DNA of 64,000 nt. Source: Octopus sinensis. Lineage: Eukaryota. The stretch spans positions 7,192,001-7,256,000 of the forward strand of contig NC_042999.1 in NCBI RefSeq assembly GCF_006345805.1, read 5' to 3'. Made by a program: the position numbers and the translations under genes. Under the pieces are notes generated by a model. That model was given only the letters and a program-made list of their open reading frames with translations. It was not told the origin of the DNA and searched no databases. Below are positions 1 to 64,000 of the stretch, in pieces (within the stretch, counting starts at the first letter, position 1; every line of letters begins with the position of its first letter).

Positions 1-560
1 AGTATAAGCCATATTGTTAGTGAGGGCTGTAAGCTCCCACAACCCGAATATAAAACGAGACACGACTATGTGGCCAGATATGTCCACTGGTTGCTGTGCG
101 GTAAAGCAAACCTCGAGAGAGCCGAACAATGGTATGAACACAAGCCAGAGGGAATAATTGAAAACGAACATTACGATATACTCTGGGATTTTAATATTCA
201 GTGCTACCAAGTTAAAGAGGCGAGACGACCAGGTATCGTGCTCATCCATAAAGATGGTCAAGAAGATGATAGATGTTGCAATACCAGGCGATTCGAGGGT
301 GAAATGTAAGGAAAGAGAAAAGACTGAGAAATACCAACCACTGCGGGACGAGACGGGAAAGTTATGGGGCATGAGGACAGTAATGGGGATACGTCCAGCA
401 TGGCTGAAAAAGATCGGTGCAAGTGTGAAGGTAGAACACTGCAAGAATTCTTCGCAGGGTGTTTGAAGCTTGGTCAATGAACAAGAGTCATCTTAGTCTT
501 CTGGTTGTGGACAGTTGACACTTCCCATCATACCCAGCAAAATAAGCTGTGAGGTTTCAT
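1..560 (+). mobile_element. 3' end of an R4/Dong-clade non-LTR retrotransposon (RLE endonuclease region plus 3' UTR), frameshifted
   Basis: ORFs 70..309 and 158..466 give ARYVHWLLC..WYEHKPEGIIENE..LWDFNIQ..RRPGIVLIHK / IDVAIPGDSRV..EKTEKYQPL..KLW, the PD-(D/E)xK RLE domain layout; followed by a (TAA)n tail at 561-607. Confidence 0.85.
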
Positions 561-607
561 ATAATAATAATAATAATGATGATAATAATAATAATAATAA
601 TAATAAT

Positions 608-690
608 GCAGTACCATGCCCTGATGCAGTACAATGCCCTGATGCAGTACAATGCCCTGATGCAGTACCTTATGCCCTGATGCAGTACCA
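608..690 (+). repeat. 18-bp tandem repeat GCAGTACMATGCCCTGAT, about 4.5 units
   Basis: Units start at 608, 626, 644, 662 (20-bp variant) and 682; no spacers between units. Confidence 0.9.
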
Positions 691-1227
691 GGCACTGACT
701 CTCGTGGCTTATGATCTTAACTGATTGGAAGTGTTATCATGTACATTGTTTTGTCTTGGTATAAAAGATGGGCTACAGCAAATATTCTGCTCAATACCAC
801 AGATTTGCTTGTCAGTTGTTTGACCTTAACCAATTGAGCATGTCCCTTAATGACTGACGATATGTGCATCTCTGATCATGAGCAGAAGTAGTGGGGGAGT
901 ATCATAGCCATGTGTTGAGATTGATTCTTTGGGATTTGGATAATTCACCTCTGGAAACATGGGTGTTTCGTTCAACATCCTTAAAAAATCCTTACTCGGG
1001 GACCTTTTGAGCAGGATGGGCTATTCGACCAGAAGAAAATTATAACTGGGCCCTATCTGCAAGATCATGTGCTGCTTATCCTGATATGAGATCACTATGT
1101 CGCGCACATATGGTTGTGATGCATGTGCCTAGTGTACCCTTATCGGACGGGTAGTCATGATGGGTATACTGGGCTTCGTATATTTTACCCCAGTGTCACT
1201 TTGATGGAATGCTCTGCACTCTCACTC
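608..1227 (+). mobile_element. Non-coding interspersed element (element X) ending ...CTCTCACTC-(AAT)n
   Basis: Second copy in reverse orientation at 34103-34568; both are bounded by (TAA)n; no real ORF. Confidence 0.8.
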
Positions 1228-1283
<56 letters not shown>

Positions 1284-2724
1284 TAATGATAATAATACTA
1301 ATGTTATGAACAAGAGCAGTTTCAACTTTTATTCAGATTATATCATCAACTAATTACCCGTTCCTAACTATCCACGGCAATTTAGGGTTTATTGAAGCAC
1401 TTATTAAGGGCTATATAAAATTAGAAACCCCAATTTGCATAAGTTACGCCTTCTTTGCAGTTAGTTCGATAAATAAATTAATACACTTTACTTTTCTGAA
1501 ATAATATACGACGCAATATGTCTAAAGATTCCAGCCTATATTGTGCAGGAGATCGATAAATAAAACTTAATTAAGTCTAGTAACATTTTATACAATTTCA
1601 CCATTCAGGGATGAACGGAATTCAAACGGATCAATTGCAGTTGTATTGAAATATCTTATTTTCCTTAATACGCACATCTACACAACACACGCTCACACAC
1701 ACCTGAAAACACATAATGTGCATACATATAAACGTTCATATGCAAGCATACACACGTGTGTGTTTGTGTGTGAATGACAGAAATGTCGACAAAACTCAAC
1801 TAAAATAAAATATGGTTTGGAGAAATTTACGTCAAGAAAGAGAATGTGAAAATGAGCCTGAGAAAAGAGTCCATTCGTTATTGAACATCTTCGATGCTTT
1901 TAGTGGCATTATGAGAGGAAGATTATAAGACTAGTGATGCTAGTCAGGAAGATTTGTATAGAAACGGATTGGCATTAATATTTGTTTCTTCTTAAAACTA
2001 CTGGTATTATTATCTAAGAAAACGAAAATCAATATGCTAAAAATGCCGTATACAAAACGGTAAATTTCCTTTGGTTCATATTGATTGCAAGACTTTCGAC
2101 ATATCTTGTAATCTTTAGAAGTGATTCCTTCCCAAAGGTTTTAAAAGCAATTACTTTGAAATAACGGTTACCAGACTTGAACATGATATTTGAATAAGCA
2201 AACATCGGAAAGTAAATTCATTATGAAATTAGATGCTATTTATTTGACTTCCAAACAACAATAAGAGAAATATTTTGCTGAAAGACAACGCTGAAAATAC
2301 CAAAACCGTGAAAGCTATGCTTGTGTTGCAGAAATCAACGTTTTCAATTCGGTCTTAATTGAAGAATTCATACATTGTATTCTGGAATCAACTTCACATT
2401 CAACTGTGGACATTCTTTCATTTATCACATCCATAAAAGTCTCGTCTATTACTTCCATCATATCTTGAACTTTTCCTCGTGAGACAAATGCTAATCTCTT
2501 TGAAATTACCTTTCAACAACAGATGCTGCTCGTCAAAACTGCATGATATACACGGGTACTCTCTCAAATGTACTGTATATACCCTCTGATAGAGCGAAGT
2601 ATAAACCACCCCCGTAGATTACTGTATATAGCTTCTCATACGGTGTTGTATATACGTTCTGATAGTAGAACCTGCATTTCCTCTCACAGTGGAGTTTGTA
2701 TATACCCGCTGACCAAGCTCTGCA

Positions 2725-3124
2725 TCGGTTACAGCAACGAGGGTTCAACTTGATCCTATCAACGGAACAGCCTGCAACGTGAAATTAATATACAAGCGGC
2801 TGAGCACTCCACGGACACGCGTACCCTCGACGTAGTCCTCAAGGAGATTCAGTGTGACACAGAATGTGACAAGGCTGGTCCCCTATGAATTACTGGTACA
2901 ATTCACTTTTACCAGCTGAGTGAACTGGAGCAATGCGAAATAAAGGCGCAGGAGTGGCTGTGTGGTAAGTAGCTTGCTAACCAACCACATGGTTGCGGGT
3001 TCAGTCCCACTGCGTGGCATCTTGGGCAAGTGTCTTCTGCTATAGCCCCGGGCCGACCAATGACTTGTGAGGGGATTTGGTAGACGGAAACTGAAAGAAG
3101 CCTGTCGTATATATGTATATATAT

Positions 3125-3158
<34 letters not shown>

Positions 3159-3460
3159 GGTGTGTGTGTGTGTGTTTGTGTGTCTGTGTTTGTCCCCCTA
3201 GCATTGCTTGACAACCGATGCTGGTGTGTTTACGTCCCCGTCACTTAGCGGTTCGGCAAAAGAGACCGATAGAATAAGTACTGGGCTTACAAAAAGAATA
3301 AGTCCCGGGGTCGATTTGCTCGACTAAAGGCGGTGCTCCAGCATGGCCGCAGTCAAATAGTAAAAGAGAGAGTAAAGAGAGTCTTGCTCAAGGGCACAGC
3401 ATGCTGTTGCGAATTGAAGACACGGCCTTACGATCGTGAGCCCCGAATACCCTTCACATA
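2725..3460 (-). mobile_element. tRNA-derived CORE-type SINE (head D, tail 1), split by a SINE A insertion at 2945-3380
   Basis: On the minus strand GTGCCCTTGAGCAAGAC|TTTATTTCGCATTGCTCCAGTTCACTCAGCTG rejoins across the insertion; tail matches the 3' half of SINE C (3714, 58011). Confidence 0.7.
2945..3380 (+). mobile_element. SINE family A (tRNA head, internal (TA)n(TG)n, LINE-like 3' tail)
   Basis: Head GGCGCAGGAGTGGCTGTGTGGTAAG, B-box-like GGTTCAGTCC, tail GGCGGTGCTCCAGCATGGCCGCAGTC then GTAAAAGA repeats; more than 10 copies in the window. Confidence 0.9.
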
Positions 3461-3713
3461 TAAGGATCCAAAGTTGATGGGTAGAGCGCTGAAACACGCC
3501 CTTCGTTTTGATTTAAACCTCACGACGCGTGAACATCTGAGGAGAGAAATCTGATCGCATGATCGGTGTGAAAGTGAATCATCTGCCAAGAAAGGTCAAC
3601 TTCAGGAAGGGAGGTAATCAGTGCGGTAAGTAACGAGTGGGTGAGGTGGGGTGGATGGGGGAAGGGAGGAGATGTAGCTGATAGGAGTGTAGGTCGTTGT
3701 ATGTTGGAGGTGT

Positions 3714-4077
3714 GGAGGCGCAATGGCCCAGTGGTTAGGGCAGCGGAATCGCGGTTGCAGGATCGCGATTTCGATTCCCAGACCGGGCGTTGTGAGTGTT
3801 TATTGAGCGAAAACACCTAAAAAGCTCCACGAGGCTCCGGCAGGGATGGTGGTGATCCCTGCTGTACTCTTTCACCACAACTTTCTCTCACTCTTACTTC
3901 CTGACTCTGTTGTACCTGTATTTCAAAGGGCCGGCCTTGTCACTCTCTTTGTCTCGCTGAATATCCCCGAGAACTACATTAAGGGTACACGTGTCAGTGG
4001 AGTGCTCAGCCACTTACACGTTAATTTCACGAGCAGGCTGTTCCCCGTCCAAATCAACGGAGTGCTTCCATCCATCC
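3714..4077 (+). mobile_element. SINE family C (head C, tail 1) with 11-bp TSD
   Basis: A box TGGCCCAGTGG, B box TTTCGATTCC; ATGTTGGAGGT at 3701-3711 and 4078-4088; short (TCCA)n tail; near-identical to 58011-58391. Confidence 0.9.
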
Positions 4078-4921
4078 ATGTTGGAGGTACGTGTGGTTGA
4101 GGCAGTATGGGTACTGAAATTTTGTGTGTGTGATGAGCTGAGAAGTTAGGACTCCTGGGCGAATGGGACATGGGAAAAAGTGCAGTTGGAAGACAAGTTA
4201 TGAAGGAAGGATAGGTGTGTGCTTGGAAAAACGGGTGGTCATATAATAATATTCCACCCTGTTTCCGTCTAACAAAAGCATCCGGAGGCATTGGTGAAGC
4301 CAGAACTGTAATATAGTAGATTTATTTGCTCAAGGTGTCAGGCAGCGGGATGGAACACGGAAGAGCGTGATTACAAAGCTGACCTCTAAACCATAAACAT
4401 TAGTAGTGATAAATGTTTATCCGAGCGCCATCGGTAGAGTCATATTGAAATGGTCGTCTTTTGATTGAGACAGATATTGGAATATTGGAATATTGGACTG
4501 CAATTTCTATGTTTATCTGTTAAATATTGTGTGAATCCATGCTTCCTGAAGAAGACCATCAAATAGTTTCTGCAAAGAAATACTTTGGTTTAATAATATT
4601 ATAAAGCTTCCACATCAAACAACCAGCGCTATTGGTATGACTTTGAGTGTGTAAAACTCTGCTAAGCGAGACTAGATAAACTAAGAGGAACCAAATAGCA
4701 AATTTAGTCGGGGTGAGAAATATATAGACACAGTTTGTAAGAGATCAGCTCAATAGTAACATCGAGTTAACGGAGAGAGGATGAGAAAGTCTTCGGCAAT
4801 GTTCTGTAATGTTTCTACGCTCGGTTTCAGTTGGATACTAAACTCGTTAGCACACACAATCACCCTCACAAACACACTCACATCTATGTGTACGTATATG
4901 CATACACGTATGAATACTAAC

Positions 4922-4960
<39 letters not shown>

Positions 4961-5049
4961 ATAGATACGCACATACACACATAATTGGTACTCCGTCGGT
5001 GACGGCAACTGGTGTTCCACTTGATTTGGTCAACGGAACAGCTTGTTCA

Positions 5050-5199
5050 ACTGTGTGGTAAGAAGCTTGCTTCTCAACCACATGCTTCCGGGTTCAGTCC
5101 CACTCCATATCACCATGGGCAAGTGCCCCCTACTATAGCCTCGGGAAAACCAAAGCATTATGAATGGATTTAGCAGATGGAAACTGAAAGAAGCCCATC

Positions 5200-5281
<82 letters not shown>

Positions 5282-5510
5282 TGTCTATGTGTTGTTGCGT
5301 GTGTGTGTGTTTGTGCGTACAAATTTCTCCACGACCACTTGATGGCCGATGCTGTTGTGTTTATGTCTCTGTAACTTAGCACTTTGCCAAAAGACACAGA
5401 TAAAGTACCAAACTTTAAAAGAAGTACTGTGGTCAATTAATTCAAGTAAAAAATTCTTAAAAGCGGCGCTCCAGCATGGCCTCAGTCTAATGACTGAAAC
5501 AAGTAAACGA
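5050..5510 (+). mobile_element. SINE family A, diverged copy
   Basis: Same head, microsatellite and tail order as 2945-3380; tail hairpin CAGTC-TAAT-GACTG. Confidence 0.8.
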
Positions 5511-7766
5511 CAAAACATATAAGATATACATCCAAACAGACAATTTAGACTCATGTTGTTTTCCTAAATACGAAGAGTCTAGAAATTATGAACGCAATAG
5601 TATTTGGCAATGTTGTTATTCGGAGCAAAACAGAAATTAATATAAATGAGTTATTTGCGGGAAACAATAAATGTTTATTTAGAATCATTGGGTGTTCGGG
5701 TAGATTTCTTAACGAATTGACTATCATAGAGGGGAATTACATTATACCGAGACTGGTTTTTGATTGGAATTAATCAAAGATGATTGTTTTGTCTGGAAAT
5801 ATATAAACTTTACTTCAGTTTTGTGGGCATTACGTGGCTGCAGAGAATCTTTGTGGATATTTCTTAAAAACACATCGCATTCATTATTCATTGAATGTAG
5901 AATAATATTGTGTAACAAAAGATGTGTAGTGCGTCTTTGAGCAGATTCGAACCATCTCGCCCCAGTTTAATTTAGAAAAAGCAGCCTAATTATGTCTCCA
6001 TAAAAGGTATAAACGACCTTGGGAGAAGTAATTGCCCGTGTAAGTGTTTACTTACTAACTAGCGTATGTCAATGATGGCAGACACCGCCCCAAAATTTAT
6101 GTAAGGTTACTGCCAAATTGTACTTAAAAGCTTCTAGAAGACTTGTCTAAGGTTGTAAAAAGCCGGCAAACTGAAACTCACAGCCGACGCATTCATATTT
6201 CACTCGGAATCTTGTCAAAATTTGTTCCGCGCGATGTGCTCTTGTCTCCTTCTCCATGTCTTTATATAGCATACACTGTATACATGGTTGACAATGACGA
6301 ATTTCCCACATGGTTTGATGTCAGCATGCGTACATACACACACCATACCATATAATTACCTTCTTTACTCGCTATTATGTTTATAATGATAATAGACACA
6401 TGTCGCATAACATATTCACCTATAACATTCTCTTTAATATATTGTAAAGCTATAAGTAGCCGAGACGTCCTTACAGAAATGTTTTCCAGTATATAAATAT
6501 ACTTTGTACATCTATAATCTGTCAGTGTTTAAAAGATAATAAATATATAGAAACACATATTATTTATGGTGTGATCATTCTTGTCAATGGACGCAGCATC
6601 TTACGTAATTACCAATGAGAACGATGACCTACACACAAATATTTGAAGTAAAGATTGATTTCATTTCGAAATAATTCGTCCTTTCACACCCAGTCAAGTC
6701 TTGGCATGGCCACAGTATATTCTTCAGTTTAACATTTCTTCACACCATATCACAAAGATCTAATTTTCTATCTACGTACAGTTCACTGCATTGGTGTATA
6801 CAATATTTTCTCGATATTTCGCGACAGGTGAATTTTCCCATAATTCTAATTAATGTATATAGGTTTACTAGTCTGATGAAAGACTAGTACACTAACCAGA
6901 TGAAGATATAGATACTATTTCTCTCAAAGCAACTAATTACATCTACTTCATATTGGAAATCTGAATTTTATGACAATTAATGTCTCGTATACTTTAACAC
7001 AGCGCAACAACTATCTTCAACAGTAGCTCCGAGGCATAAACGAGACAGAGGCCCGGCATGTCCCTGTATGAATGTGTGCGTGCGCATATGCACTAAATGC
7101 GCGTGTGTTTGTGTGTGTATCTGTGTGTGTGTGTAAATATTTGTACACACACACACACATACACACACACACAAGTTGTATTTTATCCAAAGATGGGAAG
7201 GAACAGGTGAAATGAAGTTGAAAACGCACAGAGAACATGTTAGAATTTTATAATGTTTTGAAATGTAGGAATACACTTTACTGGTTGCACATTAAATTTT
7301 CAAGTGTTTAGTGTTGGTAACCATGTCGTAAATTATGTAGATTCTGACCGTAGTTTTAAAAATAGTTTGTTACTACCAGTCAACGTAGAAATTGAATTGT
7401 CAGAGTTCATGCATTAAGTTCATGTGGCAGTCGCGTGAACTATATATATGTATGTATATAATTCAAAATACGGAGAAAAAAGGGAAGAAAAAACAGCAAC
7501 GCGAGCAGGGATCGAGGTGTAGGAAGAAAGTTAGCTTCAAACAATCCGTAATAAATATATTCTGATTGGACTTTCCATGTGTAAACCTGTACATCCTTGC
7601 GACAATGTGAACTTCCTTTTAATCAGGACATCCATGGTCTGAAGAGTAGCTTGTAGCATACAACTCGCTTGGATATTTAGCACCTCCGAGGTTTCCGCTC
7701 GCTATGAAAAATATGTAGCCCGGATCTTATCTACTCCATTCCTTAACTCATATATATATATACATA

Positions 7767-8177
7767 GGCGCAGGTGTGGCTGTGTGGTAAGTAGCTTGCT
7801 AACCAACCACATGGTTCCGGGTTCAATCCCACTGCGTGGCATCTTGGGCTAGTGTCTTCTGCTATAGCCTCGGGCCGACCAATGCCTTGTGAGTGGATTT
7901 GGTAGACGGAAACTGAAAGAAGCCTGTCGTATGTATGTATATATATATATGTATGTGTGTGTATATGTTTGTGTATCTGTGTTTGTCCCCCTAGCATTGT
8001 TTGACAACCGATGCTGGTGTGTTTACGTCCCCGTTACTTAGCGGTTCGGCAAAACAGACCGATAGAATAAGTACTGGGCTTACAAAGAATAAGTCCCGGG
8101 GTCGAGTTGCTCGACTAAAGGCGGTGCTCCAGCATGGCCGCAGTCAAATGACTGAAACAAGTAAAAGAGTAAAGAGT
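7767..8177 (+). mobile_element. SINE family A, full length
   Basis: Close match to the other A copies; tail motif at 8120-8158. Confidence 0.9.
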
Positions 8178-8179
8178 AT

Positions 8180-8690
8180 ACTCACTGTTCCCAAGGCTCC
8201 GCCAATTATTGTTACTATTACCAATTTCCTCTTGACCAAAACTGCTTATCCTCCAAAATTAACCTGTCACACCTATCGACTTTTCTTTCTTCCTTATTGC
8301 ATACCTTGTTGTCACCTGGGCATGCTATATTTATGATCCAGCATAGTTTGCTTTCTTTCTCAAGTAACACAATGTCTGGCTTCCTATTCTCTATCTCATG
8401 GTTGGTTGCACTGAATCATAAAATCCCAAAGGATCTTTGAATTATCATTTACGATGATGCCTTCGGGTTTATGTTCGTACCACATTATTCCTGTGTCAAG
8501 TTCATACTTGTTGCAAATTGTCCCATCAACAATCCATGTCATATTGTCATGACGTGTCTTATATTCCTTCTGGTCTAGTGGTGTACATTGACTGGTAATA
8601 TGCCATACGGTTTCATCATTTTATCCACAAATTCTGCACATATCACTTTCTGATGTGTTATCTATTCTGTATTTGATGGTTCTTAATTAT
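8180..8690 (-). mobile_element. Decayed R4/Dong LINE fragment (CCHC plus RLE), same family as 1-560
   Basis: Manual minus-strand translation across stops and shifts: DMCRICG..ETVWHITSQC..KEYKTRHD..WYEHKPEGII..ILWDFMIQC..RKPDIVLLEK..GGALGTVS; starts at an (AAT)n tract. Confidence 0.75.
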
Positions 8691-9095
8691 TATTATTATC
8701 ATTATTGGGGTGTTTACCTTCCCGTAACCAAGCAGTTCGGCCAAAGTACTCAGTTCGGTTTGTTAGACTAAAAATTCTTCAAGGCTGTGCTCCAGTATGG
8801 CCGCATCCTAATGACTGAAACTAGTAAGTGATAACAGTTAAAAGACAAAGATGCACCAGCATGGCCGCCCGCATATTTGTGTATCTCAGACAACAACTGG
8901 AAACGCGTAATTATGCCCATCCCGTTTTCTAAGCGTAAAGTACTTTCCATTAAAGCAAACACAGGTATATAAAGTGGCACTCCTGTGCGGCACTCACACC
9001 TCGCACGCAGCATGCCACCTCACTGCCTTTCAGCTATTTTCTTGCAAGTGGGATGTCTTAACGTATAAGAGACTCAAGCTTGTATCTCTATTATA

Positions 9096-9510
9096 TATTT
9101 CTTTATTGCCCACAAAGGGCTAAACATAGAGGGGACAAACAAGGACAGACAAACGGATTAAGTCGATTACATCGACCCCAGTGCGTAACTGGTACTTTAT
9201 TTATCGACCCCGAAAGGATGAAAGGCAAAGTCGACCTCGGTAGAATTTGAACTCAGAACGGAACGACAGACGAAATACCTATTTCTTTACTAACCACAAG
9301 GGGCTAAACACAAAGGGGACAAACAAGGACAGACAAACGGATTAAGTCGATTATATCGACCCCAGTGCGTAACTGGTACTTAATTTATCGACCCCGAAAG
9401 GATGAAAGGCAAAGTCGACCTCGGCGGAATTTGAACTCAGAACGTAACGGGAACGAAATACTGCTGGGCATTTCGCCCGGCGTGCTAACATTTCTGCCAG
9501 CTTGCTTCTT
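9096..9510 (-). mobile_element. SINE family B2 dimer (SINE B body with LINE-like tail), 22-bp TSD
   Basis: Head plus two units of about 184 bp; ends GTGGGCAATAAAGAAATA; TC(A/G)AGCTTGTATCTC(T/C)ATTATA at 9074-9095 and 9511-9532. Confidence 0.9.
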
Positions 9511-10717
9511 TCGAGCTTGTATCTCCATTATAGAGAGAGCACGGTGTTTTGACGAGGAGAAATTCATGAAATAGTTTCAACAAAGTATCTTAGTGTAGGT
9601 CTTATTTCTGCTTAGTTTTCATTCAAAAGCAATTTTACTTTCCAGTGTTTCTGAACTGGTTCTCTTAGCTGGACTTCGTTTCAATAACCTGGGCTGACTT
9701 ATTCACAGAAATGTTTTATCGCTTCGTTATTGATACAACACAGAATCATTACAAACCACCCGCCCATCACTGTAAAGCCTATCAAATCAATTTTCGCTCC
9801 TTTCTTTTCGATGATTATTTATTATTTAATAAATAGCAACTGTCCTGGATAAGGTTATGTTTTCGACTCACGAATTATCCGACATGAAAACAAAACCAGC
9901 TGGGTACAAGCAGGAACATTTCAAAAACTGAAAATAAATTTCAAACTAAAAGATTTAAAAGAAAACAATAGAAAAATGAATATTATCGTAATAGTGGGAG
10001 CCTCATTAATTTACGTTTAAACGCTAAATTGTTCAAACTTACACACGTTGTCACGTGATTTATTGATCATCTTGGCTAACACGTTTTATTTGCCTAAAAC
10101 TAGTCGGGAACAATTACAGTGAATGGTCGATGATTAACCGTTGAGTAGATATCGATAATAACATAATTACTAGAGTGATTGAGATTATCGGGAGTGGGGG
10201 AATATTGTGAATGTTTCCTTCTAGTTTTCAGAGCCGATCGAATCTAGTTATTGGTGTTAGTCATTGGGTCACTATTAGAAAATTAAGTTCCATTGTTATC
10301 CACGGCTCGCATTAGACTGTTCCATTGTTTAATGTCATTAAAAATAATATTGATAAACCGAACAGACAGAGAACACATTAGTCACTGACATATCGGCGCA
10401 TGCGCACAAAAGAGCACGCGGAATTTTATGATGGAAGCAAAAATTATATCATGTATTGATTCGATTTAACTAACGTCTGCGCTGTCTCGTTTAGGAGAGG
10501 AATATTTTCCTGTGAATCGATTGCCACAATGGTTTTCTGAACTTCAAACAAAAATTTCGATTCACATATGACCAGCACAAGTTTTGCGACATTGGTTTAA
10601 GTATTGTTTGGTTTACAAGACTAGACACAAGTCTACACGATTCCTCTGAAGATAGGCACTTTACCTGCGGGCAAGTGTCGAGAGCAGAGCTATTTAAACT
10701 GACGGCCGATTTAGGCA

Positions 10718-10752
<35 letters not shown>

Positions 10753-11326
10753 GACGCACGGGTTCTCTTTCTCTCTCTCTGACTGGAGCGGCAAATTGTA
10801 CGAGAGTGTCATTATACGTTTATTGGCGTTGCTAGAGATAGCTGCCAAATACCCTTGACATCACTTCTGCTGACGGATATAGCAAAAGAAGCACATACAA
10901 GATAACGGAGATTTAGGTGCTACGTGAAACACGAGACACGCAATGACTTGTCTTTAGCATTGGTAGCAATCGTTCGTGTTGCCTCTGGCTAAATCACTAA
11001 ACAATAGCAATAAAGCATTTGATGTTGACTTGAAAGAGGAAAAACCGTTCAGCGAGGACTTGCGAGCAGCTGATACGATTTTGCAACGATTCTTATTTCA
11101 GAGATTTCCGTCTATATTGATGGATTGTCTTGACTACAACTGGAGGGTCACCATCTGAATGGCTGCTGATTCTTCTGAGTCCTTCCACACTTTAAAGCAG
11201 GGTCCTAGTTTTCATTCCACACGGTATTCAACATTCAATGTCTTCACCAGGCAAACTTGCTGCGGTTGCCGGTTTATATGTTGGTTGAACCGGATTATAT
11301 GTTACCAAAAGCATAACAGCGACCGG

Positions 11327-11398
<72 letters not shown>

Positions 11399-12278
11399 AC
11401 ACACACACATACATACATACATGCAATCACAGACGTTAACACAATAACACACACACACGTATACATACACAAATACATACAATTACACACACACACGTAT
11501 ACACACAGACGGTCTCACACTCAAGCATACATACATACATACATATACATACATACATATACATACATACATTCATACATATATACATACATAAATATAA
11601 ATGAATACATACATACAAACGTATATACATACATACAAACGTATATACATACATACAAACGTATATAAATACATACAGTACATAAGAGAACACCTCCGCT
11701 GAACTATTGAGAAATCTGCAGTTACTCTACTCAGCTTACAAATTCAGGTTTATACCTGTAAATTCTCTTCACATCTCAAATGGCAGTTTGAAACCACCAG
11801 AGAAAACGTTGACGACTTCCATCATGGTTGTTGGTTGGTTCCCTTGGTAACAACTTTTATTAAGAATTATGGTTACCAGGGCGACGCGTAATAAAAACAA
11901 TAAACAATTGCGAATATTCCCTCTGGCGGTTTGAAACTGGAATTGTAGACGTCTAGAAATAGGTTATGATATGGGAATATTATATTAGTCAGACTATTGA
12001 ATGCTTTCTGCGAAGAATTACTATGAACTCTCGCTTTCCTGTTTAATTATATTTATACTAATTCCTATATAACGAGTTTATAAATGAATTGATGACGTTA
12101 GCTATCGCCTGTCCATCTTATGTCTAAATGTACTTTTACTAGCCTGACCAATACATTGCCTGGTGCAAAATCCTCTTGTTTACCTGGATTCTGTGTCATA
12201 TAAATATGTGTGTGTGTATATATACATACAAAAACACCCCTCTCTCTCTCTCCACACACACACATACATATATATGTA

Positions 12279-12356
<78 letters not shown>

Positions 12357-12475
12357 TACATACATACATACATACATACATACACATATACATGTATGAG
12401 AGACTAGCCATATGTCTAACATTTTAATGCTAGTGGGCGAAAATATAGACGAGAATGTTAGGAGACAGAGAATGT

Positions 12476-12910
12476 AGGTGGTGGCCTGGTAGAACCTTTA
12501 GAATGCCGGGATAAATGTTTAGCGGTATTTCGTCCTTAGCTGGCAGAATCGTTAGCACGCCGGGCGAAATGCGTAGCCGTATTTCGTCCGCCGTTACGTT
12601 CTGAGTTCAAATTCCGCCGAGGATGACTTTGCCTTTCATCCTTTCGGGGTCGATAAATAAAGTACCAAACACGCACTGGGGTCGATATAATCGACTTAAT
12701 CCGTTTGTCTGTCCTTGTTTGTCCCCTCTGTGTTTAGCCCCTTCTGGGTAGTAAAGAAATAGGTATTTCGTCCTTCTTTATGTTCTGGATTCAAACTCTG
12801 CTGAGGTTGACTTTTGAGTTCGATAAAATAAGTTTCAATTAAGAATTGGTGTCGATCTAATAGAATTAACCTACAACTAAACATTGCTGTCTCTTTGCTA
12901 AAATTTGAAA
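12476..12910 (+). mobile_element. Old SINE B copy interrupted by a young SINE B2 copy (12538-12761) with 14-bp TSD
   Basis: GGTATTTCGTCCTT at 12524-12537 and 12762-12775; flanking halves are CpG-decayed and the insert is near consensus. Confidence 0.85.
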
Positions 12911-13854
12911 CCATTGTACGGAGAATATACAAGCAAATTAAGTAGGCGAAGCTGGTCGGGGGCATGTCTATGGATCAGAGTGTAGGAGTTGATTAGAAAC
13001 AAAGGGAAGAATTGCATAAAGGAAAAGATTAGATGCGGTGTGCAATAGCAATGTGGTAAAGTCAGACATACAATTGTTTCGAAAGCTTCCCTGCAAGGGT
13101 TTACACAATAACATCCTGTTTTGAAGAGTTTTGGGATTTTTTGGATAAATTTCATTTCGTTAGGGTAGGAATAAATTAATTCCAACTTGATTCTGTAGAA
13201 TTAAGATGATACAAGAACGACAGTCTAATCTTAATCAGTAAAGAACATGCTCACCAATTAAACGGATTCAAAATTGTTCTAATTAAAACCAGTGAAAGAA
13301 ATAAACAGAAAGTGACAAAAGGAGGTGTGATTGGGGGCCATTGACCAATTAAGCAAAACGAACTGAAATATTCAGAAATAAATACGAATACCGTTACATG
13401 CGATGAATAAGACACCATCAGTTATGTAGACATCATGAGTACTTGAGCAGAGAACAGGGGCATATTTCCAAATATATGTGTATGTGCATTGTTACAGAAC
13501 ATTATGATTGTTAAGTATTAAAACAACGAATTGGTATCAGATGATAGGAACAGACATGGCTTGTGTAATACAAGAGTCTATCAATATGACCAGTTACGAC
13601 TTCTTATCGTACTTGAATCGATCGATTTGATATTTGCCCAAATAAAATTGTATAACAATTATGAGATTGATACAGACCGTTTCATATTGTCTAACGAATT
13701 ATTGACCATATATTGTATCTCATAAATTTCTGCTGTCTTGAGGTGAAGGAAATAATTTTCAGTTTATAACACACACACACATACATAACACACACACACG
13801 CGCTTGCTTGCGCAAACACACAAACACACACACACTTTCTTGTATACAGATGAG

Positions 13855-13891
<37 letters not shown>

Positions 13892-13971
13892 GGGCATATA
13901 TATTCATATAAATGTGTGTATGTATGAATATATGTATATATATATATATTATATATATATATATATATAAT

Positions 13972-14017
<46 letters not shown>

Positions 14018-14177
14018 AGTTTGTATGATTGTGCAGAGAAGACTATACTAATCAATGAAATTCGAAGTTAGTCTGATTTTTCACCGTTTATTATTTGCAA
14101 ATTTTACAATTTTATAATTTTACGCAATCATCAGATTTATGTAGTGACAATCATGTTCCATAATTGACAACTGTGTA

Positions 14178-14255
<78 letters not shown>

Positions 14256-14289
14256 CATATGGTATGATTATAAACAGCGAATTTTAGCC

Positions 14290-14620
14290 ATTTCTCCACA
14301 GACTGAAAAAGAAAATGATGAACAGCCTCAATCGATTTTCAAGCTTTATTGGGTTCTCTTCAGAGGCGACCTCATCATTCTGACACTCTCCAGAGGAACA
14401 AGCAGTCAAACTGTTTATATACTCAACAAATGCAGCAGTTACTTTGTGAAGGAGTCCCTAATTTCCATACCGAAAGTGTTTAATACTCTATAAATACCAG
14501 CGGCCTGTCTATAATGGGGTCTTAGTTCACAGAGTATCAAGGTGTGGTATAATAAATATGTCACATATAGTATAATTATAAACAGGAGCATGACCTTTCT
14601 TCGAGAGATTCCATTCCAGG
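14290..14620 (-). mobile_element. Decayed Penelope-like element 3' end with relic hammerhead
   Basis: ORF 14439..14624 ends LILCELR..VLNTFGMEI, loosely like PLE C-termini; followed on the same strand by GCCT-CTGAAGA..GAAA-ATCGATT-G-AGGC (14325-14367). Confidence 0.45.
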
Positions 14621-14624
14621 ACAC

Positions 14625-14932
14625 TTATTCTTTATAAGCCTAGCACTTATTCTATCGGCCCTTTTGCCGAACCGTTAAGTTACGGGGACATAACACCAAC
14701 ATCAATTATGTCCGATTGTTGGGTTTCAAACACAGACACAAGGACATGCACACATAAATATATCTATACATATATATATATACACACGATGTGCTTCCTT
14801 CAGTTTCCGTCTACCAAATCCACTCACAAGGCTTTGGTCGGTCTTCTATAGTAGAAGACACTTGCCCACTGTGCCACGCAGTGGGACTGAACCCGGAACC
14901 GTGTTTGGGAAGCAAGCTTCTTACCAAACAGT
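14625..14932 (-). mobile_element. SINE family A, diverged and 3'-truncated
   Basis: Reverse complement of the A head and body. Confidence 0.75.
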
Positions 14933-15014
14933 TCTTTACCATACATACATGCATACACACACATGCGCGCGCAACACACACACATGCATGTACACACAGA
15001 CGTAAATGCTTTAG

Positions 15015-15224
15015 TTTACTCTCTTTTACTTGTTTCAGTCATTTGACTGCGGCCATGCTGGAGCACCGCCTTTAGTCGAGCAAATCGACCCCAGGACTTA
15101 TTCTTTGTAAGCCCAGTACTTATTATATCGGTCTCTTTTGCCGAACCGCTAAGTGACGGGGACGGGGACGTAAACACACCATTATCGGTTGTCAAGCAAT
15201 GCTAGGGTGACAAACACAGACACA

Positions 15225-15272
<48 letters not shown>

Positions 15273-15438
15273 CATATATACGACAGGCTTCTTTCAGTTT
15301 CCGTCTACCAAATCCACTCACAAGGCATTGGTCGGCCCGGGGCTATAGCAGAAGACACTTGCCGAAGATGCCACGCAGTGGGACTGAACCCGGAACCATG
15401 TGGTTGGTTAGCAAGCTACTTACCACACAGCCACTCCT
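15015..15438 (-). mobile_element. SINE family A
   Basis: Full reverse-complement match to the A copies. Confidence 0.9.
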
Positions 15439-16069
15439 CCTAGTTTGCTACTAGTTAGAACTTAAAACGTGAAAACCAAAGTGTAATTCAAAAAATAAAA
15501 AAAGGTTTACACGTTTGCACATTATATTTCAATAACACAACTTAAAGAACTCTATGGAAGAAAATATAAAAGAAGTACAAATTTAGCTGTGTTCTTCAAA
15601 GATTTCTAGGAACACGGTATGCGTGACACGATGCGATGTGTAACAATATAAATTGTCTAATTAACGGCGCGTAACTTTTGTCAGTTGATGACAGGTGAAT
15701 AAAACTTGTTAATAACGATAGCCACGCTAATGCTCAAATTGCCAATATTTCGTGTTTTGACTTTGGTGCTGTCCGTAATATCCTGATTATGACATATCTG
15801 AGAGAAATATATCTTTCTTTGAATTTCTTCTGTAATGCTAATGTTTAGTAAAACTCCTTATACTTGTTACATATTATGTCATACTAGACATAGCCCTGTA
15901 ACCATATATTCTCATTGTAGATTGGGCAGGGTCCAGTTTGTTGGTCGAGCCTTCGGTAAGGTGTATTCCTAGATAGGTATTATCTCACTGAAAGCCTCGT
16001 GCATATCAATTTTATATTCAGCTCCTTCCTATGATTAAGCTGGAGGATTGCAGTTATGGTGTTACGATA

Positions 16070-16278
16070 TACTCTTTTACTCTTTTATTTGTTTCAATCA
16101 TTTGACTGCGGCCATGCTGGAGCACCGCCTTAGTCGAGCAAATCGACACCGGGACTAAATCTTTGTAAGCCCAGTACTTATTCTATCGGTCTCTATTGCC
16201 GAACCGCTAAGTGACGGGGACGTAAACACACCAGCATCGGTTGTCAAGCAATGCGAGGGGGGCCAAACACACACACAT

Positions 16279-16314
<36 letters not shown>

Positions 16315-16486
16315 TCATATATACGACAGGCTTCTTTCAGTTTCCGTCTACCAAATCCACTCACAAGGCATTGGTCGGCCCGGGGCTATAGCAGAAGACA
16401 CTTGCCCAAGATGCCACGCAGTGGGACTGAACCCAGAACCATGTGGTAGGTTAGCAAGCTACTTACCACACAGCCACTCCTGCGCC
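16070..16486 (-). mobile_element. SINE family A
   Basis: Full reverse-complement match to the A copies. Confidence 0.9.
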
Positions 16487-16609
16487 TATGTAAAGAAAAG
16501 CATTCTTAAATTAAAAGTTATTAGTTATATGAAATTCTTAAAGAAAAACACAATGACATTTTTGTCCGTCCATTGATTCACAGCAGGCAGATCAAAAAGG
16601 GGTTTTATT

Positions 16610-16890
16610 CAAACTTCTCCTCCATTGACAAATTTTTGAAACTTGATGTTATCAGCGCATATTATTGCTTTGTAGTGATTGATAAGACTTGAGATATCGG
16701 TTATATAATCTATAAAGAAGGGCAAGTGCTCATAGTAGTCGCTTGGTGCTGACTTTTGCTGGGTTTCAGTGGATTTAAACAATCACAACGTTGGTTCTGT
16801 TCACTGCAAAATACTTAATCCAGTTCAGCAGATTACTACGGATTCCAATAATGGACAATTCTGTCGAAAGCTTTGCTGAAAACATTATAT
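16610..16890 (-). pseudogene. Highly decayed CR1/L2-type reverse transcriptase fragment
   Basis: Manual translation: FSKAFDR..IIGIRSNLLNWIKYFAVNRTNVV..YITDISSLINHYKAIICADNIK, matching the DFxKAFD..LLxWI..YINDL..YADDTK order. Confidence 0.55.
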
Positions 16891-18289
16891 ATAAGTACAG
16901 TGTTCGAGCCCGTTCCCAAAACACCCCCCCCACACACACACACTCATACACACACACACACACACACGTGTAAATGTATATGCTTTAGGTAAAGCTTCAA
17001 AGCGTGCTCTAATATGTTCCAGTCACCTTCTGCTCTGGAGTTTTCGTGGCCAGTAGCCGCTTCATCAGATGACTGTGTGAGTATACATATATATATATAT
17101 ATATATATATAGTACATGAGGGAGAGAGGAAACAAAGCGCAGAAAACTATTCCTTTCTCCCGTCATGTCGGTGTCTTATCATAAAGATAGAAACTGCTGA
17201 CAGATTTGCCAACGACATCGACCACCATTTTGTCTTTCTACTAAAACATTTCAATGACAACACATCTCGCTCTCTTGAAATTTCAACACACATTTCAATG
17301 GAGGAGGGGCGGGGGCTTCATTTATACAAGGCTCCTCACAGAATCTGGCTATTTTAGGGCTATAATTCAGTCCTACCAACTAGTGCTAAATACTTATACG
17401 CACAGACTACAGATCTTTGATAAAAATACAGAAATTTATTGGAAGAGAAGTTCAAACAAAAAAAAAATAATAATAATTTCCAAAAGAGCAAATAGATAAA
17501 GAGGCTTTCCATAACTCTCTGCCAGACATAGGATTGGCAATAAAGCCCCGCTGCCCAAAGTTTATTCTTCCAGCCCTAACATCTGATCTCTCTAAAGATG
17601 CCGAACTCTGATGACAGATCCTCGGTTTCTTTCCGCCTTCTGATTGTAGAACGAGACTGAACTAACCCTGGCTCACTCAGACACTTCCATAACACTTCTG
17701 TTCTTTTTAACAGGACTACCAACATCGTAGGCGTGTATGTAGGTGTTTATGTGGTATAATACTGTGTGTAAAAATAGGTGGGAGTCTTAATTGGAAGACG
17801 CTGGACGGAAACTAATGATCGACTTTCAAGAACAGATTCACCCAAATAATTCTTCAGTTCCAATGAACAGGTAAATAAAATGCTGTAGATTTATTATAAT
17901 CAGGATATTACCGACATCATCAAATCAAAGAAGGAAATATTGGACATTTGAGGATGAAGGGGATTATGCTTATTAATGAATTTAATCCGTCTGTCAACAA
18001 CTGACGGGATTTAGTGAACGTTAATTGGATAAGATAACATTACCAATCTGATTACGTTACACGTTTTACCTTCCAAAATATCTCTGCACCGCGGGAGGAA
18101 ACATAACCTGAATATTTTCGTTTTGGTTTTGTTTCGAAATGGAAATATTGAGGAATGCAAATGTGAAAACCGTTGTTTATATTTATGTTTTCATTTTGTT
18201 TATTTCCATCTCGTGGCACTCACACACATACACTTACACACATGCGCTCACACGCTAATGCACTCACTCACACAAACAAACACATGCCA

Positions 18290-18539
18290 AAGATTTAAAA
18301 CCGTAACAAATATTGGCCTCAAATTTGCCAACAAGTTCGGGGCGTGGTGGGGACGGAGGTGGGGTTGGGAGCCAGTCGATTACATCGATCCCAGTATTCA
18401 GCTCATACTTATTTTACCGATTCCGAAAAGATGAAAGAGAAAGTCGATCTGGACGGAATTTCAATGCAGAACGTAAAAACCAACGAAATGACGACAAGTA
18501 TTTTGCCCGGCGCGCTGACGACTTTGTCACCTCGCCGCC
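18290..18539 (-). mobile_element. SINE family B, diverged monomer with standard tail
   Basis: Reverse complement of head GGCGGCGAG.. and body, ending AAATTTGAGGCC. Confidence 0.75.
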
Positions 18540-19384
18540 TTACCCCTAACAAGTATTCCCGATTTTCTACTCTGTTAATCTTATTTATTGTATCCCATTT
18601 AATTTCATCTCCCACCTTCACTAATATTGCCAGCAACTTGCCTTTGAACTATGGACCATTCTCCTAAATCACCAGACCCGTCGTTGAGATTTTCTTCTCT
18701 TCATTTACTCATATCATTTTATTTCATTTATTCATTTACCTATTTCTTCTCTTAAATGTCACTCGTTCCAAAGTTCATTCGTCTACTCATCGGCAGTTTT
18801 TTTCTATTGAATTTTCCCATAGAATTCTTTGACTATTCTAACGCTCACCCAGGCTCTTTCATTCATCCTTAGCAAAACATATCCTTTCCATTTCTTTCTA
18901 TTTCTTTACTTTTCTTCTTTTCTTTTTTTTTCTCTTCTGTCTCTTCTTTTCTTCTTTATTTTCTTACCTTTCTGTTTCCTTTTTCATCTTTTGTCACTCT
19001 CCTTTATCATACTTTCCCTCCAATACTTCGAGAAGAATCGTATGCATATATTCGGAAAATATGCTATAAATCTACAGACAACTGTTAAACAAAATTATGG
19101 ATGCGAAAAATCTCCATTCTCCTTAGCATTATTAATATATATATATAACTTATAAATAAGGGCAAAAGAAAAAAATTCTTACGCCAAATATGCCGAGAAA
19201 TAGACATTAAATCGTTATATAACCTCATATATGTGGTTATATGATGATTTAAAGTCTATTTCTCTGCATATTTGCCATAAGAAGTTTTTTCGTTTACCCT
19301 TATTTATAAGTTGTTTATAATTTTCATCGTAAAAGGTATTTTTAAATATGCTGGCCACTGATAATTAAAAAAAATATTTTATGA

Positions 19385-19427
<43 letters not shown>

Positions 19428-19434
19428 CATGATA

Positions 19435-19610
19435 TATCGTTAGCCACTACACACATTTTTTTCTCTCCTTGTTTTTTCTGTGTCCCTTTCTGTAGAAGAG
19501 CGTAGGCTCGAAACGTAAAAGACTTTTTCTATTCCTGAGAGTTATACTAATACATCTGTTTGCTTTGTACACCACCTGTCTTCGTCTTTTGTTTTTTCGT
19601 AAACTTTCCC
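19435..19610 (+). mobile_element. Solo Penelope terminal (pLTR) mini-element within (TA)n
   Basis: Same sequence as 44721-44918 and as the 3' terminus of the PLE at 41390-41560. Confidence 0.8.
19486..19521 (+). ncRNA. Minimal type I hammerhead-like motif, A6U core variant
   Basis: CTTT-CTGTAGA-A-GAGC(GTAG)GCTC-GAAA-C-GTA/AAAG; 4-bp stem I, 4-bp stem II, predicted cleavage after 19517. Confidence 0.6.
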
Positions 19611-19688
19611 TATATATATATATATATATATACCACCAAACGGTATATACAGGTGCTTACAATTATCAAGTACTCACCCTGAATATAT

Positions 19689-19735
<47 letters not shown>

Positions 19736-19774
19736 ATATATATATATATATATACATGTATATGTATATATACC

Positions 19775-20075
19775 CCCAGGGACTCAGCCGTCGTTAGACG
19801 ACGGATCAGGGTTTGGTATTTTTTTTGCCGAACAGCCACACAGATGATTTGTGTATATTGATCAAATGTTTCTGTTCATATTAGCTCACTCTCTCCGTCA
19901 AATCTATATTACCTGTAGAGGTGCACCGTATGCCTCATGTCAAATGACAAAATGATCGCAGAGCAACGTGCAATGAAGTGCTTTGCTGAAGAACAGAATG
20001 GAACACCTACTCTAGGAATCGAAATCAAGATCTCGCCATTCAGAGTGCAACACCCTAACCACTAATCCACGCGCC
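19775..20075 (-). mobile_element. tRNA-derived SINE (head D, tail 3)
   Basis: Head AGGCGCGTGGATTAGTGGTTAGG..TTTCGATTCC; tail hairpin CCGTCGT-CTA-ACGACGG. Confidence 0.7.
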
Positions 20076-20081
20076 TATATA

Positions 20082-21354
20082 CAGGAGTTGACCAAAATAA
20101 TAGAAACAACTTAAAATTTCAAACAAATTTATTTTAATATGGCGTAGGACCGACTTTGGCAGTAATTACACCTTGAATTCTGCGAAGTATGGACTCATAC
20201 AATGCTTAAATTGTTTCCAAAGTAATTCTTGCCCATTTTCAGCTAAAACAGTCTCCGGTTCTTGTAGTGATGATGGTGGAAGATATTGACTCCTTACTTG
20301 TTTTTCTAGAATACATCATAAATATACAATAATATTGTGATCTAGTGACTGGTGGCTAGATAAGATCTTCAAGTTCGCTAGAATGTTCCTCGTGCCATTC
20401 AGTAACAACATTAGCTGGGTAAATTGATGTATTATCATCCTGAAAGATTGTGTTTCCATCTGGAAACAATTCCGCAGCAATAGGACGAATTTGATCAGAT
20501 AAAATGCTTAAATAGTCTTGACTTTTAATTCTGCCATGAAGGGAAAACTTTGAGCCAGTGGATATCCAAGATATAGCCCCCCCCCCCCAGATCATCACAG
20601 ATCCCCCTCCATGTTTAATAGTTGGAAGACGGCAGTCTGGGCCAAATGCTTCGTTTGACTGTCTCCAGAGGTATACTTGGCCGGTGGTTGAAAATAAGGT
20701 AAAGGATGACTCATCCGAAAATATGACATTTTTCCACTGCTCTAGGGACCAATTCTGTGGGTTTTTACTCCACTCTAAACGCTTTGCAACGTTTGTTTTT
20801 CAAAGTAATGGTTTTCTGATTGCAGCCCTCCCGTGAAATCCGGCTATGTGCAGCTCCCGGCGAACAGTGTTTGTAGAAACTGGGTTCTCGATGTGGTCAT
20901 TAAGCTCTGCAGTAATTTTGAGAGCTGTACTTTTGTGATCCTTTCTAACAATTCGCCTAAGATTCCGACGGTCCCTATCTGAAGGTTTTGGTTTTCTTCC
21001 GGAGTTTTGTTTCGACGAGGAGCTTTTTCTCTTTCTGAAAGGCTGTCATTATTTCGAGACAGTGCTTTTTGATACACCAAACATTTCGACTGTTTTCGTT
21101 ATGCTAGCGCCTACCATACGAACACCAACAATTTGACCTCTTTGAAAATCAGATAGATTTGTTATTTTAAGGAATTTTAATTATATTTTTCTGATGATAT
21201 CTGAAAAGAAGCAGCAATTTTAGCAAAACATTAAGCAACACAAATAATAAATAAAAAAAAACATAAAAATAAACAAGCTTTTAATAGTTGTATACATATT
21301 TCAAAATTATGATGCTATAATTCTAGTTGTTTCCATTATTTTGTACAACCCCTG
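20082..21354 (-). mobile_element. Tc1-family DNA transposon with a degraded DDE transposase
   Basis: 30-bp TIRs CAGG(A/G)GTTG(AC/TA)CAAAATAAT(A/G)GAAACAACT at 20082-20111 and 21325-21354; minus strand encodes WSLEQWKNVIFSDESSF, HGGG..VMIWG and IFQDDN, with frameshifts and stops. Confidence 0.9.
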
Positions 21355-21428
21355 GATATATATATGTATATATATATAATTATGTAGGTCCCGGGTGAAA
21401 AGGAACACCACAGTAAATAGGTACTCAA

Positions 21429-21607
21429 TACATAAAAAAGTAAATTAAATTATTATATAGGGAGCTTCTAAACAGGACTAGAACTGTTTCATTCAAGATA
21501 AATCTTCTTAAGGAAGCAACAGAGCTTCCTGAAGATTTCTTGATGAAACAGTTCTAGTCCTGTGAAGCTTCCTTCTATATAATACATTTTTTCTTTTTTT
21601 TTATGTA
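21429..21607. repeat. Imperfect inverted repeat (foldback), arms of about 85-90 bp around a 6-nt loop
   Basis: Core ACAGGACTAGAACTGTTTCAT..AGGAAGC-aacaga-GCTTCCT..ATGAAACAGTTCTAGTCCTGT, extending to TACATAAAAAA / TTTTTTATGTA. Confidence 0.85.
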
Positions 21608-22037
21608 TATATATTATATTATATTATATTCGATAGTATTGAATATATATATATATATAATATATATGATTATATATATCTTATATAATGGGATATATAT
21701 AATATTCTATATATTATATATATAGATCATGCACCCCACGCACCCACCACATGTATATATATATTTTATATATGCATATACACCTATCCACACCCACACA
21801 CGTATACATACATATATATATCAGGCTTAGTAAAAAGTAAGCAACGCGAAATTTATTACAATATATTTCAACAATGCAGAAATTTTATTCATCAAAGTAA
21901 GTTCTTTCATTAACTATTTACCGCACGCTCACACGGACTGCCTCTGGTGAACCGCATTCGCGGTATTCTTTATACCTTCGGATTACATTACCTTATTCCT
22001 TCGGAGTACACCATTTCTGGCAACTTATTGTAATCAT

Positions 22038-22118
<81 letters not shown>

Positions 22119-22176
22119 TGTGTATATATATATATGTGTATATATATATATATTATATATATATATATATACCCTT

Positions 22177-22615
22177 TCTCTTTACTCTTTTACTTGTTTC
22201 ATCATTTGACTGCGCCATGCTGAGCACCGCCTTTAGTCGAGCAAACGACCCCGCGACTTATCTTTGTAAGCCTAGTACTTATTCTATTTTGGTCTCTTTT
22301 GCCGAACCGCAAATGACGGTGGACGTAAACACACCCAGCATCGTTTGTCCAACATGCTAGGAGGACAAACACAAGACACACAAACACACACACACACATA
22401 ATAAACAATATATAATATATATATATATATATCTAATATATATATATAGGCTTCTTTCATTTTCCGTCTACCAATCCATTCCAATCACAATTCACAAGGC
22501 ATTCGACGGCCCAGGGCTATAGCAGAAGACACTTGCCCAAGATGCCCGCCGTGGGACTGAACCCGGAACCATTGGGTCGGTTACAAGCTACTTACCACAC
22601 AGCCACTCCTGCGCC
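22177..22615 (-). mobile_element. SINE family A with many 1-nt indels
   Basis: Reverse-complement match with homopolymer-type indels. Confidence 0.85.
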
Positions 22616-22628
22616 TATATAATATATA

Positions 22629-22674
<46 letters not shown>

Positions 22675-22698
22675 ATCTATATATATATATATATATAC

Positions 22699-22752
<54 letters not shown>

Positions 22753-22797
22753 CTATATATATATCTATATATATGTAATATATATATCTATATATAG

Positions 22798-22829
<32 letters not shown>

Positions 22830-22844
22830 AATCCTATATACTAT

Positions 22845-22883
<39 letters not shown>

Positions 22884-22884
<1 letters not shown>

Positions 22885-25510
22885 TTGATTTTGATTTTTT
22901 GATGATTTTTGATTTTTCCAGTTTCAGCTTATGAGCTGTGGCCATGCTGGGGCACCGCCATTTGGTGTTGCTACTTGGTTACTCATGAAGGCTTTCTAGC
23001 AGCTGCTATTTGGTGCATGAGAGAGTTCGATGCAGCTGCCCTCATCTGCCCCTCCTGCCGTGAAGTTGGTTCATCTGGGACACCTGACAGGAAGAGATCC
23101 AGCTTCATTTTAAAGACATCTGTATCCACCCCATGCAGGTCTCTCAGGTTCTTCGGGAGGATATTGAAGAGCTGTGGGCCTCGGAAGCCCAGGCTATCAC
23201 AGAATCTTGTCCTACATCTTGATGGCAAGTTTGAAGTCCTAGGCACCACGCAGTGGCGCCCAGTTCTGACATTTGCGTAACTCTCGATGCCAAGTTCAGG
23301 ACACTTCCCTCCAGGATCTTCCAGATGTATATTATGGCATATCTTTCCCGCCTACGCTCCAGGAATATAATTTTAATTTCCTGAGTCTTTCCCAGTAGCT
23401 TACATTCTGCATAGAGGCTATCTTCTTCGTGTAGCTACGTTGGATCGCCTCGAGCTCTGTGATCAACTTGACACTGGATGGTGACCATAACTGAGAGCAG
23501 TAGTCAAAGTGGCTTAGGACAAGTGTCCTCCAGAGGACCATCATGGTTTCTTGTTCTCTTGTTCTAAAGGTTCTGAGGATCCATCCGGCCAGTCGTCTAC
23601 ATTTCATTGCCAATTTAGCAACATGTACACGAAAGGTCGCGTCATCACTCATGTAAATACCTAGGTCACGCACTGATTGTGCCTCTGGGATTGCTATTCC
23701 TCCGGGTCCAGTGTATTCATTGGGTATTGCATTTAGTTTTGCATGCTGATAGTATAGAGCTTGAAACTTTTCAGCATTGAACTGCATGCTATTCTTTTCG
23801 GCCCACTTGTATATTTTGTCTAGCTCACATTGCAGGTGTTTAGTGTCCTCAGGGTTCTGTATTGCCTGTGAAACTTTTGTATCCTCTGCATAACTTGTGA
23901 TCGTGGCTCTCTGCGTGGATGAGGGCATGTCTGAGAGGGCCATTATGAACAGTAGTGGTCCCAGAACAGTGCCCTGCGGAACACCGCTCACTATTTGCGT
24001 GTTAATGGAAGTGGCCCCATTGGCCACTACCACCTGACTTCTATCTTTCAGAAAGTCCTGAAGCCATTCTCCCAGTTTTCCAACTATGTTGAGATCACGC
24101 AGTTTGTGACATATCATTCCATGATCGACTTTATCAAAGGCCTTTGCAAAGTCGAGATATATCACTTCCACATTTGAGTGGTTGAGCAGCCGTTTCAAGC
24201 ACCCAGTCATAGTGTTGTAGGAGCTGAGTTAAACAGCTTCTCCCTGGTCGGAAACCATGTTGGGTGTCGGGCAGCAAGTCATTTTCTTCAAGGAAGGTGA
24301 TCAGCTTCCTTCTGACTATTCGTTCCATGACCTTGCTGATGTGTGAGGTCAGAGAGATAGGTCTATAGTTCTTGGCTTCCGCTCTGCTACCTCCTTTATG
24401 AATGGGGCATATTTTACCTTCCTTCAGTTTTCTTGGAAGTTTGCCAGCTGCAAGGAAGCTCTGAAAGAGGAACTGCAGTGGTCTTGCTAGGACTCTCTTA
24501 CATGCTTTTAGGAGGATTGCCGGGAATCCATCGGGGCCAGTAGCTGAGTCTGTTTTCATTTCATCTATAGCCTTGATTACATCGTCTTCCTTTATATCGA
24601 TGTAATCTATCGTCGCCGCCTCTGATTTTATATCTGCAGTGGTAAAAAAGTCAGTTGGATTGGTGATTTGGAGATGCCCAAGGGTGGAGGAAAACACTCT
24701 TGAATTGCTCATTCAGTATTTCACTTACCCTCATTGGTTTTCCTGTAAGTGTGCCATCCTTTTCGAGGAGTGGCCCTATTCTACAGTGCACCGTAGCTGT
24801 TTCTTTGGCATACCTGTAGAAAGCTCTGGGTTAGATTTTATGTTGTCTATAGCCCAGGCTTCTTTGTCTGCTCTTTCCTTTTCATGGGAGAGTTTCAGAC
24901 ATTTTTCGATTTCCAACAGTTTTATTTTTAGGCGGGACTTTTCACTGCTTTCAATCTGTTTGTTTAGGCGATTTGAAAATTTTGTACGCCGGGATTTGTT
25001 CTTGTGTACAGTGGCCTTTCTCTCTGGGACATATTTGTAGCATATGGCTTGCATTACAGACATGAATTGTTGAAGTTTCACGTCGATGTCCGGCGAGGAG
25101 AGACATTTAGGCCAGTTTTGTTTGAGGATCTCTTTCTCAATTTGTTTCCAGTTTGCCTTATGGTAGTTCAAGCTAGAAAGATTCTGGGGGTTTCTTGTAG
25201 GCTGCATGTCCGTGCTCTCTTTTGGCCCGTACATGGTCAGCTCTATCATGTTGTGATCCGAGAGTAGTGTCGGTGTCACTTTCACATTATGGATGAGATC
25301 CATGTCATTTGTGAAGCAGAGATCCAGTGTGTTACCTGCCCTGGTTGGTTGGAGTATTACCTGCTCCATGTACAGGGTGTTGAAGGTTCAGGAGGGACCT
25401 CGCCTGTCCTCGTTCACATCTTGTCATTCCTGGGAGAGAAAGGCCCTCGGGCCATCTGACATTTGGCAGATTGAAGTCTCCCATAAGAAGTACACTTATG
25501 TGTTGTTCTA
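22884..25510 (-). mobile_element. 5'-truncated CR1/L2-group LINE (partial APE, RT, 3' UTR, (AAAATC)n tail)
   Basis: LMGDFNLP (about 25470, manual) and QPTRAGNTLDL (APE); NYRPISLTSHISKVMERIV, QHGFRPGRSC, YLDFAKAFDKVDH, SGVPQGTVLGPLLF, YAEDTK (RT); ORF split into 24776..25369, 24134..24712, 23332..24210 and 22983..23249. Confidence 0.95.
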
Positions 25511-25588
25511 ATGTGGTTAGAGCTTCTATATATATACAGATATATATATATATCTGTATATATATATATTATATATATTATGTATATA

Positions 25589-25671
<83 letters not shown>

Positions 25672-25728
25672 GCATTTCTATTTATCTATATACTACATTT
25701 ATATCTTCCTTCCTTTCTCCTTTCTCTC

Positions 25729-25768
<40 letters not shown>

Positions 25769-25789
25769 CATACATATGTATATTACTAT

Positions 25790-26074
25790 ATCGACCTGAC
25801 TAGCGGATGTTGTTTATATCGCTGGTCACAAGGCATTTCCTCGCATTGTTTTAACTTTCCAATGATGCCCTCCGCGGTCTGGGTTGTCAGGCGAGGAGTC
25901 CCACCCCTGAACGGAACGGCAGTCCGTCGTCGGTTTACCCATTTACAACTGAGTGTAGAGAAACAACGTGGAATGAAGTATCTAGCCGAAAAGCACAGCG
26001 CGCCGCCGGTCTGGGAATCGAAACCACAATCTTGCGATCGGGAGTCCAACACCTCAGCCACTAGACTACGCGCC
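25790..26074 (-). mobile_element. CORE-type SINE (head D, tail 2)
   Basis: tRNA head, CORE-like GATACTTCATTCCACGTTG..CACTCAGTTGTAAATGGGTA, tail AAAACAATGCGAGG..TTGTGACCAGCGAT shared with 27029-27327. Confidence 0.75.
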
Positions 26075-26086
26075 TTCAATTGCCTG

Positions 26087-26152
<66 letters not shown>

Positions 26153-26889
26153 CATTTATCTATCTGTATGCCTGTCTGTCTCTCTGTTTGTCTACCTGCC
26201 TGCCTGCCTGCCTGCTTGCCTGTTTGTCTTTCTAACTATATTTGTTTGTGCGTGTGTGCTTGTGTATGTACGCACGTGTTTCGGTATGTCTGCACGTGTA
26301 TTGTACGTGGAGTAAAGCCTATTATGTGCATTACGCTAAAGAAACAAGTCCCAGGGACAACTTAAGAATTACGAAGCTAATAAGAACTAATGTCTTAAGC
26401 GAAGAACACATTTAAATGGAAAAAACGTGTATTGAAGTATAAATTGACATTCAATATTGCCATAACACCATTATCAAACACATAAATATAATGTTTAATA
26501 ACATCATAATTTTAGTTCCTACCTTACCAAAACATTCATATCAACAATAAAATAATTTTATCAATATTACTTTTAATTTAATGACAATAATTTTTAGAGT
26601 ATATACAAAGATTGGGTATAAAAACCGCACAAAACGCTATTAAAATCTTATTAATGCGCCCTTTAAACATTAGTAATGCCCTCTTTAACCATTATGGCCC
26701 AATTAAACAAAAATGTCTATACTAGCAGGCTACCTGGCATTGTTGACGTTGAAAAGAACGTATAAAGTGCTTTAAAGGTATTTCTCGGTTTAAAAGAACA
26801 CTATTAGATTCCTTTAGATGATTAATTGGTGTCTATCTGTTTATTGCAGACCCGTGTCTATTGCACTGTCCTTTAGATATGCGCTGTAT

Positions 26890-27012
26890 ATTAGTTTCAA
26901 ATTCTGGCACAAGGCCAGCAATTTTGGGGGAGCTGTTATTCGATTAAATCGACCCCAGTGTTTAGCTGGTCCATTTTGTCCGGCGTGTTAACGATTCTGC
27001 CACTTACCGCCT
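26890..27012 (-). mobile_element. SINE family B, internally deleted copy
   Basis: Head and standard tail joined, with most of the body missing. Confidence 0.6.
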
Positions 27013-27028
27013 TATACACTCTGAATAT

Positions 27029-27327
27029 CACCATGACCACCGTGACCAAACAGTCTGTCAGATGTTGCTACACATCGCTGGTCACAATGCGCTTCGCATT
27101 GTTTTAGCCTTCAAATGATGCCACCCCGCTGGCTAAGCGAGCAGGCCAACAGAAGAAAGAATGAGAGAAAGTTGCGACGAAAGAGTACAGCAGAGATCGC
27201 CACCACCCCCTGTCGGAACTTTAGGTGTTTTCGCTCAATAAACACTCACAACGCCAGGTCTAGGAATTGAAACCGCGTTCCTACGACCGCGAGTCCGCTG
27301 CCCTAACCACTGGGCCATTTCACCTCC
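27029..27327 (-). mobile_element. SINE with head C and tail 2, 13-bp TSD
   Basis: ACACTCTGAATAT at 27016-27028 and 27328-27340; head and middle match SINE C, tail matches 25790-25870. Confidence 0.85.
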
Positions 27328-27929
27328 ACACTCTGAATATTGAGGATATATTTCATAATTTAACTTCGTAAAGGTGATATATTTAATACAAGAATTAAAA
27401 TAGGATCCCTGGACTAAGGAAATATATCATCATTCATTTTATCTTCTAATTTTTAAAATATTTTGAAAAATGAGTAGAAATTCCTGAAACAGCTGTCGTC
27501 CCTTGATGCTGATGAACCTAACATTCATGTTCACACAGTCCCTTTAATGCATGTCAATGATGTTTTGGGGTGCAAAACAACTCCGATATTCGTTCGTTTG
27601 CTTTCATTACCATTGCCATTATAGGAGTCAGCTGGATAGTGTCAATATTGTTGAAAGAAAAATCTCCTTTAAACTTGCAACAAATTTATGGCAAGCTGAC
27701 CAGACAGATTATCTCCAAATCTACTCACCTGGCTAAATTAATTTAATCAGCTTTTGCGTCATAGCCAAATGAATCTCTGCAGGTATTGTGTCCTCCTTCT
27801 CCGATTACAAGAACGAATGTCTCATCAGGCGGTGGCGCACCGAAACACCAGAGCTGCCCGAGGCAAACACCAACGTACAAGACGGAACTCCAGGACAACT
27901 GAAGCACAAACCCTCAGAACTCATACATA

Positions 27930-28146
27930 ATATTCGTTTCAAATTTTGGCACAAGGCCAACAATTTCAGGGGCGAAGTTAAGTACATCGACCCCAGTACT
28001 TCACTGGCACTTATTTTATCGACGCCGCCCTCAAAATGAAAATAACAATCGACTCCGGCGGAACTTGAACTCAGAAATTTAGCGACGGACGAAATGCCGC
28101 TAAGCAATTTGCCCGGTTTGCTAACGATTCTACCTGCTCACCGCCT
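27930..28146 (-). mobile_element. SINE family B monomer with standard tail
   Basis: Reverse-complement match; head-to-head with the array at 28184. Confidence 0.8.
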
Positions 28147-28183
28147 CAGAACTGACAAACAATATTATTTTCAGACTGCATAA

Positions 28184-28770
28184 GGCGGCGAGCTGGCAGA
28201 AACGTTAGCACGCCGGGCGAAATGCTTAGTGGTATATCGTCTGCGTTACGTTGTGAGTTCAAATTCCGCCGAGGTCGACTTTGCCTTTCATCCTTTCGGG
28301 GTCGATAAATTAAGTACCAGTTAAGCACTGGGGTCGATATAATCGACTTAATACCTATGTCTGTCCATGTTTGTCCCCTCTGTGTTTAGCCCCTTGTGGG
28401 TAATAAAGAAATAGGTATTTCGTTTGCCGCTACGTTCTGAGTTCAAAATTCCGCCGAGGTCGACTTTGTCTTTCATCCTTTCGGGGTCGATTAAATAAGT
28501 ACCAGTTACACACTGGGGCCGATATAATGGACTTAATCCGTTTGTCTGTCCCTGTTTGTCCTCTCTGTGTTTAACCCCTTGTGGGTAGTAAAGAAAGAGG
28601 TATTTCGTCTGTTGTTACGTTCTGAGTTCAAATTCCGCCGGGGTCGACTTTGCTTTTCTTCCTTTCGGGGTCGATTAAACAAGTGCTAGTTACGCACTGG
28701 GGTCGATGTAATCGACTTAATCCCGTCACACAAATTTGGGGCCTTGTGCTTCCAGTAGAAAGGATTCTTT
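28184..28770 (+). mobile_element. SINE B/B2 trimeric array (185-bp unit)
   Basis: Head, then tail/body junctions at 28413/28414 and 28598/28599; last unit ends in the standard B tail. Confidence 0.9.
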
Positions 28771-29384
28771 CTAGACTGTAGTCACATCAGTGATTTTTGC
28801 AAGGAAGCCGAATATGTAGTTGATTCGTTGATCTTAACCAGTGCTGACACCCAACAGACTCTGAAGAAAAATAAACAGAAGAACATGGCTAGACGAGAAA
28901 TTGAAACCTATTCTCTACCACAGATTCCTCACTAATAAAAGGACTAATGGGGACCTGAGTAAGTATTTTAGTAATAGATATTAAACTCAACTTAAAAAAA
29001 AACTGTTATTGATTACTAATTGAGAATTTTATGGTGGGTCATGTTGACGTTTCATACAGTATAGGTTCTATGAAATCAGACGGACCTTGTTTCTTCGTTA
29101 TTGACGTTTAATTATTATGTTACGCTTATTTTTTACGATACTTATTCAATGGTGCCAAAGGCATGTTTCCTATTTGCAGTGAATTTCAGATTATTGCATT
29201 GATATGAAGGGAAAATAAGGTCCCTCAGTTCTACGTGTCCTGATGCTAGAAACGAAGAAATTGCACTTTTATTGGGCATATACAATTGGAAATATAAATT
29301 TGGACGGCAGAAAATTTTCTATCAACTTAGAACATTAAAAAATTAATAATGAAATTAAATTAACTTTTATTTTTTATCCTTTAC

Positions 29385-29705
29385 TTCTTTTAATAATTGG
29401 ACTATGGCCATGCTGGGGTACCACCATGAAGGCTAGTAAGCAAACAAGTTGACCTCAGGTCATATTCTAATGTGAGGTATGTATTCTATCACCCAATTTG
29501 CCGAACCTTTTTGGTTAGACGTACATTACCGGTTGCTAAGCGGTGATGGGGTCACATACAAACACGGACGACAGACAGGCTTCCACACTATTTCCGTCGT
29601 CTAAATAACTTCATAAACTATTCATCAACCCGGGGCTGTAGGGACTGTATCAGTAAAAGACACTTTCCCAAGGTACCGTGTGGCGGAACTGAACCCGAAA
29701 AGATC
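29385..29705 (-). mobile_element. Old SINE family A-related copy
   Basis: Recognisable pieces: CCCCAGCATGGCCA tail, GGTTCGGCAA body and GGTTCAGTTCC head. Confidence 0.55.
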
Positions 29706-30457
29706 AAATCAAATAAATATTGAAGCATAGATACCGAAAATTGAAATAAATCAACGCGATTTAATAATACGCAAATGAGGTACCAGTACTGTAGTCTCTG
29801 ATATATACTGGCTGATCACCATTTCATGCTAGGGTTATGGTGATAATATTGCGGTAATTTATCATGAGTTAACTCGTCGTATTATTTTACGCAAGGATCT
29901 TCTGTTTTCATATACGAGACCATCGTTCAGTATGATATTCGGTTGCACACAACGTCAGAAAAACTAATTTGTTTCTGCGTCAACAGTTATGAAGCGATTA
30001 ACATTAATAAAATATTTATTAAAAAGTTTAGGGATGTAATATCCAAAGGAACCATAACATATTTCTCGTTAAAGAACTAATAAAATCTGAACAGAAGCGG
30101 GAATAATATGAAGGAAAATACTATTTTGGTAGCATATAAACACAAATTTATTAAATGACAGAAAGATAACAGAAAACGTCTCTGAGGGTGTTTTCAGTAT
30201 CGTATCTCATCTATATTATAAACGGTTGCATCAACATAATTTGAATCAATCAGATTGGAGTCGAAACAAAGGCGGCCATAACGAATTATCCAAAACAACA
30301 AAAAGGGAGATGGACCGTGATACAGGCGGAAATGTTAGACTGCGATCGAGATGGAAATGTTGAAAATAAAATCTCTCCTAATACAAAGTTAAAACTACAC
30401 AAATGAGAACAGAAAATTCGATTCATATGTACACTTTTAATATTTAATATAGCTTTA

Positions 30458-30670
30458 AGGCGGCGAGCTAGCCCAAACGTTACTACGCCAGATTAGATAC
30501 TTAGCGACATTTCCTCCGTCTTTGTGTTCTGAGCCTAAATTCCGCCGAGGTTGACTTTGCATTCATCACTTCGAGGTCGATAAAATAAGTGCCAGTTGAG
30601 TACTGGGGTTGATGTAATCGAATTCAAATTCCTTCGAAATTGATGGTTTTGTAACAAAATTTTAATTCAT
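30458..30670 (+). mobile_element. SINE family B, diverged monomer
   Basis: Head GGCGGCGAGCTAG.., body CCGCCGAGGTTGACTTTGC..GGTCGATAAAATAAG. Confidence 0.75.
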
Positions 30671-30959
30671 TGGACTAGGACCATGTCGCGACACCTGTTT
30701 CAAGACGTTCAGATGATTATAACGATCCTAATATCTATTTCATCCATCTTTATTTATTAATAGCTTCAGTGAATTATAGTGGAATTGACCGTAATCTGCT
30801 CACCGTTTTACACCACCATTTTCATTCATAGATAAGTACACAAGCATCTACGAACATGCATCACACACACACATATGTAGGCTTACCTACACACAGGCGC
30901 ATGTTCCTATTTATCTATCTCTCTATCTGTCTTTCTGCCTGCTTAAATACCCACCCACC

Positions 30960-31185
<226 letters not shown>

Positions 31186-31242
31186 GTAATGGCATATCTT
31201 GAGATAAAAATTCCTGTTTGAAATATCGAAATAATTTTCAGA

Positions 31243-31380
31243 ATTATTTACATTATTTACATTTGACGGATATTTGTCCTCATCTTGTTTGTTGTTAACA
31301 CAAGGTTTCGGCTGATATACCCTCCAGGTATCTTGGGGAAATTTCAAACCTGGTTTCTCATTCCTAAGGTATTTTTCGAT
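31243..31380 (-). mobile_element. Probable 3' half of a SINE (family E) ending in (AATGTAAAT)n
   Basis: Lies directly beyond the (TAA)n tract, on the same strand as the tRNA head at 34713-34779; ends in 9-bp tandem repeats at 31243-31263. The link to the head is inferred. Confidence 0.5.
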
Positions 31381-31400
31381 ATTATTATTATTATTATTAT

Positions 31401-34007
31401 TCAGTAGTTTTATTTTTTTTGCGTGCTTTCACTTCACTACCGAGCGCAGCTCTGTGTGCCTTGGTTATGTGCTGTGATTTGTTGTGATGCTTTGATGGTT
31501 ATTGTATGGAAAGTGTTCTGCGTAGGATGTGTGCAGTGCCTAGTAGTGCAATTTTCTGTATGTTATATGTGTTTGTAAGTCCTGGTGTTTTTGTTATGTA
31601 TTTGTCTGAATATTTTTTTATCATGCCTAATGCACCTACTATGATAGGAATTGTTTCTGTTTTCAGGTTCCACATTCTAGTTACCTCTATTTTCAGGTCT
31701 TTGTATTTTGAGAGTTTCTCCATTCTTTTAGAGACACGTTGTCATCTGCCGGTATTGATACATCAATTAGAAAGCATTTTTTTTCTTCATGATCTCTGAC
31801 AACTATATCTGGTGTGTTGGCCTTAATTTCTCTATCTGTGTATCGGCATATCCCAGAGTATGGTTGCTTTCTCGTTTTCTGTGACCTTTTCTGGTGTGTG
31901 CCTATACCATCTTTTTTCTGTTGTTATTCCATAATGTTGGCATAGCTTCCAATGTATGTAGGTTCCAACTCTGTCATGTCTGTGAATATATTCCTTCTTA
32001 GCCAGGACTGGGCAGCTAGAGATAATATGATTTATTGTTTCTTGTCCATCTCCACATATTCTGCAGTTACTTGTAATATTTCTTTTCATTACATGTTTTT
32101 GTAATTTCTGGTGGGGAGGCTTTGGTCTTGTGCTGCAATTAAAAATCCCTCTGTTTCTGCTTTGAGTCCTGATCTTCTCAACCATTGCTGGGATTTTTCT
32201 TTGTCTAATTCTTTTGCGTTTAGTTTAGTGCAGTATTTACCATGAAGGGGTTTTTCTTGCCATCGTTTTATCATGGCTCGTTGCTGTTCTATTTTTAGTT
32301 TGGATTTCATTTGTTATAGCTTTTGTTGTTTCTTCATCATCTTCTTTTTCTTCTTTGTGTTTATTAGGTGGTATGATTTCTTGTTTGTATTTGTCAGCTT
32401 CCTTAAATACTGAGAACAGTTTTTTGTTTTGCTCGTGTTTTGCTGCTATCTGGATCAGTTTTCCTTCCTTCTGAAGTAGGTATTTTTGCAGTCCTATGGT
32501 GGTTATTTTATATAGTAGTTTTCCAGCTGTATAAGGCCTCTACCACCTTCTATACGTTGTATATAGTCTTTCTATGTCAGATTTTGGGTGATGCATCCTA
32601 GATCCTGTCAGTATTTTTCTTGTTTTCCTATCTATTTTGGACAGTTCATTCGTGTCCAGTTAAGGATATTGTAGCTGTAACTTATAACTGGGACAGCTAA
32701 AGTGTTGATACCTATTATCTTGTTTTTAGCATTGAGCTCTGTTTTTAGTATTGATCTAACTCGTCTATAATATTCTTTTTTTATTTTCTCATTCATTTGT
32801 GTGTGTTGTGTCTTATCTAGTTCATGGATTCCTAAGTATTTGTAAGTTTGGCTTTGGTCTAATTCTTTTATTTCATTGGTTTTATGTAGTGTGATGTTGT
32901 TACTCTTAACTAGTTTTCCTCTTTTCATGGTTACTTTGGCGCATTTTTCTAATCCAAATTTCATATCTATTTCTTTGGGTAAATGAACTGTCTTTAATAG
33001 TGTTTCCAGCTGTTTGTCATTTGCAGCGTATAGTTTTAGGTCATGCATATATAAAAGGTGGCTGATCGTTTTGCCGTAACATTTATATCCGCATCCAGTT
33101 CTATTTAGCATATCAGATAGAGGTGACAGTGCCAAGCAGAAAAAGAGTGGAGAGAGCGTGTCTCCCTGGAATATTCCTCTTCTAATGGGGATGTCTTTGG
33201 TTTTCATGAGTCCCTCTTTTGTTTGGAGGTGTAGGACTGTTGCCATTTATTCATAGAGTGCTCTATGAATTTTATGATTGTTGTTGGTGTACTTTGTTAA
33301 TGGCTAGTGTTTCGAGGATCCATGTGTGGGGGATGCTATCAAACGCTTTTTGTAGTCAATCCAGGCCATACTGAGGCCTTCTTTTTCTGTGGCTGTCTTC
33401 AGTTACGGCTTTATTAATCATTAGTTGATCTTTACAGCCATATGAGCCCTTGTGGAATCCTTTCTGCTCTTCTGGGAACAGTTTGTTTTCGTCCAGGTGC
33501 TTGTTCAGCCTTTGCGATATCACTGCAGAAAATGCCTTGAACATAGTAGGGAGGCAGGTTATTGGTCTGTAGTTTTCTGGTTGTTGTTTCATTTGATTTG
33601 GGAATTAAGATGGTTTTCCCCTTCGTGAGCCATTCAGGCATTGTCTCTGGCTCTGCTAGTATGCTGTTAAAGTTTTCAGCCAGCTTTTTGTGCATTCTGT
33701 TAGATATTTCAACCAGAAGTTGGGGATCTTGTCATGCCCAGGTGCCTTCCAGTTGCTTAGTTTTTGCAGTGCCTGGGTGACCTCTTCAGTTGTTATGGGG
33801 GTCCAAAGTTGTTCAGATGCCGAGTTTGTTATTTTCATACTCCTCTTTTTTGGCTGTTCGTTCGCCGACCATATTTCTTTCCAGAATTCTTCCAATTCTT
33901 CTGCCGTTGGTGCTGCAGTGACTTCTATCTTATTTTTGCCCAGTTCTTGGTAGAACTTTTTGGGGTCGGAGTTGAACTTTTTGTTCTGTTCAAAGAAGCG
34001 TTGGCGT
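31401..34007 (-). mobile_element. 5'-truncated R4/Dong-clade LINE (RT, CCHC, RLE, 3' UTR) within (TAA)n
   Basis: WKAPGHDKIPNFWLK, NYRPITCLPTMFK, GIFQGDTLSPLFFCLAL, HLLYMHDLKLY, CRICG..HIISSC, EKLSKYKDLKIEV..IPIIVGALG; (TAA)n on both sides, the known target type of Dong-like elements. Confidence 0.95.
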
Positions 34008-34027
34008 TATTATTATTATTATTATTA

Positions 34028-34089
<62 letters not shown>

Positions 34090-34102
34090 TTATTATTATA
34101 TT

Positions 34103-34568
34103 GAGTGAGAGAGCAGTGCATGCCATCAAAGTGACATTGGGGTAAAATATACGAAACCCAGTATACCCATCATGACTACCCGTCTGATAAGGGTATACCA
34201 GGCACATGCATCACAACCATATGTGCGCGACATAGTGATCTCATATCAAGATAAACAGCACATGACCTTGCAGGTTGGGCCCAGTTAGAATTTTGTTCTG
34301 GTCGAGTAACCCATCCCGCTCAAAAGGTCCCTGAATAAGGGTTGTTTAAGGATGTTGAATGAAGCACCCATGTTTCCAGAGGTAAATTATTCAAACCCCA
34401 AAGAATCCCTCTCAACACATGGCTATGATGCTCCCCCCACTACTTCTGCTCGTGATCAGAGATGCACATATGGTCAGCCACTAAGGGACATGGTCAACTG
34501 GTTAAGGTCAAACAACTGACAAGCAAATCTGTGGTATTGAGCAGTATATTTACTGAAGCCCATCTTTA
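34103..34568 (-). mobile_element. Element X, 5'-truncated second copy
   Basis: Reverse complement of about 765-1227; bounded by (TAA)n on both sides. Confidence 0.85.
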
Positions 34569-34570
34569 TT

Positions 34571-34653
<83 letters not shown>

Positions 34654-34712
34654 CATTATTATTGTTGTTATTATTATTATTGTTATTATTATTATTGTTA
34701 TTATTATTATTG

Positions 34713-34779
34713 TTCAGGTCACTGCTTGGAATCGAACTCAGAATCTTGGGGTTAGTAGCCCGCGCTCTTAACCACTACG
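34713..34779 (-). mobile_element. tRNA-derived SINE head (family E) followed directly by (AAT)n
   Basis: CGTAGTGGTTAAGAGCGCGGGCTACTAACCCCAAGATTCTGAGTTCGATTCCAAGC has A and B boxes but no tRNA acceptor stem. Confidence 0.75.
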
Positions 34780-36494
34780 GTTGTTTTATATTATAGCAAA
34801 TAGTTTTGTACGGACTTTTTCAATTCAAGAATCTCATGAAGTGTGTTAAGAAGAAAATCCAGTTTACGTGTAATATTGCAAGGATAAATTATCGCTTTTA
34901 GAAATAAAAAAATTATATAGTAAGAATACGAGATAGATGAATGTTATAAACCAGCTGACGCAAGGCAATATTTACTTTCTGCTTCTTGCTACCAAAAACA
35001 CAGGAGAGTCAATTTTCATGCTATAGCATAGCAAAAATAACAATGCACCATTATACCAAGTCCGTACACCTCGAAAGAAAGGAGTTAAGGAAACTAAATG
35101 GTATACCAATTAGAAAACCTTATTTATAGCTATTAATTAATTGAAAGTAAAGAGGATGTTAATATCAGCAATTTAAAGACTGTACAAAGCAAATTCAAAT
35201 GCATTAGAGAATGGAGGCTTTTGATGTAATTTATCGTAATTTATCACTGTTAAAATATGATCTTAAAATACGGAGGATCTTTGAAAAAAAAAAAAGAACA
35301 TCATTAAAAGCAAAAAAGAACTGGCTCATTCAAAGAAGGAACTTTTAACAATTGCCCAGTTTCCCCATAAAATTATATAAAATTTGAGAGTTTCAAAATT
35401 CAAAGATCAAATTGTGGAATTCGTATCAATATATCCGAAGGCTCCGAGTTCCGTTTCAAAAATAGGCACATTTTAAAAATATAAAATGCCTCTTCATACC
35501 CGTCGGAAATTTTAATCGGTGACATAGCATGCTGTAGGTTTGGCGAGAATTATATTGACTTAACTGTCACTTAAAAAATACATGACATTTGACAGACAAC
35601 GAATACATGATCGGAACATAAGAAGAATATAGATCCAGTAAGCATTTAGAAAGATGTGCACGAATTCGACAAACAAATTTCAAACGTTTCCTACTCTATC
35701 GATGTGCATGAAATCTGACAGAAAAACAAAAAAAAGTAAGCGAAAAACTTTTGAATGTAACATATAAACCATGTTTAAATTATTAACCAAAATCTGACAA
35801 CTATTTTAAAAATATTTATGAGTTATATTTCCCATGACATTTTTGAATTAAGTACAATATATCTTATCCCTACTAAATTAGACGCTACTTTAGTATTTAA
35901 TATCATCTCCCATGTTTGTCAGTGAGTCTATAACATGACTTCCATTTGGCGCACTATGCATTGAATGAAAGCTAGTAGCAAGCTATTACACACGAACACT
36001 GCAATGGAATATCTTGTGTTAGAAGTGAAACCAGTTGGTATTTATCTTGGAAATATTTGATGATGTAAGTTTGTGATTATGTACTACGGTGTGTTTAATG
36101 ATATATATTTAAAACGAGTTGATTGTGAAAATATACTTTGTAATACGTAATCTTAGAATGATTTACATATAATAATGTATGTTGGGCATAGGAAATATTT
36201 CGAAAGATGTTAAAAGCTACTCTGAACTAATTTGATTTTGACAATCTGCTATTCAATACATATTGTATTTTTAAAAGAGTTAACTGTAATAATATACGGT
36301 GGAATTAATTCACTGCAATTTTAAAGGAAATACTCATTTTGTTTTCATTATTTTCCCATACGCATGTATGTATGTATGTATGTATGTATGTATGTATGAT
36401 GTATGTATGTATGTATGTATGTATGTATGTATGTATGTATGTATGTATGTATGTATGCGTGTGTGTATGTATGCATAGATGTACGTATGTATGA

Positions 36495-36557
<63 letters not shown>

Positions 36558-36746
36558 TATATATAGATAGAAGCTTCAGTTGTCAGACCTTTACACCCGA
36601 AAACGAAATCGTGTTTAGAGTGATTTATAAAACTTGGATGGGATACATATTTATATTATATTTTGTGCTCATAAGCGAACACAAAAGAAAAAATCTGTTG
36701 TACTATACACGGAGTATTGTCTTCATTAAAAATTACCTTGTATACA

Positions 36747-36777
<31 letters not shown>

Positions 36778-36781
36778 AGAA

Positions 36782-37335
36782 GGCGGCGTGCTGGCAGAAA
36801 CGTTAGCACGCCGGCCGAAATGCTTAGCGGTATTTCGTCTGCCGTTGCGTTTAGAGTTCAAGTTCCGCCGAGGTCAACTTTGCCTTTCATCATTTTGGGG
36901 TCGATGAATTAAGTACCAGTTACGCACTGGAGTAGATGTAATCGACTTAATCCGTTAGTCTGTTCTTGTTTGTCCTCTCTGTGTTTAGCCCCTTGTGGGT
37001 AGTAAAGGTATAGGTATTTCGTCTGCCGCTACGTTCTGAGTTCAAATTCCGCCGAGGTAGACTTTGCCTTTCATCATTTCGGGGTCAATTAAATAAGTAC
37101 CAGTTACGCACTGGGGTTGAAGCAATCGACTTAATCCGTTAGTCTGTCCTTGTTTGTCCCCATCTGTGTTTAGCCCCTTGTGGGTAGTAAAGAAATAGAT
37201 ATTTCGTCTGCCGCTACGTTCTGGGTTCAAATTCCGCCGAGGTCGACTTTGCCTTTCATCCTTTCGGAGTCGATTAAATAAGTACCAGTTACGCACTAGG
37301 GTCGATAAAATCGACTTAATCTCTTCCCCCAGATG
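36782..37335 (+). mobile_element. SINE B/B2 trimeric array (185-bp unit)
   Basis: Junctions at 37012/37013 and 37197/37198, the same position as in the other arrays. Confidence 0.9.
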
Positions 37336-37361
37336 TGAAAACGTACTTTTATGTTTCTATA

Positions 37362-37765
37362 GGCTCAGGAGTGGTTGTTTGGTAAGTAGCTTGCTTATCA
37401 ACCACATGGTTTTTAGTTCAGTCCCACTGCGTGGCACCTTGGGCAGGTGTCTTCTAATATAGCCTCGGCCGACCAAGCCCTTGTGAGTGGATTTGCTTGA
37501 CGGAAACTGAAAGAAGCCCGTCGTGTATGTATATATATATATATATTTGTGTGTGTGTGTTTTTGTGTTTGTGTTTGTCCCCTCACCATCGTTTGACAAC
37601 AGACGGTAGTGTGTTTACGCCCCCGTAACTTAGTGGCTCAGTAAAAGCGTCCGATAGAAAAAGCACTAGGCTAACAAAGAATAAGTCCTGGTGTCGATTT
37701 GTTCGACCGAAAGCGGTGGTCCGGCATGGCCGAAGTCAAATGACTGACACAGAAAATAAAAGAGT
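37362..37765 (+). mobile_element. SINE family A, diverged
   Basis: Same architecture as the other A copies. Confidence 0.85.
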
Positions 37766-37768
37766 ATA

Positions 37769-37845
<77 letters not shown>

Positions 37846-38394
37846 CGTACTGACTACTTGGTAAAATTGTTATTATTAATAATCTTACCCTATATAATTA
37901 TTATTAAAATCATATATATAGCCAGGGGCATTCGGAATAGTACACTCAAGTAAGTTTGATTTTCTCCGTTTTGCATGGGATTTTTCAAAATCCTTTTCAC
38001 CACACATTTCCAAATTAATCGGGGAAGCTTTTGATGAACCAATATTGAAATTTTATGAATCTTTTTTCTCTCGCGCCTTCTGAACAAATTTTGTTCACTT
38101 CTGTTTTCCATTACACACTTAAAATTAATAGGAGACACCTTTGCGGTAAAGAAAATTCAATCTATGAATTTTTTTTAAGACTACTGCCACACTCTGTATC
38201 GATTAGGGGCGATGTTTCTGTGCACTACACAATTAAATCATTGGGAGAAATCTTGAAGTTAAGAAAAGAAAGAAAAGAAAACCTTTGGAAATCTCCGATC
38301 TCCATTACAATCCCCTCTTCCTTTATTTTCAAACACAAAAAGAAATGTAATTTAAAAGTAACAGTGAAATTGAAAAAAATAATTCATTAACATA

Positions 38395-38803
38395 GGCGCA
38401 GGAGTGGCTGTGTGGTAAGTAGCTTGCTAACCAACCACATGGTTCTGGGTTCAGTCCCACTGCGGGGCATCTTGGGCAAGTGTCTTCTGCTATAGCCTCG
38501 GGCCGATCAATGCCTTGTGAGTGGATTTGGTAGACGGAAACTGAAAGAAGCCTGTCGTATATATGTATATATATATGTGTGTTTGTGTGTCTGTGTTTGT
38601 CCCCCTAGCATTGCTTGACAACTGATGCTGGTGTGTTTACGTCCCCGTCACTTAGCGGTTCGGCAAAAGGAACCGATAGAATAAGTACTGGGCTTACAAA
38701 GAATAAGTCCCGGGGTCGATTTGCTCGACTAAAGGCGGTGCTCCAGCATGGCCGCAGTCAAATGACTGAAACAAGTAAAAGAGTAAAAGAGTAAAGAGAG
38801 AGT
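38395..38803 (+). mobile_element. SINE family A, near consensus
   Basis: Full match; possible 7-bp TSD TAACATA. Confidence 0.9.
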
Positions 38804-39117
38804 AACATATAAATTCTAAAAGTTCGGTACTTGTCCGAATTTTCAAATATGGACAGTCCGAATCTGAAATTTGTTTCTGATTATAATTTCAAAATAATTG
38901 TCAGACGAAAAGGTAATTGAAGAGAGTTTTAGCTGCTGATTCCAGCACATCCAATGACCACCTGGTAGCTTCCTCGTTTCTTTGTCACTCTGATATATAT
39001 TGATGGTTTTTGATATCTTTCACTCCGCAAACACATTTCATGGAATGATGATGCTGTGGTCGACTGCTGGGAACTAAGAAACACCACAAAAATATTTCTT
39101 ATTTAAATCAAGCGAAT

Positions 39118-39160
<43 letters not shown>

Positions 39161-39432
39161 TGTGTGTGTGTGTCTCCACGTATGTGCGTGCGTGTGTGCA
39201 TGTGTGTGTGTATAGGAAAAAGCACATATACTAACAGCATTGAATGCTATTAAAATAAATTATCTTTTACATATTTCCGTTCAATCACTCTATCACCCTA
39301 ATGAAACCCATTATAGACATGCATACACACACTGACACACACACACACAAACACACACACACATTCAACGTGAGCAATGGAGGCTTGCAGAAGGCGAAAA
39401 ATGTTTACCATGAGAAAATGAGAGATACACAA

Positions 39433-39506
<74 letters not shown>

Positions 39507-40128
39507 AAAAAGAGAGATCTTTTCTGTTGCTCTCACAGATTTGGAAATTTGAAAATTAAATGAAAATTTTAAAATTTGGTATATTGATGTAATTTTGACG
39601 ATAAATTCGTGTTCGTGTTTCATTTATTTCAGGAAAAAAAACTTGGATAAATCTTAAAGTTTGATGGATTTTAATTTGAATTAAGAATGCAGAGACAATT
39701 GTATGCACATAACCAATCAGAAAACAGGATATGAAAGTTAAATATTTGGTGCGTTAAAAACTGTGTATCATATAATGAAAGCAAACATTAGGAGACGCGG
39801 TTTTAAACGAAATAAAAGCTATGCGTGAGAATTGATGCATATACAAAGAGAGTGAGCATCAAACAGTAAATATATATATTGAGCGATAGATCGATGGTGA
39901 TGGATGGAAAGTGGAAGATTTGTTGATCTAAGACTTAACTTATTTCTCGTGGAAAATTATATTTTTATTATTATTTACAGACGACATTGTCTTTTGCATG
40001 TATATTTCGAAAATCAAAACCGTTTTTTTTCGAGGATGCACCGTTTCACAGCCTTTTGGGGCTAGACATATATAAATAACAACAGACTCACGCACTTATG
40101 TAGTATATAGATTATATACATACATACA

Positions 40129-40210
<82 letters not shown>

Positions 40211-40308
40211 CTATATATATTATATATATATATACACATATATATATATATATGTGTGTGTGTGTATCAAATGAGAGAATAAAATGAAAAACAGGACACA
40301 AAGAATGT

Positions 40309-40403
40309 TGCGGTACATATGTTTCGAGCTTTATAAAACAACTTATTGTTACATCGTTGCATAATCGACATAACAGATAGTTCAAAAGCCCTCTTCAGCC
40401 GCA
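40309..40403 (-). ncRNA. Type I hammerhead ribozyme motif with canonical core and long stem II
   Basis: TGCGG-CTGAAGA-GGGCTTT..AAAGCTC-GAAA-CATATGTA/CCGCA; 5-bp stem I, 7-bp base of stem II, palindromic stem III ACATATGT, GUA triplet. Confidence 0.8.
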
Positions 40404-41355
40404 TGCAATTGCTACACCAAAGACTTGTATCACATTATAAAAGGTTTGAGAAAGAACATTTGGTATTGTTTATAATGGTAGGAAAACCGAGTATCACTGG
40501 GAAAGTATGTTTGTAAATCTTCATATGCGTACATGGTATTATTAGACTAAAAAACAAATCGTCTATACCGTTTTCTCACTTAATATAGAATGAATACTGG
40601 GTAGATTCCTTCATTTAAGGGAAGGAATTGGATGTTGAGCGAGAGAAAAAGGAGAAAGGAGGGGAAGAGGGGAAACGTTAATGAAGTTGAGATCACAAAA
40701 AAGTATATATAAATGTAAATATAATTATAAAGGATAATAAGATATAAAATATAACAAAAAGTAAAGATGTAAAAATATAAGTATATAAAGATATAAAGAA
40801 CGTCAGGTACTTGGTCATAAATTCTAGAAATGTATTGCGAAAGTGTAAAAGGTAAAAAACATAAAGAATAAAATATAAAAAAACAAAAATAAAGATAAAG
40901 TGAGATAAAGATAAAAAGATACAAAAATATACACAGCGGTCAGAGATGATGGGTTAAATTTCTGATGCTGTGGTGAGTGTCGTAAATTACTTTTAATTAT
41001 TAGTAGGCGAGCGGTCAGTTTATAGCAGTCCGACGTTATATACTCTAAGCCTATCTTATCTGTGCTTACGTGTGTGTCTACATATTTACCCACTCTCACA
41101 TATATAAACCTGTCTCCTGCGACTAGTGATATGTCCGGATGTAACATATACACACACACACCTACATGCACACATATTTATATATATATACACCCACATA
41201 CACAAAAACACACATACCCACTCATACGTGTATATATATATATATATATAAACACACATACATATGTACATACGCACACAATGATATACATTCCCACATA
41301 TACATAAATACATGTATATATACACACACAAATACATATATATATATGCACACAA

Positions 41356-41389
<34 letters not shown>

Positions 41390-41394
<5 letters not shown>

Positions 41395-42930
41395 AATACA
41401 TATATATATATATGTATATGGGGAGAATACACAAAAGAAAAACATAAGACGAATACCGGTGGTGTAGACAACAAACAGATGTATTAGTATAATGATCGGG
41501 AAGTGAAAAGTATTTAACGTTTCGAACCTACGCTCTTCCACAGAAAGGAGAGAGGAGATAAGGGGGTGAGGGGGCGAGAGGGTGAGGAGTAGGGAGAGGG
41601 GGGAAAAGGAGGAGGGGGAATGAGGGGAATGGTGGGTAGAGGAGGAGGGAAATGAGGGGAGTGGTGGGGAGAGGAGGAGGAGGGAGGGGAGAGAAGGGGA
41701 GTGAGGGAGCAGAGAGAAAGAGAGAAAGGGAAGAGGAGGGAAAGAGAGTAGGGGTGAAAAGATGAAGGACTGGAGAGAAGTAGGAGTTGGGGGGGAGGTT
41801 AGCTTAAAAGGGGGGAGAGTTGAGCCCAAATGGCGTAAAGGAGCGAAAAGAGAAGATTAATCCCTGTTCACGGCGCAAGCGGGAATCCAGATGGCCTCTG
41901 TGCAAGGACAATCCGAACACAGACAGGTGTTGCTAGGAGTGACCGGTGGAGCGGAAATTGCGTGAGACTGGTGTGTCATTGGCGAGGCGGATGTCTCGGA
42001 GGTGTTCCGCGAACCGGTCAGCCAAGCGGCGTCCCGTTTGTCCGATGTACAGGGAATGGTAGAGAGAGCAGGAGATCCAATAGATGATATTGCTGGAGGT
42101 GCAGGTGAAGGAGTCGATGATGCAATAGGGTCGATGATGGGTGCCGGCGAGGAGGGTGGTGTTGGAGAGGTAAGGGCAAGTGCGGCAACGTGGGCGGGAG
42201 CAGGGGAATGAGCCAGGTTGGGAAGTAGGGTCAGGGAAGAAGCTGTGGACCAAGAGGTCTCGTAGGTTATGGGCTCGTTTGAAGGAGGGGAGGGGTCGGT
42301 TAGGGAAGAGGTGTGAAGTGGACGGGTCGGACTGGAGATGCCGGAAAGCTCGAAGAATGGTGCGTTGGAGAGGTAGGGTGGTGGGGTGGTAAGTGACAGG
42401 AAAAGGGAGGCGGGAGACTGCAGGGTGGGTTCGGGGGAGAGAGCAGATGCACGGTCTACGGAACGTGCTCTGGCCAGGGTGGTGTGGATAGTGGTGAGGG
42501 GGTATCCACGTAGGATGAAATGGCGAGCCATGAGTTGAGACTGAGTCTCAAAGTGATGGTCGTCACTACAGAGCCTACGTAGACGGAGGAATTGGGAATA
42601 GGGGATGGAAAGCTTGGAGTGTTAGGGGTGGGAGGAAGAGAAGTTTAGGTATGAGTGTGAGTCTGTGTGCTTGTAGTGAATGGAGGTGGTAAGAGTGGAG
42701 TGATGAATGCTGACCGAAATGTCAAGAAAGGAGACAGGGGTGCAGAGATAGTGCAGGAGAAGTGGAGGGCAGGATGGAAGGATTTGACGAAAGAGAGGAA
42801 GGAGTATAGATGTTCACGGGAGAGTGAGGTGTCATATATACGAGGAGTGTAGGAAAAGTCTTGAGCCAGAGAAAAACAAAATATGGTACAAAACTTCAAG
42901 GCTCATAAGTTTTCATACACCCCCTCGTAT
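41390..42930 (-). mobile_element. 5'-truncated Penelope-like element (RT C-terminus, GIY-YIG endonuclease, pLTR)
   Basis: RIYDTSLSREHLYSFLSFVKSFHPALHFSCTIS (RT end); GSFPCSRPRCRTCP..FTCTSSNIIYWISC..YIGQTGRRLADRFAEH (GIY-YIG with PLE Cys motif); frameshifted; terminal repeat at 41390-41560. Confidence 0.92.
41513..41546 (-). ncRNA. Minimal hammerhead-like motif, A6U variant, in the PLE pLTR
   Basis: TTT-CTGTGGA-A-GAGC(GTAG)GTTC-GAAA-C-GTT/AAA; stem II keeps pairing through a G-U. Confidence 0.6.
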
Positions 42931-42931
42931 G

Positions 42932-42990
<59 letters not shown>

Positions 42991-43058
42991 CTCATTATCT
43001 CTTTGTTTACAATATAGGCAATCATCGAAATTTAGTTTGTCTTGTGGTCGAGAGAGGC

Positions 43059-43154
43059 TCCTTTTCTTTCCTGATGAGAAGATTGCATAATGCACCCTTT
43101 ATTCCTTCGGAATGAAAATATGCTGTCTTCGAAACATGTGTCGAGAGTAAAGGA
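43059..43154 (+). ncRNA. Type I hammerhead ribozyme motif with canonical core, GUC triplet and long stem II
   Basis: TCCTTT-T-CTTTC-CTGATGA-GAAGA..TCTTC-GAAA-CATGTGTC/GAGAG-T-AAAGGA; predicted cleavage after C43142. Confidence 0.8.
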
Positions 43155-43351
43155 ATTTTGTTAACATCTTCGTTCGGCTCCATTCTTTCATTTATTCATA
43201 TACAACACACACATTTCTACACATGAACCCGGAGTTTCTACCCTTGACAGGTCGCTTCAACCGTGTTTTCTGACGTGAATTTGCTACCCAGGTTTCGGTT
43301 AAACGAATTTTCCATGCTGACAATAAACATAGGATAATTCATTCAACTACT

Positions 43352-43409
<58 letters not shown>

Positions 43410-43443
43410 CATACATACATACATACATACATACATACATACA

Positions 43444-43475
<32 letters not shown>

Positions 43476-44253
43476 AATGCATGCATGTATTATGTATACA
43501 TGCAGTAGAAGTCACTCTCCGTTAATCACTAGGAAACTATACAAAAACTAACGTTGTATACTCCACGGCTTGATATAACAACAACTGCCTATTGAAATAT
43601 ACCGAATCTAAAACATCTCCGGTATTTAAAAATACATACATTCTGGTTATAATACAGAGAAACTCCTGAAACACGTAACGTTTGCAGCGCGATATAGCGG
43701 TTCTTTATTGCTTTTAAAGTGAATCTTTATAATGCATTTAAGTGTAATTTGACAACATTAAGCTAAGCTTCACTCCGGAACTGGATTCTTTTGGGAAAAG
43801 TGCATTATCAACTTTCTTGTACATATTGCCATTAAACAGCGTAGAACAATTTAGGCAAATTGAGGCTACGGGAGAGGAAGATTTATTTTCAAACATTGAG
43901 TAATTTCTATATAAAATTTTTGCATAATATTCTGAGTAATTTCTATGCAGATAAATGAGAAGCATATGCTAGAGGCTTTCGGAATTTCAGATACGATGTA
44001 GTTACACTAATTATATTCCAGGAGGAAATTCCATCATTTTTCGAGAGTCTAAGCTGTTGGTTTTTGTGTGACATTGCGATAAACTTTTACGTAGACAGAA
44101 AAGAAACCACGTGGTCATAAGCGCTGCATTCGAAACCTAATTAAACTTTCAATTTACTTGGATTTAATAGATGATATACCAAAACAAATATGCTGATTAG
44201 CCTTGAGCTGTACGTATGGCGGTACATCGCACAAGCGATATATATATATATAT

Positions 44254-44284
<31 letters not shown>

Positions 44285-44295
44285 ATGTTTATGTA

Positions 44296-44342
<47 letters not shown>

Positions 44343-44720
44343 ATGTTTATGTATGTCTATATATATATATATATATATATATACAGTGTTTTATTTATGA
44401 TTATGCCTGTAGTACAATATTGCGTAAATGTAGCTATGACGTTATACTGTAGTAATATATTTAGAAACCAATAACACACACACACACATACACACACACA
44501 CACATACACACACACACACACGTAGTATGCGAGCCAAACAATTTTAGTTTTAACGACATATATCTTTTAAATTGGGAGAAAGATGCTAAATTTCACTGGA
44601 TGGGCATTTTAGTACGATGCTGATATTTAAATCAGTTGACTGTGAAATTAAAGGCAAGGTGGCGTGCACAGGTGCCGTTACATATATACATGCATACATA
44701 CATATATACGTGTACGCCAT

Positions 44721-44918
44721 GATAGATCGTTAGCTCCTGAACGCATTGTTTCTCTCCTTGTTTCTCTCCTTGTTTGTTTTCTGTGTATATTTCTGTCGAA
44801 GAGCGTAGGCTCGAAACGTAAAAGACCTTTTTCTATTCCTGAGCGCCATACTAATGCATTTGTTTGTTTTGTACACTACCTGTCTTCGTCTTTTGTTTAT
44901 TTTCGTAAACTTTCCCGT
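44721..44918 (+). mobile_element. Solo Penelope pLTR mini-element with A6U hammerhead variant (44790-44823)
   Basis: Matches 19435-19610 including the 5' boundary ATCGTTAGC; TTT-CTGTCGA-A-GAGC(GTAG)GCTC-GAAA-C-GTA/AAA. Confidence 0.8.
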
Positions 44919-45165
44919 TATATACATGTATACATACATACCTACATGCATGCATGCATACATACATACATACAAGCATGCATACATGCATACATACATG
45001 CATACATACCTGCATACATACATGCATACATACCTGCATACGAACATACATACATACATACATACATACATACACACATACACACATACATACATACATA
45101 CATACACACATACATGCATACATACATACATACATACATACATACATACATACATACATACATGC

Positions 45166-45575
45166 GGGTGCATAGAAAGAACCTAGTTTCAATATGGTTA
45201 TACTACAAGAACGCCTTTGACTCTGTTCCCCACTCATGGATTCTCGAAGCCCTTCCACTTGCTAAAGTTCCAGTGGGCATAGTGAAAGCCATAGCTTTCT
45301 GACTTCATCGTGGGTCACCATTCTTGAAATTACACTTAAGGAACGAATCTATTATCACTGATAAGAATACAGCGTCGCAGAGGCATATTCCAAAGGGACA
45401 GCCTCTCTATCATCTTATTTTTTTATACTTTCTGTAATCCCCTTGTCATTAATGTTAAGGAAGTCTGAAGGAGATCTCACTGATGCAAAAGGAAACGGTA
45501 ATTGAAACACTGGAAACCGTTTCTTTGGGGATGACTTGAAACTATATGCAAAGAATATGCATGAGATAAAAAAGC
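45166..45575 (+). pseudogene. Decayed R4/Dong-type RT fragment
   Basis: HRKNLVSIWLYYKNAFDSVPHSWILEAL (ORF 44664..45302 C-terminus), then RRGIFQRDSLS and DDLKLYAKN in shifted frames. Confidence 0.75.
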
Positions 45576-45584
45576 CTGGCACCA

Positions 45585-45722
45585 GTGACGTCACAGCTCA
45601 TTTCTGCAACTGAATAAACTGGAGCAATGTGAAATAAAGTGTCTTGCTTAAGAACACAACACGCAGCCCGGTCCGGAAATCGAATTCACAACCTCACGAT
45701 CGTAAGCTCGACGCTCTAACCA
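45585..45722 (-). mobile_element. CORE-type SINE 5' fragment (head D)
   Basis: GTGGTTAGAGC..TTCGATTTCC..GTGTTCTTAAGCAAGACACTTTATTTCACATTGCTCCAG; same family as 51560-51897. Confidence 0.75.
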
Positions 45723-45818
45723 CATATCAAAATAATGATACAAAATTGTCTTTACGTAGCAGATGACTTCATACAATAGCTTTACTGTAAAAATATTAAT
45801 GTTGTCACAAGATGAGTT

Positions 45819-45902
<84 letters not shown>

Positions 45903-46025
45903 CTTTTCTTTCTTTCTTTCTATATTACACACACGCAAGCACGCGTGCACACACACACGCACACACGCACACACACATATATATATGATAAAAATAAGCA
46001 ACAAGGATATCCAGAGGTAATGCAG

Positions 46026-46081
<56 letters not shown>

Positions 46082-46544
46082 GTGTGTATGTATACAGTAT
46101 GTATGTATGTATGTATGTATGTATGTATGTATGTATGTATGTATGTATATATGTATGTATGTACGTATTTATGAATGTGTGTGTGTTTCTCGTCTTTTGA
46201 TCTACTAAAGCCTGTTAATTATACTATAATTAGTAGATTATCAGCTTTAATAATTAAATGGAAGCATTGAATGTAACGCTAATGTTTTAACGCTGAGAAC
46301 TCCCAAAGCTGATCCCAATTAATAAGGTTATTTCATATTAAGAGCAATAAAGAATCACGAAATAAAAAACCATTCCACAGCTATCTCTTGCTGAGACTGA
46401 TATTTGGAGTAAGTCGCAGAACAACAGTTGCAAAGAGATCGCGAAAGCAGTGCTAGAAGAAGCAAGGGAGAAAGGGAAGAAAATCTTTGTCGTATTCGCT
46501 TGAAATTTTAGCAGAAGGAGACAAATTTCAAGGAAGAAAATAAA

Positions 46545-46710
46545 TCGTTTAGATCGACCTCAGTGTTCAACTGGTACTTATTTTATCGAACTCGAGAGAT
46601 GAATATCAAAGTCAATTTCGACAAAAATTGAACTCAGAACGTAGGGATGAACGGAATGCTGCTAAGGATTTCGCCCGGGGTCCTAAAGGTTTTTCAAGGT
46701 CGTCGCCCTA
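46545..46710 (-). mobile_element. SINE family B, diverged
   Basis: Reverse complement of head and body. Confidence 0.6.
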
Positions 46711-48890
46711 AGGAATGTATATCAAATTGGCAAAATATCTGGCAAGAGTGAATAATGTGTGCGTGGTTGTCTTGTGTAGAACTGACATGTACTTACATTA
46801 AAGATAACAGAAATATATAGGAAGGTGTACGTATGTTTGTATATATTCATCCATGCATCTATGGATCTATGTGTATATCAGGCACGTGACTTCAGTAATT
46901 ACTCATGGTAGGCAGCTGGTCACGTTTATCTAGTCAAACACAAAAAGCGAAAACGAAAGTAAATGAATAAATAAGCGAAACACAGGCGCGCGACTGAGTT
47001 GGGGGCAGAATTACTTCTGCCTTTATAGCGCGTAAAGAAAACGTTGTTGTAGGAGTGTACGCAGCATGTGTACTACAGCAGTCCTATGCGTAGCTTTAAT
47101 ACTGAGATTGAAAGGCAGGAGTGAATTATGCCTGCCTAATCTACAAAACAATAAAGAATTTTGTATTTTATGCATAGTTGTTAGTGTAACCGTAATAATT
47201 TTATTGAATTAGGTACATATATTGTCATAAAAGGTAAATATTACTATCGATCTATTTCATTCAGGCTAGGCACTGCCTACCTTGCCTATCCAGGCGGCAC
47301 CTCCCTAGTGTATATGTATGTGTGAATGAATATATGCATCTATGTTTTCTTACTCATAGAATTGCCATCCTCCTATGCTCTGTCATTAAAATTTCTCCAA
47401 ACGAGAATCAAATTTATCCGGTTTTCGTCTCATCACCAACTGCAGATGTGTCCACAAAAGTTGTGGGATTAAGATCTTCGTACTGACCAATAAATGTTCC
47501 AGACAAATCAATCTCCAATGACATTGCTGTTTGGTAGTAATTGGTTCCTCTTATGTTTTACTAGCCAAGGTAAAAGTGGATGAAAACCCGGGAATTACTT
47601 TAACGTTTCTCAGTTTTAATTAAAGCGACTGGCTTGGAAGCCATCTTACCTTCAATAGGTACTTTACCTTCAGCCAAGTCAGCAGGCAAACTAATCTTAT
47701 TTGCCGGCATCAAATAAATTAATGTGATGCAAAGGATCTTTAACAAAGTCACCTTCGACACCAACATCAATGGCCTCTTCCCCAGCGGAGGCACCAGAAT
47801 TTAAAGGTAGTGTAACCTCCAACGGCAGAGATCGAGTTGCCCCAGGATTCCCTAAGACCTTAATGCTTACCATGTGATGAGAACTCGCTTAGACATATAA
47901 AATGATGAAGTTCTTCCCCAAATAAACTAGACTTGTCAGTGCCAGGGAGTTAACATAATCAAGTTATCTAGAGGAAGTTAGCTTAAATGTTACAAATCCA
48001 TTTCGCTTCACTTCACTTTCTCTTCTCTATTTTCGAGATCAGAAGTCAGATCTAACGTGTCTGAATTTGTTGCAATAATGACAACTGTCGAAAAAATTTT
48101 AGAAGACATTTTGTCTTCCTGTGGCTGGTCGTTAGAAGATCTCTTTTAAATTTGGTTATGAAAATACGAACATTTATCATAAGTTAGAAGCTGTTCACCA
48201 TAGATGTGTTCGTGTAATTCTATATTTAAGTTAATATCGGTTGGACACGTGATTTCTGTAACTGCATACATTCATTCTCCTAGTGTCATATTATTATGAC
48301 TGATGGTTTGAGCTTGCATTCTTTAAAACCTCAAGAATATTCCTTCTCTATTCTTTCATAAACGAGTCTCATTAGATTTCTCTAACTTATATTCCTGTTC
48401 TATTCCATAATTTCATGACCACGAAACCATGCCTGCCCTAGGGATAATATCAGTATTTTAGTGACACACTAGGAATCGTGATTACTGTTGCTGCGAGTAA
48501 AGACACTGGCAGCTTCCCCGCTCCAAGTTGATAAATACCTGCTACAGTTCGATAGTGGTCACTTATCTCACCTGATGTCATAACTGCCGCAGGCATTTGA
48601 CGTGTGTTCAATTTACCGCAAACTGTTACCAGCGATTGTCATTTTTCCTACTTGCCGGAATCAAATTACAATCAACATCATTCCTCCTGCAACCAAGAAA
48701 TGTTGGCTGCTGGTAGAGGGCGCTCATTGGTAATTAACTCGCTTCAAGGTTAAGACGATCTCAGTACATTTTGATTCTGTTTATATTGCAGAACAACGAT
48801 CATTTATAGCAATTCTGCAATTCAGTATGGAGGCCATCCCTTCAGAATAATATAATTTATAACATGTATTCTTTCTATAATTAAGATTTT

Positions 48891-49279
48891 ACTCTTTTAC
48901 TCTTTTACTTGTTTCAGTCATTTGACTGCGGCCATGCTGGAGCACCGCATTTAGTCGAGCAAATCGACCCCGGGACTTATTCTTTGTAAGCCTAGTACTT
49001 ATTTTATCGGTCTCTTTTGCCGAACCGCTAAGTGACGAGGACGTAAACACACCAGCATCGGTTGTCAAGACACACAAACACACACACATACATATATATA
49101 TATACATACATATATACGACAGGCTTCTTTCAGTTTCCGTCTACCAAATCCACTCAGAAGGCAATGGTCGGCCCGAGGCTATAGTAGAAGACACTTGCCC
49201 AAGATGCCACGCAGTGGGACTGAAACCGGAATTATGTGGTTGGCAAGCAAGCTACTTACCACACAGCCACTCCTGCGCC
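48891..49279 (-). mobile_element. SINE family A flanked by a 32-bp duplication
   Basis: ATAACATGTATTCTTTCTA(T/G)AATTAAGA(T/C)TTT at 48859-48890 and 49286-49317. Confidence 0.9.
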
Positions 49280-49609
49280 TATGTAATAACATGTATTCTT
49301 TCTAGAATTAAGACTTTGTTTACAGTTGATTTTGTTTACAATGTCTTTCTAAAATTTATTGTTCATGCTGATAGTAATGTCATTGTATTCAGCCAGCCAT
49401 GTTCATACAGTTGTTTTTTTGCATTCTAAATTCCAGTTTCATGCATTTCGACATGATCTTTAAGAAAAGCTTTATTCAATGTGAGTGATCAAAGGAAGAA
49501 ATAATTTTATTAACAAGGCTGACAGTTGCGACATTAGTTGTGGAGATGGCATTAATAGCAAAGCAGGAGTGGAAATGCGCAGCCGGACCTATGCAGGCAT
49601 TCTCTTTAC

Positions 49610-49614
<5 letters not shown>

Positions 49615-49705
<91 letters not shown>

Positions 49706-49715
49706 GTCTGTGTGA

Positions 49716-49781
<66 letters not shown>

Positions 49782-49783
49782 GC

Positions 49784-49839
<56 letters not shown>

Positions 49840-49960
49840 TTATCTATCTATCTGTCTGTGTGTCTGTGTGTCTGTGCCTGCCTGTCTGTTTGCCTACCAG
49901 CCTATCTGTATGTCCGTCTGTCCGTCTGTCCATCCGTCCGTCTCTCTACCTGTCTGCCTG
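49615..49960. repeat. (TC)n/(TCTG)n/(TCTA)n compound microsatellite
   Basis: Direct inspection. Confidence 0.95.
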
Positions 49961-50452
49961 TCTGCCCGTTATGCACTTGTCAAGTTCACTCTCAACAGAT
50001 GTCTATGCCTACGCATTTACGTGATCTTTGCAGAGCTGTAACAAAACACTCTCCAGCTAATACTATTACATAAAAGTTGTTTTGCACTCGACCCTATAAA
50101 TTCAATTACAATGCAAAGGAAATTCTTTGCGCCATAGAAAATAATTTAACACGTGCGTCTTTGTATGTGTGTAAGAGAGTAAGTTGCTCATTTCTGTTCT
50201 TTGACTATACTGGATCTATAGTTATTTCCAAATTAGACCGAAGGATAAATTTGTCAAATGGCATTAGAAGCATTTATAAGAAAACAGGCAACTAACTCGC
50301 ACATTACAATTACAGTCTGTAAGAGGAAGAGTAAAAGTATGCAATACTGTTCTCAAGTTTAAAATGTGACATTTGCTTTGCTATGGACATTTGTATATCT
50401 GTTAGAAACGAGTTTCTTCGGAGGAGGAAGAATTCAAATAATTAAAAATAGA

Positions 50453-50880
50453 AGGCAGGAGTGGCGCAGGAGTGGCGCAGGAGTGGCTGTGTGGTAAGTA
50501 GCTTGCTAACCAACCACATGGTTCCGGGTTCAGTCCCACTGCGTGGCACCTTGGGCAAGTGTTTTCTACTATAGCCTCGGGCCGACCAATGCCTTGTGAG
50601 TGGATTTGGTAGACGGAAACTGAAAAGAAGCCCGTCGTATATATGTATATATATATGTATGTATGTGTGTGTGTGTTTGTGTGTCTGTGTTTGTCCCCTA
50701 GCATTGCTTGACAACTGATGCTGGTGTGTTTATGTCCCCGTTACTTAGCGGTTCGGCAAAAGAGACCGATAGAATAAGTACTGAGCTTACAAAAGAATAA
50801 GTCCCGGAGTCGAATTGCTCGATTAAAGGCGGTGCTCCAGCATGGCCGCAGTCAAATGACTGAAACGGGTAAAAGAGTAA
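50453..50880 (+). mobile_element. SINE family A with reiterated 11-bp 5' end
   Basis: GGC(GC)AGGAGT repeated three times before the normal head. Confidence 0.9.
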
Positions 50881-51559
50881 AATATAGTAAGAGAAGAGAA
50901 GTGCAACCCCCCCCCACACTAACACACACACTCTCACACTCACATACTCACATACTCACACCCATGCATATAAGAGTGTATGTGCATGTACATATGTGCA
51001 TATTTGTGCATGTGCATATGTATTTATGCATGCAAAATTTTCATATTTTGCTTCTACATTTGAGGTTTGAATAATTCCAGGGTTTTCCATTCGGTTTTTT
51101 TCTATTTTAATTGAGAAAAATGCAATTCCTTTTTGCTGGTTTTCTTTTATTGTTGTATTAAGAAGCATGCTGCTGGATAAAAACTATCTTTAAATTAGCC
51201 TTCTGTTATGCCCAAGTAACATGTACGTGTCACTTTAGTGTCTTGCTTCTCAAATTACTTATTTCTCTCTGCGTGTGAATGTGTGTGTGTGTATGTGTGT
51301 GTGTGTGTGTTTGTATGATATTCCACAATCAATTGGAAGCACACAAGTAACATTTCAAAGCACATAATGGAAGAGGAACATCTCATATCATTCAAATGGT
51401 TCCTGGACGAATATCTCCAACACATTCCATAGAAACCACCCATACCCGGATATAACTCTGCAAACAATAACTCTTTACTCGAATGTGCTCTGGTGGCTAA
51501 AGTATGAACCTAATATGAAAACATCATTGAATGTCTTTTCCCGTTGCTGGTTTTAAGTC

Positions 51560-51897
51560 AGTCATCGCCAGGGACATCCCTATAAAGAGGATAAAGACCG
51601 CCTTCGGTCATGAATATTCCCCCTTCCCAAGCATAAAATCCGGGTAATATTATTTATGGAAGACCAGGAGTCGCCCATGCATACCAGCCTTCCCTCTCCA
51701 TACCACCGATGTTGTGCAAGAGAAAGACAAAGGCCGACACAGTTTGACACCGGTGACGTCATTTGTACAGCTGAGTGAATGAGAACAACGTAAAATAAAA
51801 TGTTTTGCTCAAGAACACAACACACAGCCTGGTCAGGGAATCGAACTCACTACCCCATGATTGCGATCTCGAGGTTCTAACCGTTGCGCCATTCGCC
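51560..51897 (-). mobile_element. CORE-type SINE (head D, tail 4)
   Basis: tRNA head, CORE-like GTGTTCTTGAGCAAAACATTTTATTTTACGTTG..CACTCAGCTG, and a distinct 3' tail. Confidence 0.7.
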
Positions 51898-51973
51898 TTA
51901 TTGATGTATGCGTATATATTGTCTATCTATCTGTCTGTCTCTCTATCTATCCATCAATCTGTCTATCTGTTCG

Positions 51974-52038
<65 letters not shown>

Positions 52039-52080
52039 ATCTATCTATCTATCTCTCTATCTATCTATCTATCTATCTAC

Positions 52081-52546
52081 CAGAAATTGAAAACAGAGGG
52101 TTACCCACTTGCAAACAAATGTGGTAACATAAAACAATATTGACCAAGGTTACCGTGGTCTTTTTCGTAGGCTTTTCTTCCCACGGATAAACCTTACTTG
52201 CTTTCCCCTTTACACCATATATCATAACACTGTGATACACGATCCCTATTGATCGTTTTTTTTCCTCTTCCCCTTTTCTTCTTTTTTCATTTATCTTTTC
52301 TTTTGTTCCTTTTCCTTTTCTTCTTTTTTTATTTTTATTTTTTATTTTTTATTATATTTTTTTGTTCTTTTCTTCCCTTTTACTATCCCTCTTGATCGAA
52401 AACCTACCCCACCCCTTTTTTTTGTTTCTTTTGTTTTTTGTTTTTTTCATCCCCCAAAAGAAAAGCTCTACCTTGTAACTTGTCCCATCTGTGTGCAGCC
52501 CTGTGTGGCCAATAAAGAAACTTATCTATCTATCTATCTATCTATA

Positions 52547-52592
<46 letters not shown>

Positions 52593-53037
52593 CCAGAAAT
52601 TGAAAACAGAGGGTTACCTACTTGCAAACAAATGTGGTAACATATAACAATATTGACCAATGTTACCGTGGTCTTTTTCGTAGGCTTTTCTTCCCACGGA
52701 TAAACCTTACTTGCTTTCCCCTTTACACCATATATCATAACACTGTGATACACGATCCCTATTGATCGTTTTTTTTCCTCTTCCCCTTTTCTTCTTCTTT
52801 TTTCATTTATCTTTTCTTTTGTTCCTTTTCCTTTTCTTCTTTTTTTATTTTTATTTTTTTATTTTTTATTATATTTTTTTGTTCTTTTCTTCCCTTTTAC
52901 TATCCCTCTTGATCGAAAACCTACCCCACCCCTTTTTTTTGTTTCTTTTGTTTTTTGTTTTTTTCATCCCCCAAAAGAAAAGCTCTACCTTGTAACTTGT
53001 CCCATCTGTGTGCAGCCCTGTGTGGCCAATAAAGAAA
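52081..53037 (+). repeat. Tandem duplication of a unit of about 440 bp separated by (TATC)n; resembles a LINE 3' end
   Basis: Units 52081-52520 and 52594-53037 are nearly identical, T-rich, and end in AATAAAGAAA before (TATC)n. LINE identity is inferred. Confidence 0.85.
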
Positions 53038-53038
53038 C

Positions 53039-53082
<44 letters not shown>

Positions 53083-53515
53083 GCATACATGCACATTTAC
53101 ATACAATTTTTTGTTGTTGCTCCGAGTCATATACACAAGATAAGTGTTTCCACCATTCCAAGAAGTATTGTGAACCAATATGGCTTCTGCAGTTCGAGAT
53201 TGAAGATACTCTGATCCGTTTCCATCAACTTGGTTTGATGCAAAGTGCAGCTGCTAATAATTTAACGCTTTGTGTTTCATTGGATATGCCTCGACATTGA
53301 CTGGTGAAGCTTGTGGCAAATACAAGTCATTGCGTCTCGTCTCCGATTATATTTGGAAATATGCAGTTGTGGTCAGATTTCCGTAGTTTGCTTTCTTATT
53401 TACTGCATGCATGGTTCTGGAATTCGTGAAACAATACATTGAGTAATTAATGCCCCCGATAAGCATACATGCACATACATATCCACACATAAAAACACAC
53501 ACGCATATGTACATA

Positions 53516-53550
<35 letters not shown>

Positions 53551-53725
53551 TTATTCATGATTATGCATACACACATACACATGGCTGTACATGCACGGAT
53601 AAATATTTGTAAATGATTATACATGTTTGTGGATATATATACATAATTATATATAAGCGCTATATATATTTATTTATATATATTTCTCATCGTCTTTTCT
53701 CTTTTGCCGTTTTACCCTTTATATG

Positions 53726-53763
<38 letters not shown>

Positions 53764-53795
53764 TATGTATGTATATAAATATATATATACATATC

Positions 53796-53855
<60 letters not shown>

Positions 53856-55329
53856 TATACGTATATATATATATATATACATACATATATATGTACATAT
53901 ATATACATGTGTTTGTGTGTGTGTGTGTGTGTTAGTGTCTGTGTGTGTCTTTATCTGTGTCTGTGTGTTTCTGTGTGTGTATAGATATGCCTGTAACGTT
54001 CGGCTATCCAAATACATAGATGGCTCATAAATTACTACTCTTCTACAAGATAATGATACCAAAGTAATTCCCAATAAATTGGTTGGCAACGATAAATATA
54101 CGAACAGACACGAACCTAAGATTAACTTCAGTGGAAAGCCAAGATACACTTAAAGTTATCGTGACGTGGATGGTGTGTATGCAAGACTAGTAACTGGATT
54201 AAGATAACTTCTGGTATTATTCTCCTCTTATTATATTCGAGTTATTGATCACAAAAATACATCGGTATACTGGGAAGAGTCTGAGTTAAATTCAACAGAA
54301 TTAACATTTTGAGAAAATGGTTTCTGTCACGCACTTTCTTTTGACTTTTCAACCAGGCAATATGTCTCTCCACTCATGCATACTGTATTCATTTGGGAAA
54401 ATACAAACAGCTTGAAAATATAATCAAATTCACTGATAGCTTCACTGGGAAGAAATACAGAACAAAATATAGCATAAAAACTCTATATATATATTAGCAT
54501 ATACACGATATATATATAATCATATATAGGATATACATAGGACACAAATATAGCTTCAGCCGCACACATAGAGCTGCATCTACACACATAGTCACACTTT
54601 TATATAATTCTTTGACGTTCATCGTCGGAACCATCTCAGAGAATGTTCAGAATTCAAACACACACACATACAAACATTATGCCTTTGCGAGAATATTAGT
54701 GACAGTAACTTCGGAGTTACGACCACCTAAGTCATCATCGATCTATGATGCATTTGAATTAATCTTGGTTTTATATAGCCTCCGTTGAGATAAAAAATTT
54801 TTCCTCGGGTAGGTGGAGTTCTGTTGAATGGGAATTAGGTTGTAGCGTAGGTTGTGATGAAGAGATGTTATGGAGAAGAGATTAAATTTGCAGGCATATT
54901 ACTGTTCAAAATATTTATGCGTAGAGGACTTTTATAAACAGGTGTGTGTATTTAAGAGTGTCAGCTTCAGGCCATGTGATTGTTTTTAGGAATGTAGGTT
55001 GGTAGAAGGAGTTTCTTGGTCAGAAAGTGTGTCGCTAGTTTTAGTTATTGTTGTTTTCTTTGGATTTAATTCTTTCCTCTGACAATGTAAATGTCAATGT
55101 CCGAAGTTTAGTTCGGCATTTAAAACTTTGTAATTGGGCATACCAGCGGTTTCGCGATGCAATTTTTAAGGGTTCACAAAAGAATGTAAGTAACGTGTAT
55201 GCTTTAATTGGTCAGAGATTTTCTTTGCATGTTGTTGATGTTATTTAGAATATTCCCCTATTTGTATTGGGAAGGTTGAGGTCATCGGTGTATATATTAA
55301 TATTTCTATTCATGTTCAGTTATAATCCT

Positions 55330-55537
55330 TTCCATTGTGGTCACAAGGCCAGAAATTTGAGAGAGAGGGATAGTCGATTACATCTACACAAATACTCAAC
55401 TGGTACTTACTTTATCGACCCCGAAAGGATGAAAGGTGAAGTCGACCTCGGTGGAATTCGAACTCAGGACGTAGCGGCAGACGGAATACCGCTTATCATT
55501 TCGGCCAGCATACTAACAATTCTGCCAGCTCGCCGCT
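55330..55537 (-). mobile_element. SINE family B monomer with standard tail
   Basis: Reverse-complement match. Confidence 0.8.
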
Positions 55538-55810
55538 TTTATCTTCAGTTATAATAAAAACAAGATTACATTGATGTGATAGGATACTCGATGATTTTGT
55601 AGAGTATAAATTTGTTATTCTTAAGCAAGATTGTTGTTGCCAGTGACTTGGCTAAGCTACCCGAAACTTCGAAGTGACTGTCAACAATATACCTGTTTAA
55701 GGATTATATATATATAAGTTCAGCAAAATTTAGATTCAAATGAATATGGTACTTAAGTCAGAGGCACCAGCATTTTGTATGGTATTATCTATATAAATCC
55801 ATGGAGTGAT

Positions 55811-56214
55811 TATAATCAAAATAAGCAACAAGTATATCTTCTGTCATTTGGTACGATCGTTTCATGCTACTCATTTTATTAAACATTGTAAGTATTACAT
55901 CAGTTTTAAAATGTTGAGCAATCTTCAGCCATTTATAGAAGTCTTCCACCAAACGGACAATACATATACTTATTTCCATTTCGTTTGCGAACATTATAAA
56001 GCGGGTAGATATACAGACAGAGAGGTTATAATGTTGGCAAACGAAATGGAAATAAGTATATGTATTGTCCGTTTGATAGAAGACTTCTATAAATGGCTGA
56101 AGATTGCTCAACATTTTAAAACTGATGTATACTTACAATGTTTAATAAAATGAGGTAGCATGAAACGATCGTACCAAATGACAGAAGATACACTTTTTGC
56201 TTATTTTGATTATA
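55811..56214. repeat. Long near-perfect inverted repeat: arms of about 188 bp, 26-bp spacer
   Basis: Arms 55811-55999 and 56026-56214; ORFs 55785..56114 (-) and 55806..56153 (+) are nearly the same peptide for this reason. Confidence 0.95.
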
Positions 56215-56569
56215 TTATATATATATATATATATTATATATATATATATACATTTGTTATACATATATATTGGGTGCACATCTGTGTGTAAGCCTACAAC
56301 TGTACAAGTTAAAAGACCCATGTAGATTATCATTAAGTCGTCTGCTTCTAGTATAGTGGTTAGTGTACATAACTGTGTTACTAGTTATGATGTACGGAAA
56401 TCTGATACTAGATCTCCGTAGCAGAATACAATAAAGTGTTTCCTTGATAACTCCTTGCAATTAGCCATTCAAGTGTACTTGAAACCTCCAATGTTGAGTT
56501 CCAATGAACTACAAGTGTGAAACATATGTATGAACTAAATACATATATAGGTATTTATATTAATTTCCT

Positions 56570-56644
<75 letters not shown>

Positions 56645-56649
56645 TATAT

Positions 56650-56797
56650 ACCGGAGTAAACACATAAATGTGAAACAAGGTGGAAAAAAGAGTACTCAAA
56701 TACCAGAGGTAGAGTAATATGCTTTATTTAAAAGCAGCAGAAAATTCAACAAAACCTGTTACTCTGAGTTTCACCTTCCCGTTCGTCGGACAGTTTT

Positions 56798-56802
<5 letters not shown>
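56650..56802 (-). mobile_element. Solo pLTR-like mini-element of another PLE family within (TA)n
   Basis: CCGACGA-ACGGGAAGGT-GAAACTC relic followed by AATAAA and a pyrimidine-rich end. Confidence 0.45.
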
Positions 56803-56824
<22 letters not shown>

Positions 56825-56831
<7 letters not shown>

Positions 56832-57410
56832 TCGGTAAGACGTTAATCCGAAATAGAAGCATACTTTAAGTTATAGAGCAGTATATTATAAAGGTAAAGT
56901 TAGATAAGTCCGGTTTATGGGATTACCCTGGGTTTTACGTCCATAAAGCTCTTCGTTTTACAGCATATCGTCAAATCCCGAACCTGTTGGCTTAGGGCCT
57001 CTCTAGCAAGTGGCTTCTCTTTAAAATGGAGGAGGAAAAATCTTTGTTACTCTAAGTCAGCAACAGGGCTTTGTCTCCCTTTGGCTGTCAATCTTAAATG
57101 GCTGTTATCGTGTTGGTTCCAATAGGCCAGCAGGAAATTCCCTGAAATGCAAGCACCGTCCGAAGACCTCCATTCTGGAATCAAGGATGTTCCCCGGGTC
57201 GAGGGAGTCCTTTACTACCTTCACCCGTTCAGCTATGCTCAGTTTAAAACTCTTGATCCCGTTTATGATGAGGCCTGGATTTTCTAGAATTCTCCATGAT
57301 ATTACATGTGGAATTCCGTCGTACTTCAGCTGCTCTACATGGCAGTCTAATGAGCTGAGAAATGAATGTAAAGCCTGGTGTATGTGTGTTATGGCTACCA
57401 ACTCCTAAAA
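56825..57410 (-). mobile_element. Decayed PLE 3' end (endonuclease C-terminus, UTR, relic hammerhead 56919-56979)
   Basis: HVEQLKYDG..ISWRILE..KSFKLSIAERVKV..ILDSRMEVFGRCLH resembles the W-LK..I-W-I..C-LC--E..LN-R-E---C-H C-terminus of PLE GIY-YIG proteins. Confidence 0.6.
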
Positions 57411-57489
57411 AAATGGGGAATAGGCCTGGGTATATGTATGCAAATTAAATATTTCGCGAAGTGTATCATTTCATGTAGCTGGAAAATAT

Positions 57490-57873
57490 TTACAAGAACA
57501 TTCAGAGAGCGCAAACCTCCGCCAAGGCAGCAACAACGTCCTCTCAATGATTAACCGGAGAAGATTTTTAAAATGAGAAAATCTGAAATATACTCGAGTG
57601 CTCTCACAAACGACAATACTAAAAATGAACTCGACCGCTCTCAAAAATTAAGTAAAAATAAAAAACCAGAAAAATAATCCTGAATTCTTGTCCGGTACCG
57701 GATCGATCCCCAAATCTAATCGGTTCGTGCCAAGCACGAGCCCAAACGTCCCTGAAGGTTTCATCCAAATCCATCTAGCGTTTCTTGCGATATCTTGTCC
57801 CACGGACAAAGAAACAAGCAAGCAAAAACGACTGAAAAACAATACCTCCGCCTTCGCTAAGGCGGAGGTAATT
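57490..57873 (+). mobile_element. Non-autonomous Helentron-associated (HINE/DINE-1-like) element
   Basis: 5' subterminal ACCTCCGCC (57515-57523); 3' hairpin ACCTCCGCC-TTCGCTAA-GGCGGAGGT (57844-57869) a few nt from the end; no coding capacity. Confidence 0.6.
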
Positions 57874-58010
57874 AAGAAGATATTCATTATATGTGTGATT
57901 CTTTTTTTCTTTTTCTGTGTAGATTGTTAAAAGTTCAGTAGTTTAGGAGGAACAGAGAAATATTTCTTACAAATGAACTGTTTCCAGGGTGTTCTACTTT
58001 AAATCCAGGT

Positions 58011-58391
58011 GGAGGCGCAATGGCCCAGTGGTTAGGGAAGCGGACTCGCTGTCATAGGATCGCGCTTTCGATTCCCAGACCGGGCGTTGTGAGTGTTTAT
58101 TGAGCGAAAACACCTAAAGCTCCTCGAGGCTCCGGCAGGGGATGATGGTGATCCCTGTTGTACTCTTTCACCACAACTTTCTCTCACTCTTACTGCTTGT
58201 TTCTGTTGTACCTGTATTTCAAAGGGCCGGCCTTGTCACTCTCTGTGTCACGCTGAATATCCCCGAGAACTACGTAAAGGGTGCACGTGTCTGTGGAGTG
58301 CTCAGCCACTTACGCGTTAATTTCACGAGCAGGCTGTTCCGTTGATTCGGATCAACCGGAACCCTCATCGTCGTAAACGACGGAGTGCTTC
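58011..58391 (+). mobile_element. SINE family C with 13-bp TSD
   Basis: CTACTTTAAATCC at 57994-58006 and 58392-58404. Confidence 0.9.
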
Positions 58392-58859
58392 CTACTTTAA
58401 ATCCGTTAAGTAGTTAGTATCATTGTTTTGACGATGAACGAAATACGCGAGCCATTTTCCGTATTTTCTTTTTGAATGTAGACATTAGCTTTAAACTTTT
58501 ATTCCCTGCTAGTGCAGCCTTTGTTGCGTGTTAGAATAGATATCTCTTCGTTTACATAGCAACTCGAGTATTTTTGAAAATATATGCGGATACTTTTAGA
58601 ATTCACAGCCGGAATAATTCGAAAATGTGTGGGATCCTGAAGCCGGGTATATCGATGTAGATAATCATAGCTAGAATAACTATCACCATGTTATAGCGTC
58701 GAAAATTCACCACCTGATGTTTCATCCAATGTCGAACTTCCTACTGGTAAAAAGAGAGACAGGTGTGACGTGAAACATGTAGGGTGTTCATGCTATATAT
58801 TTCTTGTCTAACATGTCTAATGACATATATATATATATTATATATACATATATATATAT

Positions 58860-58917
58860 TAAAATACCATGCATATATGGATACAGGACGTCACCAACAG
58901 TGCAAATAACATACATA

Positions 58918-58959
<42 letters not shown>

Positions 58960-59032
58960 ATATTTCGGAATGGTCATATTGCCAGTTTAGCCAACAAATA
59001 TTTAAACGTATATATATATATATATATGCATA

Positions 59033-59063
<31 letters not shown>

Positions 59064-59121
59064 TAAAATACCATGCATATATGGATACAGGACGTCACCA
59101 ACAGTGCAAATAACATACATA

Positions 59122-59163
<42 letters not shown>

Positions 59164-59260
59164 ATATTTCGGAATGGTCATATTGCCAGTTTAGCCAACA
59201 AATATTTAAACGTATATATATATATATATATATGCATATATATATATATATATACACTAT
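58860..59260. repeat. Tandem duplication with 204-bp period, unique cores separated by (TA)n
   Basis: AAAATACCATGC.. at 58861 and 59065; ORFs 58869 and 59073 are near-identical. Confidence 0.9.
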
Positions 59261-59299
59261 GTATATATAAATGTGTGTTTTTGTGTATGTTTGTATCTG

Positions 59300-59635
59300 T
59301 GTGTGTCCCCATCCCACAGGTATATGCTGGTTTATCCCTACCGCATCATGTTGGTTCCATAACCCTTAGGGCAAAGCAATATCAAAATTCACTCATCCGT
59401 CCAAAAATACTCTCCAAACTTTTCTATCATTAATAAACTCTCTTGCCACACTCACTCCAACATCTCTAACAACCAAAGCTTTCCTCACTGCATCCATCCA
59501 TCCATCCATCCATCCATCCATCCACAGAAGCCGTAGTCTGCTTCAGGTTCTGCTGCCTACCACTTCTGCCTTCATCTCCTTCTTCACCATCCGCTCCTCA
59601 TCCAACTTCTCCATTTGGCCAAACCACCTCAAATA
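59300..59635 (-). mobile_element. RTE-clade LINE 3' fragment, decayed
   Basis: Manual translation KYLRWFGQMEKLDEERMVKKEMKAEVVGSR..WMDG..DAVRKAL..DRKVWR matches the LRWFGH..GxRxRGRP..W-D C-terminus of RTE ORFs. Confidence 0.7.
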
Positions 59636-59860
59636 TTTAATTTATTTTATTTACCGCAGGTTTCGCTATGCTGGTGATTTCAAATAAAAATGAAATGGTG
59701 CTCTGCGTGATTACACATGTAGATTCTGTGTATCCTCTTCATTGCCTTCGATTTAAAATTCACATTTCTAATTTGGCCATGATTAATCTAGAAACGATTA
59801 TCTCCCTTACAATAACAAGCCGCCAGGGCACGCTTCTTGTTAAAATTATACACAACCATA

Positions 59861-60083
59861 CAAGGCTGGGCTGAAAAATTCCTGGCTTTGAATAAAAGAA
59901 AATACAGAACGATCAGTTAATTATAATTTTAATCAGCATCAACATATTCTCCTTTCAGATTCACACAGGTCTTGCTGGGGTCCTTCAGTTTTTCTAAGCA
60001 CTGCAAAAGAACGCCGCAGGTTAGGCCTCCAACCAAGCCATTCGCAGTAACCTTAAAACCAGGAATTTTTCAGCATCCCCTCG
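59861..60083. mobile_element. Mariner-type MITE, 223 bp
   Basis: 29-bp TIRs matching at 23/29 (core GCTGAAAAATTCCTGG); TA at 59859-59860 and 60084-60085. Confidence 0.85.
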
Positions 60084-60831
60084 TATATTAGTGTATGTGT
60101 GTCTGTTTGTTTGTTTGTGTGCATGTGTGTGTCTGTATGTATGTGTCTGTGTGTGTGTTTTAATAAAGTTTTTAATAGTATATATAACAGCCTACAGTCG
60201 CAAAAGATTGTGTTTTTGAAGATAGATGTTATTTCGATTTTACCATGTCTATTAGAATATCAGACGTATGAATTGCAAATTCGATATGATATTGGAATTA
60301 CGAAAACTTTCTGCTTAAATCAGAACAATCGAAGATTACCCATAAGTAAGATGTGATATGTATATATTTAAAGTTATTTCTAGAATATTCGCGAGTGTTA
60401 TGAATGTATTAACTGCAGTCAACCTAAGTAGTTTGAAACAAATGAGACTATATAATACATTCATATACTTCCATCCTGCGTTTTTGATTTTGGTAATAGA
60501 GTCACTTATCAGTTTGGGGTTTCTGTGAAAATTACTAATTTCCGTGACAAAATGGTTCTCTTATTACAAAAACGCGGTTTTAAAAAGAGAAAAGTATTGC
60601 ACAGATTAGAGATCAAGTGATCGAGTCTGACGGCTATCAACCTAGACTTTGTTTCTCTTCTTCCAAGTCTCTATATATACACAAACAATTATACATACAT
60701 ACACACGTAAATGTGCATATGTAAACGCATACTCATATGGGTATATGTCTGTGTGTGTAATATAGATATATGTATATATGTATGTACGTGTATGTATACA
60801 CATATGTATATATATATATATATGTTATATA

Positions 60832-60873
<42 letters not shown>

Positions 60874-60875
60874 TA

Positions 60876-60906
<31 letters not shown>

Positions 60907-61070
60907 CGTACGTGTATTATTCGAAAGTATATACTTATATACGTATGTTGTGTGAGGAAGAATATATTATCGCATAAGGATATATATATAAATTTATTAC
61001 TGTTAGCGATTTTCAGACGGGTATAAATATTTTTATTAGTATACATAAAAACATAATGTATTTTATAATA

Positions 61071-61106
<36 letters not shown>

Positions 61107-61270
61107 CATTTATATATAAGTATATAAATATATAAGTGTGTGTGTGTATCAGTGTCTGTAAGTATATCCCACATATGTATTTTATGTTGTTACAGTTATG
61201 AATATAAATGTATAGTATATAAGTATATATCATATATATATATATATATCATTACATATATATATATCTC

Positions 61271-61316
<46 letters not shown>

Positions 61317-61821
61317 ATGTGTGTGTGTGTGTGTGGTGTATATAGACATATGGACATATGGGTGTGTAGACGCACGTTTGTGTATATATATGTATGGGTA
61401 TTCATATTTTCATATATGCATAGCCAAAAATTCTATATGTTCATGGGTGTGTGTAAGTGTGTGTGTAAGTGTGTATGTGTGTGTGTGTAGTGTGTGTGTG
61501 TGTGTAAGTGTGTGTGTGTGAATGTTTGTGTGTGTGTGTGTGCTTCACTGTTGAATATTGATATCGATATTATTAAAGTATTTTTAGAAAAGTCTCCGTC
61601 TCAGGAATGGAATCAATGAGAATATTAAGAATTCTTCAAGAAATACCATAAACATGTTACCGAATATATTTCGTTTGCATTAAACACAAAATTCTCGCCA
61701 TTTAGGCATTTTCTGTATAATTCATTTAAGTGCTTTGCAAAGAAAGTTTTACTTCGTGTCGTCACCATCTGGATATCTATCGTTATATATATATGAATAT
61801 ACATATATATATATATATAAT

Positions 61822-61883
<62 letters not shown>

Positions 61884-62279
61884 CAAATATATATACATAT
61901 ATATACAGACACACATACACAGATACTCCTATACATACATATTCACACGTCACACTAACGTAAGGTAGAGATTGATAGGTACATATATACGTAATACACT
62001 GGCATAACCGTTCATAAATACCTAGATGAATATTTTGATATCCATGTTTGTTTGTATGTTTCTTTAATAACACTTTCTATCTCTCGCTCTCTCCTTCACT
62101 ATCTCTCGCTCTCGGACACACACTCCCTCGCGCCCCTCCTCTCTCTCTACACACACAACACACACACACGTATCTGAATGTATCTATCTATCGGACACTT
62201 TCCACTCATCTCAATAATATTGCATAATATGATGCTTTGCTTACACTGATTTATACAAAATATACCGCTACAAACTAAT

Positions 62280-63210
62280 ACCTACATACATACATACATA
62301 CATACATACATACATACATACATACACACATACATACATACATACATACATACATACATACATACATACATACATACATACACACCTACACACATACATA
62401 CATACATACATACATACATACATACATACATACATACATACACACATACATACACACCTACACACATACATACATACGTACATACATACATACATACATG
62501 CATACATACATACATACATACATACATACATACATACATACATACACAAACACATACATACATACACACATACATGCATGCATACATACATACTTACATA
62601 CATTCATGCATGCATACATACATACATACATACATACATACACGCATGCATACATACATACATACATACATACATACATGCATACATACATACACACATA
62701 CATGCATGCATACATACATACATACATACACACCCATGAATACATACATACATACATACTTGCATGCATACATACATACATACACACACACATACATACA
62801 TACATACATACATGCATGCATGCATACATACATACATTCACACACACATGCATACATACATACATACATACATACATACATGCATACATACATACATACA
62901 TACACACCCATGCATACATACATACACACATACATGCATGCATACATACATGCATGCATGCATACATACATACATGCATACATACATACATACATACATA
63001 CATGCATACATACATACATGCATGCATACATACACACACATACATACATGCATACATACATAAATACATACATGCATACATACATACATACATACATGCA
63101 TGCACACATACATACATGCATGCATACATACATACATGCATACATAAATACATACATGCATACATACATACATACATACATATATACATACATGCACGTA
63201 TACATACATT
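62280..63210. repeat. Degenerate (TACA)n/(TGCA) microsatellite field of about 930 bp
   Basis: Direct inspection; source of the long HTYI/MYVC pseudo-ORFs. Confidence 0.95.
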
Positions 63211-63261
63211 ATATATTGTTGATATACACATATAGGCGCATGTGTAACTGTGAGGTAAAAA

Positions 63262-63407
63262 GGCGCAGGCATGGCTGTGTAATAAGAAGTACGCTTCCCA
63301 ACCACATGGTTCCGAGTTCAGTCACACTACGTGGCACCTTGGGCAAGTGTCTTCTACGATAGCCTCGGGCCTTGTGAATGGATTTGATAGACGGAAAGAA
63401 GCCCGTC

Positions 63408-63448
<41 letters not shown>

Positions 63449-63830
63449 GTAGTTAATCCAAACATGAAAACACAAAGAGAAAACACGACAACGCGAGGAC
63501 CTGGAACAAGTATAGTGTTATTGGACGCTCGGGAAAGGAAAGAAAGAAGGAGGATTTAACGTTTCGAGCGGAGCCCTTCGTCAGAAACACAGGAAAAGGA
63601 AAGATCCAAGGAAGGGAAGACGGAGGAAAAAAATCGCCAACGATACGCACGCGGTGTCCCCTTACCATGACAACCGATGTCGATGTGTTTACGTCTCCAT
63701 AACCTAGCGGTTTTGCAAAAGCGACTTACAGAAAAAGTACTAGGCTCACAAAGAATAAGTCCTGGGGTGGATTTGTCCGACTAAAGGCGGTGCTACAGTA
63801 TGGCCGCAGTCAAATGATTGAAACAATTAC
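63262..63830 (+). mobile_element. Diverged SINE family A interrupted in its (TA)n by a PLE mini-element
   Basis: Head 63262-63410; 3' half resumes at about 63655 and ends with the tail motif at about 63784-63823. Confidence 0.8.
63432..63655 (-). mobile_element. Solo Penelope pLTR mini-element with canonical minimal hammerhead (63555-63587)
   Basis: TTT-CTGACGA-A-GGGC(TCC)GCTC-GAAA-C-GTT/AAA; layout parallels 19435 and 44721. Confidence 0.75.
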
Positions 63831-64000
63831 AAGAGGTTCCGAATTGTTTTTAAACATTTTTTGCAATTGTTTGATAATGCAGACATAGACTTGCCCATAA
63901 GGAATCAATAAATCAACATTGATAGTTTTTCCACCGTTCTTTACAATCATCTGAAATGAAACAGTCAAAGTGCAATACTCGAGCAATTTTGCTATTCAAC

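What the first reader, a model, noticed from the sequence alone, without database searches (positions are those of the whole stretch)
12476..12910. A SINE that appears to insert at a fixed site inside its own family
Seen: an old, CpG-decayed SINE B copy (head 12476-12537, rest 12762-12910) is interrupted by a near-consensus 224-bp copy (12538-12761) ending in a different tail, ...GTAGTAAAGAAATA. GGTATTTCGTCCTT (14 bp) is duplicated at both ends. The duplicate carries the host's own CCTT variant, which neither the insert nor the other arrays have, so it reads as a true TSD. The same tail|GGTATTTCGT junction recurs at 9279/9280, 28413/28414, 28598/28599, 37012/37013 and 37197/37198 (one or two substitutions in some). 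Established: Tx1-clade (L1 group) and R2-type LINEs target fixed positions in multicopy sequences. Inference: subfamily B2 is mobilised by an endonuclease that prefers a site between the A and B boxes of SINE B, so it grows arrays inside its own relatives. I know of no description of a self-targeting SINE.
Basis: partly seen in the sequence, partly recalled or inferred. Interest (0 to 1): 0.85.

Follow-up and report, generated by a model that had tools for sequence, protein, structure and literature searches.

The report
Octopus SINE with self-insertion hotspot
In an octopus genome segment, one short retroposon copy sits inside an older relative at exactly the position where the same family's head-to-tail arrays are joined, which suggests (on one clear case only) that this SINE tends to land at a fixed spot in its own family, as human Alu elements are already known to do.

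Summary
A 224-bp "B2" copy (12538-12761) splits an older B-family SINE. It is flanked by a perfect 14-bp duplication, GGTATTTCGTCCTT, which carries a host-only variant. The same tail|GGTATTTCGT junction occurs six times in the window; none are expected by chance. Six of seven B2 tails are followed by it, and the seventh by an ordinary 22-bp target duplication.

New findings:
- The junction lies at the boundary between the loop and the 3' arm of a conserved 13-bp hairpin in the tRNA-like head. The 14-bp duplication is essentially that 3' arm.
- The arrays differ from the nested copy: they have no duplicated head piece and no internal duplication.
- Two arrays share one three-unit layout that ends in a different, B-type tail, so they may be copies of one composite element.
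- Units within an array are as diverged from each other as units in different arrays.

A retrotransposition-linked, site-directed process fits best (confidence about 0.45). Reverse-transcriptase template jumping or composite masters remain possible.

A dedicated Tx1- or R2-like endonuclease is not shown. One B2 insertion is off-target, and no partner LINE is in the window.

"Self-targeting SINE" is not unprecedented: Alu has a single-nucleotide, sense-oriented self-insertion hotspot. No further octopus DNA was reachable, so the genome-wide test remains undone.

The parts
12472..12537 (+). 5' piece of the old B-family host SINE (family positions 1-63). Its last 14 nt (12524-12537) are the upstream copy of the target-site duplication.
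   Evidence: (nhmmer, model positions 3-64).
12538..12761 (+). Inserted B2 copy (alpha type). It starts about 9 nt inside the family's 5' end and ends in the B2 tail ...GTAGTAAAGAAATA.
   Evidence: 18 CpG, 4.4% from the local consensus.
12762..12917 (+). 3' piece of the old host, running from family position 50 to the B-type tail (...AAAATTTGAAACCATTGT). The downstream copy of the duplication is at 12762-12775.
9096..9510 (-). Dimer C: [head + beta unit + B2 tail, 9510-9280][alpha unit + B2 tail, 9279-9096]. A 22-bp target duplication flanks the whole dimer (9532-9511 and 9095-9074).
   Evidence: and (20/22 identical, 0 of 500 shuffles).
28182..28763 (+). Array A: [head + beta unit + B2 tail, 28182-28413][gamma unit + B2 tail, 28414-28598][gamma unit + B-type tail, 28599-28763]. 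A possible degraded duplication, ATT.TTT..AGACTG, lies at 28164-28178 and 28764-28778.
   Evidence: and (12/15 identical, p 0.09).
36780..37333 (+). Array B, with the same layout as A: [head + beta unit, 36780-37012][gamma unit, 37013-37197][gamma unit + short B-type tail, 37198-~37333]. A SINE A insertion follows at 37363.
12505..12537 (+). The target hairpin in the host: a 13-nt 5' arm, the loop TAGC, and the 3' arm GGTATTTCGTCCT. The insertion junction is at the loop|3'-arm boundary, and the duplication is roughly the 3' arm.
   Evidence: RNA fold of the family head, -38.4 kcal/mol, z = -2.2; 8-13 of 13 positions paired in all copies, with a compensatory change in the young insert.
52468..52521 (+). 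3' end of an unrelated element whose last ~40 nt resemble the B2 tail (...GCCAATAAAGAAAC), followed by (TATC)n. A second copy lies at 52985-53038. This indicates the B2 tail is a shared LINE-type 3' module.

Best explanation
B2 is a tail-swapped derivative of the tRNA-derived octopus SINE "B". It keeps the B head and body, but a 59-nt LINE-type 3' module ending ...AAAGAAATA replaces the B tail.

B2 copies enter the genome by target-primed reverse transcription. They show a marked preference, in the sense orientation, for one phosphodiester bond inside B-family SINEs. That bond is the boundary between the loop (TAGC) and the 3' arm (GGTATTTCGTC...) of the 13-bp anticodon-like hairpin, between the A and B boxes.

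In a diverged host, the 5' end is joined conventionally. This leaves a 14-bp duplication of the 3' arm and a duplicated head piece (locus 12472-12917).

In a closely related host, the new cDNA is homologous to the host head. The 5' end is then joined through that homology, or the two near-identical heads collapse later. The result is a seamless head + (unit)n array inside the host's own target duplication. Composite elements made this way can then be copied as wholes, which may be the case for arrays A and B.

Shown: the nested insertion, its duplication, the shared coordinate, the hairpin, and the array anatomy.

Inferred: the preference itself, the homology-guided 5' resolution, and the determinant of the preference. 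That determinant could be a moderately specific endonuclease meeting a very abundant target, pairing of a read-through RNA 3' end with B-family DNA, or tethering to the Pol III complex.
For: 1. The nested insertion has a perfect 14/14 duplication carrying the host-specific CCTT. The host aligns continuously once the insert is removed.
2. That duplication starts at the same nucleotide as all five array junctions.
3. The unit's 3' boundary equals the 3' end used in two independent insertions that have flanking duplications, at 9096 and 12761. An arbitrary tandem duplication would not respect it.
4. The junction appears in at least four different contexts: beta|gamma, gamma|gamma-with-B-tail, beta|alpha, and alpha|old host. 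One inherited junction does not explain them all.
5. The last unit of arrays A and B carries a B tail while the inner units carry B2 tails. This is what B2 copies entering a B host would produce.
6. All three arrays begin with a complete head. No headless unit starting at the junction is seen.
7. Of the six old B monomers, only the one that was hit has the exact GGTATTTCG motif.
8. My estimate of a chance hit at this coordinate in the sense orientation is about 12 sites / (2 x 64,000), or roughly 1e-4 per insertion.
9. There is a precedent: Alu has a single-nucleotide, sense-oriented self-insertion hotspot (PMC2836564).
Against: - Only one case has a duplication.
- The arrays lack the signature of the nested case, so an extra step has to be assumed.
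- Arrays A and B share their layout and unit-type order, which suggests a composite master rather than independent growth.
- Distances between units are star-like, at 8-12% both within and between arrays, with no clear age gradient.
- One of the two B2 insertions with readable flanks is at an unrelated site.
- Five other B monomers in the window are uninterrupted.
- There is no microhomology between the tail end (ATA) and the target (GGT).
- No partner LINE with this tail is in the window.
- No genome-wide data could be obtained.
Confidence: 0.45

Rival explanations
1. Template jumping during one retrotransposition event. The reverse transcriptase copies a SINE RNA whose 5' end lies at the hairpin loop (for example, an RNA cleaved in the anticodon-like loop). 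It runs off that end and continues on the 3' end of another B2 RNA. This builds head-less units behind a final full-length copy, inside a single target duplication. The nested copy at 12538 is then an unrelated coincidence.
For: - Dimer C is flanked by a single 22-bp duplication, and array A possibly by a single one too.
- The junctions are exact 3'-end|fixed-5'-position joins with no extra bases.
- Units in an array look equally old.
- The junction sits at the loop of a strong, conserved hairpin.
- End-to-end template jumping is an established property of non-LTR reverse transcriptases such as R2 (my knowledge).
Against: - It cannot produce the locus at 12472-12917, where host DNA is duplicated from the same nucleotide. 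That match would have to be a coincidence of about 1e-4.
- No headless copy or array starting at the junction is present.
- Arrays A and B would need a B-tailed RNA to be used first and B2 RNAs afterwards.
- A reverse transcriptase is expected to stall at the base of a hairpin, not after crossing its 3' arm.
Confidence: 0.2
2. Composite masters. The tail|GGTATTTCG junction arose once or a few times by some illegitimate event. Dimeric and trimeric elements carrying it were then amplified as units from their Pol III head. The recurrences in the window are copies by descent, and the nested copy is a coincidence.
For: - Arrays A and B, 8.6 kb apart with unrelated flanks, share the same three-unit layout, the same unit-type order (beta, gamma, gamma), and a final B-type tail.
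- Whole arrays appear to sit inside a single duplication.
- No TTTT terminator occurs within a unit, so a Pol III transcript could span an array (sequence).
Against: - It does not explain why dimer C has a different second unit and ends in a B2 tail.
- It does not explain why the nested copy's host duplication begins at the same base.
- The origin of the junction itself still needs a site-specific event.
- No mutation is shared uniquely by corresponding units of A and B.
Confidence: 0.2
3. One reading: B2 is mobilised by a dedicated sequence-specific endonuclease of the Tx1, R1 or R2 kind, whose recognition site is this position in SINE B.
For: - 3' junctions are precise in 6 of 6 cases.
- The only old monomer with the exact motif is the one that was hit.
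- Octopus vulgaris has recently active L1-Tx1, Dong-R4 and R2 families (PMC13282606).
Against: - Dimer C inserted at an unrelated site (TATAATGGAG...) through the same tail.
- Duplications of 14-22 bp look like ordinary APE-type staggered cuts.
- No LINE with this tail is in the window.
- The related tail at 52468 is associated with (TATC)n, not with SINE B.
Confidence: 0.12
4. Ordinary DNA-level tandem duplication or unequal crossing-over within or between SINE copies. This is the explanation usually given for SINE arrays in bivalves and squamates.
For: - The layout (first unit with a full head, inner units truncated at the same head position, last unit with a complete tail, one duplication around the whole) matches the TSD1-(SINE)n-TSD1 arrays of Scapharca broughtonii (PMC11481361).
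- Unequal recombination is also proposed for squamate SINE-derived satellites (PMC10702118).
Against: - Inner units end in a complete, different functional tail (B2) that the last unit lacks. The array is therefore not a duplication of a contiguous segment of one SINE.
- The unit boundary equals a retrotransposition 3' end.
- Units within an array are no more alike than units of different arrays.
- It cannot produce the nested locus.
Confidence: 0.05

Closest known systems
Alu self-insertion hotspot (Levy, Schwartz & Ast 2010, PMC2836564)
   Same: A SINE inserts into older members of its own family at a single nucleotide position and in the sense orientation. It is detected as nested copies with target duplications.
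   Different: The Alu hotspot follows the A-rich linker. It is explained by the L1 endonuclease site plus pairing of poly(A) with poly(T). Here the tail is not A-rich, there is no microhomology at the junction, the site is a hairpin-loop boundary in the tRNA-like head, and seamless tandem arrays share the coordinate. Alu has about 16,000 documented cases; here there is one.
Target-specific non-LTR retrotransposons (Tx1 and R1 clades; R2, R4 and Utopia) and their non-autonomous derivatives (R2 SIDEs, PMC3414825)
   Same: Precise 3' junctions at a fixed position in a multicopy sequence. Non-autonomous elements inherit the specificity through a shared 3' end.
   Different: No partner LINE was identified. 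At least one off-target B2 insertion exists. The target would be the element's own family rather than an rRNA or snRNA gene, a microsatellite, or a DNA transposon (Tx1L in Tx1D; my knowledge).
TSD1-(SINE)n-TSD1 tandem SINE arrays in the blood clam Scapharca broughtonii (PMC11481361)
   Same: The anatomy is almost identical: a full head only on the first unit, the same head truncation on all later units, a complete tail on the last unit, and one duplication around the array.
   Different: In the clam, inner units are described as truncated in the tail as well. Here inner units carry a complete alternative tail ending at a proven retrotransposition 3' end. The clam arrays were attributed to unequal recombination, and no nested case with a duplication was reported.
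SINE-derived satellites of squamates (PMC10702118)
   Same: Tandem repeats built from portions of SINEs. Same-locus insertion is mentioned there as one possible first step.
   Different: Those are long, partly homogenised arrays. Here the arrays are 2-3 units long, dispersed, and not homogenised.
Metazoan retrozymes / hammerhead-bearing tandem repeats
   Same: Short (about 180 bp) dispersed tandem units of a non-autonomous retroelement.
   Different: No self-cleaving ribozyme family matched the array, even at E <= 10.

Membership tests
tRNA-derived SINE (B family, B and B2 subfamilies) | A tRNA-related head with internal Pol III A-box-like and B-box-like motifs | tested here: inconclusive
   A B-box-like GAGTTCAAATTCC and an A-box-like TGGCAGAAACG can be read in the sequence. 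The head folds into an acceptor-like stem plus a long anticodon-like hairpin. ARAGORN calls no tRNA.
tRNA-derived SINE (B family, B and B2 subfamilies) | Short, dispersed, multicopy, flanked by target-site duplications, with no coding capacity | tested here: met
   There are 12 loci in 64 kb. Duplications of 14 and 22 bp are found. Only short spurious ORFs are present.
tRNA-derived SINE (B family, B and B2 subfamilies) | 3' module shared with a partner LINE | tested here: inconclusive
   The B2 tail resembles the 3' end of another element at 52468-52521. No coding LINE with this tail is in the window. The LINE at 23332-25369 has a different 3' end, which matches SINE A instead.
Site-specific retrotransposon system (Tx1/R1/R2 type) | The great majority of copies occupy the same position of one target sequence | not testable with these tools
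   This needs the whole genome. No octopus DNA exists in the searchable collections. In the window, 6 of 7 tails abut the site, but only one of those is an independent insertion with a duplication.
Site-specific retrotransposon system (Tx1/R1/R2 type) | No, or very rare, insertions elsewhere | tested here: not met
   Dimer C (9096-9510) used the same tail at an unrelated site and has a 22-bp duplication.
Site-specific retrotransposon system (Tx1/R1/R2 type) | A partner LINE encoding a sequence-specific endonuclease | not tested
   No candidate partner is in the window.
TSD1-(SINE)n-TSD1 tandem SINE array | One duplication flanks the array; only the first unit has a full head; later units are truncated at one head position; the last unit has a complete tail | tested here: met
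   The flanking duplication is clear for C, weak for A, and doubtful for B.
Ribozyme-bearing tandem retroelement (retrozyme) | A self-cleaving ribozyme in each unit | tested here: not met
   Rfam cmscan of 27900-28900 at E <= 10 gave no hammerhead, HDV-like, twister or other ribozyme.

The most novel reading that the evidence does not exclude
A SINE subfamily homes, by target-primed reverse transcription, into one bond of a conserved hairpin in its own family's tRNA-like head. Because insert and host are homologous, each hit is resolved into one more seamless tandem unit. This would be a retrotranspositional route, rather than a recombinational one, from dispersed SINE to tandem array.
Probability: 0.3. 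Interest if true: 0.75.

Novelty: new variant of a known kind. Interest (0 to 1): 0.5.

Why it matters
SINE tandem arrays with exactly this anatomy are reported in clams, potato and squamates. They are attributed, without direct evidence, to unequal recombination.

A nested copy that still carries its target duplication at the array junction would be the first direct hint that such arrays can be built by repeated retrotransposition into a fixed site. That would give a testable mechanism for how dispersed SINEs seed satellites.

It would also extend the Alu-type self-insertion hotspot to a SINE without an A-rich tail, and to a structured (hairpin) target. This bears on what non-L1 endonucleases and reverse transcriptases recognise. 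SINEs make up about 12% of octopus genomes, so such a bias would shape a sizeable part of the genome.

Tried and rejected
1. Getting more of the genome.
   - Exact-pattern scans for the tail or body found nothing: metagenome contigs (twice), GTDB genomes and IMG/VR.
   - A protein search with an 84-aa spurious ORF spanning a junction found a single UniRef entry, from Octopus bimaculoides, whose contig is not on record.
   - A search with the window's LINE reverse transcriptase gave one 2-kb metagenome contig and an Argonauta hians locus. That locus holds only a distant relative of the SINE.
   - Sequence strings are not found in the paper library. The O. vulgaris repeat paper has no library among its held supplements.
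2. Ribozyme or retrozyme idea. No Rfam ribozyme matched. The only hits are spurious miRNA-like matches, caused by two inverted SINE heads.
3. Recent in-situ tandem duplication. Rejected, because units in one array are as diverged from each other as units in different arrays.
4. Microhomology priming, as for Alu. The tail end ATA and the target GGT share nothing. GAAATA is complementary to TATTTC on the wrong strand for priming.
5. DNA cruciform at the target. The host's own hairpin has only 6 of 13 Watson-Crick pairs, so this is unlikely.
6. Phylogeny of the units, to separate the composite-master model from independent insertions. The tree is an unresolved star.
7. The host's own target duplication as an age marker. 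It is not significant.

Full report
**What the window is.** The sequence is AT-rich (about 37% GC) and crowded with microsatellites and tRNA-derived SINEs. The only protein-database relative of an ORF read through the repeat is an uncharacterised Octopus bimaculoides protein. The nearest relative of the window's LINE reverse transcriptase in an annotated genome is from the octopod Argonauta hians. The window is therefore from an octopus, though the species was not determined.

**Checking the observation.** A 224-bp copy (12538-12761) ends in ...GTAGTAAAGAAATA. It lies between two identical copies of GGTATTTCGTCCTT, at 12524-12537 and 12762-12775. The match is 14/14, and none of 500 shuffles reaches that score. 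The CCTT ending occurs in neither the insert nor any other unit.

When the two old pieces are joined with one copy of the repeat, they align without a break at the site to five other old copies of the family. This is a genuine nested insertion with a target-site duplication.

The tail occurs seven times. The seventh tail (9096, minus strand) is followed by a 22-bp target duplication, 20/22 identical, that encloses a whole dimer.

**Inventory.** An HMM search finds 12 loci of the family. They comprise:
- six old monomers with a different "B" tail (...GGCCTTGTGCCAAAATTTGAAAC), one of them the host at 12472-12917;
- one further B copy with an internal deletion;
- dimer C (9096-9510, minus strand);
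- arrays A (28182-28763) and B (36780-~37333);
- two short matches that are really a domain shared with another SINE.

The family's true 5' end is AAGGCGGCG, about 9 nt upstream of AGCTGG.

B2 differs from B by its last 59 nt. That module resembles the 3' end of an unrelated element at 52468-52521 and 52985-53038, which is followed by (TATC)n. It is therefore a swapped-in LINE-type tail.

**Anatomy of the site.** The head folds into a 13-bp hairpin: CGGGCGAAAUGCU, loop UAGC, GGUAUUUCGUCUG (-38.4 kcal/mol, z = -2.2). The stem is kept in every copy, with 8-13 of 13 positions able to pair. The young insert carries a compensatory change at the top of the stem, U.G to G-C.

Every junction, including the one at 12761/12762, lies between the last loop base and the first base of the 3' arm. 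The 14-bp duplication is that 3' arm plus one base.

**How the arrays differ from the nested copy.** The nested locus reads: host 1-63, insert 10-224, host 50-end. The arrays read: head, then units of positions 50-224 joined tail to GGTATTTCG. They have no duplicated head piece and no internal duplication.

- In A and B, the last unit leaves the B2 sequence at position ~165 and continues into a B-type tail.
- In C, the last unit ends in the B2 tail and is followed by the flanking duplication.
- Array A may sit inside one degraded duplication (12/15 identical, p 0.09). The evidence for B is doubtful.
- One short motif sorts the units into types: beta (GATAAATTAAG) in the first unit of all three arrays; gamma (GATTAAATAAG) in units 2 and 3 of A and B; alpha (GATAAATAAAG) in C2 and in the nested insert. 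Old copies have GATAAAATAAG.
- Units within an array differ by 8-12%, as much as units of different arrays. The unit tree is an unresolved star.
- The nested insert is 4.4% from the local consensus, inside the range of the array units at 2-9%.
- CpG depletion is weak in this genome. The window's observed/expected ratio is 0.8, and most old copies are above 1. "CpG-decayed" is therefore a poor age argument, except for the host at 12762-12913.

**What this implies.**
- Recent in-situ tandem duplication is excluded by the within-array divergence.
- Simple duplication of a contiguous piece of one SINE is excluded. The inner units carry a complete tail that the last unit lacks. The unit's 3' boundary is exactly the 3' end used in two independent insertions with duplications (9096 and 12761).
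- The only novel adjacency is B2 tail-end next to position 50. It appears in at least four sequence contexts: beta|gamma, gamma|gamma-with-B-tail, beta|alpha, and alpha|old host. Some site-specific, retrotransposition-linked process is therefore needed.

Three candidate processes fit.
1. Target-primed insertion at that bond of B-family DNA.
2. Template jumping of the reverse transcriptase from an RNA 5' end at that position onto the 3' end of another B2 RNA.
3. A junction made rarely and then amplified in composite masters.

Only the first explains the nested locus, where host DNA is duplicated starting from the same base. With about 12 such sites in 64 kb, I estimate that a random insertion hits one in the sense orientation with probability of about 1e-4.

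The first process also fits four further points:
- All arrays start with a complete head, and no headless unit is seen.
- B hosts end arrays whose inner units have B2 tails.
- The youngest-looking unit type is next to the head in all three arrays.
- The one old monomer that was hit is the only one of six with the exact GGTATTTCG motif.

To derive arrays from such insertions, one must assume that the cDNA pairs with a similar host's head so that no duplication is made, or that the two near-identical heads collapse afterwards. This is plausible but not shown.

The shared layout of A and B argues that at least these two are copies of one composite element, so the six junctions are not six events. 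I put site-directed insertion at about 0.45, template jumping at about 0.2, and composite masters with a coincidental nest at about 0.2.

**What is not supported.** Nothing shows a dedicated Tx1-, R1- or R2-type endonuclease.
- Dimer C used the same tail at an unrelated site.
- The duplications are 14-22 bp, as for ordinary APE-type staggered cuts (established knowledge).
- The window's coding LINE (23332-25369, minus strand; RVT_1 and an endonuclease remnant) has a different 3' end, which matches SINE A instead.

A moderately specific enzyme meeting a very abundant target would suffice. So would pairing of a read-through RNA with B-family DNA: no TTTT terminator occurs within a unit. Octopus vulgaris does have recently active L1-Tx1, Dong-R4 and R2 families (PMC13282606).

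No known ribozyme is present in the array.

**Comparison with what is known.** The statement that no self-targeting SINE has been described is not correct. Alu elements insert into Alu at a single-nucleotide hotspot in the sense orientation, with 15,759 cases reported (PMC2836564). That hotspot is explained by an L1 cleavage site and poly(A) pairing.

Arrays with nearly the same anatomy (TSD1-(SINE)n-TSD1) are described in the clam Scapharca broughtonii and attributed to unequal recombination (PMC11481361). SINE-derived satellites are described in squamates (PMC10702118).

If the preference is real, three things would be new: the site is a hairpin-loop boundary in the tRNA-like head, the SINE has no A-rich tail, and the nested insertion is linked to seamless arrays.

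**Limits.** The decisive test is a genome-wide table of what follows the tail, plus the distribution of nested insertions along B. It could not be run. No octopus DNA is present in the searchable nucleotide collections, and the protein-based routes returned almost nothing from octopus.

**Verdict.** It is a new variant of a known kind, of moderate interest pending a census.

Noticed in passing
window 26894-27013 (-): A B-family copy with an internal deletion of about 90 nt. Its 5' breakpoint falls at the top of the same hairpin (...GGACAAAATGG|ACCAGC...), 4-5 nt from the insertion/junction site. This is a second rearrangement at this spot.
   Followed up: partly
window 27936-28147 (-) and 28182-28413 (+): An old B copy and array A lie head to head, 34 bp apart, and form a long inverted repeat. 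This alone produced sub-threshold miRNA-precursor-like Rfam hits (MIR898, MIR8675). Three B-family loci lie within 1.9 kb here.
   Followed up: partly
window 52080-53082: An element of about 445 bp, T-rich and ending ...GCCAATAAAGAAAC, is present twice in tandem. Each copy is bounded by (TCTA/TATC)n. This could be insertion into, or generation of, the microsatellite, or a plain 517-bp tandem duplication. Its 3' end resembles the B2 tail.
   Followed up: partly
window 22890-25369 (-) and SINE A copies (e.g. 37363-37775, 7768-8171, 50475-50879): A degraded APE-type LINE (reverse transcriptase in three frames, plus an endonuclease remnant). About 50 nt of its 3' end are roughly 80% identical to the 3' ends of the abundant ~400-bp "SINE A" (about 12 copies in the window). 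This looks like a LINE-SINE partnership.
   Followed up: partly
window 15062-15133 and 48938-49012: The B-family HMM (positions ~122-185) also matches inside SINE A copies. The two SINE families therefore share a central domain (...AAGTACCAG...GGGGTCGAT...).
   Followed up: no
L002 20736-20867 (Argonauta hians BAAFZT010000013.1): A distant relative of the SINE, about 70% identical over positions 68-197. The match covers the body and runs into the first half of the B2-type tail region. That junction may therefore be older than the genus Octopus.
   Followed up: no
window 12570-12590: The young insert has GCG TAGC CGT where the other copies have GCT TAGC GGT. This is a compensatory change at the top of the hairpin (13/13 positions paired), which suggests the stem matters for the RNA.
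   Followed up: partly
window 37003-37012: The tail of unit B1 reads AAAGGTATA instead of AAAGAAATA. It looks like a small copy of the adjacent GGTAT of the next unit.
   Followed up: no
window 62278-63209 and 58824-59269: A 930-bp (ATAC)n tract and a 204-bp tandem repeat of 2.2 copies. Long microsatellites generate most of the window's "ORFs" of 120 aa or more.
   Followed up: no
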